Positions 1-64,000 of a DNA stretch of 64,000 bases are shown piece after piece. The DNA is from Botryllus schlosseri (Eukaryota). A program made the translations under genes and the position numbers. Within the stretch, counting starts at the first letter, position 1; every line of letters starts with the position of its first letter. The notes under the pieces are model-generated. The model had not been told where the DNA came from and ran no database searches. It was given only the letters and a program-made list of their open reading frames with translations. The stretch is from contig CM119372.1 in assembly GCA_051294905.1 (NCBI GenBank), positions 1,240,001 through 1,304,000 on the forward strand, written 5' to 3'.

Positions 1-635
1 GGCTCATTGAAATTGGTCTACATTACACTTTCCATTTAGTCAAAGGCAATTTGATGGTACATTGTGACCGGCTTGCCGAACATTAAGTTGGATAAATCAT
101 TTGGCGAGCCATGAAAAATCATCTCGCGTGCCACAAATGGCGGGTTAGGGTTGCCGACCCCTAATCGCTGGTTGATTGATCGTCCGGCTAGTTAGAAAAC
201 TCAATGTTGCATAACGATTAACCATGAACATCTACGGAGAACGCTGGTGACGATTTTCGATTAAATGTAGACTACCATACGACCGCTAACGACGTGACCA
301 CATATTCATAAATCAGACTTTGATGCACAGACAGAGCTTTTAATGTACCGATGCTCCGAATCAGTTTCCCGTAGTCCATGGCACACGCATCTACTCTCAG
401 CGCCTTCCAATTTGTAGCTAGCTCCCCTTCTAGGTTGCAAACACCCCTATAGATTTTATTACTCGTCGACAATTGGTACAAGCTTAAAATTGTATCATAT
501 GGATTGTGTATCGAAGAATCGCATCATATAAATATGTTTCTGAGGTTTTATATTCCATCATCTATTTGGCTGATGTAGTTTAGCAGTTATACGTATTTGA
601 ACAGCTTCTTTGAGGTACAGAACTTCAATATACAA

Positions 636-1105
636 TTGAATAGTATATTCATATTAAAATGAACCCGAATATTTTCGGCTGACACTCGTCAGGGGTAATC
701 GTCAGCAACTAGTAGAGAATTCGAAAGAACAGCGTATATCAACAATCGTAACACAAAATATGACGTCACCAGCACGAAATGTCGAATACGAGAGCGTTCA
801 ATGTACTATTTTTAGATGATACACGAACTCTTTTTGTTGACACAGCCTTGGCTTGGAGCTTGGAGTCGACTTTTATCAAAATACTCCAGCCAAGGCTGTG
901 TCAACAAAAAGAGTTCGTGTATCATCTAAAAATAGTACATTGAACGCTCTCGTATTCGACATTTCGTGCTGGTGACGTCATATTTTGTGTTACGATTGTT
1001 GATATACGCTGTTCTTTCGAATTCTCTACTAGTTGCTGACGATTATCCCTGACGAGTGTCAGCCGAAAATATTCGGGTTCATTTTAATATGAATATACTA
1101 TTCAA
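636..1105. repeat. Long near-perfect inverted repeat (foldback MITE, family A)
   Basis: Arms 636-853 and 888-1105, 218 bp each, one mismatch found, 34-bp spacer. GTTATACGTAT is repeated at 586-596 and 1106-1116. Confidence 0.95.
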
Positions 1106-2383
1106 GTTATACGTATATACAGAAGCCGTGCAACACCCCATTGAAGCTATAAATAACTCGCCATTCATTACTCGATCCGACTTAATAGCGACTCAATCAT
1201 CATGTAGAATGCCCCGCACTTCGATATGACTTTGTGCCTGGACTTGAGACACCTCCAAAAACGAGCGACATGACTCGAGTCAAAACGTGTAATGAAAATC
1301 TCCGTGATCCCAACGCTGTCTACTTTGGAAAAGCTGAAAAATTTCTAGTTGTCATATTGCAATCAACAAGGCGCGGGCTGTCTACGTTCTACAATGCCCG
1401 ATGATTTGCGAGTCACAGGTTGTAGATGCACATTGCACACCCAGTGTAGCCAGCTTGATTGTACGTCCGCCCGATTTACATAAATCTTCTCAATTCCTTT
1501 CCAACTTAGCTTCAACACGTCCCTAGTCAGATTGTAACAACGACATCGCACAACATAACCGTTGTTTATAAACCGCGCATCAGAATGTGACAGTACACCA
1601 GCAAATCGTTGAGACATCGCAGAATAGCGACCAAATATACAAAATCGTAACGGTTATCGTTGTGGTCGCAACATTTCAGGTCAAAATGAAATTTTCACCT
1701 CAGAACAGAGTTGGAATCACCATGAAATGCAAACGATTAAAATCAAATAGGTATTTGCACAAATGAATTATACATTCTCAAGATTAGTTCGCAAAATCCA
1801 GTTTCTAACTAGGAGCATCAGAACACATTTTCGATTACCAAAGCTGACATGTTGTAACCTGTGAGCCGAACATTTGCAGACAATCCTTCGGTTCAGGAAG
1901 CTACTTTTATACTGATCTAAAGGAATACATGGAGAGAGAATATTCTCATTGTACAATATGCGAGAAAAAACGTTCCTTTTTGACAGTAATAGAGCTGCAT
2001 TAATGTGGGACGCTTTTCAAAAAATCAAGAATTGGCTGATTTTCAAGTTTTCTGGGGTAGCGATTGATAGTTTGATGAAATTTTTGCCCAGCCGTAATCA
2101 CTTCTCATGCCAGAACAAGGAGTATGTTCCGAAAACGTGTCAAAACCTTGGCAAAAATGATTCAGACTCAAAATCCGGTACTGGCGTTCAAAGGAATGAT
2201 AACGTTGGCGGAATGCAGCAACATTAAAACTTACGTTCGAAAAAAAAAATAGGAATGGCGAATACGTAGACATAAGAAAAGCACAATGGCAAAATGAAGC
2301 GTTGGATCACGCTTTTTGGTCCGTCAAGAAAAGTCGACAATAACAGAAGATGAATCGTGTCGAGCTTCAAAAAGCGCTGTCTT

Positions 2384-5300
2384 TTAGACTTGAGCTTTTG
2401 AGAAGGAAACCCGCAAATGATTGGAGTCGCTCAGCTTGAAGTTGTGGAGATTCTGAAAATTAATGTTTTTTAAATCCCTGGTAAAGTTAACTTACTGCTA
2501 CATCGACATAATAACGTTATTAAGAGATCATAAGTAATAAAATAGAAATTCCCAGGGCTGTAATGTCATTTTCTTAAAATTGGAAAATGATTCGACTCGA
2601 GACTGTTTGTGTATTGACTCGACTTGTACTCGAGTCATTGCGCATGACCCAAACCAAGTCTCGTGTATTAGGACGAATAAGTAATTGAAAGTTAGGTCCA
2701 GCGAGGCCTTAGATATCTAATTCTAATCAAATATGGAGAAACTGAAAATCTTCTAGTAATTCTAGTTCAATTCGCTCACCACCAGCGCTTCAACGGCTTC
2801 TTCGACGGACGTCATCTGAATCAAGGCCATTCGACGATCTTTCCTACAAATGCAGTAATATTACAGAAATCAAGTTCGTGCAAAACGCTAAAATCTTGTT
2901 TATCTTACTGGAAAAATTTGAAGCCTTTCACGTTTCCGTACTTGGAGAATTCGTCCTTCAGGAAATCCTCTGTGATTTCGTTTCTGGAACACACGAGACA
3001 AGGGTGTAATCGATACAGAGATTAATTTTAACAGAAAATTAACGATCGGATACTCACGGAATGTTCGAGAGATGCAGAACTTGAGAAGGGGGGTAGATAT
3101 TCTGGAAATTCTTAGACCCGGGCTTCTTGAAGCGATGCAGCGACGAATTTGTGTAATCCTGCAAAAATAATTAGCATGTCGAGAGACTCTATGAGGTACA
3201 GAACTTCAATATACAATTGAATAGTATAATCGTACTGAAATAAATCCGAATATTTTCGGTTAAAACTCGCAAGGGTTAATAGTCAGCAACTAGTAGAGAA
3301 TTGGAAAGGACATCGTATATCAACAATCGTATCACAAAATACGACGTCACCGGCATGATATTTCTAATAATCAGAGCGAAGAGAGCGCTTGAACTATTTT
3401 CTAGATGGCACAAAAACTCTTTTTGTAGGCGCAGACTTGGTTGTCGAATTTTGATAGAAGTCGACTCCTCGGCACCCAAATGAGAGTGTGAGCGGCCTCT
3501 CCCGCCAACACGAAATCTGTCGTACCGATCATTTTTCAGGTAAACAGGATTATCCCTTAAAAGTATCGGCCCAAAATATTTGGTATATTTCAATGTCCGC
3601 ATATTATTCAATTGGAAATAGTTAGCATTAGATGCTTTTTCCAAACACCGTTCCTTACCTGTGTCAGATTCGCAGCTTCCTGGCCCTCTCTCGGCATCTG
3701 CACTTGACTGTGCTTCGATAACACGACGTGCATCTGCTTCCCGAACAACTTCAAACCGTTCAAATGACGTAGAGCTGGAATTGCGTCACAGACACATTCA
3801 GTTTTACGGAACATAAACGTAATCTATTTCCCCCGAACTTACCCAGTTGCGCCTGAGTGGCATCGTTCATCTGTACGAGAGCGCTGTCCTTCTTTTGGTA
3901 AAGTATCTTCACCCTGATGCAGTCGCCATACACCCCTTTGCAACAGGTAGAGTATTATTAGCATTCCATCATCCATGCCACAGTGACAATGGTGTCGCGA
4001 ACATGCATTCGCCAAAAGTAGAAGCGACAGAATTGAAAAAGTATCGAGAAAGTTGACGAATCGGACACAAAGCTATTCCTGGCAATGTTCCTAGTCAGAT
4101 AAAATCTAGCAACACAATCATCAAGACCGAAGTAAGAAACAGTCGTGTTAGTAAGGATCAGAGGCGGCCTAAAGCAGTCAGCCTTGATAATCCAAAATGT
4201 AGATGCGGTACTGCAAATTTCCGCTGAATTACAAGAAGTAGCGATTTCAAATGCACGTCAAAACTTCATAAAGTGCAAGTAGAAAACGACAGGTCTTAAA
4301 ATACTCGGTTTAGTAGCTGCATAGAGCAGATTCGGTCGTGGGGACGTCTAGTAAGCAGTTTTGTCTGAAACTGTACCAGTTGACCAGTAGTCTGAAAATA
4401 TAGCTACTTGACTAAGTAGTGTGAGGAAAAGCACTCCATGACTGAGACGGACCGAAAATAGTCAGTTGAGATGACAAAGTGAAATATCGGCAGAGAAAAA
4501 CGTTAGCAAGATAATTATCGTTAACGATCTGGAGAGGATGGGATTCCACCAATCTGTCACAAATTCATGATAATTCGGGTATACAGACGTTAAGGTTTGC
4601 AAAGGGGGTCAGTCTTGACTGGCGCTTCTCAGTACCAGGGCTTGGCAATATCGAGTACCGAACGATTCGAGTTGAGCATCAATCATTCTGACATCGTAAC
4701 AATAAGGAAGAATATTTCAAACTTCAAATATGCACCTTTTTGACAGGTAAATATAAGGATAATTTTGTATTTTCATCGACCACACCAATTTCATTGCACT
4801 TTACGACAAGACAATGCCGTGGGTTGACCACTATGCCAAAGATTTGTCCTTTCTAGTACTTTGTACTACATATTTATGTACTGCGATACAAACAATCGAG
4901 GTTTCAAGGCCTTCACAGTGGAAAATAGCATCGAAACTATCATATTCGTTGATATATTAACTATGAGTGGCAAGGAGCATATCATTTCAGTACTCGAATC
5001 ATTGTGCCCAACCCTGATCACAATGCGGCACCACGTCACAACGGTATGCTGAAAGAAATTGCGCGTTGAGAAGTCGAAGATAAACGAGAGAGTCACAAAA
5101 GAGACAAGAAAGCGTCATCCACGTACCAAACAGTATAAAGAGCGCTTGAGGTGTGACCATCTGTCAAAAGTAGTGGAAGATTTTTGAGTCAGGATGAGTC
5201 AGCAGGATTCCAGATTTCAGCGATTTGAAGAAGTGAAAATCGACGAGGAGAAACAAAAAATCAACATTTCATTAATTTTCGGCATAAAATCAAATAGGGC

Positions 5301-8300
5301 CTAGCGTGCGCCGGTTAAGCATTTGTCTCGTTTCGAGATAGCGATAACAATTAATAGGTAGAGACTTTTATAGGCTCAGAACTTCAACGAATAATATAAT
5401 CATATTGAAATAAACCCGGATATTTTCAGCTGACACTCGTCAGACTTAATCGTGAGCAACTAATAGAGAATTGAAAAAAATACTTTAACAGTACTTTGCA
5501 TACCGTATCAACAATTGTATCACTAAATCGGATTGTAGATAGTCTACACAATGTTTTGTTCAATTCTCTTCTAATTGCTGACAATTACCTCTGTCGAGTG
5601 TCAGCCGGAGATATTTTGGTTTATTTCAAAATAAATATACAATTCGACTGTGAAAAAGTTCTGTGCCTACCAGAGTCGCTTCAAGTAAATAAAAATGTCT
5701 TCATTTGCTTCCAAGATATCGCAACAGAACAGATGTCTATCAGAAATTCTCTCATATTTCCGCAAATCCAGACTACAAGCAACTGAATCACAAAGGTTCT
5801 TCATCATGAATTGAGAGGTCTTACAGTATCGAATCGAATTTATGGAAGTTTTCGAAATACGTTAACATTCTCCAACGATACACGGTTATATAGTAAGCAA
5901 TCAAACTGAGATTGAAATAATTGCAGCCATGACTGTGGAAGTTCAGATACTAGTATGCAATCCCAAGTTTATAATCTCCGCTCCGCTATAACAAATTGAA
6001 AATAAATTAAAATTTGATAAATATACTAGTACAGCAGTAAGCTACTTCGCTACTTCGCTTTCTTTCCTCCATCCCCAAACCAGCCATTAAGACATTCTCA
6101 GAGCAAAAGCAAGTTAAACCATCACATAAGCTGAATACGCAATAACTAATTAATGTACCATCATGTTTATCTTGTGTTGCATTTATATAATTCTACCATT
6201 CTAACTACCGGATACTGTATAAATCAGTTTTTGAAGTAAAATAACGTTGAATTTTTTCAAAAAGGAGAAAAATAGGGGGCCGCTGGTTTGGTTCATGTCT
6301 GATTTCTTCATATCAACCTATGAAGTATAGAATGAAATCTGCAAAATGATACTTACATCTTGGTTCAGATTGGAAACGTGCAAAACTGTATTTTGCTGGA
6401 GACCAGTCATTGCCGCAAGCTGAGCCGCAATGGCGGTGTTTGTCAGAGCGCCTCCAAGATCTGTAAAGGTATTTGCCGGAGTAGGAAACACCTCTATCCG
6501 CAATGGTGCCATTTCATAGCATTCATTCTTATGAAATCATACCAAATTTCAATACATACCCAAACCACGGTTGCAAAACTAGAACTAGACTAGAATTAGA
6601 ATAACTGAATTCTCAAAAACTTGGAAATTGAATTGAATGACGAATCGGAAAGAAATGGTACGAGAATGGCAAATGCCCCCACACAGAGCTTGGCTCAATT
6701 CGTACTATACCATTACCCTGTTGCATTTTCAGGAAAACCAGAAATTAGATTTGGTAGTTTTAATTCTAATATAATTTTGGCAAAATTTTGCTGCTTCAAT
6801 TCTGATCTTAACATGATTTGCAAAAATTTCGTAGCTATGATTCTAATCTTGATCTAATTTTGAAAAAATCGCGTACCCATAATCCTAATTCTAATCGAAT
6901 TAAAAAAAAATCGTGCGTGAATAATTCAAATTCTAATCTTGATCAAATTTGGAAATAACGTGTAGGCCTAGCTGTAATTCCAATTTTAATCTAATTTTGA
7001 AAAGATTCACTATGAACCTAATTCCAATCTCATTTGAAAAAGCTGAAATTCTTCAACCATCCTTGAACAAAAAGCACAAACTCACTTGGATTTTGCAAGG
7101 CGCCCTGCAGATATTGAGCCGCGGTTCCAGATTGCAGTGCCGCGGTCAGACCGGAAGCTGTGAATTGTTGCTGGTACGGATTTGGCATCAACGCAGACGA
7201 GCTAGCTGTTGGGTAGGGAATTCATTTTGTCACTATCAAACACATCCAACTAAACTCAGAATACAGCGGCCCAAATCGCTGGTGACCTACCCAAAACAGT
7301 TTGCAGCGCGTCCGGCCCGTCCCCAGCCGGCAGATCCGACCTGGTGTAGTCTCTGCTTTTGTCGTTGTTGTACTTTACGTTAAGTGCAGTCATTTTGCTG
7401 TATTCCACTCGCAGTGTACAGCACGCGTTGTAGATGTTTTGCCCGTCCAAAGACTGAAACGAATTGCAATAGAGTCACAGACCGACTGAGTTTCATATAT
7501 GTAGGGAGGGATTAAAGAATTTTCCTCACCAATTTAGCGGTCTGAGACTGTACGGCGTCTCCCATTTGAATCAAAGCTTGGAATTGATCTGTAAAGCAAA
7601 TGCGGTCGCAATAACAGTCTTGTGCATTACAAACTACCACAATCTAGTTAGTGTTCAACTAACTACTCTTTTTCGAGTAGTTCTAGTTCCAGTTCTGGTT
7701 GCGCAATCTGGAAACCCAGCAGTAGAAGTCTGCAACACTCACTGTTTTTCGTGAACGTTATGATCTTCAGCACGACTCCAAACTTTGAGAATATCGTATT
7801 GAGCACGTCCAAAGTGACAGGGTAGATCATGTTTTCGATAACCACTCGCAGCACGTGATTGGTTCCGCCCTCGGTCTGCTGCAGAGCTTGCAACACGGCC
7901 TGCGCTTTCTGTGACCAGAAGAAATGGAAGCGTAACATTCAGGCATTTGTGATAGGGGGCGAGATGTAGCGAGGGGTGGCCAAAGCAGTCAGCGTTGTTA
8001 CTCATACAGAAGTAACGATCTCTAAAATGTGTCAAATCTAAATCGAGTGGCATTAGACATTGAAAGCTCTGAAAAGTGGACAAGCTAAATAACAGCTACA
8101 TAATATCATAATTATCATCAGAGGCTGTCAAAGCAGCCATCGTTGGTACCAAAGTATAAATAGAACAGTTAATTTTCACTCAAGCAGAAGTAGAAAGCGA
8201 TTTCCAAATAGGTAAAAATGAAATTACTATAGTCTTTGGAGGCGATAAAAGTGGTCAGCATTACTACTAAAATAGAAGAAGTAAATTTGCATACATCTAC

Positions 8301-9854
8301 TCAAACCACAAGTAGAAATATCAAAACTGCAACAGGCGGAACTAGAAACAGAAAGGTCTGAAAAGCAGGAGAGTATTCCCAAAAAGAAAGTTGGTTGAGG
8401 GGTCGCAATAAATCCGAGAAATGCAAGATATATATCGTACAACTAACACGAAATGATTAACGACAATACAAATAGGTGCAAGGTGCAATCTTCAAAAACA
8501 TATTCCTTTACCATGACGACATGATACAGGGGGCTGTTTCACACACTTTTCATAACAATTTCACTCGTGAAAGTAAACGGACTTTCAACAAAAACTACTC
8601 GAAGTTCAAAGTGAAAAAGTCAGTGCTTCCGTTACAATCATCATAACCTAATCATGTTTAGAGCTTCGGATTCAGTTTGAGAATTGATTCCACATCTCTA
8701 CTTACGGTGGCCAAGTCGCTACCACTATACATGAAGACGGAATTTACCAGTTGGTTCGGCGAGCTGTCAGTCTTGAGCTCCTTGTGATTCGAGTATTGTA
8801 CGTAGACCGTTCTCTGCCGGACCGCAGGCGGGGATACAGCGCAACTCGTCACCATTCTCTGGGCAGTGTCTTCGTCTTCCATCTCCAGAAACGCTTGATT
8901 TTTACCCTAAATAGACCCGTTGCAAACTTCTCTGTGATCACCATGTCCATAGTTATATAATATATTTGGGCCTACGAACAGAGGTGGTCTATCCTTAGTA
9001 CCAAAACGAAAGTGTCCAAAGACACTTTTGGATGTACAGAACTTCAGTACCGTATACAATTGAAATTTATATTGATATTGAAATAAACCCAAATATTTCC
9101 GGCTGACACTCGTAAATGGTAATCGTCAGCATCCAGAAGTGAATTGAAAAGAACATTTGCATACAATTGTTGATATCAAAAGTGATTTCTAATTCTCAAG
9201 TAATGCCGTCAATTACAATTCTAGCACAAGCAGAATTGATGATTTTTAACGCAGCACATAACGATTTTGTTGGAAAAATTAATTGAAGGCTTGTAAAGCT
9301 TTCAAATAGTTTTAAAAGAATAACGAGTGATAAAACCGCAAAAAAGTAAGAAAATATTGAAATCTACTGTACCTTAAGCATGAGTACGTTGGTCACTTTC
9401 CCGTAATTCATTCCCAGCTGGATAACCTCGGAATCGGTGACGTCGGCGGGTAAATTCCGCAAATGAACCACTTTCGAGACGGGGCCGAGACTGGCCGGTT
9501 CCGTTCTCATCTGGCGTGACAAATACCAAATTCAAGACACAGAGACAGACAATTTTATCAATTAGCCAGTACAATTTGAGGAAAAAAGTCATTTTTGAAC
9601 ACCCTAATAAGTGTCGCATGCTGATATAAGATGTAACACGACTTCGTAACTCTGAATCTAACTAACCAAAAATAAGTCCGTAAGTCAAACCCCAACTTTA
9701 ACCAACATGTTGAAATGTTGATTAGCCATACCAGTGTCCACGGACCCACTTTTAGCTCACGGTGTCAGATCGGACCGCAAAAAATGGAACTCACCTTTTT
9801 AGCTCCGTTATCAAGCGAACCAGCAAATAGATGCGCCACATCGTCGCTGTTTCT
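2384..9854 (-). CDS. PTBP1: Polypyrimidine tract-binding protein (PTB/hnRNP I), four RRMs; 15 core coding exons
   Basis: Minus-strand exons, all GT-AG and phase-compatible: 9795-9854, 9373-9510, 8748-8906, 7743-7908, 7530-7588, 7291-7453, 7086-7205, 6357-6460, 5127-5160, 3843-3935, 3659-3774, 3058-3158, 2909-2983, 2780-2843, 2384-2452 (1521 nt, 506 aa plus TAA). Diagnostic PTB peptides: [104 protein letters not shown]. Probably co-orthologous to vertebrate PTBP1/2/3. Confidence 0.96.
5127..5160 (-). CDS. PTBP1: PTB 34-nt exon in RRM3 (counterpart of vertebrate PTBP1 exon 11 / PTBP2 exon 10)
   Basis: ttttgacag|ATGGTCACACCTCAAGCGCTCTTTATACTGTTTG|gtacgt encodes [11 protein letters not shown](G) and is needed to keep frame between exons 6357-6460 and 3843-3935. 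Confidence 0.93.
5361..5680. mobile_element. Family A palindromic MITE copy
   Basis: Arms carry the core AGAACTTCAA...GCTGACACTCGTCAG...CAACTAxTAGAGAATT and its reverse complement. Other copies or half copies near 3183-3440, 9020-9170, 10780-10870, 13253-13320, 19620-19715, 26530-26670, 35335-35640, 38240-38290 and 42110-42200 (boundaries approximate). Confidence 0.8.
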
Positions 9855-9944
9855 CTGAAATGAAAGCAACAGCCGATTATCGCGATGCACCAGCAAATAT
9901 TTCAACAAAACGTTTCCCACAAGCATCGAACGAAAGTGTTGCAA

Positions 9945-10360
9945 TGACACGAGTCAATTTCTTCAATGTGGAAAAATACCCGACTCGAGTCACTTTGTGT
10001 ATTGACTCGAGTCATTGCGCACCACTCGACCAAGTCATATGACTCAATTAAGACAGCCCTGAAGAAAAATTAGTATATTGTGTGACTGTTGAGGCTCGAG
10101 CCTACAAAGCATTCGATATCACCCAGGCAGAGCTGTAAAAAAAGTGAGTCAAACATGACTTGAACTCGAGACTGAACAGTGAACACTATGACTCGGAGTG
10201 TACTTGGTGGTGAATTGAAAATTACTCGACTTGACTAGAGTTAAAACTATAAAAGTCAGACTCAAGGCCAAGTACCAAGTACTATGACTCAGACTCTTAC
10301 TCAAGTCTAAACACCAAGACTCGGTGGTGAGTTGAAAACAACTGAACTTGAGTCAAAACA
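9945..10360. repeat. Dispersed repeat rich in the palindrome GACTCGAGTC
   Basis: Clusters of GACTCGAGTC/GACTTGA motifs here and near 1165-1280, 2552-2663, 25340-25490 and 25607-25712. Confidence 0.65.
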
Positions 10361-10393
10361 ATATGTAAGATTGACACCCTGGCTCACACTCAC

Positions 10394-10564
10394 CTTGGTG
10401 CCAACCATCGTAGTCTCATAGATAGCGTGCTGTTGCATTGGTGCAATCGAGGTGGTCAAGGATAGCGGGGCACAAGAACCAGGCATTACTTGCGGTACTG
10501 TCATCAACTGTGGAGCCCCGGGTGTTGCCGTGGTGCCCTGCAGGGGCAGAAACACCACGGACAT
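10394..10564 (-). CDS. PTBP1: Proximal N-terminal exon of PTB ending in ...MVGTK
   Basis: Ends AAG|gtgagt at 10394 and joins RNSDD in phase 0, like vertebrate VGTK-RGSDE. First in-frame ATG is at 10564, with an in-frame TAA at 10625-10627. Candidate acceptors precede 10537 (cccctgcag) and 10733 (tttccag), so the 5' boundary is uncertain. Confidence 0.75.
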
Positions 10565-10908
10565 CGGCGACGGGCCCAGATGATTCAGGGTGCCGTTTAA
10601 CTCCGACAGACTCACAGAAAAGGGTTAACACCCGGCTTGAAGCGGTCTAATCTGATTTTCGGGGAGCTGAGGTCATTAAGTATCTAGCGTTTGGAAAAAT
10701 TGCAACACCGGTAAAAATACGATTATAGTTAGTCTGGAAATGAAGCAAAACAATGTTTAGTTTAATATCCACTTGTAAATACTCTTGGAGGTACCGAGCT
10801 TCAGTATGGGATTAAATAATATATTCATATTGAAGTAAACACAAATATTTTCGGCCGACACTGGTCAGGGGTGACTTTTTTCTCAAATCGTACTGGCTAC
10901 TTGATACA

Positions 10909-12196
10909 CCGTAAACCGGGGTAACTTTGGACTTAAGGGTAACTTTGGACACTAAGCAGTAAAAGATTTAAATGGTTATTGATGAAAAAGGGTTGCCGCT
11001 GGATGTCCAATTCTTTTTCATGAGGCAACAGTACTACAAGTAGTCTCTATAAAAGGTGGGTTCATTTCACTACCAGATAAACTTGACCCAACATCGATAA
11101 ATTAATGGAGGGGGTCAATTTTGTCAAAATTGATGGCCAATAAACTTCTTACAGCCAAACATAGATAGCATGTGATTCACAGATTCAAAACTTGGCAGCA
11201 GATACCTCAAGTAGTCTTAATCCATGGCCAAAATCTCAGTGGGCTCACACTTAGATCAATACAAGAAAATGTGATGTCCAAAGTTACCCCGTCAAATTTT
11301 ATCAGAACGGGGCAACTTTGGACAGTGAAAAATGTGATATTTAGAGCTCTGGAAAGTGGCTGCTTCATCTGTGTCAAAGGGTATCGTCAACTATATTCCT
11401 TATGACCGGCCTGATGGCTTCTTAAAATGGAATGAGAAGGTTAATAAATTAAGAGTTTGCCAAAATATGAAAAAATGGGTAGGCAATGAGCTGAGAGATT
11501 GTAATCGGGTGTAAGCTACTTGAAAAACTTATCACAAACTCCTAAAGATGCGCCTGCTGAATATGGGATATCGTAAATTACGACAAATATATCCATCAGA
11601 GGACATAGGAAAGGAAAAATATATCTTTTCTAGAACAGTTATATATTCGAAATCGCCAATAAATCACGCTAACATACTTAATGTTTGCTGTTGATTGCTG
11701 ACACTGCCAGTGGGATACCCCATTGTCACCATACGTTATTATAAGTCCCAATTAGTGAAGGCATAAGGGAAAATTGAGTAAAGGGATGAATAAGGGGGCA
11801 TTAGCCTTCATAAACTACCTATTTTTTTGGGGGGGGGGATTAGGTAAAAATCATGCAATAGGCCAGACATATACTATTTTGTTTCAGTTTTAGTCACTGC
11901 TCTCATCAACTCTTACCAAATCAGCCTCATTTACGAGGTTTCATAAACAATAGAGGGTAAAGGCATACAAAAAACTACATTGTCCAAAGTTACCCCACAT
12001 GCACGGGTAACTTTGGACACGGATAATTTACAAAAATAAGGTACTTATTTATGACCATGAAGATTTTGGATTAGTTGATTCTAATCTTTGCTCCATGACT
12101 CCAAAAAAACACAAAACTTGCCTCCCCCACACCCTAGCATTCCCAAGATACAAAGCGGAATTGTTGAGAATTGTCCAATGTTACCCCGGTTTACGG
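10909..12196. mobile_element. Non-autonomous DNA transposon, Tc1/mariner-pogo-like TIRs, about 1.29 kb
   Basis: 24-bp TIR CCGTAAACCGGGGTAAC(T/A)TTGGAC at both ends, with GGTAACTTTGGAC-type repeats internally near 10938, 11276, 11310, 11982 and 12005. No transposase ORF. Confidence 0.8.
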
Positions 12197-15100
12197 AAGT
12201 TGTTTGGTTACCTAATTGAAGCCTACACATCAAATTTGGTTCAATTCCAACCATTAGCTGCATTGCTACAGGAGAAGAAAGTTTCTATTTATTATATATA
12301 AATTAATAACACAATATTTCTTTGGTTCAATTCCAACCAGTGGAAGCGGAGTTATTGCCGTCGAGAAATCTGAATTATGAATAAAGTAGTATTTACGGTG
12401 ACCAATTTTTTAATTATTTATTATAGTGGTGCCCACTGTAAATACATTTTTATTCAAATCCAAATTTTTCGACAGCAATAACTCCGCTTCCACTGGTTGG
12501 AATTGAACCAAATTTGGTGTGTAGGCTTAAATTAGGTAACCTAACAATTTTATCAAGTAGCGAGTACGACTTGACTCAAAAAGTCATTTTTGAAGACCCC
12601 TAGTGGTCACTGGTCAAAGTCGAGTACTTGGGTGATTTGATTCTGGCTTCAAGTCGAGTAGAATATTTGAGTATCACTCATTAACACCTCACAAAAGTAT
12701 GAATGATGCGGAAAGTTCAAATATGTGACTTTCATGCGACCACAAAGAAAATAATGCCAGTTTTATGTCACATCAGCGATAATTTGGTATCTTTCGACCA
12801 TACCTATTTCGTTGCATTTTATGACAATGCTGTGTCACAACTTCAGAAATATGTCCATTTCACTAACGTGCATAGATTTATGCTGCATTTTTCGCATGCT
12901 GTAATACGAGCGATCGAGGTTTACAGCTTTTCGCTGTGGAAAATAGTACCAAAACTCTAATTCTGATCGTTAAATTAGCTCGTAGTGGCAAGGGGTATAA
13001 AAATTTCATTACTCGAAAAACTTATCTCTTACTTTACTACTAGACTCGAATAAATGCGCCCGTCCTTACTTAGAGTACTTCCTCAAGTGGTTATGTTTCA
13101 GAACTCAAGTTCTACTCAAGTTCTCAGTTTTCTAAGCGAAACTAGGCCTGGAAAAATTACTTTTTTACTCACTTGCTACTTCTACTCTAAACAGTTACAA
13201 TGACACTTCTACTTCTACTTAGTACCAACGATGACTGCTTTGCGCACCTGTGCTAGTTGCTGACGAATACCCCGAAATATTCAGTTACATTTCAATATGA
13301 ATATAGCATTCATTTGTATATCGACTACTAGCAACGACTGTGTCCCGACAATGGAAGACATCGCCAAATTACCCTCTTCCAACCAGCTATCTGCGAGTTC
13401 GACATGAAATTCAAACATCTTCCTGTCAATTATGGCTCTGCGTACAGCAACGTCAATAGGTTATATTCGACGCAATCATTTCATAACGCTCGGCCGCTAC
13501 ATGATTGGCTGCATCCTGTCATGTTCAACATGGTAATGAGGGATTTTTCGAGTTGTAAGTAAAATCAGCCTCTCCACAGCACACTTGGACAAGTAGAGGG
13601 AAATGTAGGTAATCAAATTGTAATCTGCCATGTGATATGCTATTATGCTCTAGTTTTAGTTACAATTCAAATCTAATTTCTTGTTTTCTTGAAAATGCAA
13701 CAGAAGAACTGTATAGTGCAGAACGAGCCAACCTTGGTGTACTAATGTACAGACATTTGCCACTCTTGTGCTTATGTAAATGAGCTTTGATTGAATATGA
13801 ACTGAACTTGAATTTAATTCATTTGCCTAGTTTTCGCCGATTTAGCAATTATAATCTCATTTCCGGTTTCTCTGAAAATACTACAGGGAAACTGGACGGA
13901 ACAAGCCAATCTTGGCGTACAGACATTAGCCGTTATCATGTTTACGAGAGTGAACTGTGATTCGATATGAACTGAACTTCAGATTTATCTTATTTCTTAC
14001 TAATTCTGATTCGAAATCAATTAACAAGTTTTTGCCAATTGAGAAACTCTAACCAAATTTTGAAAAGCTGAAAACTTCCTAAATCATCCAACTGTGCCGG
14101 AGAACGACCGCCTCGCGATGCCTCGCAACATAATATGAACGATTTCAACCTCTGCCAGTCAATATCAAAGGTGTCACAGATGCACGCAGTTTAACGAGCG
14201 ACGCGATATTCCGATTGAACTGTAGGGTAGCGAGTCACGTTTTGCATTTCTCGGCAACAATCCAAATATCTCGCTACAGATCAATAATACGCGCCGTGCC
14301 TTTGGTGCGTCGCGATAAATATTTATCCTGCCGGCCCGCGTCTCGGCAAACAGAGAAGCAACGCGCCAGATTCGCGGCGTAAACTCGGGGCAACGGAAAC
14401 TTGAAATTACTAAACGCGCGCGCGTGGTCCAACCCGTGGTCGTGGCGTATCGGATTTCAACGCAAACTTGCAGCGTACACCAATCAAAACTAAGACTCGA
14501 GTTTCAGCCACGTATCGTCACCATGTCACCAATTTGATGCAGGCTACTATAATAAGAACGGCGGCGGTACTTGCAGGCGTATGGAGTTAGGTATGGATAT
14601 GTGCGGAGTTCTCGGCAAGTTTTACAGCCGAACATCGCCGTGTTTGTAGGCGTGTCGGTGAACGGAGCAGACTTCGACGACGAGATGATTCCGTTCAAAT
14701 TCGTCTATATAGATATCGAAATGCAGGAAATCTAATTTCTGAAATGTTTTTATGGTCTCTGTATAGCGCGAAACGCGACAAGCTCCGCATACAGCAGTGG
14801 TCGGGAACCTTTTTTGTCCGAAGAGCCATATTGGCCCTATTTTGTCCATCTCAACCGCCAAAGAGCCATACATTCCAATCATCTGTTACGTCACAATTGA
14901 ATATTCGCGTCGTCACATTTGCCATTCTCGTGCTTGTCAGAATAAACGCTGATCTGATATGAACTGGGCTTGATTTTTGTCGTATTTGGTTGCAACGCGG
15001 AATTCAAATTTGAAGTTTTTGCGAATTCAGTGATTCTAATCTAACCCGAAAAAGCTGAAACGATAACAATATTTAATCACATCGTTGGCCTAATAATATC

Positions 15101-18100
15101 GGCAGATAGACGCCGTAAAACGCACGGAATCCAAAGTCTGTTACAATTAACTTAGCGTATTGAAGAATTTACGTCGCTCGAAAGAATTGGTGCTTTTCGC
15201 CGTTTCGCACTCCTCTATTTCAGGACTGGCGGCCTTTACTGTGCTGAATTCAGACCTGATCTGTCTCCATATTTGCTTGGTCATTTGAAAAGAAATGTTC
15301 ATTACCGTTGATTTGGGCAAGTGTCAGCGTTCTCCAATTATGATTTCAGATCTGTGCGAGAGAAAACGTTGACCACTGTTTTGACTCGCTCTCACCACTT
15401 TAGAACTAAGATTTACAGAACTAGCAAGAAATATATATCAATTCCCGAACTATCTGTGACTAACGGAACAATAAATACGTTTCGCTTATTGCTTTTTCTA
15501 ATACTGCTTTACCGGATTTTGTAAATAGTCATACCGTATTACATTTGGATGACTGTAAATATAGTTCATGACAGTTATAACGGAGATAAGCAAATTTTAA
15601 AATTTTACAACTGGACCGAGTAGCACTGCTCTGTATGATAACCGCTTGTCACGAGAAATGATCGATTCGGCCCAAACGCGCGATACCCGATCGATCAAAG
15701 TTTCCTGTCGCATCTTACCGCCACGACTGTAAATCGCTCGGATCGCGCACGAAACCAGCGAATAACGACAAGAAGCATTTCCGCCAATATTTTTTTACAG
15801 ATGAGCTTGTGCGCGGGACACGCACGCTGCACGGTAAGCTCTGATCAAGTAATAAACGCGTTTCAATAACAGTTCTCGATTAGGGCTGGGACCAATGGTT
15901 CGAGTTATTATTTATACTAATTCGAGTAGTTGGGGACAGTGTTTTTCGAGTGCTGGAATGATACGCTCCATGCCACTACGAGTAAATTTATAAACGTCAA
16001 TTATAGTTTCGATGCTACTTCCACTTTGGAAGCCTAGAAACCTCGATTGGTCATGCCGCAGCATACGAAACACGGAGTGCAAGCTATGCACGTTAGTGGA
16101 AATGAAATATCTGCGAAGCCGCGATCAACCCACAACACTGTCACAAAGTGCAATGAAATAGGCATGGTCGAAAACATACAAAATAATCTTTAATGCCATG
16201 TAGAACCGACATTATGTTTTTGTGGTCGCATAAAAGGCACATATTTCAACATACCGCATTCATACCGTTACGACATCATCATATTAGTACGTTACCATCC
16301 GCTTTCGCTTTCAAAAACAAAGTGCTGGTGACGTAACCTGAGGAATTTTTAAAAATCGCAAAACCTCCTTTCACGGCAATAAATAAACCGCCGACCAAAC
16401 ACACCGCAAATACCGACCAACGCTTGTCACAGAATCTCTATAAAACTATCGCGCTGCATAGAATTAGGTTGCGTCGGCGATAAAACCCGATTACTGAGTT
16501 CACGATATTGACAAGCCGGGGAGTCACGCTGGTCACGACAAGGGCTGGGCAGAATAGAGTATTAGGCTTCCAGTATAGAAATATAGTATCATTGATAAAC
16601 GACAGTATGGCGAACACGGAAAGCTCGTATATGTACCTTTCAAGCTACCACGGATAATATATACACAATATCAGTGCCAATTCTACATCAATCACTTTGC
16701 CTGGCCGTTGCTAGCTATCTATCTGTCACGGCCCGAAACAGCTAGTACTGAATCAAGTTAGTCTAGTAGGCTACGTCTTGGCGCCGTGAATACTCTGTAA
16801 TGATATCTACCACGTTTTTCATTTCTTATACACAAAGTTAACAGTATGACAGCTTCCGGGCGGCCCAGAGAATCTTCATCGCCGCCATGGAGACGCGCTC
16901 CGCTGTCACGGGTTAAAAAAGCTAATTGTAGATAACTCGGGCGGCACGATAATTACAAAATTCATGTTATTCATACCACATCTTCATCTAATAAGGCAAG
17001 GCTTAGCGATAATTGCACGGATCGGCCACGAAACGCGCGCACTTCAATGGGACGCGGTACGCTACAATTACGGAGTCGGGAGTCAATAACTTGACAATTG
17101 GTGACGTAGTGGGGAGATGCAATTGGTATGAATAGAAAATTATGTCGCGCTACTGTATAAATTACATATTTTTCATCCTACATAATGACAAATTGGGTAA
17201 GTTCAAATGTGTATTTTGTATTTTTTCGAACATGCCTATTTCCTCGCACTTTGTGACAATGCTGCTTCACAGACATCTCATCTCCACTAATGTGCGCAGC
17301 TTTGCACTGCGCGTTTCGTATGCTGCCATAGACCCATGGACGTTTCAAAGCTTCCACAGCGAAAAACAATATCGAAAGTACAATTTTCGTTGATAAATTA
17401 ACAATTAGTGGTGAGGAGCGTGTCATTTCGGCACCCTCTCACTACCTCCTCGTATAATTACTACCCGGCCGAAATTACGATACAGACTTCAGAACAAAAC
17501 GCGCGCTACAAAACATATCCCAGTTTTCGCAATCGACAATCGCGAGCATTGATTTCGTCGTTCCACAGACATCTGTTCGAGAGACTTGACAGGTAAAATA
17601 CGCGACTGACTCGTGTTTGTTGCGTCACAATCGTTAATCAAGCGGTTTGCAACCGATTATTATCATCCCGCTATCGCAGTAATCGATCCTTATCGGGCTA
17701 TCAGACAGAGCCGAATCTATACGCGTCACTTATTATCTACGACTACCAGACTTGGGACAATTAGATAATTGTAGTTGTCTGATTAAACTAATTGGAGCGC
17801 AACGCCGGAGATCCGATTCTAATCTGAATTTGTGAAATGCTTCTATACTCCCATTTTAATTTTAATCTAATTTCGGCTTTTCCTGAAAACACGAGTCTTG
17901 TGCAACTTGTAAACCGGAAAATGTCGATTTGCACGAATGCAGAACAATTATCGCAAAGAATGCGCAAGTGCATCGCGCGTAGCGAGCGTTGCTTAGCAGT
18001 TACAAAGTACCGATTACACGGAAATTGCGTTTCGTGTGCGTACGAACGGTTGACGCCGATAACAGAGACAAAGACAACGCCGATGATCGGACATGGAGGG

Positions 18101-18249
18101 ATTATTGTATCGATTACGATTGCACGGAAAAGTAACCACGACCACGGACGATTAGTTGTTTGTGGTATTCGTGGTGTTTGACGACTGCAACGGTCGTTAC
18201 ACCAGGCCGATACGCGGTATTCCTTAATTTTGATTCCGTGACTGCTGAC

Positions 18250-18414
18250 ATGTAGCACGGCCCACTTCTAGGCTTTTTCAAGATGACATGGCGAGGAGGA
18301 GCCTAGATAAACCCCCGACACTAGGGCAGGAATTCTGGAGTCAACCTCGGTCGGACTCGAACCCAAAACCCATTGGTGTTGAAGCCGTGAATTATACCGC
18401 TACGCTATCTCGCG
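18250..18414 (-). mobile_element. tRNA-derived SINE head
   Basis: Pol III A box TAGCGTAGCGG (18397-18407) and B box GGTTCGAGTCC (18353-18363) on the minus strand with tRNA-like spacing. No closable cloverleaf; 3' boundary approximate. Confidence 0.6.
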
Positions 18415-21400
18415 ACAATCACTGACGATTACATTTTTATTGATCCTTGAAATTGAACCAAAGACATACACAACTGTGTTCTGATGACAACACCGCACAA
18501 AACTGCGACTATTTTAAATACGCATCCCACTTCCAAGCGTTTTATCGAAAGATTCCACGTTTCGACATGTCAAATTCGCTTAACCTTACTCCCGTCTCAA
18601 CTTGCTACAAACCGACAATAATTCGGACGCGATCACAAAGACTGCAATCGCCGGAGATTGGAACAATTAAAACGAATAATTTACGGGAAATCGCACGGCA
18701 TCGTGAAATTACGAAATTCTTCGCTCGAATTACAGATACAAAATTGGCCGAATAAAAATAAAGAGAATGGCTTAGATAGCGAGAAAACGACGGCGATAAT
18801 GACTTTATCATTTCTGGACCCAGACTATTTCGCAGTGCTTTGTGATGATTGCGAGGGCGAGATGGCCGATCAATGCTTCGCAGAAATGTCGCTCAATTAA
18901 TATTCGAAGCCTTGCCTTGAAACTATATAGTGAGTGCCCCAATCATCACCACTGGAAGCGACAAGAGAAGACCAACTCACGAAACTGACATTCATAAGTC
19001 ACTTAACGCTGCTAAACATTATCCTACCTCAATCCCGAGGCACACAAATAATAAGCCAGTTCTCGACATGTTATTGCGACCAACAAAAAAAGACAAAAGT
19101 CACAAAACTGACGCTTCAAAAGTCGCGTAACGCAGTTAAAGTTACAGAAATAATAAGAACTTCTCAACGTGTAATTACGACAAATGAAAAAAAACACTCG
19201 CCAAATTATAGCCGTCACTTACCACGGTCGACGGGCTCTACGAAATTAACGCAACTTTTTGCTCTTCACATCCGATCAAGACATCTGCGCCCGTGCGATC
19301 ATGCATGAACCGTAACCTATTTCTGAGGCGCACCTGCGAATGTACCCTCAGCGCGTACCATACCGAAAGCTAACGGGGTAAAAGTCCGATTGCTCTGGCG
19401 AGAGTTAGTAAGGGTTAACATAATTTGTATCTCGGGAACTTGTCGTTATTGAAGTATCGCGACAACTAAAATATGCTTTGCTGCTAAGAAACCTTTACCG
19501 GCGCAAATTGAAGAAGTCTTTGTTAATCGTCAAGGGCCCGTTAAGATTATTAATCGTTTCATGTCCGTCGATATGTGGAATGCGCGTTGCCGGGACTATT
19601 CCTGCCGAAGAAACTCACGGAGGTACAAAACTATTGAAAACTATATTATTATTGATATAAACCCGGGTATTTTCGGTTGACACTCGTCAGGGGCAATCGC
19701 CAGCAACTATAGCGGAGAATATGAATACGTAAACATGAATATATTATTCAAATGTATCCTATCCCGTGTTCACACAGTAAATCTGTCACCATCGCTTGCG
19801 CGCGGTCAGGTTTAGACCCCGCCGATATCGGATTTTCAGCCGATACCGATAAAACCGATATATCCGGCAGATATTCAAAAGACATGGCCTCTAGCCAAAG
19901 GCACATTAACAATGAAGTGTTTCTATTCTCTCGGTTCAATTCCAATCTAATTTCCGGTTTCCTACAAATGCTACAACTCCGATTTGACATGAACTGTACT
20001 TGATATCTGTTGTATGTCTTGCTAATTCGAAATTTCCAATCTTTTGCGAAGTCAGTAATTTAATTCTAATCGAAGTTTAAAAGTCCGACGTCGCCTAACG
20101 CACAAGTAATCCGAATAAACGCCGGAACAGCCAAATTCGCGAGAAACGCGCCCACGCTTTCCACAAGGCTGGACGTCAATAGGACGCAATTGAAACGGAA
20201 CACGGTCACGACACAGCGAGCCGCCAACTTATCTGAATGAAAAATTAGCGTTCCGCGCGCCCGCAAAAATGCAGCAGGTACGGCGTGCTCGGTCAATTTC
20301 GTTCGAACGAGTCGGTGAATATTCTGTCGTAAACTGTAGTCCGTACGACAGTCTGATATTGTCCTTTTATTGCGCGGATTCGTCATAAAAGACGTGGTAA
20401 ATGACGGTTTACGATTCGATAATAATACGAAGTAACACAGGGTTGAGCGTACAAGCGAAATCACTTGCAGCCTGCTGTTACTTTACAAACAAGGAGTAAT
20501 AATTAGGGTCGGGTACTAAAATTAGACGCTCCTTGCCATCGAGAGCTTATTTATCAACGGGAATTATAATTTTCATACTATTCTCCACTATGGAAGGCTG
20601 TAAACCTCGATTCGTCCATCGCAGCATACCATATCATTATCAAATATCTGCACAGTAAGCTTGTCTCGTTTCGCAATACAGCTCTCCTGCGGTATTTTCA
20701 GAAAAACCAGAAATTAGATCAAAATTGAAATGGCAGCATACAAGCATTTCACAAATTAGATTGCTGATATTTCCCGCTAATTAATCTAATTAGTAAACTG
20801 GAATTATGGAGTTTTCGAAGTCTGCCGGCGCGCAATTGAATGTCCATCGGCATTCGCCTATCGCATCTTATTGAGTCCGCGCTTACTGTCTGCTCGAAAA
20901 ACGGCCCTTTTCACCATCCTTGCCTATACCACAACTGGTGTCGCGGTTCGTATTTATCACAGTACTATTAAACTACAAGTTCCCTATCAAAATATTATGG
21001 TAGGAGCCATCTCTTTTCAGAATCGACATGAACTGTCTAAAGACATGCTCAGAAGTGCGCGGGTCTCCGCGAACCGTATGTTGAAACAGCACTGGCGAGA
21101 TGATTGAGAGATGAAAAATGTTGGGCGCGTTCAGCGAGGGGCACACGGGCCGGATTGAATGCTTCGTAGGTACTGGACTTATCTCATTTCCAGGTTTTCG
21201 TGTATTCATTAATTCTGATTATATAATCTAATTTGGAAAAGAAGCAACTGCAGCTATAATTTCAATTCTTAGATACCTAATTATAATCTTCTACTGATTT
21301 GTAAAAACCAACAATTTCACAGACTAGAATTGGATTACCCGCATTCCGCTTCAATCAGTCTAATTAGCCTACTAGAACTACCTAGTTTTCCTAGTCTTCT

Positions 21401-23522
21401 CCAGCGATATAGACCAAGACGATTTAATGACACCTGAAATCGCACTTTTAAAGCAGCGCGAATGTTGTGACAAAATGATAACGTCTAAAAATCGTCAAAA
21501 ACAAAGCGAGCAACGTGAGGAGAACAGCTACAGTCAAGTTCCAGAGGCCAGATGATTCACTAGTTTCAGTATTTGCCGTCTTCGGGCCAGCTCTACTCAA
21601 GGTCAATTTGCACAACTTCAGAAGACTAGAACCAGATTAGAACTATAGTTACGCGTTTTTTTTTTCAATTAGGATTGGAATTTGCAAAAAGTTGGAAATT
21701 GAATGAACTTCGGAAATAGAAAGAAACATCAAATATCAAGATCCGTCCATATCAAACCATCCTCGATTCTCACGAGCACGAGAATGGTAAATGTCGCTAC
21801 ACCAAACTTGGCTCGTTTCGCACGACACAGATCTCCTGTAGCAGTGCCCGGAAAACCAGAAACAGATAAAATTTAAAAAAGAGCGCACAGAAACGTCTCA
21901 CAATAAAACTACATAACATCATAACAGTTTGCCAAACAATCTGGCTACTGGCTGATTTCCACCTGAACTCTCGTAACGAAAACGCAATTTCTTGTCTCGA
22001 TATTTGAAGTCTAATTGATCGTAGTCCTAGCAAACTATACTCGACCAGGAAGATACCATCACAATGTGATATTATATCATCGACGCTTTATAAACAAGAA
22101 GGCGTTACATCAAAACGGAATCACTTAGGATTGAATAGAACTAGGAGAATGTGGATAATGTTACACTGTACAAGAAGAACTCATTTTGTTTGCGCGCCGG
22201 CGCGGTAAGTTTGATACATTTGCTATAGAAAGTTGCTGGGTGATTATGGTGGTACGGACAGGACATGAACTCGCAGTCTCCATAATCAAGAGGCTAGCTG
22301 GAGACTTGCACAACAATAATTCTAATCTAATTTGTCAATTCTTTATTTGCTTCAATTCTAATTCTAATCTAATTTCTGGCTTTCTGAAAATGCTACAGGA
22401 GAGAACTGCATAGTACGAAACGAGCCATGCCTGCTGCACTAACATTTCGTCATTCTCTTGATTATAACAATGAACTCTGATTTGATATGAACTAGCTTCA
22501 CTCAATTTCCAAGCTTTCGCAAATTCAGTTATTCTAATTTTATTTGAAAAAAACGAACTGTATAGTTATAACTTCAATTCTCACCAAATTTGGTAAAGCT
22601 GGAGTTTTTCTAGTTCTGCAAATCTGGCTGACTGTTTTGGCGTGTTTGTTTGTCGTAGAAAATTTTTCGAGCCATTATATTTATAAGTCTCAAATGCACT
22701 GTAAAAATCTCATTTGTCAACAAGAAATGTATCTCGGTAAACACAAGGCATCATCCGTGTAAAACTTGTCAGTCATAATCAGCACAGCAAAATATTATCA
22801 AATATTTTTCCAGATCTGTGGAAAACCTTACAAATTCGATTATCAGCGATGAGCTTTAGACGCGACAAGCCACACAATATCTCAAAACCTATTACAATCC
22901 ATTTATGTTTCAAGTCTGAAAACCTGGTCAAAGAGACATGCAATTTAGCATAGTTAAGCAGATATCCTAGATGAATCCTGCTCAAGCCTTGACACACTCC
23001 AGGAAAACATGGAAATACCCAGTAGTCCATTACATTTCGGACTAGCTTTATTAGGTCTAACATTGTGAGCCAGTATGGTATCTATTTCATAGATGACATC
23101 AACTGCCATTGAGCCTGCGCTATCACTTGACTAGAGTCGGAACACTGGACTATGTGGACAAAAGACCTCACACTTGAAAACATGTAACGGATTATACGTA
23201 TTCCCTAGCAAGGAAAATATTCCACTGTTTGTAAACCAATTCAGGTGTCAACAGAATGCTTTAAAGGGTAATATTTATTTTAAGCTTGACCAAACATCTT
23301 TGCTTATTCATATCCAACAGTAGCGAAAGAATATTCGGAGATACAATACTTCGAATCACAGCCAGACAAGGGCAACCAGCTAGTCTGCCGCCGACATATT
23401 TCAGCTGAACAAAACCAACAGGTCCATTCAATCACAATACCAAATACTGCTTCAAGGATCAGTTTGTCACATACAGGCGTCCAAATGACAGCATCCATAA
23501 TACCTGCCTTTCACAACATCAT

Positions 23523-23911
23523 CAGACTTGGATTCTACTGGACTCCAATGAGACTAATTACAGCGAATACGCACAATCAATTCAAATCCAATCTGTGAAA
23601 TATATATGCTCTAATTTTAATTCTTATCTAATTTCTCATTTCAGGAAAACAGCATATCATGAAACAAGCCAAGCTTGCTGTACAGACATTTGCCATTTTC
23701 ATTCTTATGAGAATTAATTCTGATTTGATATGTACTAAACTTGATTCAATTTCCAAGTTTGCGCAAATTCAGTAATTTTAATGTTATTTGGAAAAACAAG
23801 TATAAAAATAATTCAAATTCTAATCTAGATTGGAAAACACTGTGTAGCCACAATTCGAATTAGTGATTACAGTCTACTTCTAATCTAATTTGGAATAGTT
23901 GTCCAAGTCTC
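23523..23911. mobile_element. Family B MITE (TTCTAATCTAATTT-rich), representative copy
   Basis: TIR AGACTTGGA...TCCAAGTCT; flanks AACATCAT/AATATCAT (7 of 8). Related copies or fragments near 6575-7060, 13585-14090, 14890-15060, 17750-17900, 19890-20075, 21625-21890, 22300-22625, 34190-34455, 34705-35010, 38800-39070, 49740-50395, 53370-53560, 55440-55845, 56265-56580 and 57015-57370. Confidence 0.8.
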
Positions 23912-24458
23912 AATATCATTACTTACACGACACTCCAATGTAGCGTAAACTCTAACCTACAGAAGGTACATCATGAACTCCAATATTCCATACAGACAAA
24001 ACAATCAAGCCATATGCAACAGTGACATTTCACCTCCAGTTACGTGATGTATGAGTTTTGTCTTTATTCAAACAACAGCAACTACAACAGTCTGACATTG
24101 CGGTGTGAAAATGACATAAAATTTTCAGTACAACAGTAAATATTTACAACACAAAACTCTGCTTAACTACAAATCGCATCAACAGCCAGAAAAACAAAGG
24201 TTTTTGCACCATCTGTTACATTGAGCTCTCACTGAACATAAGATATCTTCACTTCATTGAAGAAGTCCAACATTCTTAACAAATGAATATTTAGTTTGAC
24301 AAGAATTGTATGAGTGGGCTGAGCTTTCAAGCACTCATGCCAGTAATCTCAGCCTTCAGCCATTGGAATTCCACTTTTAGTAATTAACGGCTATGTCAAG
24401 TATGACACAGCTTTTACATTGCAACTCGTAAAAAGTTCACTCATCTCCTGACGGTGAG

Positions 24459-24516
24459 AGTATGTTCTGAAGAGGTTGAACGTATCTAGTATGTTCTGAA
24501 GAGGTTGAACGTATCT
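24459..24516. repeat. Perfect 29-bp tandem duplication
   Basis: AGTATGTTCTGAAGAGGTTGAACGTATCT twice. Confidence 0.9.
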
Positions 24517-24624
24517 CACAAATCGCGTCCGTATCAGTCAACAAATTAAAGTGGCAGAAAGAACTGCGTCAAGAATCTTTTTCTGTTGGCTGTTTGAATA
24601 GCCGAGCAGCACTCAAGTGATCAA

Positions 24625-25127
24625 TAGGGCAAGTTTTTGCAACTATTGCAATTTTTTTTTACAGCTTCCTGCAGCATCCCAAATACTTGGAAGTTACATA
24701 GAATGCTGTTGTAAGCTGTTTGAAGGAATCTTATAGTGAAACTTCTGTCCATTTTTTCATGCAACTTTTCGATTTTTCATGCAATCAACTTTTTACTGGA
24801 AATATTCGGCAGTATAAATAGATCGTTTGATTATGTCAGTGTTTTATGAGACTTAAGGTGAAATAAACGGCCAAATTCGACTGAAATATCGTAAATCAGC
24901 ACTGAAGTAACGCTCTAACGGTTATTTCGGCAGCTGAGCCGGAAAGTTTACCTTTTTCTTCATGTCAACGAATGGAGAATGTGGATGGAAAACTGTATTT
25001 CGGGAGCGGAACTGGGAAGTTGACACTTGTGCAACTTTTGCGAAAAAATAAATGCGACTTTTTCTGCGACTTTTGTGAAAAATAAATGCAACTTTCTACG
25101 GATTTAACTGCAACAAAACTTGCCCTA
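24625..25127. mobile_element. hAT-like MITE, 503 bp
   Basis: TIR TAGGGCAAGTTTT...AAAACTTGCCCTA; perfect 8-bp TSD GTGATCAA (24617-24624, 25128-25135); internal TGC(A/G)ACTTTT repeats. Confidence 0.9.
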
Positions 25128-25957
25128 GTGATCAATATTGTTATGAGATATCCTGTAGTTAATTATGACAAGTAACAGCAGAGCAACATAGAGGTCGCAA
25201 TGCGAAATGACAAGGCATTCATAGGATATGTGAATGATATTTTCATGATGCTAGGATATGCAATGAAATGATTTGAAAAAATAGCTCCCAAACGCAGTAC
25301 AAAATAATTTCCATGCTGTAGTTCAGGGTTGTAACCAAATCCCAAGGTTCCGAGTCACAAGTCATTCTCACTTTTGTAGTGTTGACTCGAGTCCAAGTTC
25401 AAGTAATCATGTTCACTGTTCAGTTTTCAGTTCAATTCGGTTCAACCCGCTTTTTACAACTCCGCTTGTGTGATATAGAATGACTCGAATTCATAATATA
25501 GCATCTTTGCTCAGTCTTAACAGTTTCTGGTCCTATTTATCAGGACTGACAGACAAAATACCAATAATGTGGTGACTTTACTATTCTTCGAAGTTACAAT
25601 TAAATGTCTGTCTTGGTCGTCCTAGTCTCGAGTCATATGACTTGGTTCAAGTCGAGTACAAGTCGAGTCAATACAAAAATTGACTCGAGTCGAGTCACCA
25701 TCATCGAGTCATCAGTTAGTGTCAGATTTTCAAAAGTAGTTAGTTTGCACAAGCTTGAAAATCCAGTAGCAGTTACTAGCTACAAATACATGCTATAAAA
25801 CATCATAAATAATAATTTTGTTCACTCAATGCCATTGCACATGTGATCGCTGATCACTACGTAATGCTGTTATGCTGCCGCAGCACCGCCAGCATCTTAT
25901 GATCCGGCGAAGGCAGAAAAAAGAGAAACGTATTTGTAAAATACCAAGAAATCTCAC

Positions 25958-25997
25958 CTTGTTTCCATTGGGTCCACCCGAGTCCATGACTCTCATT
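25958..25997 (-). CDS. PTBP1: Candidate distal N-terminal exon of PTB (MRVMDSGGPNGNK)
   Basis: tgcttgttttcag|AATGAGAGTCATGGACTCGGGTGGACCCAATGGAAACAAG|gtgaga: good acceptor and donor, phase-0 end in K, compatible with the RNSDD exon. Confidence 0.6.
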
Positions 25998-27381
25998 CTG
26001 AAAACAAGCAAGGCTTACTACAGCCACCTAGCGGGGGAATATCTGACATCAAAACACTGGAAGTTGGTGTGAGTGCGAACCAGGGTTGGAGTATCAAGTA
26101 TAATGTTTTAAGTCTAGTAGGGAGAGATGATGTTTCGCAGAGCTGAAATTATACGCTCTGTCTCACTCAAGAGTTAATTTATTGTTAGAAAATTCTAATT
26201 TAGAGAGTATTTTCCACTGTGGAATCCTTGTTGGTCATGATGTAGAAATGTGATGTGGCACTGGCATTATTTGTGATCGCATAAAATAAATGATACACAT
26301 TTATGATACATATATAGCCTATCCAAGTCTTCATGCTGTTATGGGGCCATAATGAGCAATACTTAAAGTTTAACACTCTATTCAGAATTGAATCACACAA
26401 TACTGCAGGAGTCAAACAGTCAGTAAATAATTGATAATCTTCACCATGCCAGCAACTCAATACTTGAGGGCATCTACACTACACTACTCACCGCGAATTC
26501 ATGGTCATTGAATAAGCTAAAACTCTGTTCATTTCAAAATGAATAATATATCTATATTGAAATAAACCTGATATTTTCAGCTGACATGGTCGGGGGTCAT
26601 TAATCATCAGGAACTAATAGAGATTTCACCACGAAAAGTGTCAGATTCAATTGTATATTGAAGTCTGCACCTATCCCTCATTGTATCACAGATCTTGTGG
26701 TGCATGAAAATGATGAAATTTTAAGCAATAAATTGAATTGAATTTAACCTGTCCTTTTGTATTATGTTCTTTCGCTTTTCATTCAGTGTGCATTTCTAGG
26801 CCAGGTCGGTGTCTGATTTAGAAGGCTACTCCAAGTTGTTTTGACACCTTCCTATATTTCATTGTATAGCAGTCTTGTGGTGTATTGAAATGATGAAATT
26901 GTTAGCAATCAATTGAATGGAAAAGAGTAGGGCTGAACACAATGATTTTTGAGTACTCGATTCTGAATAGCGCATTCATTCTCATGATTCGAGTCAAGAC
27001 GATTATTTCAAGTACTCAAATTAAACACTCCCCTTGCCAATAAGGGCTAAATTATCAACGAAAATTATAGTTTCCATAATATTGTACTTTAAGTAAGTCT
27101 TGAAAACTCGATTGGTCGTATCGCAGCATACGAAACATGCATTACAAAGCTTCTGCGAAGTCGTGATCTACCGACAGCATTGTAAAAAAGGGCAATGTTC
27201 TTTATGGTAGCATAAAAGGTACATATTTCAGCTCTCCACATCTTTTATAGCCTACTGTTATGGCCCTATTCCAGAGTCAATTAAAAAAACACCATCATAC
27301 ATATTTAAATGTAATATCATGTTGATATGATTAACACGGTGCATCCGAGTTGCTAACAGCAAGATCTCCCTTTTAACTCAC

Positions 27382-27490
27382 CTACTCAATATGAATAATT
27401 GACAGTCTGAAGGCTTGAGGTTCGCTTTGACGTTGACTTCAGTTCGAGTCTCCACGCATAGAATATTCTAATTAGTAGCAGACCATAGTA
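27382..27490 (-). other. Candidate non-coding 5'UTR exon (PTB transcript)
   Basis: gcttttcatcttcag|TACTATG...TTGAGTAG|gtgagt: strong splice sites, 109 nt, stops in all three frames, two short uORFs. Confidence 0.45.
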
Positions 27491-29286
27491 CTGAAGATGA
27501 AAAGCGCACAGGGTTAGCAAATTCTTTCACAAAACAAACAACGATCTTTTCAGCGACAGGTGAAATGATTTTGCGAAATGGATACACCATGACAACACCA
27601 TGTACCAAGAACTTCATAATTGCTATCTCTCTCTCAAAACACACAAAAAGTGAAACAGATCAACAAAAATTTTGACAAGAATATTTTCTTTTGAAATCTG
27701 CTGCAGCAAATGATGGTCTGGTATGGCTTGTGCTAAGAAAGATTAGCTACGCCTGAGCAAATGCAACTGTACAGTAGGGTGGTTGAAAAATGATCTTATT
27801 TTTTTCAAATTTTACTGGCCAGGTGATGAAATTGATAGGTTGCCTGAAAAAAATAACTATGCATCGAATTTTAGAATTATTAAAAATTATGTTATTTTGA
27901 ATTCAACTGCCTACCCCATGAAACAGTTCCATCATTAAAAAACGATGCATACCAGCAACAAGTTTGTATTAACTCTCAATTCTAACCCGTAGATGCAAAG
28001 TTACCGCAGTAGAATAGTTCAATGACATAATTTCCCATCACAAATGTAATATTTTTAACATATCCAACATATTATACTCCAGTAATAACCTAACAATTTT
28101 ATCAGCTAGCCGGTAAAATTTGAAAATAGCTTTTCAAAGCAACCTTACTATACACCTAATGCGGGCATGAAACTATTTTCCCTCCAAATTGCATGAGGCA
28201 ATCACATGCATGTCAAAGCAACAATCTATTCCTAGTCGCTGAAATCGCAAATGTTACGCAAACTTTGAAAGAGGCAACCATAGTAAATCTTCCTCACTCC
28301 AAAGGTTCTCTCAAAGTCTCACAATGAAATAGGATGAAACAATACCGGTACTAGGCAAGCCTGCCAAAAATTCCACTTGATCTGTTTCAGAATGAAATTA
28401 CCAGCCGCTGTACTAACAAAACTCTAGGAATTAATGCCTTAAGGGTGACCTACTCAAAGATGCCAAGAGAATGACTCCAGTATAGTATGCCATTCCTGTG
28501 TAACACCAACGAAAAAGAGATTGTGTCACATCAACTATCACAAGCTATTTATTCTACAATTTTGAACACTTCACAATTAGACTGTTGACAGCCATTGAAT
28601 TTCGAGTGTCAGGAAGTGATGTTTAAGAATAGTAGCAGGGAGCAGCATAAACCAAGAGACTGCACCAGTTTCAAAGTCACCATGTCAAACTAGATTGAAA
28701 ATTAAGTAACGAAAACAGGCGAAGATTAAGATACATCTTCCAGTGACACATACTGACACACCATCGAGCAGATTATTAAGCATTGATATAGCACTGGCAC
28801 TGAAATATCATCAATATCAAACTAATATATTTCGAATATGATCAGTCACATATAAGGAAATTTTGATCACTGGGTGCAGGGAGCTGGTACTTTGGAACGA
28901 TAAGAGACAGCCAGATCTCCGTTATCAAAATTACACTGTACAGCAGTGTGCTGTATGGTGTACGCGAGTAAAGAGAGTGGAGACATAAATTGAATATCTG
29001 TTCAAATGTTTCATTCTCGTTGATATGAAATGTTCTTTCCAATTCTCTACTAGTTGTCGACAATGTCGACGATTAACCCGGACAAGCGTCAGCCGAAAAT
29101 ATTTGAGGATGTTCTCAAACAATAAAGTTGTATTCTCTTCACACTTCAGGAAAAAAATCAAATATGAAAAATTAGTAACTCTGTCTTCTCTGGTTACATC
29201 AATCACGAGTAAGCCAACCCTGTGACACTCCAATCATTGTCTTGCAAATATTACTTCAAAAAACATAATAGCACATCCCGTTAAAT

Positions 29287-29648
29287 CAGGGGTTCTTAAA
29301 ACTTTTTTTTGCACTCTGTAAACAAGTCGGAGAAGTTTTTTTGCCCACATTAAATAGACTGGACGCAATTGCATGAATATGAGCGGGTAACATCAACTCA
29401 ACTCAACAAACCTAAGTCCATGTTAAGAAAGTTAGCCTAGTAAAGATCTTGCTTAGCTGCAGCTGATACAATTATACAAACAGCAGCAAAAACGACAATG
29501 TGAAAAGTGACGTGCTTTAAATTTTGGTCGTTAGACACACTATCGTCGAAGTGACAAAATTCCATTGACGCCAAATAAAAACGCCCAAGATTTTCATCGG
29601 CCTTCTGTAGACCACTTCAAACTACACACACCAGTTTAAGAACCCCTT
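29287..29648. mobile_element. hAT-like MITE just downstream of the SRP72 stop codon
   Basis: TIR CAGGGGTTCTTAAA / TTTAAGAACCCCT; TSD not preserved. Confidence 0.65.
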
Positions 29649-29727
29649 CAAAAAATCTTTTCACCATAATCTTGTACACAAAAATCACGCACACTACCGA
29701 GCAGCAGTTATGACTCGAGTCCACATC

Positions 29728-31800
29728 TCACCAAGCCCCACCTTTACCCTTTTTCCTGCGATTCCTGGCCGTCTGTTTCGATTTAGGCCTAGCCCCGGAC
29801 GGGGCAGGCTTCGGCGAATTAACCTGCGGGGAAGCCGCAGGCTTTGGGGCGCTTGCGGTACTGCTGTGTTTCGACATATCTAAATTATCAGTGACTGCTG
29901 ATCCAGACGTTCCTTGCGTGCCGGTACCGACGCCTTTTTTCTTGTCGCGCCTCCTGCCTTTGTAGTAAGACCTCTCGCGCAGCGGGGTCCATCTTTCAGG
30001 GTCTGGTTCAACAGCTGGGTTGTATTCCTTAGGCAAACGCTTCTTTTTCTTCCGTTTTTTCTTGTCGGTCTTGATCGGTTGGTCCGCTTTTACCTCGGAA
30101 ACTACGTCCTTCTTTTTCACAGCTTTATCTCCAGAAGCCATTTCTTGTTCTTTATTCCCTTTCTTTTTGGCCAGCTGCTTAGCCTGTCTTTTCACGTATC
30201 TAGGCGCCAACAGTTGTGTCGCGTTCTTCTCCAAACTGCTCACATCTACAGACAGCGACATTTCCTCGAGAGAAGGTAAATCTTCGCTGAGCAGGTGAGC
30301 TTTAGTCGGGTTGAATTGAGAGTAAGCGAATATCAGCTGAGCCAAAACTTTAACGTTGTTGCGATCCAGTAACCGTAACTTTTCAAGCATTTCAGCAGCG
30401 TGTTCGTGACGACCGTGTTTGATGCTGTACTGCGCGTTTTCCCACATTAATTTCATCTGGATTTTGTCCGCGCTTTTTTGCTTTTTATGCCAAGCAACGG
30501 CTTCGTTGAAGACTTTAACTGCTTTCGATTCTCTGCTTTTTTTGTGCTCGAAAAGAGAAATTAAGAGAGATACAATCGCAGGGGCGTGACGTAGAGATTC
30601 AATGCTGTCGAGGACACCGCAGGCTCGGTCGATATGTCCTTGGTTGTACAAGAATTGGACTAAAGTCAACTTGATGTGAGTTAAATCGATGGAATGTAAA
30701 TCAGGGTCGCTATGATTTTCAATGAAATCCTCCAAATGAGATATTGCTTTCTCAAAATTCTTTTCTCTGCTCAGCTGCGCGGTTTGGATCATGCACGGAA
30801 TCTCGCTGTTTTTGTCCAATTTTTGAAGATTTTTTAGCAGCTTTCGGCACGCGTCCCACTGGTTCGAGTACATGTACAAAAGAGCTTTATTTCTTTCGAT
30901 CAAACCAAGTTGTTTTGACACCAATTTTTTTTGAATGTCAGGAATTAAAGTCGCTTTCAACTTCTTCTTAGAATCGAACACATTCTGTTCCTTGTTGATC
31001 GTAATGATGTTATTTGACGCAATAGCGATCAGGCCTACATCTGAAGGTCGCGAGCGGAGAACCTGATTGTATATTTTTAAAGCTTCATCCGCAAGACCTC
31101 TAAGTTGAAGACAGTAAGCTAACTGCACTTGTAACGGAGATAATTCGTCATCAATCTCATCCTCTTCAACTTCTGGAAACTGCTCGAAGTACTCGCGACA
31201 CTTTGTGATAGCATCTGTCAGCATTTTTTCGGCTTCGCCTATCTTTCCTCTGCCGAGAAGTTCGCATGCCTTGTTGTACATTTGCTCATACGTGGTCAGA
31301 GACAACTTAACGTCAGACGGTTTGTCGTTCCATAAAGAAATCGAGGCAGATACGGCAAGAAGGTTTGCTTTGCGTTCATTTTCTGACGAATCCGCGCAGT
31401 CTTTGACTAACTTTTTAAGCAGCACAAGGGCATCTTCGTAAGAACCAAGTTTATACAAAATTTGTGCCTTCAACTCCATTAGGCGGATATCAAGCTCTTC
31501 AGCATCGCTGATCGTTTCAAAAGCCTCGTTGATTTTCAGCAAGCGATACTGACAGTACGCTTTTTCGAATATCAAACTCTCATTAATTTCGGGGGAGGAT
31601 TGGATGAATTTCAAAGCCTCGTCAAACTGGTTCAAGTAGATGAAAGCTACCACTTTGCATTGCATCGCTTTTTCGTCCTTGTTTCCCTCTTTGGAATGGA
31701 TGATTTTGTTGCTGATTTTCAAGACTTGCTTGTAATCGGAAACGTGGATGGCTTTGTTTAGTTCTGAGAACATCGACTGAAGAGCTGTCGGTTCCGTCAT
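29728..31800 (-). CDS. SRP72: Signal recognition particle subunit SRP72, intronless CDS (690 aa from ATG 31800)
   Basis: Uninterrupted ORF with N-terminal TPR-like repeats (FEKAYCQYRL, ELKAQILYKLG, YEQMYNKAC), Lys cluster followed by the SRP72 RNA-binding motif PDPERWxPLRERSYY, GTQG, and C-terminal KKGKGGAW. The track start at 31809 is TTG; the first ATG is 31800. Confidence 0.96.
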   Translation of the reverse strand: MTEPTALQSMFSELNKAIHVSDYKQVLKISNKIIHSKEGNKDEKAMQCKVVAFIYLNQFDEALKFIQSSPEINESLIFEKAYCQYRLLKINEAFETISDAEELDIRLMELKAQILYKLGSYEDALVLLKKLVKDCADSSENERKANLLAVSASISLWNDKPSDVKLSLTTYEQMYNKACELLGRGKIGEAEKMLTDAITKCREYFEQFPEVEEDEIDDELSPLQVQLAYCLQLRGLADEALKIYNQVLRSRPSDVGLIAIASNNIITINKEQNVFDSKKKLKATLIPDIQKKLVSKQLGLIERNKALLYMYSNQWDACRKLLKNLQKLDKNSEIPCMIQTAQLSREKNFEKAISHLEDFIENHSDPDLHSIDLTHIKLTLVQFLYNQGHIDRACGVLDSIESLRHAPAIVSLLISLFEHKKSRESKAVKVFNEAVAWHKKQKSADKIQMKLMWENAQYSIKHGRHEHAAEMLEKLRLLDRNNVKVLAQLIFAYSQFNPTKAHLLSEDLPSLEEMSLSVDVSSLEKNATQLLAPRYVKRQAKQLAKKKGNKEQEMASGDKAVKKKDVVSEVKADQPIKTDKKKRKKKKRLPKEYNPAVEPDPERWTPLRERSYYKGRRRDKKKGVGTGTQGTSGSAVTDNLDMSKHSSTASAPKPAASPQVNSPKPAPSGARPKSKQTARNRRKKGKGGAW

Positions 31801-33259
31801 GATCAACAAGTCGAGACCTCAGACAAATCGATACCACTCTTAGTATAATTATGCCTTACGAATATAGAAAATGAAACAAATGAAAATTTGTGTTACACCA
31901 AATGGCACATTGTGTACAGCCCGTACAGGTACTACTGTATGGGCAATTCTGAATTCTCAAAACAGCAGAAACTGCAGCTTCTTATGTTTTCTCAAGATAT
32001 GTGGTTCAATTGTCTTTCTCGTATTTCAACAATGAGTGGTTCTATAATTATTACGAATCAATTTCCCAACATTAATAGGCTACAAAGTTTTTCACATCCA
32101 AAAATGGAGGACATTTATTAAATATTGGTAGCCAAATAATAAATCCAAGATTTTTTTATTCCCAATAGCTTCGCTTCTACAGGCTGAAATTGAGCCTAAC
32201 AATTTAATCAAGTAGCCAGTAAAATTTGAAGAAAAACGAGTTGTTTCTACTGCCATGTAGAAAGGCCTGGATTTAATTAATTCAATCCAATAATGCTGCA
32301 AGAATCAAGTGATGGACAGTGACAAATTGGCGAAGAATAATGCCACCATAATGGCTAAAAAGAAAGGATTTCATTACGATACAAGAGGAACCTACCGCAA
32401 CTGATGTAGATCATCTTTTGTTTATGGTTATGTCGCCTCCACACGGGGATTATTATAGGAGCTGTCAGGTGTCAGCTATACGGGCGAATGGCAGTGCTTA
32501 TTCAAAACGAGCATAGTGTGACTGACAGTACCGTATTGAATCGACTGACTGTTGACTCCATAAAGCTAACGAGGTAATCCATCTGTATTTCTAGACACCT
32601 ATATATCCGCTTCGTTTACTAACAGGAACAGCCTAGCATATATGATTAGTTTGACCATGATGAACCTTTCAGAACACTTCAGTCAAGTCAAGTCAAGTTA
32701 TATTACCGTATAGGCTAGTGAGTTACTCGATTCAATACGGTACCAGATATCCACACTCCACATCGATCAGTCAGATGAAAGCTGAGCCATAAATCGAGTT
32801 CAGTTTTACGGTGAAAATGCATCACAAAATTGAGCTATCGAGTTTATGTGAAACTTTCTATTCTATATGAACTTGAAAAATATAAAACCCGTGGCATATA
32901 TTGGTAAACTAATGGCGTTCACGTATTGTGCACGGAGGCGGAGCCAGTGAGCCGTCAATCAAACGCAAGAAAAGTTTCGATATTGGCCAACGATTACGAC
33001 GAGCCAATGACCCGAAATAATGTATCAAGTGTCCTGTTTGTAGAAAATTATTGCAACAATGCTACTAGTTTTCTTTTAAATTACCGCAACCCGTATTTAT
33101 ACTACGAAGCCGGCGTGACCCTTCCTTTTTATACAATCAACGATCTAGCAAGAAGCATTTGGGTAATGGCGTCGGCGTGTCAGTCAGTGTCCGATTGCTC
33201 TTGCCATATCTATGATTAGAATTCATACCTTTTTGATGAGCGCAATAAAGTTATCACCG

Positions 33260-33530
33260 CATCATCATCATCATCATCATTGGTTTATTAGCAATTTTAT
33301 CAGTTCAATACACCACAAAAATGCGATACAATGAAAAGACAGGAAGATGTCGAAGCGACAAGGAGTAGTCTATGGAATCTGACACCCACCTTGGCCTAGG
33401 CGATGTAAAGAGGAGGCATGCACACTGAATGAAAGTAAAGAAGATAGTATAGAAAAAGAATGCGACAAGAAATAGGGCGGCATGTCATGGGACGCGAGAT
33501 CGATAGGTCAGTCGTGGTCCGGTAATCTTG
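33260..33530 (-). mobile_element. Non-LTR retroelement 3' end (LINE tail or SINE) with (ATG)n tail
   Basis: Closely similar to 58696-58945; (CAT)7 here and (CAT)11 at 58696-58728, next to AATAAA on the minus strand. Plus-strand relatives near 26745-26920, 37965-38120, 43660-43908 and 57410-57590. Confidence 0.75.
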
Positions 33531-34007
33531 AGGATATTTTATCTCTTCTTCGAACATAGGCAAGCATTGCAAATTACATTTATAGTGGAATAAAGGTCAA
33601 GGATACCGACACCGACACCGACATCAGGACATTCTCAAAAGCAGCACTTTCAAGGGAAATTTAATTTATAACCTAAATCTTTGATGCTCTCTTTTTTGAT
33701 GGATACTTCCATCACCTCGGTGATGGTGCTCTAAGTCTGAACGCAGACGGAGCTAGACCTATAGTATATATATATATATATATACCGTTATAACAAGTGT
33801 TTATATAGCTCAGTGGTCGAATCCAATGTACAGAGTAATAAACTACACTACAATCAGATCTCGCTGAAGTCAGGGTTACATTGTAAATCGATTTTATATT
33901 TGGAATAATGTTATTTTTACTTTTGCATAAAGGAATCACAGCATTCAAGGCAGTATCAAATGTTGGTCACGCATCAGCAGATAGAGAAGGCAGAGGGCAG
34001 CTTTGTT

Positions 34008-34021
34008 GTTGTTATGACAAT
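34008..34021. promoter_or_regulatory. Possible RFX X-box upstream of the TEX49-like gene
   Basis: Imperfect palindrome GTTGTTATGACAAT about 80 bp before the ATG, resembling GTTGYYATGRCAAC. Confidence 0.3.
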
Positions 34022-34101
34022 GACTGATTGTTGTATTTTCTTCCGGTTATTTTTGTAAAATACTGTAGTTGGACACGATTAGCCTTGTGTGGGGGTATAT
34101 T

Positions 34102-37100
34102 ATGGCCTTCTTCGGATTAACGGGACTGGGATATCAAGATTCGATAAAATCACGGATTCTTGAAAAGCCTTCTACATCTCCTAGCTCAGGTATCTGACCG
34201 TCATTTTAATTCTACATCTAATTTCTGGTTTTCCTGAAAATGCTACATGAGAACTGTATAGCGCGCAACGAGTCAACCTTAATGTACAGACATTTACTAT
34301 TCTTGTGCTTATGAGAATGAACTCTGATTTCATACAAACTTAAGTTGAGTTTTGTTGTATTTCTCTGATTCTCTTTAATTCAGAATTGAATTCAAATTCC
34401 AAATTTTTGCGAATTCAGTCATTTTATTTGGAAAAGCTGAAAATTTTCTAGTGGTAGAACTCTAATGGGACTATAATATAATCTCCAGGTCTGTCCGAGC
34501 CTCCGACGACAGCCCGCGTCCTTCCACCGGTGCCACACACAGGACGAGTCGTGGACCACTACAACAATTACACAGATCCAGAGAAAGGAAATGAAAAGAG
34601 TTATTCAAAACACATCACTTTATTAAAGAAACATGTCCGGCCTCAAAATGGTTAGTAGTTTTGTTTTAATGCTATGATCTCACCTCCAATGCGGGATAGC
34701 CAGACTTTGGAACCAAGTTCGTACCAGAGCTAAATGCCGGTACGGTAATCTAATTCTAATTTTTAATTTTGACATGTTTTTATGCTTTGATTTTAATTTT
34801 ACTCTAATTTATGGTTTTCCTGAAAATGCTACAAGAGATCTGTATAGTGCAAAGCTAGTCAAACTTTCTTTCTTGTTCGGAATTTAATTCAATTTCCGAA
34901 TCTTACAAATTCTGTAATTCTAATTCTACTCTAATTTGGAAAAGACGGTGTCGCTATAGTTTCAATTCTAATCTAATATGGAAAAGCTTAAAATTTTCTG
35001 CTAGTCCAACTATGGATATAGGCTTGCATCAAGCTTTTTCACTTCATAGATGTGGAAATACAGTCATGTCCAGAAATAATTTGATTAATAATTATAATTC
35101 TTTCTACCGCTTCACCGGTCCGAAAGCATCTCATTTTTCAAATATCTGTACTTTTTCTTATAATCTATGCTTATATTTTGCAACATTCGCAAGATACAAG
35201 ATCTAGTTACTGTATAGAAAAGTGAAATTATGTGAGTGCAAGTGAAAAATTCCAAATATTCAAGTCCTCAGACTCAAATCAAGACAAATCATGCATTTTG
35301 AAATTGATGGAATATTGTCGAACGCCAATATTACACTCTCCAAAGTATGCGATTGAATAGGCTAATTCAAATTTAAATATACCTGAATATTTTCCGCTGA
35401 CACTCGTCAGGGGTAATCGTCAGAAATTAGTAGAGAATTCAAAAGAATTTGCACACTCCAATTTTCATGTCGACGACATCATATTTAGTGATACGGTTGT
35501 TGAGATACAATATTCTTTCGAATTCTCTTCTAGTGCCGACAATTATCCTTGACGAGTGTCAGTCGATAATATTCAAGTTTATATCAATATTAATAGATTG
35601 TTCAATTTTATATTGAAGTTCCATACCTCCAAGAGTATCTTTAAACTCTCCAAAGTGTCTGAAACGGCAGACAAGTGTAACTCAGTGATACAATTCCTGT
35701 TTACAGTTGATTCGATTTTCAGCTCCGAACGAATTATGCAGGGTGCCTTTGTCTGACGCCAATAACTCTGGTTGGTTGATACCTAACGATGGCGTGACTC
35801 TCATTCGAGATAAATTTGACTGGGCTTACACGCCACGATTTGTTCACGTAAACAGCGAAATGACTCGGTAAGTTACACAGGGACTCAGTATTAATTTAGA
35901 TACGGTATGTGTTTTTCTGCCCAACCATTGACTTATGAGTAGGGCTGGTCACCAAAATTATAGGTATGGTTGATAAAATACCAAATTATCTTTAACCTGA
36001 TGTACAACTGGCATTAAATTCTTTAAGGTCACATAAAAGGTACATATTTCAACTTTACACATCATTCATACCTGCATAAATTGAGTGACACGCGACTCGA
36101 TTCGATGCATAATACTCGATTTAGAATGAAATAATTCAGGTACTCGATTCTGCTCAGCCCTACCCTTAACCCTAACGTAATCAAACTCCTAATCCTACCC
36201 CTGATCTAGTATAACCACTCACGTAGCCCCAACCCCTTGTCCATCCACCTGAACATGTAATATTTATCGCTCAAGTGACCATCATTAATCAATGAACGCC
36301 ACTTTTGTTTGTCTCTTGAGTGAAAAGCTTACCTGCTGCTCTTTTTGGCAGTCATAGCTCTGCCAACCACATGCTACCAGACTTCAGGAAATTTCCACAA
36401 CTTGTTAGTTGACGGTCAACTGACTACGGGTTTATTGAGTAGTTCTAGTTCCAGATTTTGTGAAGAGAGTAGTTCTATTTGCGTATATTATAAATATTTT
36501 AGTTGTAGAACAACAACGGGAAAACACGTGTTGTCGTTGGATGTGATTCTTGATACCTGCGTTATGTTGTGTGATGTTCTAGCTGCCATCGCTAGCTCGG
36601 AGTCATCACTACTAACAGTGACATAGCCAGGGGTTGGTTTTGGGGGTCGAAATCCCTCCCGTTTCAAACTCGAAACCCCGTTCTTTCGAAATTATGAGCT
36701 ATAAGTAGCGTATTATCAGCTATTAGTTAGTTGTGTTTTAGTTAGTTGCATAATTTTGAAGGTCTTTAGTTCTAGTAGTTGTTAGTTTTGAAAAGTAAGT
36801 AGTTCTAATTCAAATTGTGCATTTTGAAAAGTGAGTATTTCTAGTTCTAGTTGCGAGTTTTGAAAAGTGAGTAGTTCTAGTTGTAATTCATCTTGCGAGT
36901 TTTAAAAAGTGAGTAGTTTTAGTTCTAGTAGCGCATTTTGAAAACCCGGTAGTTTGTCCAAGAAAAGCATGCGGCTGTTGGCAATCCAAATTCCGATATT
37001 TCAATGTGGGCGTTGGCAATTTGTGTTTCCTTGACTAACTGGTATATCTTCGCGTTCGCAGATTCGTCGACGATATGGCTCTTACCAACAGAGAATTCTC

Positions 37101-37110
37101 GCTCTTCTGA
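34102..37110 (+). CDS. TEX49: TEX49/SPMIP11-like sperm/ciliary microtubule inner protein, 4 coding exons, 147 aa
   Basis: Exons 34102-34189, 34489-34650, 35723-35867, 37062-37110 (444 nt, GT-AG, phases 1,1,2). Protein MAFFGLTGLGYQDSI...RVLPPV...APNELCRVPLSDANNSGW...VNSEMTRFVDDMALTNREFSLF* matches the recalled TEX49 pattern (MAFF..LGYQ, LPP, PN..R.PL.DA, MTRF.D....R.FSL). AATAAA at 37160-37165. Confidence 0.85.
36770..36945. repeat. Degenerate tandem repeat, about 35-45 bp unit
   Basis: About five units built on TTTTGAAAAGTGAGTAGTTCTAGTT, in TEX49 intron 3; probably subterminal repeats of a MITE. Confidence 0.7.
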
Positions 37111-40100
37111 ACATTGCTATACAATACAGCCTTTTACCTCCTTCTTATCACTTTTTCACAATAAAAGGTTTCAAACCTCGCGGTCCTGTCGACATCATCA
37201 TCTGTTCTGTGATACATATTCTCAGCCCAATGCACATTGCTGAATATGTTTGATTTAACCTAGCCATAGTATTTACTCTTTAGATTTCCTAGTTTGCATC
37301 TCGCAAACTTGATTACACTGTACGTTTGTTCATCTCCGACTGCTTGTAATGAGTTTCAACCTGTTTCATTCCCATAATAAACGATACGTTTATCTGTATG
37401 CATCAAAAAGTGAAACCGCAGGTTTTTACGTATATGTTACACTTCAGCCTGTTAGAATTACACTCATTTTGTAAAACGCAAATATTACCGTATATCTACG
37501 GTGAATACGCAGCAGCTGTGTGGCCACTGGTCAGTGACGAATTACTTGTACTATTTCGGAGAATACTAGAGTAGGTTTTACCTGCTTGCACTACTTACTC
37601 TGGAGGGTCTGTTTTTGAGTACTTCTACCTATAGCCTATACTTAACTGTTCTCTGTGCATGCGGCAACACTACGCTTACAATATGTACGACTTGTACGTG
37701 CGCGTGTACTGCATGCAGTTACCGAAATCAGATCAGTTATTAACGTTCTTCTAAAATTAACTCAAATTCCGCAGCCCGACTTCGAGAAATGATGATATTT
37801 TGATGTAAGGAGGTGTGTTGAAGTGAACGGCGTATAAACGAAGCCTATCCAAAACACAGCAAAATAAAGCAGGTCATGAAACTATAAGCTAGGAATTCGA
37901 ATAGTGGCTGCCTGCTGTTACGGAGACACAGAAAATACAGAGGTCAAAAACTATAGCGCTTCATTCAGTGGGCATGCCTCCTTTTTTACATCGCCAAGGC
38001 CAGGTGGGAGTCTGATTTCGAAAACTACTCGAAAGTCGTTGCGACATCTTTCTACCTCTTTCATTGTATCGCAGTCTTGTGGTGTATTGAAATGATGAAA
38101 TTTTCAGCAATAAATTGAATTCAACCATACACAAAACAGAGTGACTTGTTGACAGCAGCTAATTAAGACACGGCGCCCAAGCAACATGTAGCCTATAATG
38201 AGAAATCACGGTACGCTTGATTACTATAATTAATTGAGGATTACCCCGGATGAGTGTCAGCCCAAAATATTCGGGGTTATATCAATATAGGCCTATAATA
38301 CACTATCACATTAAAATTTTCGTCATCATCTTACCAAGTTATTTTCTTATTTGCTCTCTCGCGTTGCCGTCGGTGTTTCAAGGTCGATGCCACCAAAAAA
38401 GAATTACCCCACCAAGCTTTGATCGACCTCTCCGCGGTCATCTAAATATTCTTGTTGATTGTTGAATGAAGCAATCCCGATCAAACAGCGAACACGTCAA
38501 ATCATTGTCTGATTGAGACAACCCTATTTGAATTATCCAACAGTCCGTCTCGTGAATGAAATGGTGTATTTTGAGTGTTAGCCAATTACGTTCATTAAAC
38601 GAACTCGTCATTCATAGCAGATTAGGTCGAGGACATTTCTAACTATCGGGGCGTTTTGTAGAGAATATAATGGTTGAGATGAAGTCGCACCCGACCAAAT
38701 TACGTAGGCTATCAGTGAGGCAAGAAAGTGCTAGAACCCCTGGCGGAGTTCAGTTACACATGCAACTAGACTTCAACTTTTACGAATGAGATTTGAATTA
38801 AAATTGTAGCGAATCAGTTTTTCTTTTCAATTAAATCTAAATTAGAAATACCGAATTCACGAAAACTTGGAAATTGAATGAAATTCCTAATTTGAAAGAA
38901 ATATAACAAAAATCAAGTCCAGTTCATATTAAACCGGAGTTCTTGTAAGTATGGGAAAGCCGAACATATGTTCACAAAGGTTGGCTCGTTTCGCGCATTT
39001 TCAGGAACACCGGAAAATGGATTAGAATTAAAGAGGGAGCATAGAAACATTTCACAAAATAGATTAATTACATTACCGGTATGTCGCTGTAATTAGACAA
39101 GTAGGTTGTGACTGGAGGATGGAGGTCATTTCTTGAATGAAGCGATAGAAAGGAACTCGAAAAAGTGCGATCGTGAACAGAACGGGTTCTTTGACCGTAC
39201 GGTAGCCGCATTTTGTCGTAAAACTATATATATCAATATAATCTCGGAAACTTGTATTCAATGGGATATGAAAGAAATGGCTGGGAATGTAAATACAGAA
39301 GCCAGTTACAATAAAAACCATTGTATGACGACGTGTTTTCACCAGTAGTAAAATATTGGTGGGGCATATATAGAGATGTCGGCTATACTGCGTTAAACAT
39401 AAATGTTTAAATGTCGCACCCAGGTTGTGTATGCCGTGATTATTAGCTGTTTAAACGGGAGTGGGTCGCTACCTAACATAAGTACAGGATCTTCCGTAAT
39501 CGGGATTAGTTGACAGTAGAATGTTATCCGGATAGTATTGAGCTATCAGTTTTCACGAATTCGATAATTCTGATTCTAATCTATTTTTGGAAGTAGATAT
39601 AATGATAATTCTAGTTTAATTTGCAATAAACCGTGTAGCTATGATTATAATTCTTAACTAATATTGCAAAACTGAAAGTTTTCAAGATTTTACAGTAGCC
39701 TATTCGAATTCAGAAATCACACGGCTTTGCAGCAAATATTCATCATAATATTTTAGCTTTGTATGAATGTCATGTTTTTTCGTTCTTTTAACACCGTCGT
39801 TTCGGGTTACCATATTCTGAGATTGGGAAAAGAGGAAAATTTTTACAAGTAAGAAAACTTCCAAATCTGACAAGTAAACGGATAATTTGAAAATTGTTAC
39901 TGGGAATACTGTTGTGTTGACTATAAAAAAGGGAATTTTCCAATTGACCCGCTCAGATTTTGTTCATCACTGCCGTCGGAATACAGTTTTTCTCACCATT
40001 TATGTCCTTTAGTAGTTGTGCATGTACATTGCACATTTTACATGTGTACGCAGTTGCCTAGCAGCCAAAGCTAAAAAAAGAGGATGAGTTGCCAAAATGA

Positions 40101-40752
40101 GGACATTTTCGATTTCTTGAATAAAAGAGGACCAAATCAAAGAGGATTGGTAACCCTATACTGTTGTTGATGCACAGTTAATTTCGTGCACCGGTATTCT
40201 ACCGTAATGTGGCCTATTGGATGTGCATCGTGGTAGATTTTTGCTTCATTGATGTGTGCCTTTGCGTAGATTATGTGCACTGACTGTTACCTCGGACGCT
40301 GCGCATGGCGCGATTAGTTGCTTGTCGATTAGTTTGAATGGTCTTGAATATTGCCCGGCAGAGCTCAATGTGACCTGTGAAGAGAGAGGTCGTTCTTGTT
40401 GTTGCGTAACTGTTGTGGCATTTTCTGTTATATTATAATATACTTCGCACTGCACTTGGGTGTGTGTCTTGGGCAGCTGAAAATATAATCTGTCCATTGA
40501 TTGATTGATTGAATCATCGAAACATGTGGGTTCGCCGAAAGTTTGCAGGGTAGCGAAATTACAGAAAAGGTTAAGAATCAATGTGTTAAACCTTTCCCAT
40601 TGTTTCTAGCCCCAGGAATGCACGAGCTTGTGTACAGCGCCGCAGTGCAAAGATGACATGTTTGCCTATTGTTACACAAAGCGCTCTGATTATCGCAAAT
40701 GGCTACTATTTTTCCGGTGGTTAAATTATTATCCTCTGCAGAAATATTTCAG

Positions 40753-40927
40753 TGCGATTAGCTACTGCTTCCCCCGTGTTGCTGGATGCGAATATGGATG
40801 CAATGACGCCAACGGCCTCAGTAAACATTTATGACCCTGGTTGGATAAGCCTGACCGGATTAGCATTCGTACTTGTGGTAGCAATCGTTGTTGGGAGCAT
40901 CATATCGTATACCTGGTGTAAAGAAAA
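40753..40927 (+). CDS. Transmembrane-encoding exon of an unresolved single-pass membrane protein gene, possibly a pseudogene
   Basis: atttcag|...|gtaaga, phase 1 to phase 2, open frame ending ...GWISLTGLAFVLVVAIVVGSIISYTWCKE. Flanking exons could not be assembled. Confidence 0.45.
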
Positions 40928-41047
40928 GTAAGAAGACTTCAATTATATGACATGTTTTTTCGAAAAAAGATATACAGTTGCATTCTCGTATCACACACTC
41001 TCTGTGCCGTGGCGTAGCCCGAATGAGAATTGAATATGGTTTTGAAA

Positions 41048-41595
41048 CAGGGGCGGGCAACTTCTCCAGTCGGCGGGCCGGGTATAGGAAAATTTAGTAC
41101 TTGGCGGCGTGGATTGCTGAATCGATACATTATTCATCTGTTTCTCCACATACACAAGCAATGAATCTTATTTAATGAATGTATTTTACCGACAGCAATG
41201 TCACTTCAAAGCCATTTCACCCGCATTGTGATCGAGTGTCGGTATTGTGACGCAACAATTCTCTGTCTGGCAAAACGACCCCTGACGTAACCTAAATGCA
41301 GTGAGCCGTTCACTGTCGCTGTGTCCACATCATTTTATTGAACACCACCGGCTTGCCGAGCATTAAATATGTTATTATTTGTCACTATGGTGCAATCCTT
41401 AATTAAGATTTCAAGGCGTTCGATAAGCCCGGTATCCCAAATTTACGAAGATATATCAATTCATCAGGATTGAGTAGGTGACGAGATGGCGTCGTCGTTC
41501 AACTAGGTGGCCTAATTAATCTCGATATTGAATTCATGCGACCCGCGTCCTCTACGAAAGATGGCCCGCGAACCGTTTTGAGTTGGCGACCCCTG
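41048..41595. mobile_element. hAT-like MITE
   Basis: Termini CAGGGGCGGGCAAC / GTTGGCGACCCCTG; no intact TSD. Confidence 0.6.
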
Positions 41596-44489
41596 ACATA
41601 AGCGGTGCCTTACAAAAGCCTGGAACTGTGCCGTGCTACAAGTCGGTGGTTACGGAATCAAAAATAAGAAATATCAGCCTGATGGAAATGACCATTGCAG
41701 TCGACAAACACCATGATTACCACAAACGACATTACGGTTGAGCACATCGCAAATGATGATAATGCCAGTCATCTCGCTTCGACGAACTTACACGTAAGCT
41801 CCACTCTCGCATGTTACGCACACACGTATGTAATAACATACAGTCACTAAAATTTGACGTAGTAAGCAAGTAGTGGGGAATGTCGGCAGACTGGGGCCGC
41901 GGGCCGCATTATCATGTAAGACAGAAAACTGTCCGCGGTCCGGACAAAATCCCTTCGCGGCCGTATGTTGCCCTCCCTGTTTTAGAAGGACAGAACTGCA
42001 ATATCGCAACAAACAATATATTCGCATCGCTGACTTTATTACGCTCTGAGCCATTCGACTGACTCTCAACAGGAATACTGAATAATTGGCGATACGACAA
42101 AATTATTTTGAATTCTCTACTAGTTGCTGACGATTACCCCTGTCGAGTGTCAGCCAAAAACATTCTGGTTTATTTCAATATGAATGGTATTATTCAATAA
42201 TGAACCGATCGTTTGTTGCGGAAGATAATTCAGAGGTGACGCAACCAGCATGCTGACGTCAAACTGTCCAAAACACTGAAGTTAAAGGAAAAATGGTGCG
42301 TTTTGCGCCCCTCGACAGGGATATGCTCAACAGCAAGAACACATTGATTTAGCCCGTACAAGGTTGATGATAAGAAATTGTTGTAATCATTCAGAGATTT
42401 CACACACAACCTTTTACAACAGTTATACGGAACAGGTCAGTAAAGAAGTACTCTGCATAGGAGTAGTCAAGTAGGTTTCGTCTACTTTGACACTTGCTCA
42501 AGTGGCTGTAGTAGAATTTTGATGACAACAACCGAACAAAGGGGCGCATTTATCATAGTAACAGTAAATATTTTCGATAATTGCTTTATCTATACTGTCA
42601 ATAGTCGAGTTGTATCGTATTGAATTTCAAATAGTAACATATCTCCGATTTAATACCAAAAGTGAATGACAGATCCACCAAATCAAATTTTCAAAACTAT
42701 ACTTATTTTGGTACTTTTCAGAGCTTTCCAATTTTACTTGAAGTAGTTTTGGTGTGGCTTTGAAATCGCTACTTTTACTTGTAATTGAGTAGAAACTCTC
42801 GGTGTAGCTTCTATCCATACTCGAGTAGCAATGCTACCGACTACTCTGGTTTTACCGCACCTTGGATCCTTACTAGCACGGCTGTATCTTACCTCTGATG
42901 CAAAATTTGATCGGACTAAGAACATTAACCGGAATATTTGGACTGTTTTGACCACATCTGCAGTTATCTATATCCGATAAACGTATCCGTTAATTCAAAC
43001 TAGACAAAAGTTTGAAGATGCTTTGGAGCGAGAATCTGAAAAGGCACACCACCAAAAGTTGGAAGAGAACGAAAGAGAGTTACCGCGCGTATAATGACAT
43101 CACCATCGGCTGGCGATTACTTTCCGTCTATTTTGTACAATTGCAAAGTTACTTCCTTCATATTTTCAAACGTGTGCAGTTATAGTTCGGTTGCCCGACA
43201 CTTGAGCATGTGAATTTATAACACCAAACTAACCGTAACTCCGAGATTAACTATTGATCTAACCAAAAGTTAACCCGTAACTCATATGCGCAAATATAGT
43301 ACGTTGCATATACTAAAGTGTGTCATGCCACTGTGTTGCATGCTCAATGCTCACGCTCATATGTCCATGGAGAGTTGATCGATGCACATTGCACAGTAAC
43401 GACAGAGTTACCATATTTTTTTTGTCAACACAAGAGGATTTCCTGTAAAATTTTCAGAATCGGCAGTTTTCTAGTCAGGCAATCTAACTTTTGTGATTTG
43501 GAAAAGTGTCCTCCGTTGCGGATACCAAAACATGGTAACCCTATAAGTAACGATGAGAATTAATCTACAGAATATCATGAAAATGAACAAATATTACAAT
43601 ATGAAAATATTTTTCAATTGTTTTCTGAAGTACTGTACAAGAGTCTCTACTAGTCAGCCCTCAAGATTACCGGACCACAATCTGACATATCGGCCTCGCC
43701 CACCGATACATGTAGCTTTCATTGTTATCACTTCCTTTCATGTCATACTTTCTTTTATCCAGTCTGCATGCCTCTTATTTACATGCTATAGGCCAAAGTG
43801 GGTGTCTGACTACTCCAAGTCGTTGCGGCACCCTCCTATCTTTTCGTTACATCGCAATCTTGTGGTGTATTGGTTTGATATAAAAGATTGAATAAATGAT
43901 GATGATGAGAGGAGCATGCATATCGCATATATATTTCATACATTGCGACGAATCACTGTGTGTCTTAACTTGGTGCTATTGAACGAAGGGTTTCTAGATT
44001 TCCACGATGGAGGCAAGTGATTCAGAGACGTGTGTCCTCTCGCCGCCTGATAGTCTACAACCAATGCTTTGTCACGGAATGCCCTTGTTTCATTGGAATG
44101 CACGTGTTACAATCAGTCCGACTTAATCCGCTGTGAAGTCCAGTCTGATTGTATCTCTCCTATTGCAACTGCAGATGAACCAGTTCTCGAAGACCATACA
44201 GATACAGCAAACAAGGTTTGTTTGCGCACCTCAATAAGAACTGGGTTGCCAGGTCCTGAGCCCGATAAAATGCTTGTAGTAATCAGTCTAAAACCGATCT
44301 TACGGATTGAACAAATGTCACGCGATCAACCCATGTATAGTGTGAAATTGGCAGTTTGCAGCATAGGAGTGTTAGTTAGATTTAGGAAACTTAACCTTCG
44401 ACGTGTTCGATGGAACATTCTTTCAGCGAGAGGCGATGTCTGGCAAGACCTTCTGCAGACGGTGTCGGTTATTTGCAGTGTACCGAGAG

Positions 44490-44910
44490 CAGAGATGAGC
44501 GGATTTGAAATTTCTACGTCCTAATCCAATCCAAATCCCAACCTTCAAATCCAAATCCAAATCCTAATCCATAACTTTTTCATATTCAAGTCCATGTCCA
44601 ATCCTAATCCGATTCCAACTAGAAATTCAGAAAAAAAAACTAATTTATGCAATCGAGGGATTCGAAAATTTTCTTTCACAGCCAACGATTCACTTGATTC
44701 AAGATAACCCAGTAACCATAATAAGTACATTAATAACTGATCTGAATAAAGTTTGTCGCCATTCGCCACACGACATTTCAATCTCCCAGAAAATACTTAA
44801 ATCCTAATCCGTTCTGGAAAAAATGTCTAATCCATATCCAATCCAAATCCGACAAAAATTTCACAAATCCTGTTTTTTCAAAACCTAATCCTAATCCATG
44901 CTCATCTCTG
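44490..44910. mobile_element. hAT-like MITE, 421 bp
   Basis: TIR CAGAGATGAGC / GCTCATCTCTG; perfect 8-bp TSD ACCGAGAG (44482-44489, 44911-44918); internal AATCC(A/T) repeats. Confidence 0.9.
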
Positions 44911-45245
44911 ACCGAGAGGCGATCATGTCTGGCAAGACCTCTGCAGACGGCTTCTGCGTCAGTTATTTGCGGTGTACATTCAGTGGATAGTTAATGTTTT
45001 GCTAAATTAGCTAAAACACATCAACATTGTTGAGAATTACCCTGTAATAAGGAGATGTGTTTTCCTTCAGGTCAATAAGATCAACGACTTTGCGTTGTAT
45101 ACGCGTTGATGTCGTCAAGCAGTTAGATAGATTTCGCTAAAGAAGAAATATTTCTCTTGCTCATCGACTTCAATTCATACTCTGATCTACTGTAGCGAGT
45201 CCCAGCGAGGACAAATGCGGTCAATGCCAGTGTCATATGATAACT

Positions 45246-45715
45246 AAGGCTGGGCAAAAACGAGTACCGGAGTGATTCGATGCTGAATCAAGTTTTGAGT
45301 ATTACTCATTATGACGTTGTAACAGTGTGAAAGATGCTGGAAGTTCAGCTATGTCAATTTTATGCGACCGCAAAGAATATAATGCAAGTTCTACGTCACA
45401 TTAACGATGAAAAAATTTCGATCACGCCTATTTTATTGCACTCTGTGACAATGCTGTGGGTTGATCGCGACTTCAGAGATATGTCACTTCCATTAACGTG
45501 CGTAGCTTTATGCTCCATGTCCCGTATGCTGCGATACGACAGACAGGTCGAGGCTTCTGCGGAAAATTGTATCGAAACTACAATTTTCGTTCATAACTTA
45601 TTAACTCCTGGTGGCAAGATGCGTGTACTTGAAAAAATCACATCTCACTCTCGACGCAAATCATTGCAATTAGCGTTAGATTCAGATTCGAGCACTCGAA
45701 TCATTGTGCCCAGCT
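45246..45715. mobile_element. Family C MITE, representative copy
   Basis: Termini like AGGGCTGGGCA...TGCCCAGC; core GACAATGCTGTGGGTTGATC...GCTGCGATAC...ATCGAAACTA...GTGGCAAG. Related copies near 4636-5015, 12600-13075, 15881-16280, 20505-20630, 26929-27240, 35941-36160, 46500-47025 and 59040-59370. Confidence 0.7.
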
Positions 45716-47872
45716 TTATAATAAATAACTGTGGATATTGTTACCGGAAGGTATAGAGACTATAAGTATTGCACGGATGGGGAATGCTTGGAGATTAGTC
45801 GTCAGCTGCAGATGAATTAATAATGCCATAATCGGATTGTGCCGTGAATCTTTCATGCTTTCCGAACTTATATCGACTTTGTCACAGTGACCTCAAAATG
45901 CGAGACGTTCTAGGCTACTCCCCGATGACAATCTCCAATGACTGGTGATGAGCTCCGGGCGGACTAGGATAGCATTAGGATCGGACATTGGACAATTTCG
46001 TGGAATTCGGATAGGATTTGGATATTATCACGGATTTTTTCACGATATTATGGGATAGCTGTAACCTACCTTTGATAAAGATATTTCTGGATAGTTGTAA
46101 ACCGAAGTGAGCTTTGATTACAAGCCCACAGAAAGACGTCATCAATTCGATAACCAAAGACAGACAGTTGACACCTTGCGATATGACTGTTAGCACTCTA
46201 AAATGTTTATCAAGGGTTCGGGCAAATATAAATCAACTAACATCACTACCATTGGAGAGTACACGATACTAAAAGGCCAATCATATTATCACATATCACT
46301 GTATCTCAGCTCAGTTGTACAATTCATACTCCGCGACAATGCTGTTCGATACGGATTTTTTGGATTCTAGGACGGGATTTTCGGATATAGTCGGATAGTT
46401 GGATGAGATGCTTCGGATTTGGGCAAGTAGTTTCCCAGACACTCAACTCGTCGGGCGATTCGGTTTCTCAAAAATCAATATCCGCTCACCACTGATACTG
46501 AGTAGAGCTGGACGCGTTGCTACAAGTAATCGAATCCGAATCGAATATTAATTGTAATGATTCGAGTCGAGTAAAGATATACGATTTTTTCGAGTGCTGA
46601 GTAAGCAACTTTCCATTAAAAGTTACATTGACACTGTGAATTATAGTTTCGATGATGAAAGCCTTGAAACTGTTCCTCAATTCTCGTATCACAGTATCCT
46701 AAACATGTTGTGCGAAGCTACGCACGTTACAGGAAATGACATTTACGTGAAGGCGTGATCGACCCACAGCATTGTCACAAAGAACAATGAAATAGGTATG
46801 GTCGGAAATGACCAAATTATCTTTGCTATGGAGTAGAATTGCCAGTATTTTCTTTGTGATACTTCTTAATTTTCCATATCATTCATAATGTAATGAAGTC
46901 ATCATGGATGATAGTCGATTTATCGAATAGGCTACTCAATTCGAAGCTTATAATTATCCATCCGGATTCAAATGTAACCGGTACTACTCGATTTTGGCAG
47001 GCCCTACTCCTTTCTATGGAGCACTGTTTTACAGCAGTCTGATCTGGCTATTCGATATTAATTCACGCCGGACTCAGTTCGACATTCACAGAAATAACCA
47101 TCCCAAGCTACCCACAGGAAGAGGCAACGTCATCGTGTGCGTCAGGCCATTAGTCGACGCTTATATCCTGCAATCCTGCGACAATTAACGTTCTCATATC
47201 ATGGCTGCGGTCACTGATATGAATGAAGGTAGTTAACTCCGTCTTTTCGCTTGCGTGCTAGAGGATTGTAACTGATCCATAGACAACTAACCTACGGATA
47301 GATAGATGCGCAACCCGTGGCTGCACGGTTGGACAGATCAGGTTGGAAATCGACATTGTTGCGAGCAATCAGAATGCCGCAATAGGGTCATTGTCATGGT
47401 TGGTGTATTGCGGATCTCCGATTATTAGAAACAATGCAAATCTTAGCCCATTATAAGGACAATTTTGGGGTAGTGGCATTGCCATGACAAGATTATAATT
47501 TGTACTTGGTAGTAAGTACCACTCTCAATTAATTTTGCGCTCGGCTCGTGAGCTAAAACATTTCCGTACTTGTTGACGACGCTAGGAGACATTGCTAACG
47601 GTCTGCGCAGACACTTGTTAAGCATTTATCCGTATCGGTTAGTTGCCGCATAAGTCACACTGATCAGCCGAAAATAATAATCATAATAATCTTATTGTTC
47701 TGTGTGAAAATTGAAAATCATGTTTTAATGGTTTTGTTCTTTGAAAACTATTATCGATGTACATGCCGTTCATTTTGCGTGTCAGTATTCTATAGTAATG
47801 CCAAAAAATAGATTTGAAGTGTGATAGACTTCAGTTTTTGTGACTAGGCAAAATGTAAGGGTTCGTCTAAGG

Positions 47873-49216
47873 CAGTGGTTCCCAACGTGGGCGATATCGC
47901 CCCCAGGGGGCGATTTGTCGGTCCAGGGGGGCGAAAATAGCCAAGGGGGCGATAGGGGGGCGAAAATGGACGAAGGGGGCGATAGGGGGCGATGGCGCGT
48001 TGAAATGGCTATATTGGCGTCCATGACCGTAACTGCCACACCCAAACCCCAATTGGGATGGGCGGCCGGCCAGATCTCGAAGGGAGCCCACAATTTTTTC
48101 GTGAATTAACATTAATTATTGAGTATTATTTTGGACATTTGGGCAACTTTTTCAAAAAAAATTCGCGCTGCGCGCCATTTCGTGGTCACATATTTCTTCC
48201 TTATGGGATACCATTCCTCCAAGAAATTATACGCATGAGATATAGAAATGGGCATCTCGGCGTCAGCCATGACGCACCAAGACATATAACATGTAACATG
48301 CGACTCCGAGAAGTGTGCCAGAACGAGAAAACCTTGGCGGAAAAGGACTGCCTTTATGCTGTCCGACTTCGATATATATACGATATACATATATATTTAA
48401 TGGTCCATAGGCGCCTAAATAGCTGGTGCCTAAATAGCTGGCGCCAAATGTTACTGTCCTTTCAATCAGAACCCCACAAAAAAATGCCATCTCGCAGAGG
48501 AAAATTAATTGCCAGTGCAGAAATATCAATTTGAAATCGTGTGCGTCTTTTAGTTTAGTACGTATGGGCGATTTGACAGAGCAGACAGGCCACAAAATGT
48601 CAGGACGTAGCGAAGTCATACTCACGGGTCCGCCCGAATATGTTCAATTATTATTTACGGGCCCTACATTTTCCAAGACACCTCACTCAGCTTTACCGGT
48701 TAATCTGAATACATATGAGCAGAGAGAGAGGATAAAAAATTGACAGCAATGTATATGCAATTCCCGATCATATTGACCGATTCAATCATGAATGATAGAA
48801 ATTTTTCGCGCTTCGTGCGAATTAGGCCCACTAACTAAAGAGTCCAACAATTTGTGCTGAGAAGTAGCGGTCAAGAGGTATCGTGGAAGTTGAGTCTGAG
48901 GGGCGCAGAAGTTTGCTTTATCACCCTATGGAGGAGGGGGTCAAGACCAACGTATTGGGGGCGGGGTGACAAAGTGCTGTTACGGTCCTTTTTGGAATCA
49001 AGTCGGAGAAATCACCTTTTTTGTTAGTCAACTCACCAAAATTTAGCTGGAAATGTGTAATTTCGAGGTCGAGCCGAAAAGTTGACCTTTTTTTTAGTCA
49101 ACTCACCGGTTATTTCAGTCTGTATGCCCATTTCTCGGTTCTCAATAATTAGGGGGCGATTATCAGTGTGGAGTTTGAAAAGGGGGCGATGAGTCGAAAA
49201 AGGTTGGGAACCACTG
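47873..49216. mobile_element. hAT (Charlie-like) non-autonomous element, 1344 bp
   Basis: Perfect 14-bp TIR CAGTGGTTCCCAAC; perfect 8-bp TSD GTCTAAGG (47865-47872, 49217-49224); subterminal GGGGGCGA repeats; no transposase. Confidence 0.93.
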
Positions 49217-49501
49217 GTCTAAGGCTTTCAGTAGCCGCGTAAAGTGTAAGGTCTGGCCAGGTTAGTAAATGTTAAGACCACTGTTATAAGGTAAGGTCGG
49301 ATTGAAAGATTACTCTAGGTAGTGTCGACTTTTTCTTATCTTTCAATTTCATCGCAATTTTGTGGGGTTCTGAAATTAATATTATTAAATTGAACTGGAC
49401 TAAAAACTAAAGGAAGTCTCCACTGCTATGCCTGTGCTTCGTGTCATGTTTGGATAGCTGTAAATGTCGTGAATTCAAAAACCTCTCGCGATTTTCTGCA
49501 G

Positions 49502-50624
49502 TGACGACGAAGGACGGTAATATCGAACCTCCCGCCGACGTGACAAGCATTATCACTATCGTGGTCGCGTCCGTGATAGGCGCCGTGATTGTGGGCGCAA
49601 TCATCGGATTGGTTTATATGATGAAGAGAAAGTACGTGAAAGAAGCGTTGCTATAGTTTTATCCAGTGAACAAGTTTGTGGTGGAAAAAATGTACAGCTC
49701 CATTAATTCTATTTACGTCGGGATTGCATTGGAATCGGGGCAGACTTGAAGAAATAAACCATTCTGATTGTCTAATTAAACTAAGCAGAGCGACACGTCC
49801 GTAATTTTGTTTGTGAAACGAATCTTCGCTACCATTTTAATTTTAATCTCATTCTGCTTTTTCTGCAACTGCTACTGTATACTGCAGATTGCGACACGAC
49901 CCGAGCCTAATGTACACACATTTGCCTTTCTCTTTCATATGAGAGAGAACTGTGATTTGGTATGGACTGGACTTGCTGCATTTCTTAGTAACTGGGAATT
50001 TAACTCAATGACCAAGTTTTTGCGAATTCAGTAATTCTAATTCTAATCGAATTTAGAAAAAAATGTGTAGCTATCATTGTAGTTGTAGGCTAATTTATGC
50101 TCTCATTTTAATTCCACTCAAATTTCTGTTTTACTGAAAATGCTACAGCAGAACTGTGTAGTGCGAAACGAGCCAAGGTTGGTGTACAGACATTTGTCAA
50201 TATCGAATGAACATCGAATATCGAATATATCGAATATCGAATTTGTCAATATGCGAATGACCTTTGATTTGATATGAATCGAACTTGGTTTTGTTGTATT
50301 TCTTTCTAAATGTGATTCGATTTCCAAGTTTTTGCGAATTCAGGAATTCTAATCTAGGTTTGGCTATTATTCTAATTCTAATTTGGAGAATCTGTTTCTG
50401 ACAGCCGGTCGGTGCCGATCCACGAAAGCGACCTCTACCCTTCCCAGCCCGCAGGCAGATTCACAAGAAGGGGCGATCCGGAGTTGTTTCGGCAAAACCG
50501 GGCTCAGCAATCGCTGGAGGACAAACTCACGCATCACGCTCAAGATATCAACGTGGACGAAGCGCAAAGATCAACATTCAACAATCCCTCAAACTCTTAC
50601 GCTCCCATTCCACGAAAGGAATGA
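49502..50624 (+). CDS. 3' part of a single-pass membrane protein gene (TM exon plus cytoplasmic tail exon)
   Basis: Exon 49502-49631 (130 nt, phase 1/2; VTTKDGNIEPPADVTSIITIVVASVIGAVIVGAIIGLVYMMKR) splices in frame to 50405-50624 (RSVPIHESDLYPSQ...SYAPIPRKE*). Upstream exons not found. Confidence 0.72.
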
Positions 50625-50664
50625 TTGATATTTCTCAGCGTGGATAGTAACACTGTAGAAATAC

Positions 50665-51650
50665 TCAGAGGTGGTCAGTAACGAAGTACTTTTACTTCTT
50701 CAATGAAATAACCACTGTACTACATGTACTGTTTACTCAAGTGGTTATGTTTTAGACTACTTCTATACTTCCATTTGACAATTGTCTATTGTTTCGGCAA
50801 GTACTTGATATGATACGTGAAAGTAGAACCAGTAGCGAATCTCTATTCAATTACAAGAAGAGCTGGTCAGTAATGGAGTTCTTCTACTTTTTCGAATTAC
50901 TCAAGTAGATATTGCATACTTGCACTACATGCTCAAGTGGTTATGATTTTGTATAGTACGTCTATTTCTACTTGACAATATTCAGGTTTTTTAAGGCTAA
51001 GCTAGGCCTATAGAATACTTACGTAGGAAATCGCCAGGGTTAGGGTTAGGGTTAAGATCAGGAATTCGCTACTTCTACTTCTACTCGACTAAAAATTCAT
51101 GGCGTTGCTTCTCCTGCTACTTGAGTATCGATGATGATTACTTTGACTCCCGCTGACAAGTAGGAGCAGTATCGTATTTGGTTTACCGAAACTATGGGTT
51201 GGGATTTATTGTTATCTTGCATTTCAATGAGAGATGGTCAAAATATTCGTTGCAGATGCTTGAGTGGAAGAAAAGTAGTCCCGGCCATTCTATACTCAAT
51301 TACAAGTAGAAGTAGTAAATTACGAGGTGGGCCGAAACTATGGGTAGAGATTCATTGTGTTGTTTTAAGGCAAAACTATACACTTTTCGCGATTTGGATA
51401 AGAAGTAGAAAGGAGTTTTGAGGTGCGTTTGCGTTACTTTTACGCGTGAAACAGCCTTGTAATAACCGCTGTATTTATTATCGTACCTATTTGTGGTGAT
51501 ATCATTGAAGATACGCATTTTGCAAGATCGAAAAAAGTCAACAGCGATTCACTGTCAAAAGTACGCGAACCCTAGACCGAATCTACTTTTCGAAGCTACT
51601 TACTCGAGTACTTTTCTGACTATTCAGTTTCTACCTCTACCTGAGTAGTT
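50665..51650. repeat. Cluster of fragments of a CTACTT/TACTCAAGT-rich dispersed repeat
   Basis: Motifs GGTCAGTAA, TACTCAAGTGGTTATG and CTACTTCTAC are shared with 8120-8400, 13030-13250, 37520-37650 and 42420-42960. Confidence 0.6.
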
Positions 51651-53024
51651 TCGACACGTCTTGGAAATCAATATTTCTTGATATCGTTAACCTGAACAAC
51701 TGTGACAAGTATCCCAGTGTCGCTGGGGACTGTTATTTTAAATGCTAAATAGAAGAATTCCATTCTCAACATATGACTCGTGATAGTGGAATGTGTTCTT
51801 GCAATTTCCGAAACTTCAGCGCAATTATTTAAAAGGCTCTACAGTCATTGCTTCATCTAACGGGTAGACATAGGGAATCAATCAGAATGCCTGCATCTAG
51901 ACACCTGTACGTTATAAGAAATAGATAAATATTCCCAGTCTATCAGTCGCAGATTATAATTCCATAACTTCTTGTTATCATGGCTCTGACGTCATGAATA
52001 TTGGCGATATTTTCACATATAATGACCGATACAGATATTTCTTTCGAAGTGCGATATCGACTCGACATTATCGGCTCTGCTTATAAGACGACCACCCAGC
52101 TCTTTCGTAAATTTATCATCCTAACCATGACCCCAGTTTTCTGAACTGTTACATTATACTGCGGACTTAAGAAACATATCCATGAGGATCATTCCCTTTT
52201 CACCATACGAAAATACAATAGCAACCAAGATAAGGTAAAATGTAGTAGAAACTTAAAATCGTTAGCGTTAAGTCAAAGGTATGTATAACATTGGAGGCAA
52301 CCACACCGAAAAAACTTGCAGATGACGTCATTATTGAACAACGGCTAGCGCGAAAGAGAAATCTACATTGGCAAGCACTTTTTGAGTTACGGCATCTTGC
52401 AAATGATCTTGTTTTATTTGGACACGGCGCACTAATGGCGTGGTATAGCCTACTTCAACGATGAAATACTACTTAATATATATGTCTGCTTACCTTAGTA
52501 AGCTGAAATCGTTAATTTCACCGGTTTTCATCCTAACGTAAGATGTATATTAGGCAATTTGGAATTTTCCACCTAAATTGTGATTTCAAACCCTTCACAT
52601 GAGTTAAATAAATGAAATAGCCTACACCGATCATGATGGATATATATCTCAGCGGTGTAGTGGATTCTGTTTTTTCTGTACCACATCTCGAAATCACACA
52701 AAAGTGGTGCACGCAAGCAGACGCACTACCCCCTGGGCCAAATCTCAATTTGGTATCTGAAAGTGCCGTTGGACAAATTTACAACCCGCGTTATGATAGG
52801 AATCCGATAAATACACCTATTTTCCAATCATTGATCTACAGTGCAGGACCGTACCCCATGAATTTAGTCTATCTTATTTCAGTATCAGTGTCATTGTCGT
52901 ATCCAACTGCTTATTCGACTGCTTATCTAACACGGAGATGTCCTCCGAGACTGCAAACTCTGCGTTTTACCGACTATTGAATTTGTTTTATCATCAACAA
53001 GCGTTCGAACGTTACAAATCTCTT

Positions 53025-55087
53025 TTACGTTTGGGTTTGATCGTACGACGGTAATCCTGGATCGGAAACGCCAGCCTTCTCGCCTGTCGTTATTTCGTCG
53101 ATGTCGTTTCGATTCATTTCGATGACTCCCAATTCCATATCGCGCAGGGATCTCACGCTCGTCCTTAAGGCTTGGTTTTCATGATGTAGTTTGTAGGTTT
53201 CTGGCGAATGCTCCTTTTTGTTATTTCTGATTTTCTTCTTGTCTGAAACTGCTCCACCAGATATTTCTTTACCGTCGGCTTTCGGTTTTCTGTTACGATG
53301 AGAATCATATTCATGACCAGCATTTTAAAATATGTTCGTCCGCTCAACCTACACACAGCTAAATACAGGTAATCCAATTTTAATCTAATTAGTGAAATGT
53401 TTCCATGCTGATTTAATTCTAATCTGACTTCTGATTTAAAATGGACTGCGAACTTTATTTTTGCTGTATGCATTTCAAATACGGAATTGATTTCAATTTT
53501 CAAGTTCTATAAAATTCAGTAATTATAATTCTAATGTAATTTGAGAAAGCTGTCCAACTCTGATACAAAGTGGCGGACGAGAAACTTACAATTTCAAGTA
53601 TATTCCACACGATATAAAGAGTGTGCTGAGAGACGCTACTAAAATAACGAAGCAGAACAAGAGCGGATGGAACGGGAGTCCCAAGTTGTCATCCACCGCA
53701 GGAGCCTTGGTAGTTACATCTGCAATAAAAAATCGTTCTCACTCTCACTGTTTTTTCTTCACGACTGTTTATATGCCAAGGTCTTTTGAAATATCTACTG
53801 GTTACTGACGTTTACCACTGAAGAGTGTAAGCGGAAAATAGTCGATTTCATTTCAATATCGATATTATTCAATTGGTTATTATTTCTATTTCTGATCATG
53901 TAGGCTTTCGGATATTCGGCAGACTATAGTTATGTAGGGTTGCCATATTTTGAGATCCGAGAAAGACGACACTTTATAGAAGTTACAAATGATGTGATGA
54001 ATATGGGCACATATGGGCATGCAGCACATGAGCATGTGGATTAAATGACGGGTGAGGGGTGTGTTAGGGAGGGATTTATGGTTGGGTTAGCGTTATGCTT
54101 GGGGAGACGCATGCTGAAGTGTCCCATGCTGAATTGTCGTTTTCTATTGTGTTGCATGCTCATATGTCGGGCAACCATAATGGCCGACCAGTAAAGGGTT
54201 ATTTTTGTCATTTTTACGGAAATATTATTGTGTTGACCAAAATTTGAAAAATGTCATTTTTCTAACCATACTCCCGAAAGACTCGCTTCCCAATAAATCG
54301 GTTGGTATCGACCTTTTTTTACTCGGGCGTGACATCACTGCCATGGAAATTCAGATTTTATGTGATTGATGGCATTTTCATTAGATATCCGTATACAATC
54401 GCATGGCTCTCAGAACCTTAAATGAGAACGAATTGCCAGATATGAGGACATTTGGGGGTCCTCGGAGGACATTTTCGATTTCTTGAAAAGGGAGGACGTA
54501 TGGTGACCCTAAGTTATGTCATCGGACGTAAAGAGTAATAGCTAATTTTGAAAAAGAGATATAGATATATGTTAGCCTTTCGGGTATTTTACAGAGGGCC
54601 AAGGCAGTGTAGCGTCAATATTCAGCAGCTGTTGTTTCAGTACTCACGTCGTTTTGTTTTGTGTTAAAAATCATTTTAATGGTTTTGTTCTTTTAACACT
54701 GTTGTTGAAGCACAGTTCAGTTTGAGCACCAGTATTCTATGATAATGTATTAGGTGTGTAATGTGTGAGAGAGACGAAAATTTTGAGTTCGCCGAAGGCT
54801 TACAGATTAATGTTAGGGTTCTCCATGGTAGCACTAGGATGTTATAACCCCATATCACGAGAGTCGGATGCTAATAATGAGCCAATAGATAAAGTGCCAA
54901 CGCAACGATGGAATATAGCGCATGCGACACTGATATATTCACTTGTATTCTTACCTTGAATTTCACTGTTTGGTGGTGAGGACGTCGACATTTTTCTTAG
55001 CAAATCCTTCCTAATGAACCATCGCGATGTTCCACTACGAAGAGATGGATTCGCAAATCTTGTTTCTGGCTGAACGAATATCCTAAA
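53025..55087 (-). CDS. Single-pass membrane protein gene, at least 3 exons, probable paralogue of 49502-50624
   Basis: Exons 54955-55087 (...MSTSSPPNSEIQ; acceptor uncertain), 53590-53719 (130 nt, phase 1/2; DVTTKAPAVDDNLGLPFHPLLFCFVILVASLSTLFISCGIYLKL) and 53025-53289 (KPKADG...GLPSYDQTQT*). All GT-AG and in frame. Confidence 0.7.
53935..54511. mobile_element. hAT-like MITE (TAGGGT termini)
   Basis: TIR TAGGGTTGCCATA / TATGGTGACCCTA; AGTTATG repeated on both flanks; GAGGAC motifs inside. Confidence 0.8.
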
Positions 55088-58000
55088 CTGAGAGACGCTA
55101 TACTACATACATAAAGGTAAATACCGATTGACTGAGCTGCATTTGACGACACAATTTATCCTACATAGTATACATTGAAATGGATTGAAAATTGTTGCAA
55201 GTCCTAGCTAATTACATGACAAGAAATGCAGGTTGTGGTGCATCGTGGTAACTGCAATTTCTAATGTTGGTGATCGTTTATTACATCACTAAGCATCACC
55301 ACAGCTCAATTAACGGTATGTGGTTTCCTGGTCAATCTGAGTTCGTCGCTGGTGCTGGGACGCGCTCTATAAAACTAATGGTCAGATCACAGACTATGTA
55401 GGCCTACTTCACATTTAAATATAATTAGCGCATGCGGAGACGAGACTTGAACAACTGCATAATTCTAGTAGCCTCTAGTTAGACTATTTAGAGTGAAGTT
55501 CCGGTAATCTAATTCGCCAAATGTTTCTATGCTCCGGTTATATTTCTAATCTAATTTCTGGTTTTGCTGAAAATGCTGCAAGTGAACTGTAAAGTGCAAA
55601 ACGACCGAAGCTTGGTGTACAGACATTTGCCAATCTCGTGCTTATGAGAATGAGCCCTTGATTTGATGTGAACTTATCTTTGATTTTAGTTGTATTTCAT
55701 TCTGATTATGAATTCCACTCGATTTCCAATTTTCTGCGAATTCAGTAATTGTGATTCTAATCTAATTCGTGAAAAACGGCGTAGCCGTCAGTGAAATTGT
55801 GATCTAATTCGGAAAAACGGAATATTTTATATTTGTCCAAATCTGCACGAGACACAACACATACAACGACATCATCATATTAGATCCCTTTAGGGCCTGA
55901 CATTTCTATGGCAGACGGTTTCGTCAATGGGCGTCTGTACTCTCCAAGCTCTGTAACGCTCAACTATATATATTGTAAAGCAAATGAAATATCGACTATC
56001 CCGAGTTGCCTAGGTATCTTTATCGTGCGAGTACATGAACGCGTGACCTTAAAAATACTGATCGTCAAATTGTTGTGGCAATCGAACGTGCTCGAGTGCT
56101 CTTGAATTTATCAATCAACACACAGAAATATGCTATATGTACGGCACATGGCATGATGTTCCGAGCTTACATGCATTGCATATACGATGCTTACACGCAA
56201 TAACGCTGGTGCTGTCATGACTGACGAAATATTCTCCAAAGACTTTGTTTCTCGACCACCAACACAGACTTGGACAGCTAGATCTAATCTAATTCGAATC
56301 TAATTTGTAACACGTTTCTATGCTTTCATTATAATCTAATTTCCAGTTTTCCTGAATTGCTACACGAGAACCATATAGTGCGAAACGAGTCATGCTTGGT
56401 GTGCTGACATTTAACATTCTCATGCATATGAGTATAAATCCTGATTTAGTATGAACTGAGCTTGATTCGGTGCATTTCTTACTACATTGGCTTTCGGTTC
56501 AATATCCAAGTTTTTGCGTATTCTTTTATTCCAATTCTAATCAAATTTTAGTTGAAAAGATTTTAGTTGGCTAACTCTACAACGCCGACTGCTTTTGAAA
56601 TGGTTGTCATGAAGAGCATGCACTAAAGCTTGGAACTATAACGCGTCACGTTAATGAATCGTGCTTGACTCAACAATTGCGAAGTGAGGAGTCATGGGGT
56701 GACTGCTTACGTCATCGGTTGCTGTATGAGACACAAGCGTTGAACGGAGGACACGCTAATGAAGAATTTATCGCATCTATAGGACGGGCATTAAAAGTAA
56801 GCGTAATTTCCGCAGGAATATGATCTGCAGCGGAAATGAGGGAGAACGGCTTATAAACTACATGAAGACACATCGCTTTATCAAGTAGGCTAAGTCGGAC
56901 CACAACTGTGGAATGACTGTGTCATGTCCACATTCAATTCGAAATGCAAGCAGCTTCTACTAAATGAATTCTATTACGGGACCACAATATGATTATCGAC
57001 CTCCCCCCCCACACACACTTGGACAACTAAAAAAGTTTCAGTTTTTCCAAATTAGATTAGAATCAGAATTACTGAATTCGCCAAAACTTGGAAATTGAAA
57101 TAAATTCCAAATTAACAAATACAATAAAAATCAAATTCGGTTCATATCAAATCCGAGTTGATTCCCATAAATATGGGAATGGTAAATGTATGTACACAAA
57201 AGTTTCTCTCGTTTCGTAAGATATCCTATAGATGTCCGGAAGTATTTTCTGAGAAACCAGAAATCTGATTAGAATTAAAATTAGATCATAGAAACATTTC
57301 AATTAATATATTATAGCTAATTTTTCGACATTTCGCTCTGGTCTCATTAGAGAATTAGAATTATCTAGTGTTCGAACTCGGCTGACACATGTCAACCAGT
57401 ATATATCGGTTGTCCTTTCATGTTTTCTTCCATTCTACTTTTCGTTCGGTGTGCATGCCTCTTATTTACATCACCTTGGCCCAGGTGGGTGTCTGATTGC
57501 GAAGTCTACTTGAAGTCGTTTGGACACATTCCTTTTTTGTCATTGTATCACAATCTTGTGGGGCTTTGATGAAATTATTTAAAATGAACTCAACTCAAAC
57601 CGAACGGAAATTTTTAAAGTTACTCGTAATCCAAGATTAGGCCTACTCATTATTTGGTTAGCACCAAAATGTCGTCAAGAGTGGAGATCTTCACCCGAGC
57701 ACTGCTTCGATATTAGTTGCCTAACCTGTTGTTGATAATTAATGGCGTCTCGAAATCTGTGGTTCCTAGGCGACTTATAGCACGGCTCACTTTCGTCCTA
57801 GGATTTTGTGAGACACCGCTTACGCGGATCCCATGGCGATGTGGACCCTATATAATATATCAACTGTAGCAATATTAGCCGCCATATCGAACGCTTTATA
57901 TTTCAACCATACGGTCAGGACACTGAGGAGTAGCATCCAATTTATTGAGAAGCGGCTGCTTGGACTCTCCGATGTGAGACGAATGCGACGTCATCGAAAC

Positions 58001-58325
58001 AGTAGAACACTTTAATATCATGCATTAACAACGAGTTTCATCGATCATTTTTAATAAGTTATTGCAATTAGTAACATATCCCGTTCACGCTGTGCAACCC
58101 TACTTTCGTTGTCCCAATTGTCGAACACCGTTGCTTAGTTCATAATAAGTTGTAATTTATTCATTCAGGTTCTGCGGTACTGCCTGATTTGAATTTCCTG
58201 GCGACCATGACGCACTAGGCCATGAATGGCGATAAACACCACTAATATATGTAATAATAATAAACATTGCCAATTCTTCATCTACCGCAATGCTGTAATC
58301 TTACCTCTTCACCTATTACATAGGA

Positions 58326-58645
58326 TAGGGTTACCATATTTTGGAAATCTAAAAAGAGGATACTTCGGTGAATTTTTCCCACTTTGTGATCGGTTGACTA
58401 AAAAAATGGTCAACTTTCACGCTCAGAGCCCAAAATACCGTTTCTTCTCCACATTGCCGGTTGGTTGACTAAAATAAAAAAAGGTCAACTTTTCGCCCGG
58501 CTGGAGCGTCACTTCTGTGCTAATTTACGGCATATCACTCGGATTATTTTCAAAAAAGAGGACAAAAGGGCGTCCTCCGAGGACACTTTCAAAAAAGTCA
58601 AAAAAGAGGACAAATCCTCTTAAAAGAGGGCGTATGGTAACCCTA
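58326..58645. mobile_element. hAT-like MITE, 320 bp
   Basis: Perfect TIR TAGGGTTACCATA; perfect 8-bp TSD ACATAGGA (58318-58325, 58646-58653). Relative near 39803-40157. Confidence 0.9.
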
Positions 58646-58693
58646 ACATAGGAATAACAATTTGACTGCATTCCTGAGATTTTAAAAATTTAC

Positions 58694-58695
<2 letters not shown>

Positions 58696-58728
<33 letters not shown>

Positions 58729-58945
58729 TGGTTTATTAGCAATTTTATCAGTTCCATACACCACAAAAATGCGATACAATGAAAAGATAGGAAGGTGTCG
58801 AATCGACTTGGAGTAGTCTATGGAATCACACACCCACCTTGGCCTTGGCGATGTAAAGAGAAGGCATGCACACTGAATGAAAAGTAAAAGAAGATAGTAT
58901 AGTATTGAAAAAAAAAGCAAGCGACAAAATTGAGGTGGCGTGTCA
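58696..58945 (-). mobile_element. Second copy of the non-LTR 3' end with (ATG)11 tail
   Basis: Shares ATTGGTTTATTAGCAATTTTATCAGTTC...CACCACAAAAATGCGATACAATGAAAAGA...CACCCACCTTGGCCT with 33260-33530. Confidence 0.8.
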
Positions 58946-59592
58946 TGGAGGGAACATTAGGGAGCAGGTTTCTCCGGGGATTATGTGTGTATTCACCAGT
59001 TTTACCGTGAATAAAGAATATAATATATAATATCAATATTAGGGTTGGGTACTAGAATCTGAATCGAGTATTAATTCGAATGATTCGTGTCGTATAGTGA
59101 GAGATGATTTTCGAGCAATGAAATGATACGCTCCTTGCCACTGTAAGAGTTCAAGTAACAACGAGAATTATAGTTTCGATACACTGTGGCTGTAATCCAC
59201 AATTGGTCGTATCATCGAGACATGTAGTACGAAGCTATATACTCTCGTGGCATGGTTGAAAAAATTGCCCAACAAGCTTTAATGTGATGCAGCCAGATCA
59301 TTCTATTCTTTGTGGTCGCGTAAAATGGTACATATTTGAACTTACCCCATTTTTCATACTCGATTCAGAAGGTTTCGGACAACATGCGGCGATCTTTTTG
59401 GGCCATGGTTTATTGCCCTCGATTTTGCTGGAGAACGGTATGATTGTGACGTTTAAAAGCCAAGGAAGATCCCCAATATTTGAGACCACGTCTTTCCGAA
59501 GCGAATACTTTCATTTCGGTCGTTACAAGTTTCATTTCGTGCAAAGCACCGGAATGAGAAATATCAATATTGGTATAATCGATTGAGACTAT

Positions 59593-59776
59593 TGTGGTGT
59601 TAGTAATCATTGTTGATGTAATCATTACGCTTCTTTATATTGCACCCGCTGTCGTGGGTATGGTCATTCCTTATTTGCCGAGTTGCTGTTAGTTGTACGT
59701 CTCGCTAATATTAAAGTAGTATTGGACTCAGCGTTCTGCGTTCCTGGTCATTGGATATTGGGTCTAAGTCAGGACA
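59593..59776 (+). repeat. 5' LTR (184 bp)
   Basis: Identical by eye to 63636-63819; TATA-like TTTATAT near 59634; ATTAAA at 59710-59715. Confidence 0.97.
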
Positions 59777-59801
59777 GTCTACTTTAATATTTTCTTGAAG
59801 C

Positions 59802-62800
59802 ATGGCCGAAAGACTGAGATCGCCAGATCGATTGAGCATCGATCCAGAGGATTCCAGGGCACCAACGTTGTTTCGCCACTGGAAGCGACAGCTCACTGAA
59901 CATTTCACGGAGCTCGAGGAGCGTCGGAAGGAGAATGACCCTCATGTGAACAAGCTCAGAGTTTTGATCCGTGCCGTGAGCTCCGAAGTCTACGGTTACA
60001 TTGCCGATGCTACAACGTTCGACGCCGCCATGAAGTCGCTTGGGGAAAGGTTCGAGAAGACTATCAACACTGTCTATGCAAGACACCTGTTGGTGAGTCG
60101 GCATAGGAAAAGTGGGGAATCGATCGCGGCGTTTCATCAGACGCTCGTGGAACTCGCTCGCAACTGCGAGTTCACTGCGGTTTCTGCGGCAGAGCACCGA
60201 AATGAAGCTCTGCGCGATGCATTCGTGAATGGACTGAATATACCGTTCATACAGCAGCGCCTGTTGGAAAAGAGTGATCTGAAGATTGATTCGGCGCTAG
60301 AATTAGCACAGACCTTGGATCAAGCTGCAAAGTATTCGGCTGATGTGTCTGCTAATAGCAATCTAGCGATGGCGAGAAATCCTGATTACTCGAGTTCTAC
60401 CTTCACAGAGTCGCAATCTTCACGAAGCCCTTCTGGTCGAGATTCTGATGGTGATAAAATCGCTGCAGTTCGTAGACGAAAACATCAGAAGCGGAAGAAA
60501 AAGAAATGTCGGTATTGCGGGGAACGCAAGCACGACGGTAAGGGCTGCCCTGCGTACAAGGCTCGTTGTTATAACTGCGGGCGTAAAGGACATTACGCAA
60601 AAGTGTGCGAGTCAAAGCCGCAGACGGAGTCGCCTATGTCGGCAGCTGTTCATGCCTCTGCCGACTTGCAGCGTCGCGCTGTTCTGGCCGGCGCCCCGAC
60701 ATGCCTAGGCAAGGCTGTCGTACCCATATATTTGAGGAGGAGAAAGTTGAAATCCCTGTTCGACACCGGGGCTGCTATTAACTTCATTGACGCGCGGCGA
60801 GCGCGGAAGTTGGGGATGAAGTGGAGAGGCGGATCATCGTCGGCTGATCTTGCGGTTAAGAACACATCTGCAGAAATCTTGGGTTTCGTGTGGACAGATT
60901 TCACTTGTTGCGGTCGGCGCTACCGAAGCATCAAGTTCGCCGTTATGAAGGACCTTTGTGCTGATGTTATCATCGGACATACATTCATGGAGAAACATCG
61001 CTCCATAATATTTCCGATGGGAGGGGATCTTCCACCACTGAATATAAAGGAGTTGGCAGACGCCGGTGAGGAGTGTCTCGTTGATGATAATCAGGCGAAA
61101 TCTGTTCCCACCACCGACCCTACTGTGTCTGTTGCAGCTGCCAACGGTCTGGAAGAACCGAGATTGTTTGAATTCATGACTCCGGATTGTCACCCTATTG
61201 CTTCGCGCTCGCGAAACTACAGCGAGGATGACAAGTCGTTTATTAATGCGGAGATCAAGAGGATGCTCGAATCGGGTACAATTGAACATAGCCGTTCACC
61301 TTGGAGAGCCCAACTTGTTGTAGTAAAGAGTAACCGTAAAAAGAGGTTGGCTGTGGACTACTCTACAACGGTAAATCGTTTCACGTGTCCAGATGCGTAT
61401 CCGTTACCTCGTATCGAAGATCTCGTTAACAAAGTTGCCCTAGACAAGTGGTATAGCAGCATCGATCTGAAAGAGGCATACCACCAGCTGAAAATTCGTG
61501 ATGACGAAAAGATTTACACTGCATTTGAAGCCAACGGGAAACTCTATCAGTTCCGGCGCGTTCCTTTTGGAGTAACCAATGGCGTGGCAGCGTTTCAGCG
61601 GGTGATGGATAAATTCATCGAGAATAATAACTTGAAGAAAGTCTACGCATATCTGGATGACTTGACAGTTACTGGGGCGACGAGAGACGAACACGATGAG
61701 AACTTACGAAAATTGCTAGATGCAGCGGCCGAGGTAGGACTGCATATCAACGAAGAGAAAAGTAAGTTTGCTCAAACTAGTTTGAATATACTTGGTTACG
61801 AGATCTCTCATGGAAAAGTAAGTCCTGATCGAGAGCGAATGAAACCTTTGATCGAGATGAAAGAACCGACAACACCAAAAGAGTTGGCAAGAATCAAAGG
61901 TTTGTTTGCTTACTATGCTCGCTGGATACCTGATTTCTCTACTCGTATCCGGCCCTTAAACGTGAGTGAGCTGCCTCTGGATTCAGAGGCTATCAAGGCA
62001 TTCATAACATTGAAGGATGATCTCGCTAAAGCTAGTCTTTGTGCAATCCGCGATGATTTGCCGTTTCAGGTTGAAACCGATGCATCAGATGTGGGCATAG
62101 CCGGCGTTTTGGCTCAGGGTGGCCGCCCTGTTGCATTCATGGCGAGAACACTAAGCAAACACGAGCGGAACTACCCTGCAATCGAAAAAGAAGCTCTAGC
62201 TATTATCGAAGCGATCCGGAAATGGGAACACTTCTTGAAGGGTCGTCACTTCACATTAACTACTGATCAGAAGTCTGTATCGTTCATTTTTGACAAGAGA
62301 AACCGAGGGAAGATCAAGAACGCGAAACTTACAGCGTGGCGGTTGGAACTTGGACAGATGTATTACGATATATGTCACAGACCAGGTAGGCTGAACATTG
62401 TTCCTGATGCATTGTCTAGACATGTCGCAGCGAGCATCCCAACGACTATGCAACTTCAAGAAATTCATGACGCTCTAGGTCATCCTGGCATGGCTCGACT
62501 GGGTCATTTTGTTCGAAATAGAAACCTTCCTTACACCACCGAGGAAGTCAAGGCTATATGTAGGAACTGCAGGGTCTGTGCAGAACTGAAGCCAAGGTTC
62601 TTCAAAAGAAATCCTATTCCATTGGTAAAGGCTTCGAAACCCTGGGAACGGTTGTCCATGGATTTTAAAGGCCCAGTAAAAGGTCAGTTTCCTCATGTTC
62701 TTATAGTTGTTGATGAATACAGCAGATTCCCGTTTGCCTTCCCGTGTAAAACGACAACGTCGGAGGCTGTAATTGAATGCCTTGAGGATCTATTCAGTGT

Positions 62801-63593
62801 ATTTGGGTTTCCAGAATTTGTTCACAGCGATCGGGGATCGTGTTTCACCAGTAAAGAAATGAAGAAATTCCTGGCTGAAAGAGGCATTGCATTCAGTAAC
62901 TCGACGCCGTATCATCCACAAGGCAACGGCCAATGCGAACGCATAAATCAGACTGTATGGAGAACTGTCAAATTACTCCTGCGTTCTCGAAACTTGCCTG
63001 AAAACAAGTGGACTGATGTTTTGAGTCAAGCATTGCATTCCGTTAGATCTCTTTTGTGTACATCGACTAACGCGACGCCGCACGAGCGGTTTTTCTCTTT
63101 CAGCAGACGCTCTATGTGTGGGGAAAGCTTGCCCGAGTGGCTATCGTTTGGACGACCGGCACTTCTGCGACGATTCGTGAGGAGGAAAGGAGACCCTCTC
63201 GTCGACGAAGTGACCATACTGGAAGCGAACAAAACCTATGCCAAAATACGGCTACCAAACGGTAACGAAGGAACTGTATCTACTTCTGATCTTGCCCCAT
63301 GTCCAACAGGTGCAGACTTGGAGCATGGTTCCAGAGTGCAGAATGACGATGGTGAAAGAAGGGAGATGTCGAAACTTGATGGTACAGCATTGGCTGACGC
63401 AGATGACGATCCTGTTTGCGATGAACCCGAAAGCCTGCGTCGCGAACTTCAAGAACCGAATTCTCCATCAAATGACGGAGCCGCCGAAAGGGACGAGACC
63501 GTTCGATCTGAAACTCCGACGCTACGGAGATCATCAAGAATCCGAAAGGCTCCCGATCGCTATGGCCAATCCGTTTCTATTATACACTCGTAA
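59802..63593 (+). CDS. Gag-Pol polyprotein, single 1263-aa ORF
   Basis: Two CX2CX4HX4C knuckles (CRYCGERKHDGKGC, CYNCGRKGHYAKVC); protease LFDTGA; RT with PFGV and YLDD; RNase H ETDASD/IEKE; integrase HDALGH..CRVC, SMDF, SDRG, NGQCER; C-terminal LRRSSRIRKAPDRY. No env or chromodomain seen. Confidence 0.97.
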   Translation: MAERLRSPDRLSIDPEDSRAPTLFRHWKRQLTEHFTELEERRKENDPHVNKLRVLIRAVSSEVYGYIADATTFDAAMKSLGERFEKTINTVYARHLLVSRHRKSGESIAAFHQTLVELARNCEFTAVSAAEHRNEALRDAFVNGLNIPFIQQRLLEKSDLKIDSALELAQTLDQAAKYSADVSANSNLAMARNPDYSSSTFTESQSSRSPSGRDSDGDKIAAVRRRKHQKRKKKKCRYCGERKHDGKGCPAYKARCYNCGRKGHYAKVCESKPQTESPMSAAVHASADLQRRAVLAGAPTCLGKAVVPIYLRRRKLKSLFDTGAAINFIDARRARKLGMKWRGGSSSADLAVKNTSAEILGFVWTDFTCCGRRYRSIKFAVMKDLCADVIIGHTFMEKHRSIIFPMGGDLPPLNIKELADAGEECLVDDNQAKSVPTTDPTVSVAAANGLEEPRLFEFMTPDCHPIASRSRNYSEDDKSFINAEIKRMLESGTIEHSRSPWRAQLVVVKSNRKKRLAVDYSTTVNRFTCPDAYPLPRIEDLVNKVALDKWYSSIDLKEAYHQLKIRDDEKIYTAFEANGKLYQFRRVPFGVTNGVAAFQRVMDKFIENNNLKKVYAYLDDLTVTGATRDEHDENLRKLLDAAAEVGLHINEEKSKFAQTSLNILGYEISHGKVSPDRERMKPLIEMKEPTTPKELARIKGLFAYYARWIPDFSTRIRPLNVSELPLDSEAIKAFITLKDDLAKASLCAIRDDLPFQVETDASDVGIAGVLAQGGRPVAFMARTLSKHERNYPAIEKEALAIIEAIRKWEHFLKGRHFTLTTDQKSVSFIFDKRNRGKIKNAKLTAWRLELGQMYYDICHRPGRLNIVPDALSRHVAASIPTTMQLQEIHDALGHPGMARLGHFVRNRNLPYTTEEVKAICRNCRVCAELKPRFFKRNPIPLVKASKPWERLSMDFKGPVKGQFPHVLIVVDEYSRFPFAFPCKTTTSEAVIECLEDLFSVFGFPEFVHSDRGSCFTSKEMKKFLAERGIAFSNSTPYHPQGNGQCERINQTVWRTVKLLLRSRNLPENKWTDVLSQALHSVRSLLCTSTNATPHERFFSFSRRSMCGESLPEWLSFGRPALLRRFVRRKGDPLVDEVTILEANKTYAKIRLPNGNEGTVSTSDLAPCPTGADLEHGSRVQNDDGERREMSKLDGTALADADDDPVCDEPESLRRELQEPNSPSNDGAAERDETVRSETPTLRRSSRIRKAPDRYGQSVSIIHS

Positions 63594-63635
63594 CGATATT
63601 CATTTCGTATTGTATATTATTTTGGCGGGGGAGAA

Positions 63636-63819
63636 TGTGGTGTTAGTAATCATTGTTGATGTAATCATTACGCTTCTTTATATTGCACCCGCTGTCGTGG
63701 GTATGGTCATTCCTTATTTGCCGAGTTGCTGTTAGTTGTACGTCTCGCTAATATTAAAGTAGTATTGGACTCAGCGTTCTGCGTTCCTGGTCATTGGATA
63801 TTGGGTCTAAGTCAGGACA
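63636..63819 (+). repeat. 3' LTR (184 bp)
   Basis: Identical to the 5' LTR, preceded by the PPT and followed by TSD ACTAT. Confidence 0.97.
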
Positions 63820-64000
63820 ACTATAAACGAGAATAGCAACTGGAAGTGTTTGGAACTTGTGTAAATTACGACGAAGCTACGACTGCCTTATTACCTATAC
63901 ACTGAAATCTTTGATTGTCTTTTGCAACACACGGTTAGTAGTGATTGAGACGCTGGTGTTGTACGTTATGAGATCTGAAATAATGTATTAAAATGGGAAT

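Follow-up and report, generated by a model that had tools for sequence, protein, structure and literature searches.

The window analysed here, a stretch of 64 kb from Botryllus schlosseri (CM119372.1; C2:1240001-1304000, in a host genome of about 495 Mb), contains an LTR retrotransposon of 4227 bp at positions 59593-63819, the parts of which are collected in Table 1. In a direct repeat search of the window the 5' and 3' LTRs proved 100% identical over 184 nt, with the 5' copy ending in ...GGACA at 59776. Two CCHC knuckles are visible in the translation of the gag-pol frame, and Pfam models identify a protease, RVT_1, RNase H, an integrase zinc domain and an integrase core, in gypsy order; Pfam gave no chromodomain match, either for the whole protein at a threshold of E<=0.001 or, with the threshold relaxed to E<=10, for its last 230 residues. 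The features of a Ty3/gypsy element are all present: LTRs bounded by TG...CA, flanking target duplications, a polypurine tract, and domains that follow one another as protease-RT-RNase H-integrase. The polypurine tract GGCGGGGGAGAA is found also 5' of the 3' LTRs in other copies of the family. Because of its identical LTRs, target duplication, polypurine tract and full open reading frame, the element has a young and complete appearance, and it looks to be a recently inserted, intact LTR retrotransposon of Ty3/gypsy order.

Table 1. Coordinates of the retrotransposon's features within the 64-kb window
Feature	Positions	Strand	Basis
Target-site duplication ACTAT, left copy	59588..59592	+	Letters read; same five bases 3' of the 3' LTR
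5' LTR, 184 bp, TGT...ACA	59593..59776	+	Direct repeat family D1
LTR arm AATATTAAAGTAG, proposed self-primer; holds ATTAAA at 59710-59715	59707..59719	+	Homologous arms of relatives covary with primer sites
Stem-loop inside the loop, with stems UCCUGG/UCAGGA and UUGGAU/GUCUAA	59742..59774	+	MFE and centroid structures
Two-base spacer GT, from LTR end to primer site	59777..59778	+	Letters read
Primer-binding-site position CTACTTTAATATT, 13-nt exact reverse complement of 59707-59719	59779..59791	+	Letters and motif count
Single gag-pol ORF, 1263 aa	59802..63593	+	Translation and Pfam
Polypurine tract GGCGGGGGAGAA, abuts 3' LTR	63624..63635	+	Letters read
3' LTR, second arm copy at 63750-63762	63636..63819	+	Direct repeat and motif count
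Target-site duplication ACTAT, right copy	63820..63824	+	Letters read

Upstream of the element the window also holds diverged direct repeats of about 93-98 nt, with 72-75% identity, at 50003-50204, 55540-55809 and 56324-56421. These are probably copies of another dispersed repeat.

The primer-site position is complementary to the element's own LTR

Starting two bases after the 5' LTR, the segment 59779-59791 is the exact reverse complement of LTR positions 59707-59719. The pairing extends over exactly 13 nt (13/13), the flanking bases being unpaired, and the letters at the junction contain no TGG-type tRNA site after the 5' LTR. When one mismatch is allowed, the 13-mer occurs three times in the 64-kb window, once per LTR on the plus strand and once on the minus strand, at the primer-site position; shuffled versions of the window gave a mean of 0.17 matches, and none of 100 shuffles reached three. 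The 13-mer is AT-rich and includes the palindrome AATATT. RNA corresponding to 59707-59795 has a minimum free energy (MFE) fold of -26.4 kcal/mol (z = -3.9), and none of 200 shuffles folded as well. In that fold the 13-bp stem closes a loop holding both inner stems, the inner stem-loop itself being a feature of the fold without covariation support.

A sequence-only reading of this window had pointed to most of these features, namely the 13-nt complement, the lack of TGG after the LTR, the stems TCCTGG/TCAGGA and TTGGAT/GTCTAA within the loop, the ATTAAA inside the paired LTR segment, and the combination of two zinc knuckles with no chromodomain. All of its statements on the sequence of the element hold: the complement agrees with both the letters and the motif count, both inner stems lie inside the MFE fold, the hexamer is where it was placed, and the knuckles and the lack of a chromodomain match are as given above.

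No tRNA gene was found in the 64-kb window by ARAGORN. A 15-mer complementary to the primer site has 11 exact matches in the host genome, seven of which are primer sites of copies of the element. The other four were considered as possible host tRNA primers and rejected, as ARAGORN does not find them to be tRNA genes. Matches with one mismatch numbered 256, and since the reversed control gave 452, they are at chance level. An Rfam search of the host genome returned at least 63 tRNA places, these being the top-scoring ones; the tRNA check itself consisted of the window scan and the genomic 15-mer matches. A single host RNA shared as primer among the related families described below was likewise rejected, because families of the same genome have differing sites, each matching its own LTR. 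Within the compared set, that is, the window scan and the genomic matches to the 15-mer, no host tRNA explanation fits the primer site.

The element's own family gave 41 matches to LTR plus leader in the host genome. Five of these, the window's copy included, have a 5' LTR joined to a leader, and both arms are identical in all five, so the family itself is uninformative on covariation. One further copy, L009 (G000:C4:25473632-25473819 and onward), runs from the LTR through GTC directly into the zinc-knuckle region of gag, an internal deletion that removed the primer site and the gag N-terminus.

Related elements keep the arrangement and change its sequence

A search of the host genome with the RT-IN region gave 2451 first-look candidate matches, of which 70 were scored; among these 70, members of the element's own family are 93-100% identical and the others 53-57%. 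Related families of the same genome, with 44-48% identity to the element over the whole polyprotein, carry a complement of their own LTR one base after ...ACA, with lengths of 12, 15, 16, 16 and 19 nt, and the complementary sequences differ from family to family. A scan of metagenome contigs, using an alignment of 18 polyproteins, added 71 loci, many of them on eukaryotic contigs with full elements and the same arrangement of arm and site. The survey thus comprised 101 loci, 30 from the host genome (counting the window's element) and 71 from metagenomes.

For each locus we scored the longest perfect inverted repeat with a loop of 20-110 nt in the 300 nt upstream of gag, counting exact complements only, so that G-U pairs inside the arms fell outside the scoring. 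The gag N-terminus was recognisable in 53 of the 101 loci, and the frequencies given here were counted on those 53. A perfect complement of the locus's own LTR, 11-19 nt in length, occupies the primer-site position in 47 of the 53. Where at least 120 nt of upstream sequence was present (42 of 53), a perfect inverted repeat of at least 12 nt was found in 36 of 42 and one of at least 11 nt in 38 of 42; for the 11 loci with a short upstream part, the complement of the leader was found in the 3' LTR copy in nine. The remaining six loci include decayed versions with one or two differences (L126, L128 and L092), a 5'-truncated locus (L058), and a permuted contig with an 11-nt pair at its other end (L082). 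The last, L078, has no leader complement in its own LTR and is the sole relative with a full 5' region to lack one. Its closest relative in the tree described below, L077, has a 13-nt pair (for L078, positions 1-150 were examined).

Two controls show how seldom such pairings are found elsewhere. Of 250 internal coding-region windows of 310 nt, none reached 12 nt, and the maximum, 11 nt, was attained once. For elements of the tRNA-Leu type in this genome, none of 12 LTR-leader junctions had an LTR complement exceeding 8 nt. The host genome carries 22 exact copies of ...ACA followed by a Steamer-like tRNA-Leu-type primer site (L061-L072, in G000, among them), and one element with a Steamer-type site, L071, has an open frame of 1351 aa. 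Gypsy lineages with tRNA-Leu sites and gypsy lineages with self-complements therefore coexist in one genome.

At least 28 distinct arm sequences were obtained; their lengths are 11-19 nt, and the loops that they enclose measure 24-87 nt. When aligned from the loop side, the 28 arms differ from one another at a mean of 5.3 of 12 positions, and an arm compared with the site of another entry forms a mean of 6.7 of 12 pairs, full pairing being seen in only 8 of 756 cross pairs. Each of arm positions 4-12 shows three or four types of Watson-Crick pair. The 100% pairing of each arm with its own site in this table is a product of row selection, and the informative figures are the survey frequencies and the controls. 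Like the anatomy of the element and the absence of a tRNA-type site, the covariation across the clade is a matter of direct observation. A search among relatives for changes in the LTR that are compensated in the primer site was the test that the sequence-only reading had proposed for its candidate, a self-priming gypsy element outside the chromodomain-bearing Tf1/sushi group. With the complement kept in 47 of 53 related loci through at least 28 arm sequences, that test was passed and the candidacy is supported.

A shared architecture emerges from the 28 entries. The two arms pair in the MFE fold in 28 of 28 cases, and in 28 of 28 the first two bases facing each other within the loop are mismatched; so hard a boundary on the loop side is as expected if the primer has a defined 3' end. 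The LTR arm ends in AAA in 21 of 28, GCC or ACC follows it directly in 22 of 28 (the AAA/RCC junction), and in 20 of 28 the four bases before the second arm are ACAA, made up of the end of the LTR and a single A. In many relatives (L080, L084, L093, L095, L098 and L133, for example) a small hairpin, RCCUA...UAGGY, directly follows the arm, and it may form part of a structure for cleavage or strand transfer. Variants of this hairpin have either GCC with GGC or ACC with GGU. The window's element is an outlier in this company: its arm extends 4 nt beyond the usual end (GTAG/CTAC), its spacer is GT where most relatives have a single A, and it has neither the RCC motif nor the small hairpin. The architecture of the clade can be stated in a testable form, as arm, AAA/RCC junction, small hairpin, ...ACA, A and complement. 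One metagenome contig of a relative, L135:1-4046, opens with the base that follows the LTR arm and closes with the final base of the arm; the assembly may have broken there in a collapsed LTR, or the boundary may hint at an RNA end at that point.

The poly(A) signal and the ends of the RNA

Either AATAAA or ATTAAA lies inside the arm in 15 of 28 entries, and most of the others end in near variants such as GTTAAA, TTTAAA and AGTAAA. By comparison, a canonical hexamer is found in the loop in 4 of 28 and in the 100 nt upstream in 1 of 28. In the LTR of the window's element, where the letters were inspected by eye and not by a scan, no second AATAAA or ATTAAA was seen besides the ATTAAA of the arm. 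The poly(A) signal thus seems to sit in the arm, with cleavage to be expected 10-30 nt later, inside the loop. Cleavage inside the loop would mean that a short stretch of R remains after the cut that frees the primer, as first strand transfer requires. The occurrence of the hexamer in the arm across the clade is consistent with a further role for the helix between arm and site, which may mask the poly(A) signal at the 5' end.

Promoter-like motifs near the arm were read by eye. A TATA-like box lies about 28 nt 5' of the arm in the families of L046 and L096 only, and the window's element has a TATA-like run about 70 nt upstream of its arm. No consistent TATA box or initiator was seen at the arm's 5' edge across the families.

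RNA reads on the element numbered 14 in run X24, none in X21 and 59 in X22, a depth at which there is no pile-up of 5' ends; among the 14 + 59 reads there were also no poly(A) loose ends and no joints. Contigs of X1 continue into other flanking sequence and are in this respect DNA-like. The single-cell reads of X22 are from the sense strand and fall mostly in 63404-63711 and in the first 115 nt or so of the LTR. They thin out after 59707, in bins that are 154 nt wide and with LTR reads that come from a variant copy. Both 59632 T>G and 59634 T>C are present in 12 of 12 of these reads on the LTR, and 8 reads enter a different sequence before 59593. Given these variants and the differing flank, the expressed copy is another member of the family or another LTR context.

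Placement of the element among gypsy lineages

Database relatives of the element are 52-63% identical to it in RT-IN. Those with names include 'K02A2.6' or zf(CCHC) proteins of Ciona intestinalis, the Ciona proteins having 57-61% identity in this region; others are labelled Trichuris, Trichinella, Mytilus, Armadillidium, Loxostege, Scyliorhinus and Narcine, so that the protein labels of the clade span a tunicate, a mussel, nematodes, an isopod, a moth and a shark. The best named matches in RT-IN are of 'K02A2.6' and '17.6' types and not of Tf2 types, which is a weak hint as to affinity. L071, the element of the same genome with a Steamer-type tRNA-Leu site, is 23% identical.

A quick tree was computed with IQ-TREE on 31 rows, comprising 22 of 44 long frames (near-duplicates having been removed) and 9 named or database proteins; with SH-aLRT support and a midpoint root, its deep forks are weakly settled. 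The element falls near the base, adjoining a group with the Ciona proteins and L125, and the branch leading to L071 is very long. The self-complement occurs in each of the major sub-branches with DNA to examine, a distribution suggesting that the trait goes back to the origin of the clade. By sequence comparison, the element is a member of a large, animal-associated clade of gypsy elements with a single gag-pol frame and no chromodomain. A single gag-pol frame is a feature of Tf1 as well. Judged from the absent chromodomain and the named homologues, and not from an RT tree, the clade may have an origin separate from Tf1/sushi.

Discussion

On evidence that is computational throughout, a complement of the LTR at the position of the primer site is probably best explained by self-priming of the kind known from Tf1. 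On that model, transcription would begin at or before the arm, so that in the genomic RNA the LTR arm 59707-59719, belonging to the R region of the 5' LTR, could fold back onto 59779-59791. The element's own RNase H would then cleave the duplex at its loop-side end, and the freed 3' end would prime minus-strand DNA two bases from the edge of the LTR, with synthesis proceeding through the spacer and U5. Strand transfer would use the part of R that begins at the cut and extends to the poly(A) site. Later, the plus strand would copy the attached RNA primer and so rewrite the primer site. Rewriting of this sort, by analogy with the models for Tf1 and retroviruses, would account for the perfect Watson-Crick helices seen in nearly all copies. 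As the partner of the helix lies only downstream of the 5' LTR, the poly(A) signal might be hidden at the 5' end of the RNA and free at the 3' end.

Other explanations of the same arrangement differ greatly in what they can accommodate. The AT-rich composition of the 13-mer and the palindrome AATATT within it might suggest a functionless inverted repeat that arose by chance in AT-rich DNA. However, no shuffle of the window in 100 gave three matches, no control window in 250 reached 12 nt, the junctions of tRNA-Leu-type elements stayed at 8 nt or below, and the same arrangement recurs with other sequences in 47 of 53 related loci; the probability of such an accident must be considered negligible. 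A helix that acts solely as a structure of the leader RNA, in masking of 5' polyadenylation, packaging or dimerisation, with a host RNA or tRNA fragment as the actual primer, would suit the stable fold and the poly(A)-type hexamer covered by the arm in many families, and it gains some room from a host tRNA comparison that covered the window scan and the 15-mer matches. Against it, every family has its second arm within one or two bases of the LTR end, where a minus-strand primer is required, with no other primer site present, and the sites differ between families of one genome. Perfect Watson-Crick arms of 11-19 nt also fit rewriting of the site better than selection on folding alone, and the four exact 15-mer matches outside the element are not tRNA genes. 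We regard this account as unlikely.

Self-priming could also operate with the arm in U3 rather than in R, in which case the copy of the arm in the 3' LTR, on the same RNA or on a co-packaged one, would anneal to the primer site, be cut and serve as primer. We know of no element for which priming from a 3' LTR copy of the arm has been established. The conserved AAA/RCC junction (GCC or ACC in 22 of 28) could mark a U3/R border, and an arm in U3 would also agree with the failure to find a TATA box or initiator shared across families where the arm begins, and with the 14 + 59 available RNA reads, among which there is no 5'-end pile-up; the contig L135, bounded at the arm's 3' edge, can be read in the same way, but its boundary is possibly an assembly break. 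The hexamer found in 15 of 28 arms implies an arm transcribed at the 3' end, upstream of cleavage, which an arm in R explains equally well. Against an arm in U3, moreover, stands the consequence of the cut itself, which would sever the piece carrying the 3' R and poly(A) on which strand transfer depends. To this variant we assign a low probability, and Tf1-like priming by the R arm of the 5' LTR remains the preferred reading.

Relation to known self-priming and tRNA-primed elements

In Tf1, a segment at the 5' end of the RNA folds back and is cut into the primer (PMC4600332), and the same source extends self-priming, as a description or a prediction, to Tf2, Tj1 and the Tf1/sushi group besides Tf1, with Tj1 an inferred case. 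Self-priming is also predicted for the Tcn1 clade of plants and moss and for the TAR lineage of Ty1/copia (PMC6317226), and a list of elements with predicted self-primers includes Houba and Osr-1 of TAR (PMC6934838). Skipper of Dictyostelium has neither TGG nor a complement in its LTR (PMC5006619).

The element of B. schlosseri resembles Tf1 and Tf2 of Schizosaccharomyces pombe and Tj1 of S. japonicus in having no tRNA site and, after the LTR, a complement of its own LTR or RNA. Unlike those chromoviruses it has no chromodomain, and its hosts are apparently animals. Also unlike Tf1, its clade has arms of 11-19 nt, and in most cases a poly(A)-type hexamer closes the arm, with RCC as the next three bases. 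The primer of Tf1 is described as the 5' segment of the RNA, whereas the arm in this clade is known here from DNA. With Tf1/sushi (in vertebrates and fungi), Tcn1 and TAR the clade shares a prediction of self-priming that is clade-wide and drawn from complementarity between LTR and primer site; it differs in being a gypsy clade without a chromodomain, Tf1/sushi and Tcn1 being chromoviruses and TAR a copia lineage.

In its general build the element also resembles Steamer and the Mag lineage, small elements of animal hosts whose LTRs measure about 180 bp and whose single gag-pol frame encodes two zinc knuckles (PMC8905726, PMC11046912). The primer of Steamer is given as tRNA-Leu, with the site TGGTGTCAGAAG (PMC8905726); MchSLE1 is said to use tRNA-Asn (PMC11046912), and Mag elements of mosquitoes are assigned tRNA-Leu or tRNA-Ser primers (PMC3286476). 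In contrast, the primer site of our element is not tRNA-like, and its identity to L071, the Steamer-site element of the same genome, is 23%. A possible link with Cigr-1 of Ciona intestinalis is suggested by the Ciona proteins among the closest named relatives. The original description of Cigr-1 reportedly gives a length of about 4.2 kb and a single frame, as in the element described here. Molluscs also carry elements of the Cigr-1 clade. The clade is mentioned in PMC6238403.

Among full texts open to searching, and to the extent that they could be seen, we found no report of self-priming in an animal gypsy element without a chromodomain; subscription papers were outside the scope of this search. 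In those sources, experimental proof of self-priming is confined to Tf1, and predictions extend to chromoviruses of fungi, fish and moss and to one copia lineage of plants (PMC4600332, PMC6317226, PMC6934838).

Implications

Although the mechanism proposed here belongs to a kind already known, it appears to have in this clade a large host lineage not previously recognised. The candidates for self-priming are thereby extended to a large set of gypsy elements of another type, which seems to be widespread in animals. We would go further only tentatively, and with somewhat less than even confidence: a chromodomain-less gypsy clade found in many animal phyla may have dropped tRNA priming independently of Tf1/sushi, with a self-primer that doubles as its poly(A) signal.

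Annotation pipelines that look for tRNA primer sites may, we infer, leave elements of this type with no primer site assigned. The idea that hairpin priming preceded tRNA priming in the evolution of LTR elements, as put forward in PMC3601003, is also a question on which this clade bears.

On the tentative reading of an independent loss of tRNA priming, a single RNA helix would serve to initiate reverse transcription and also to keep the 5' LTR from being polyadenylated, and the primer site would be rewritten from the LTR in every cycle. The link between primer and poly(A) signal provides a simple hypothesis for how an LTR of just 184 bp tells its 5' copy from its 3' copy. Freedom from host tRNAs could, under the same tentative reading, ease moves between distant hosts, and it might permit escape from host defences aimed at tRNA primer sites.
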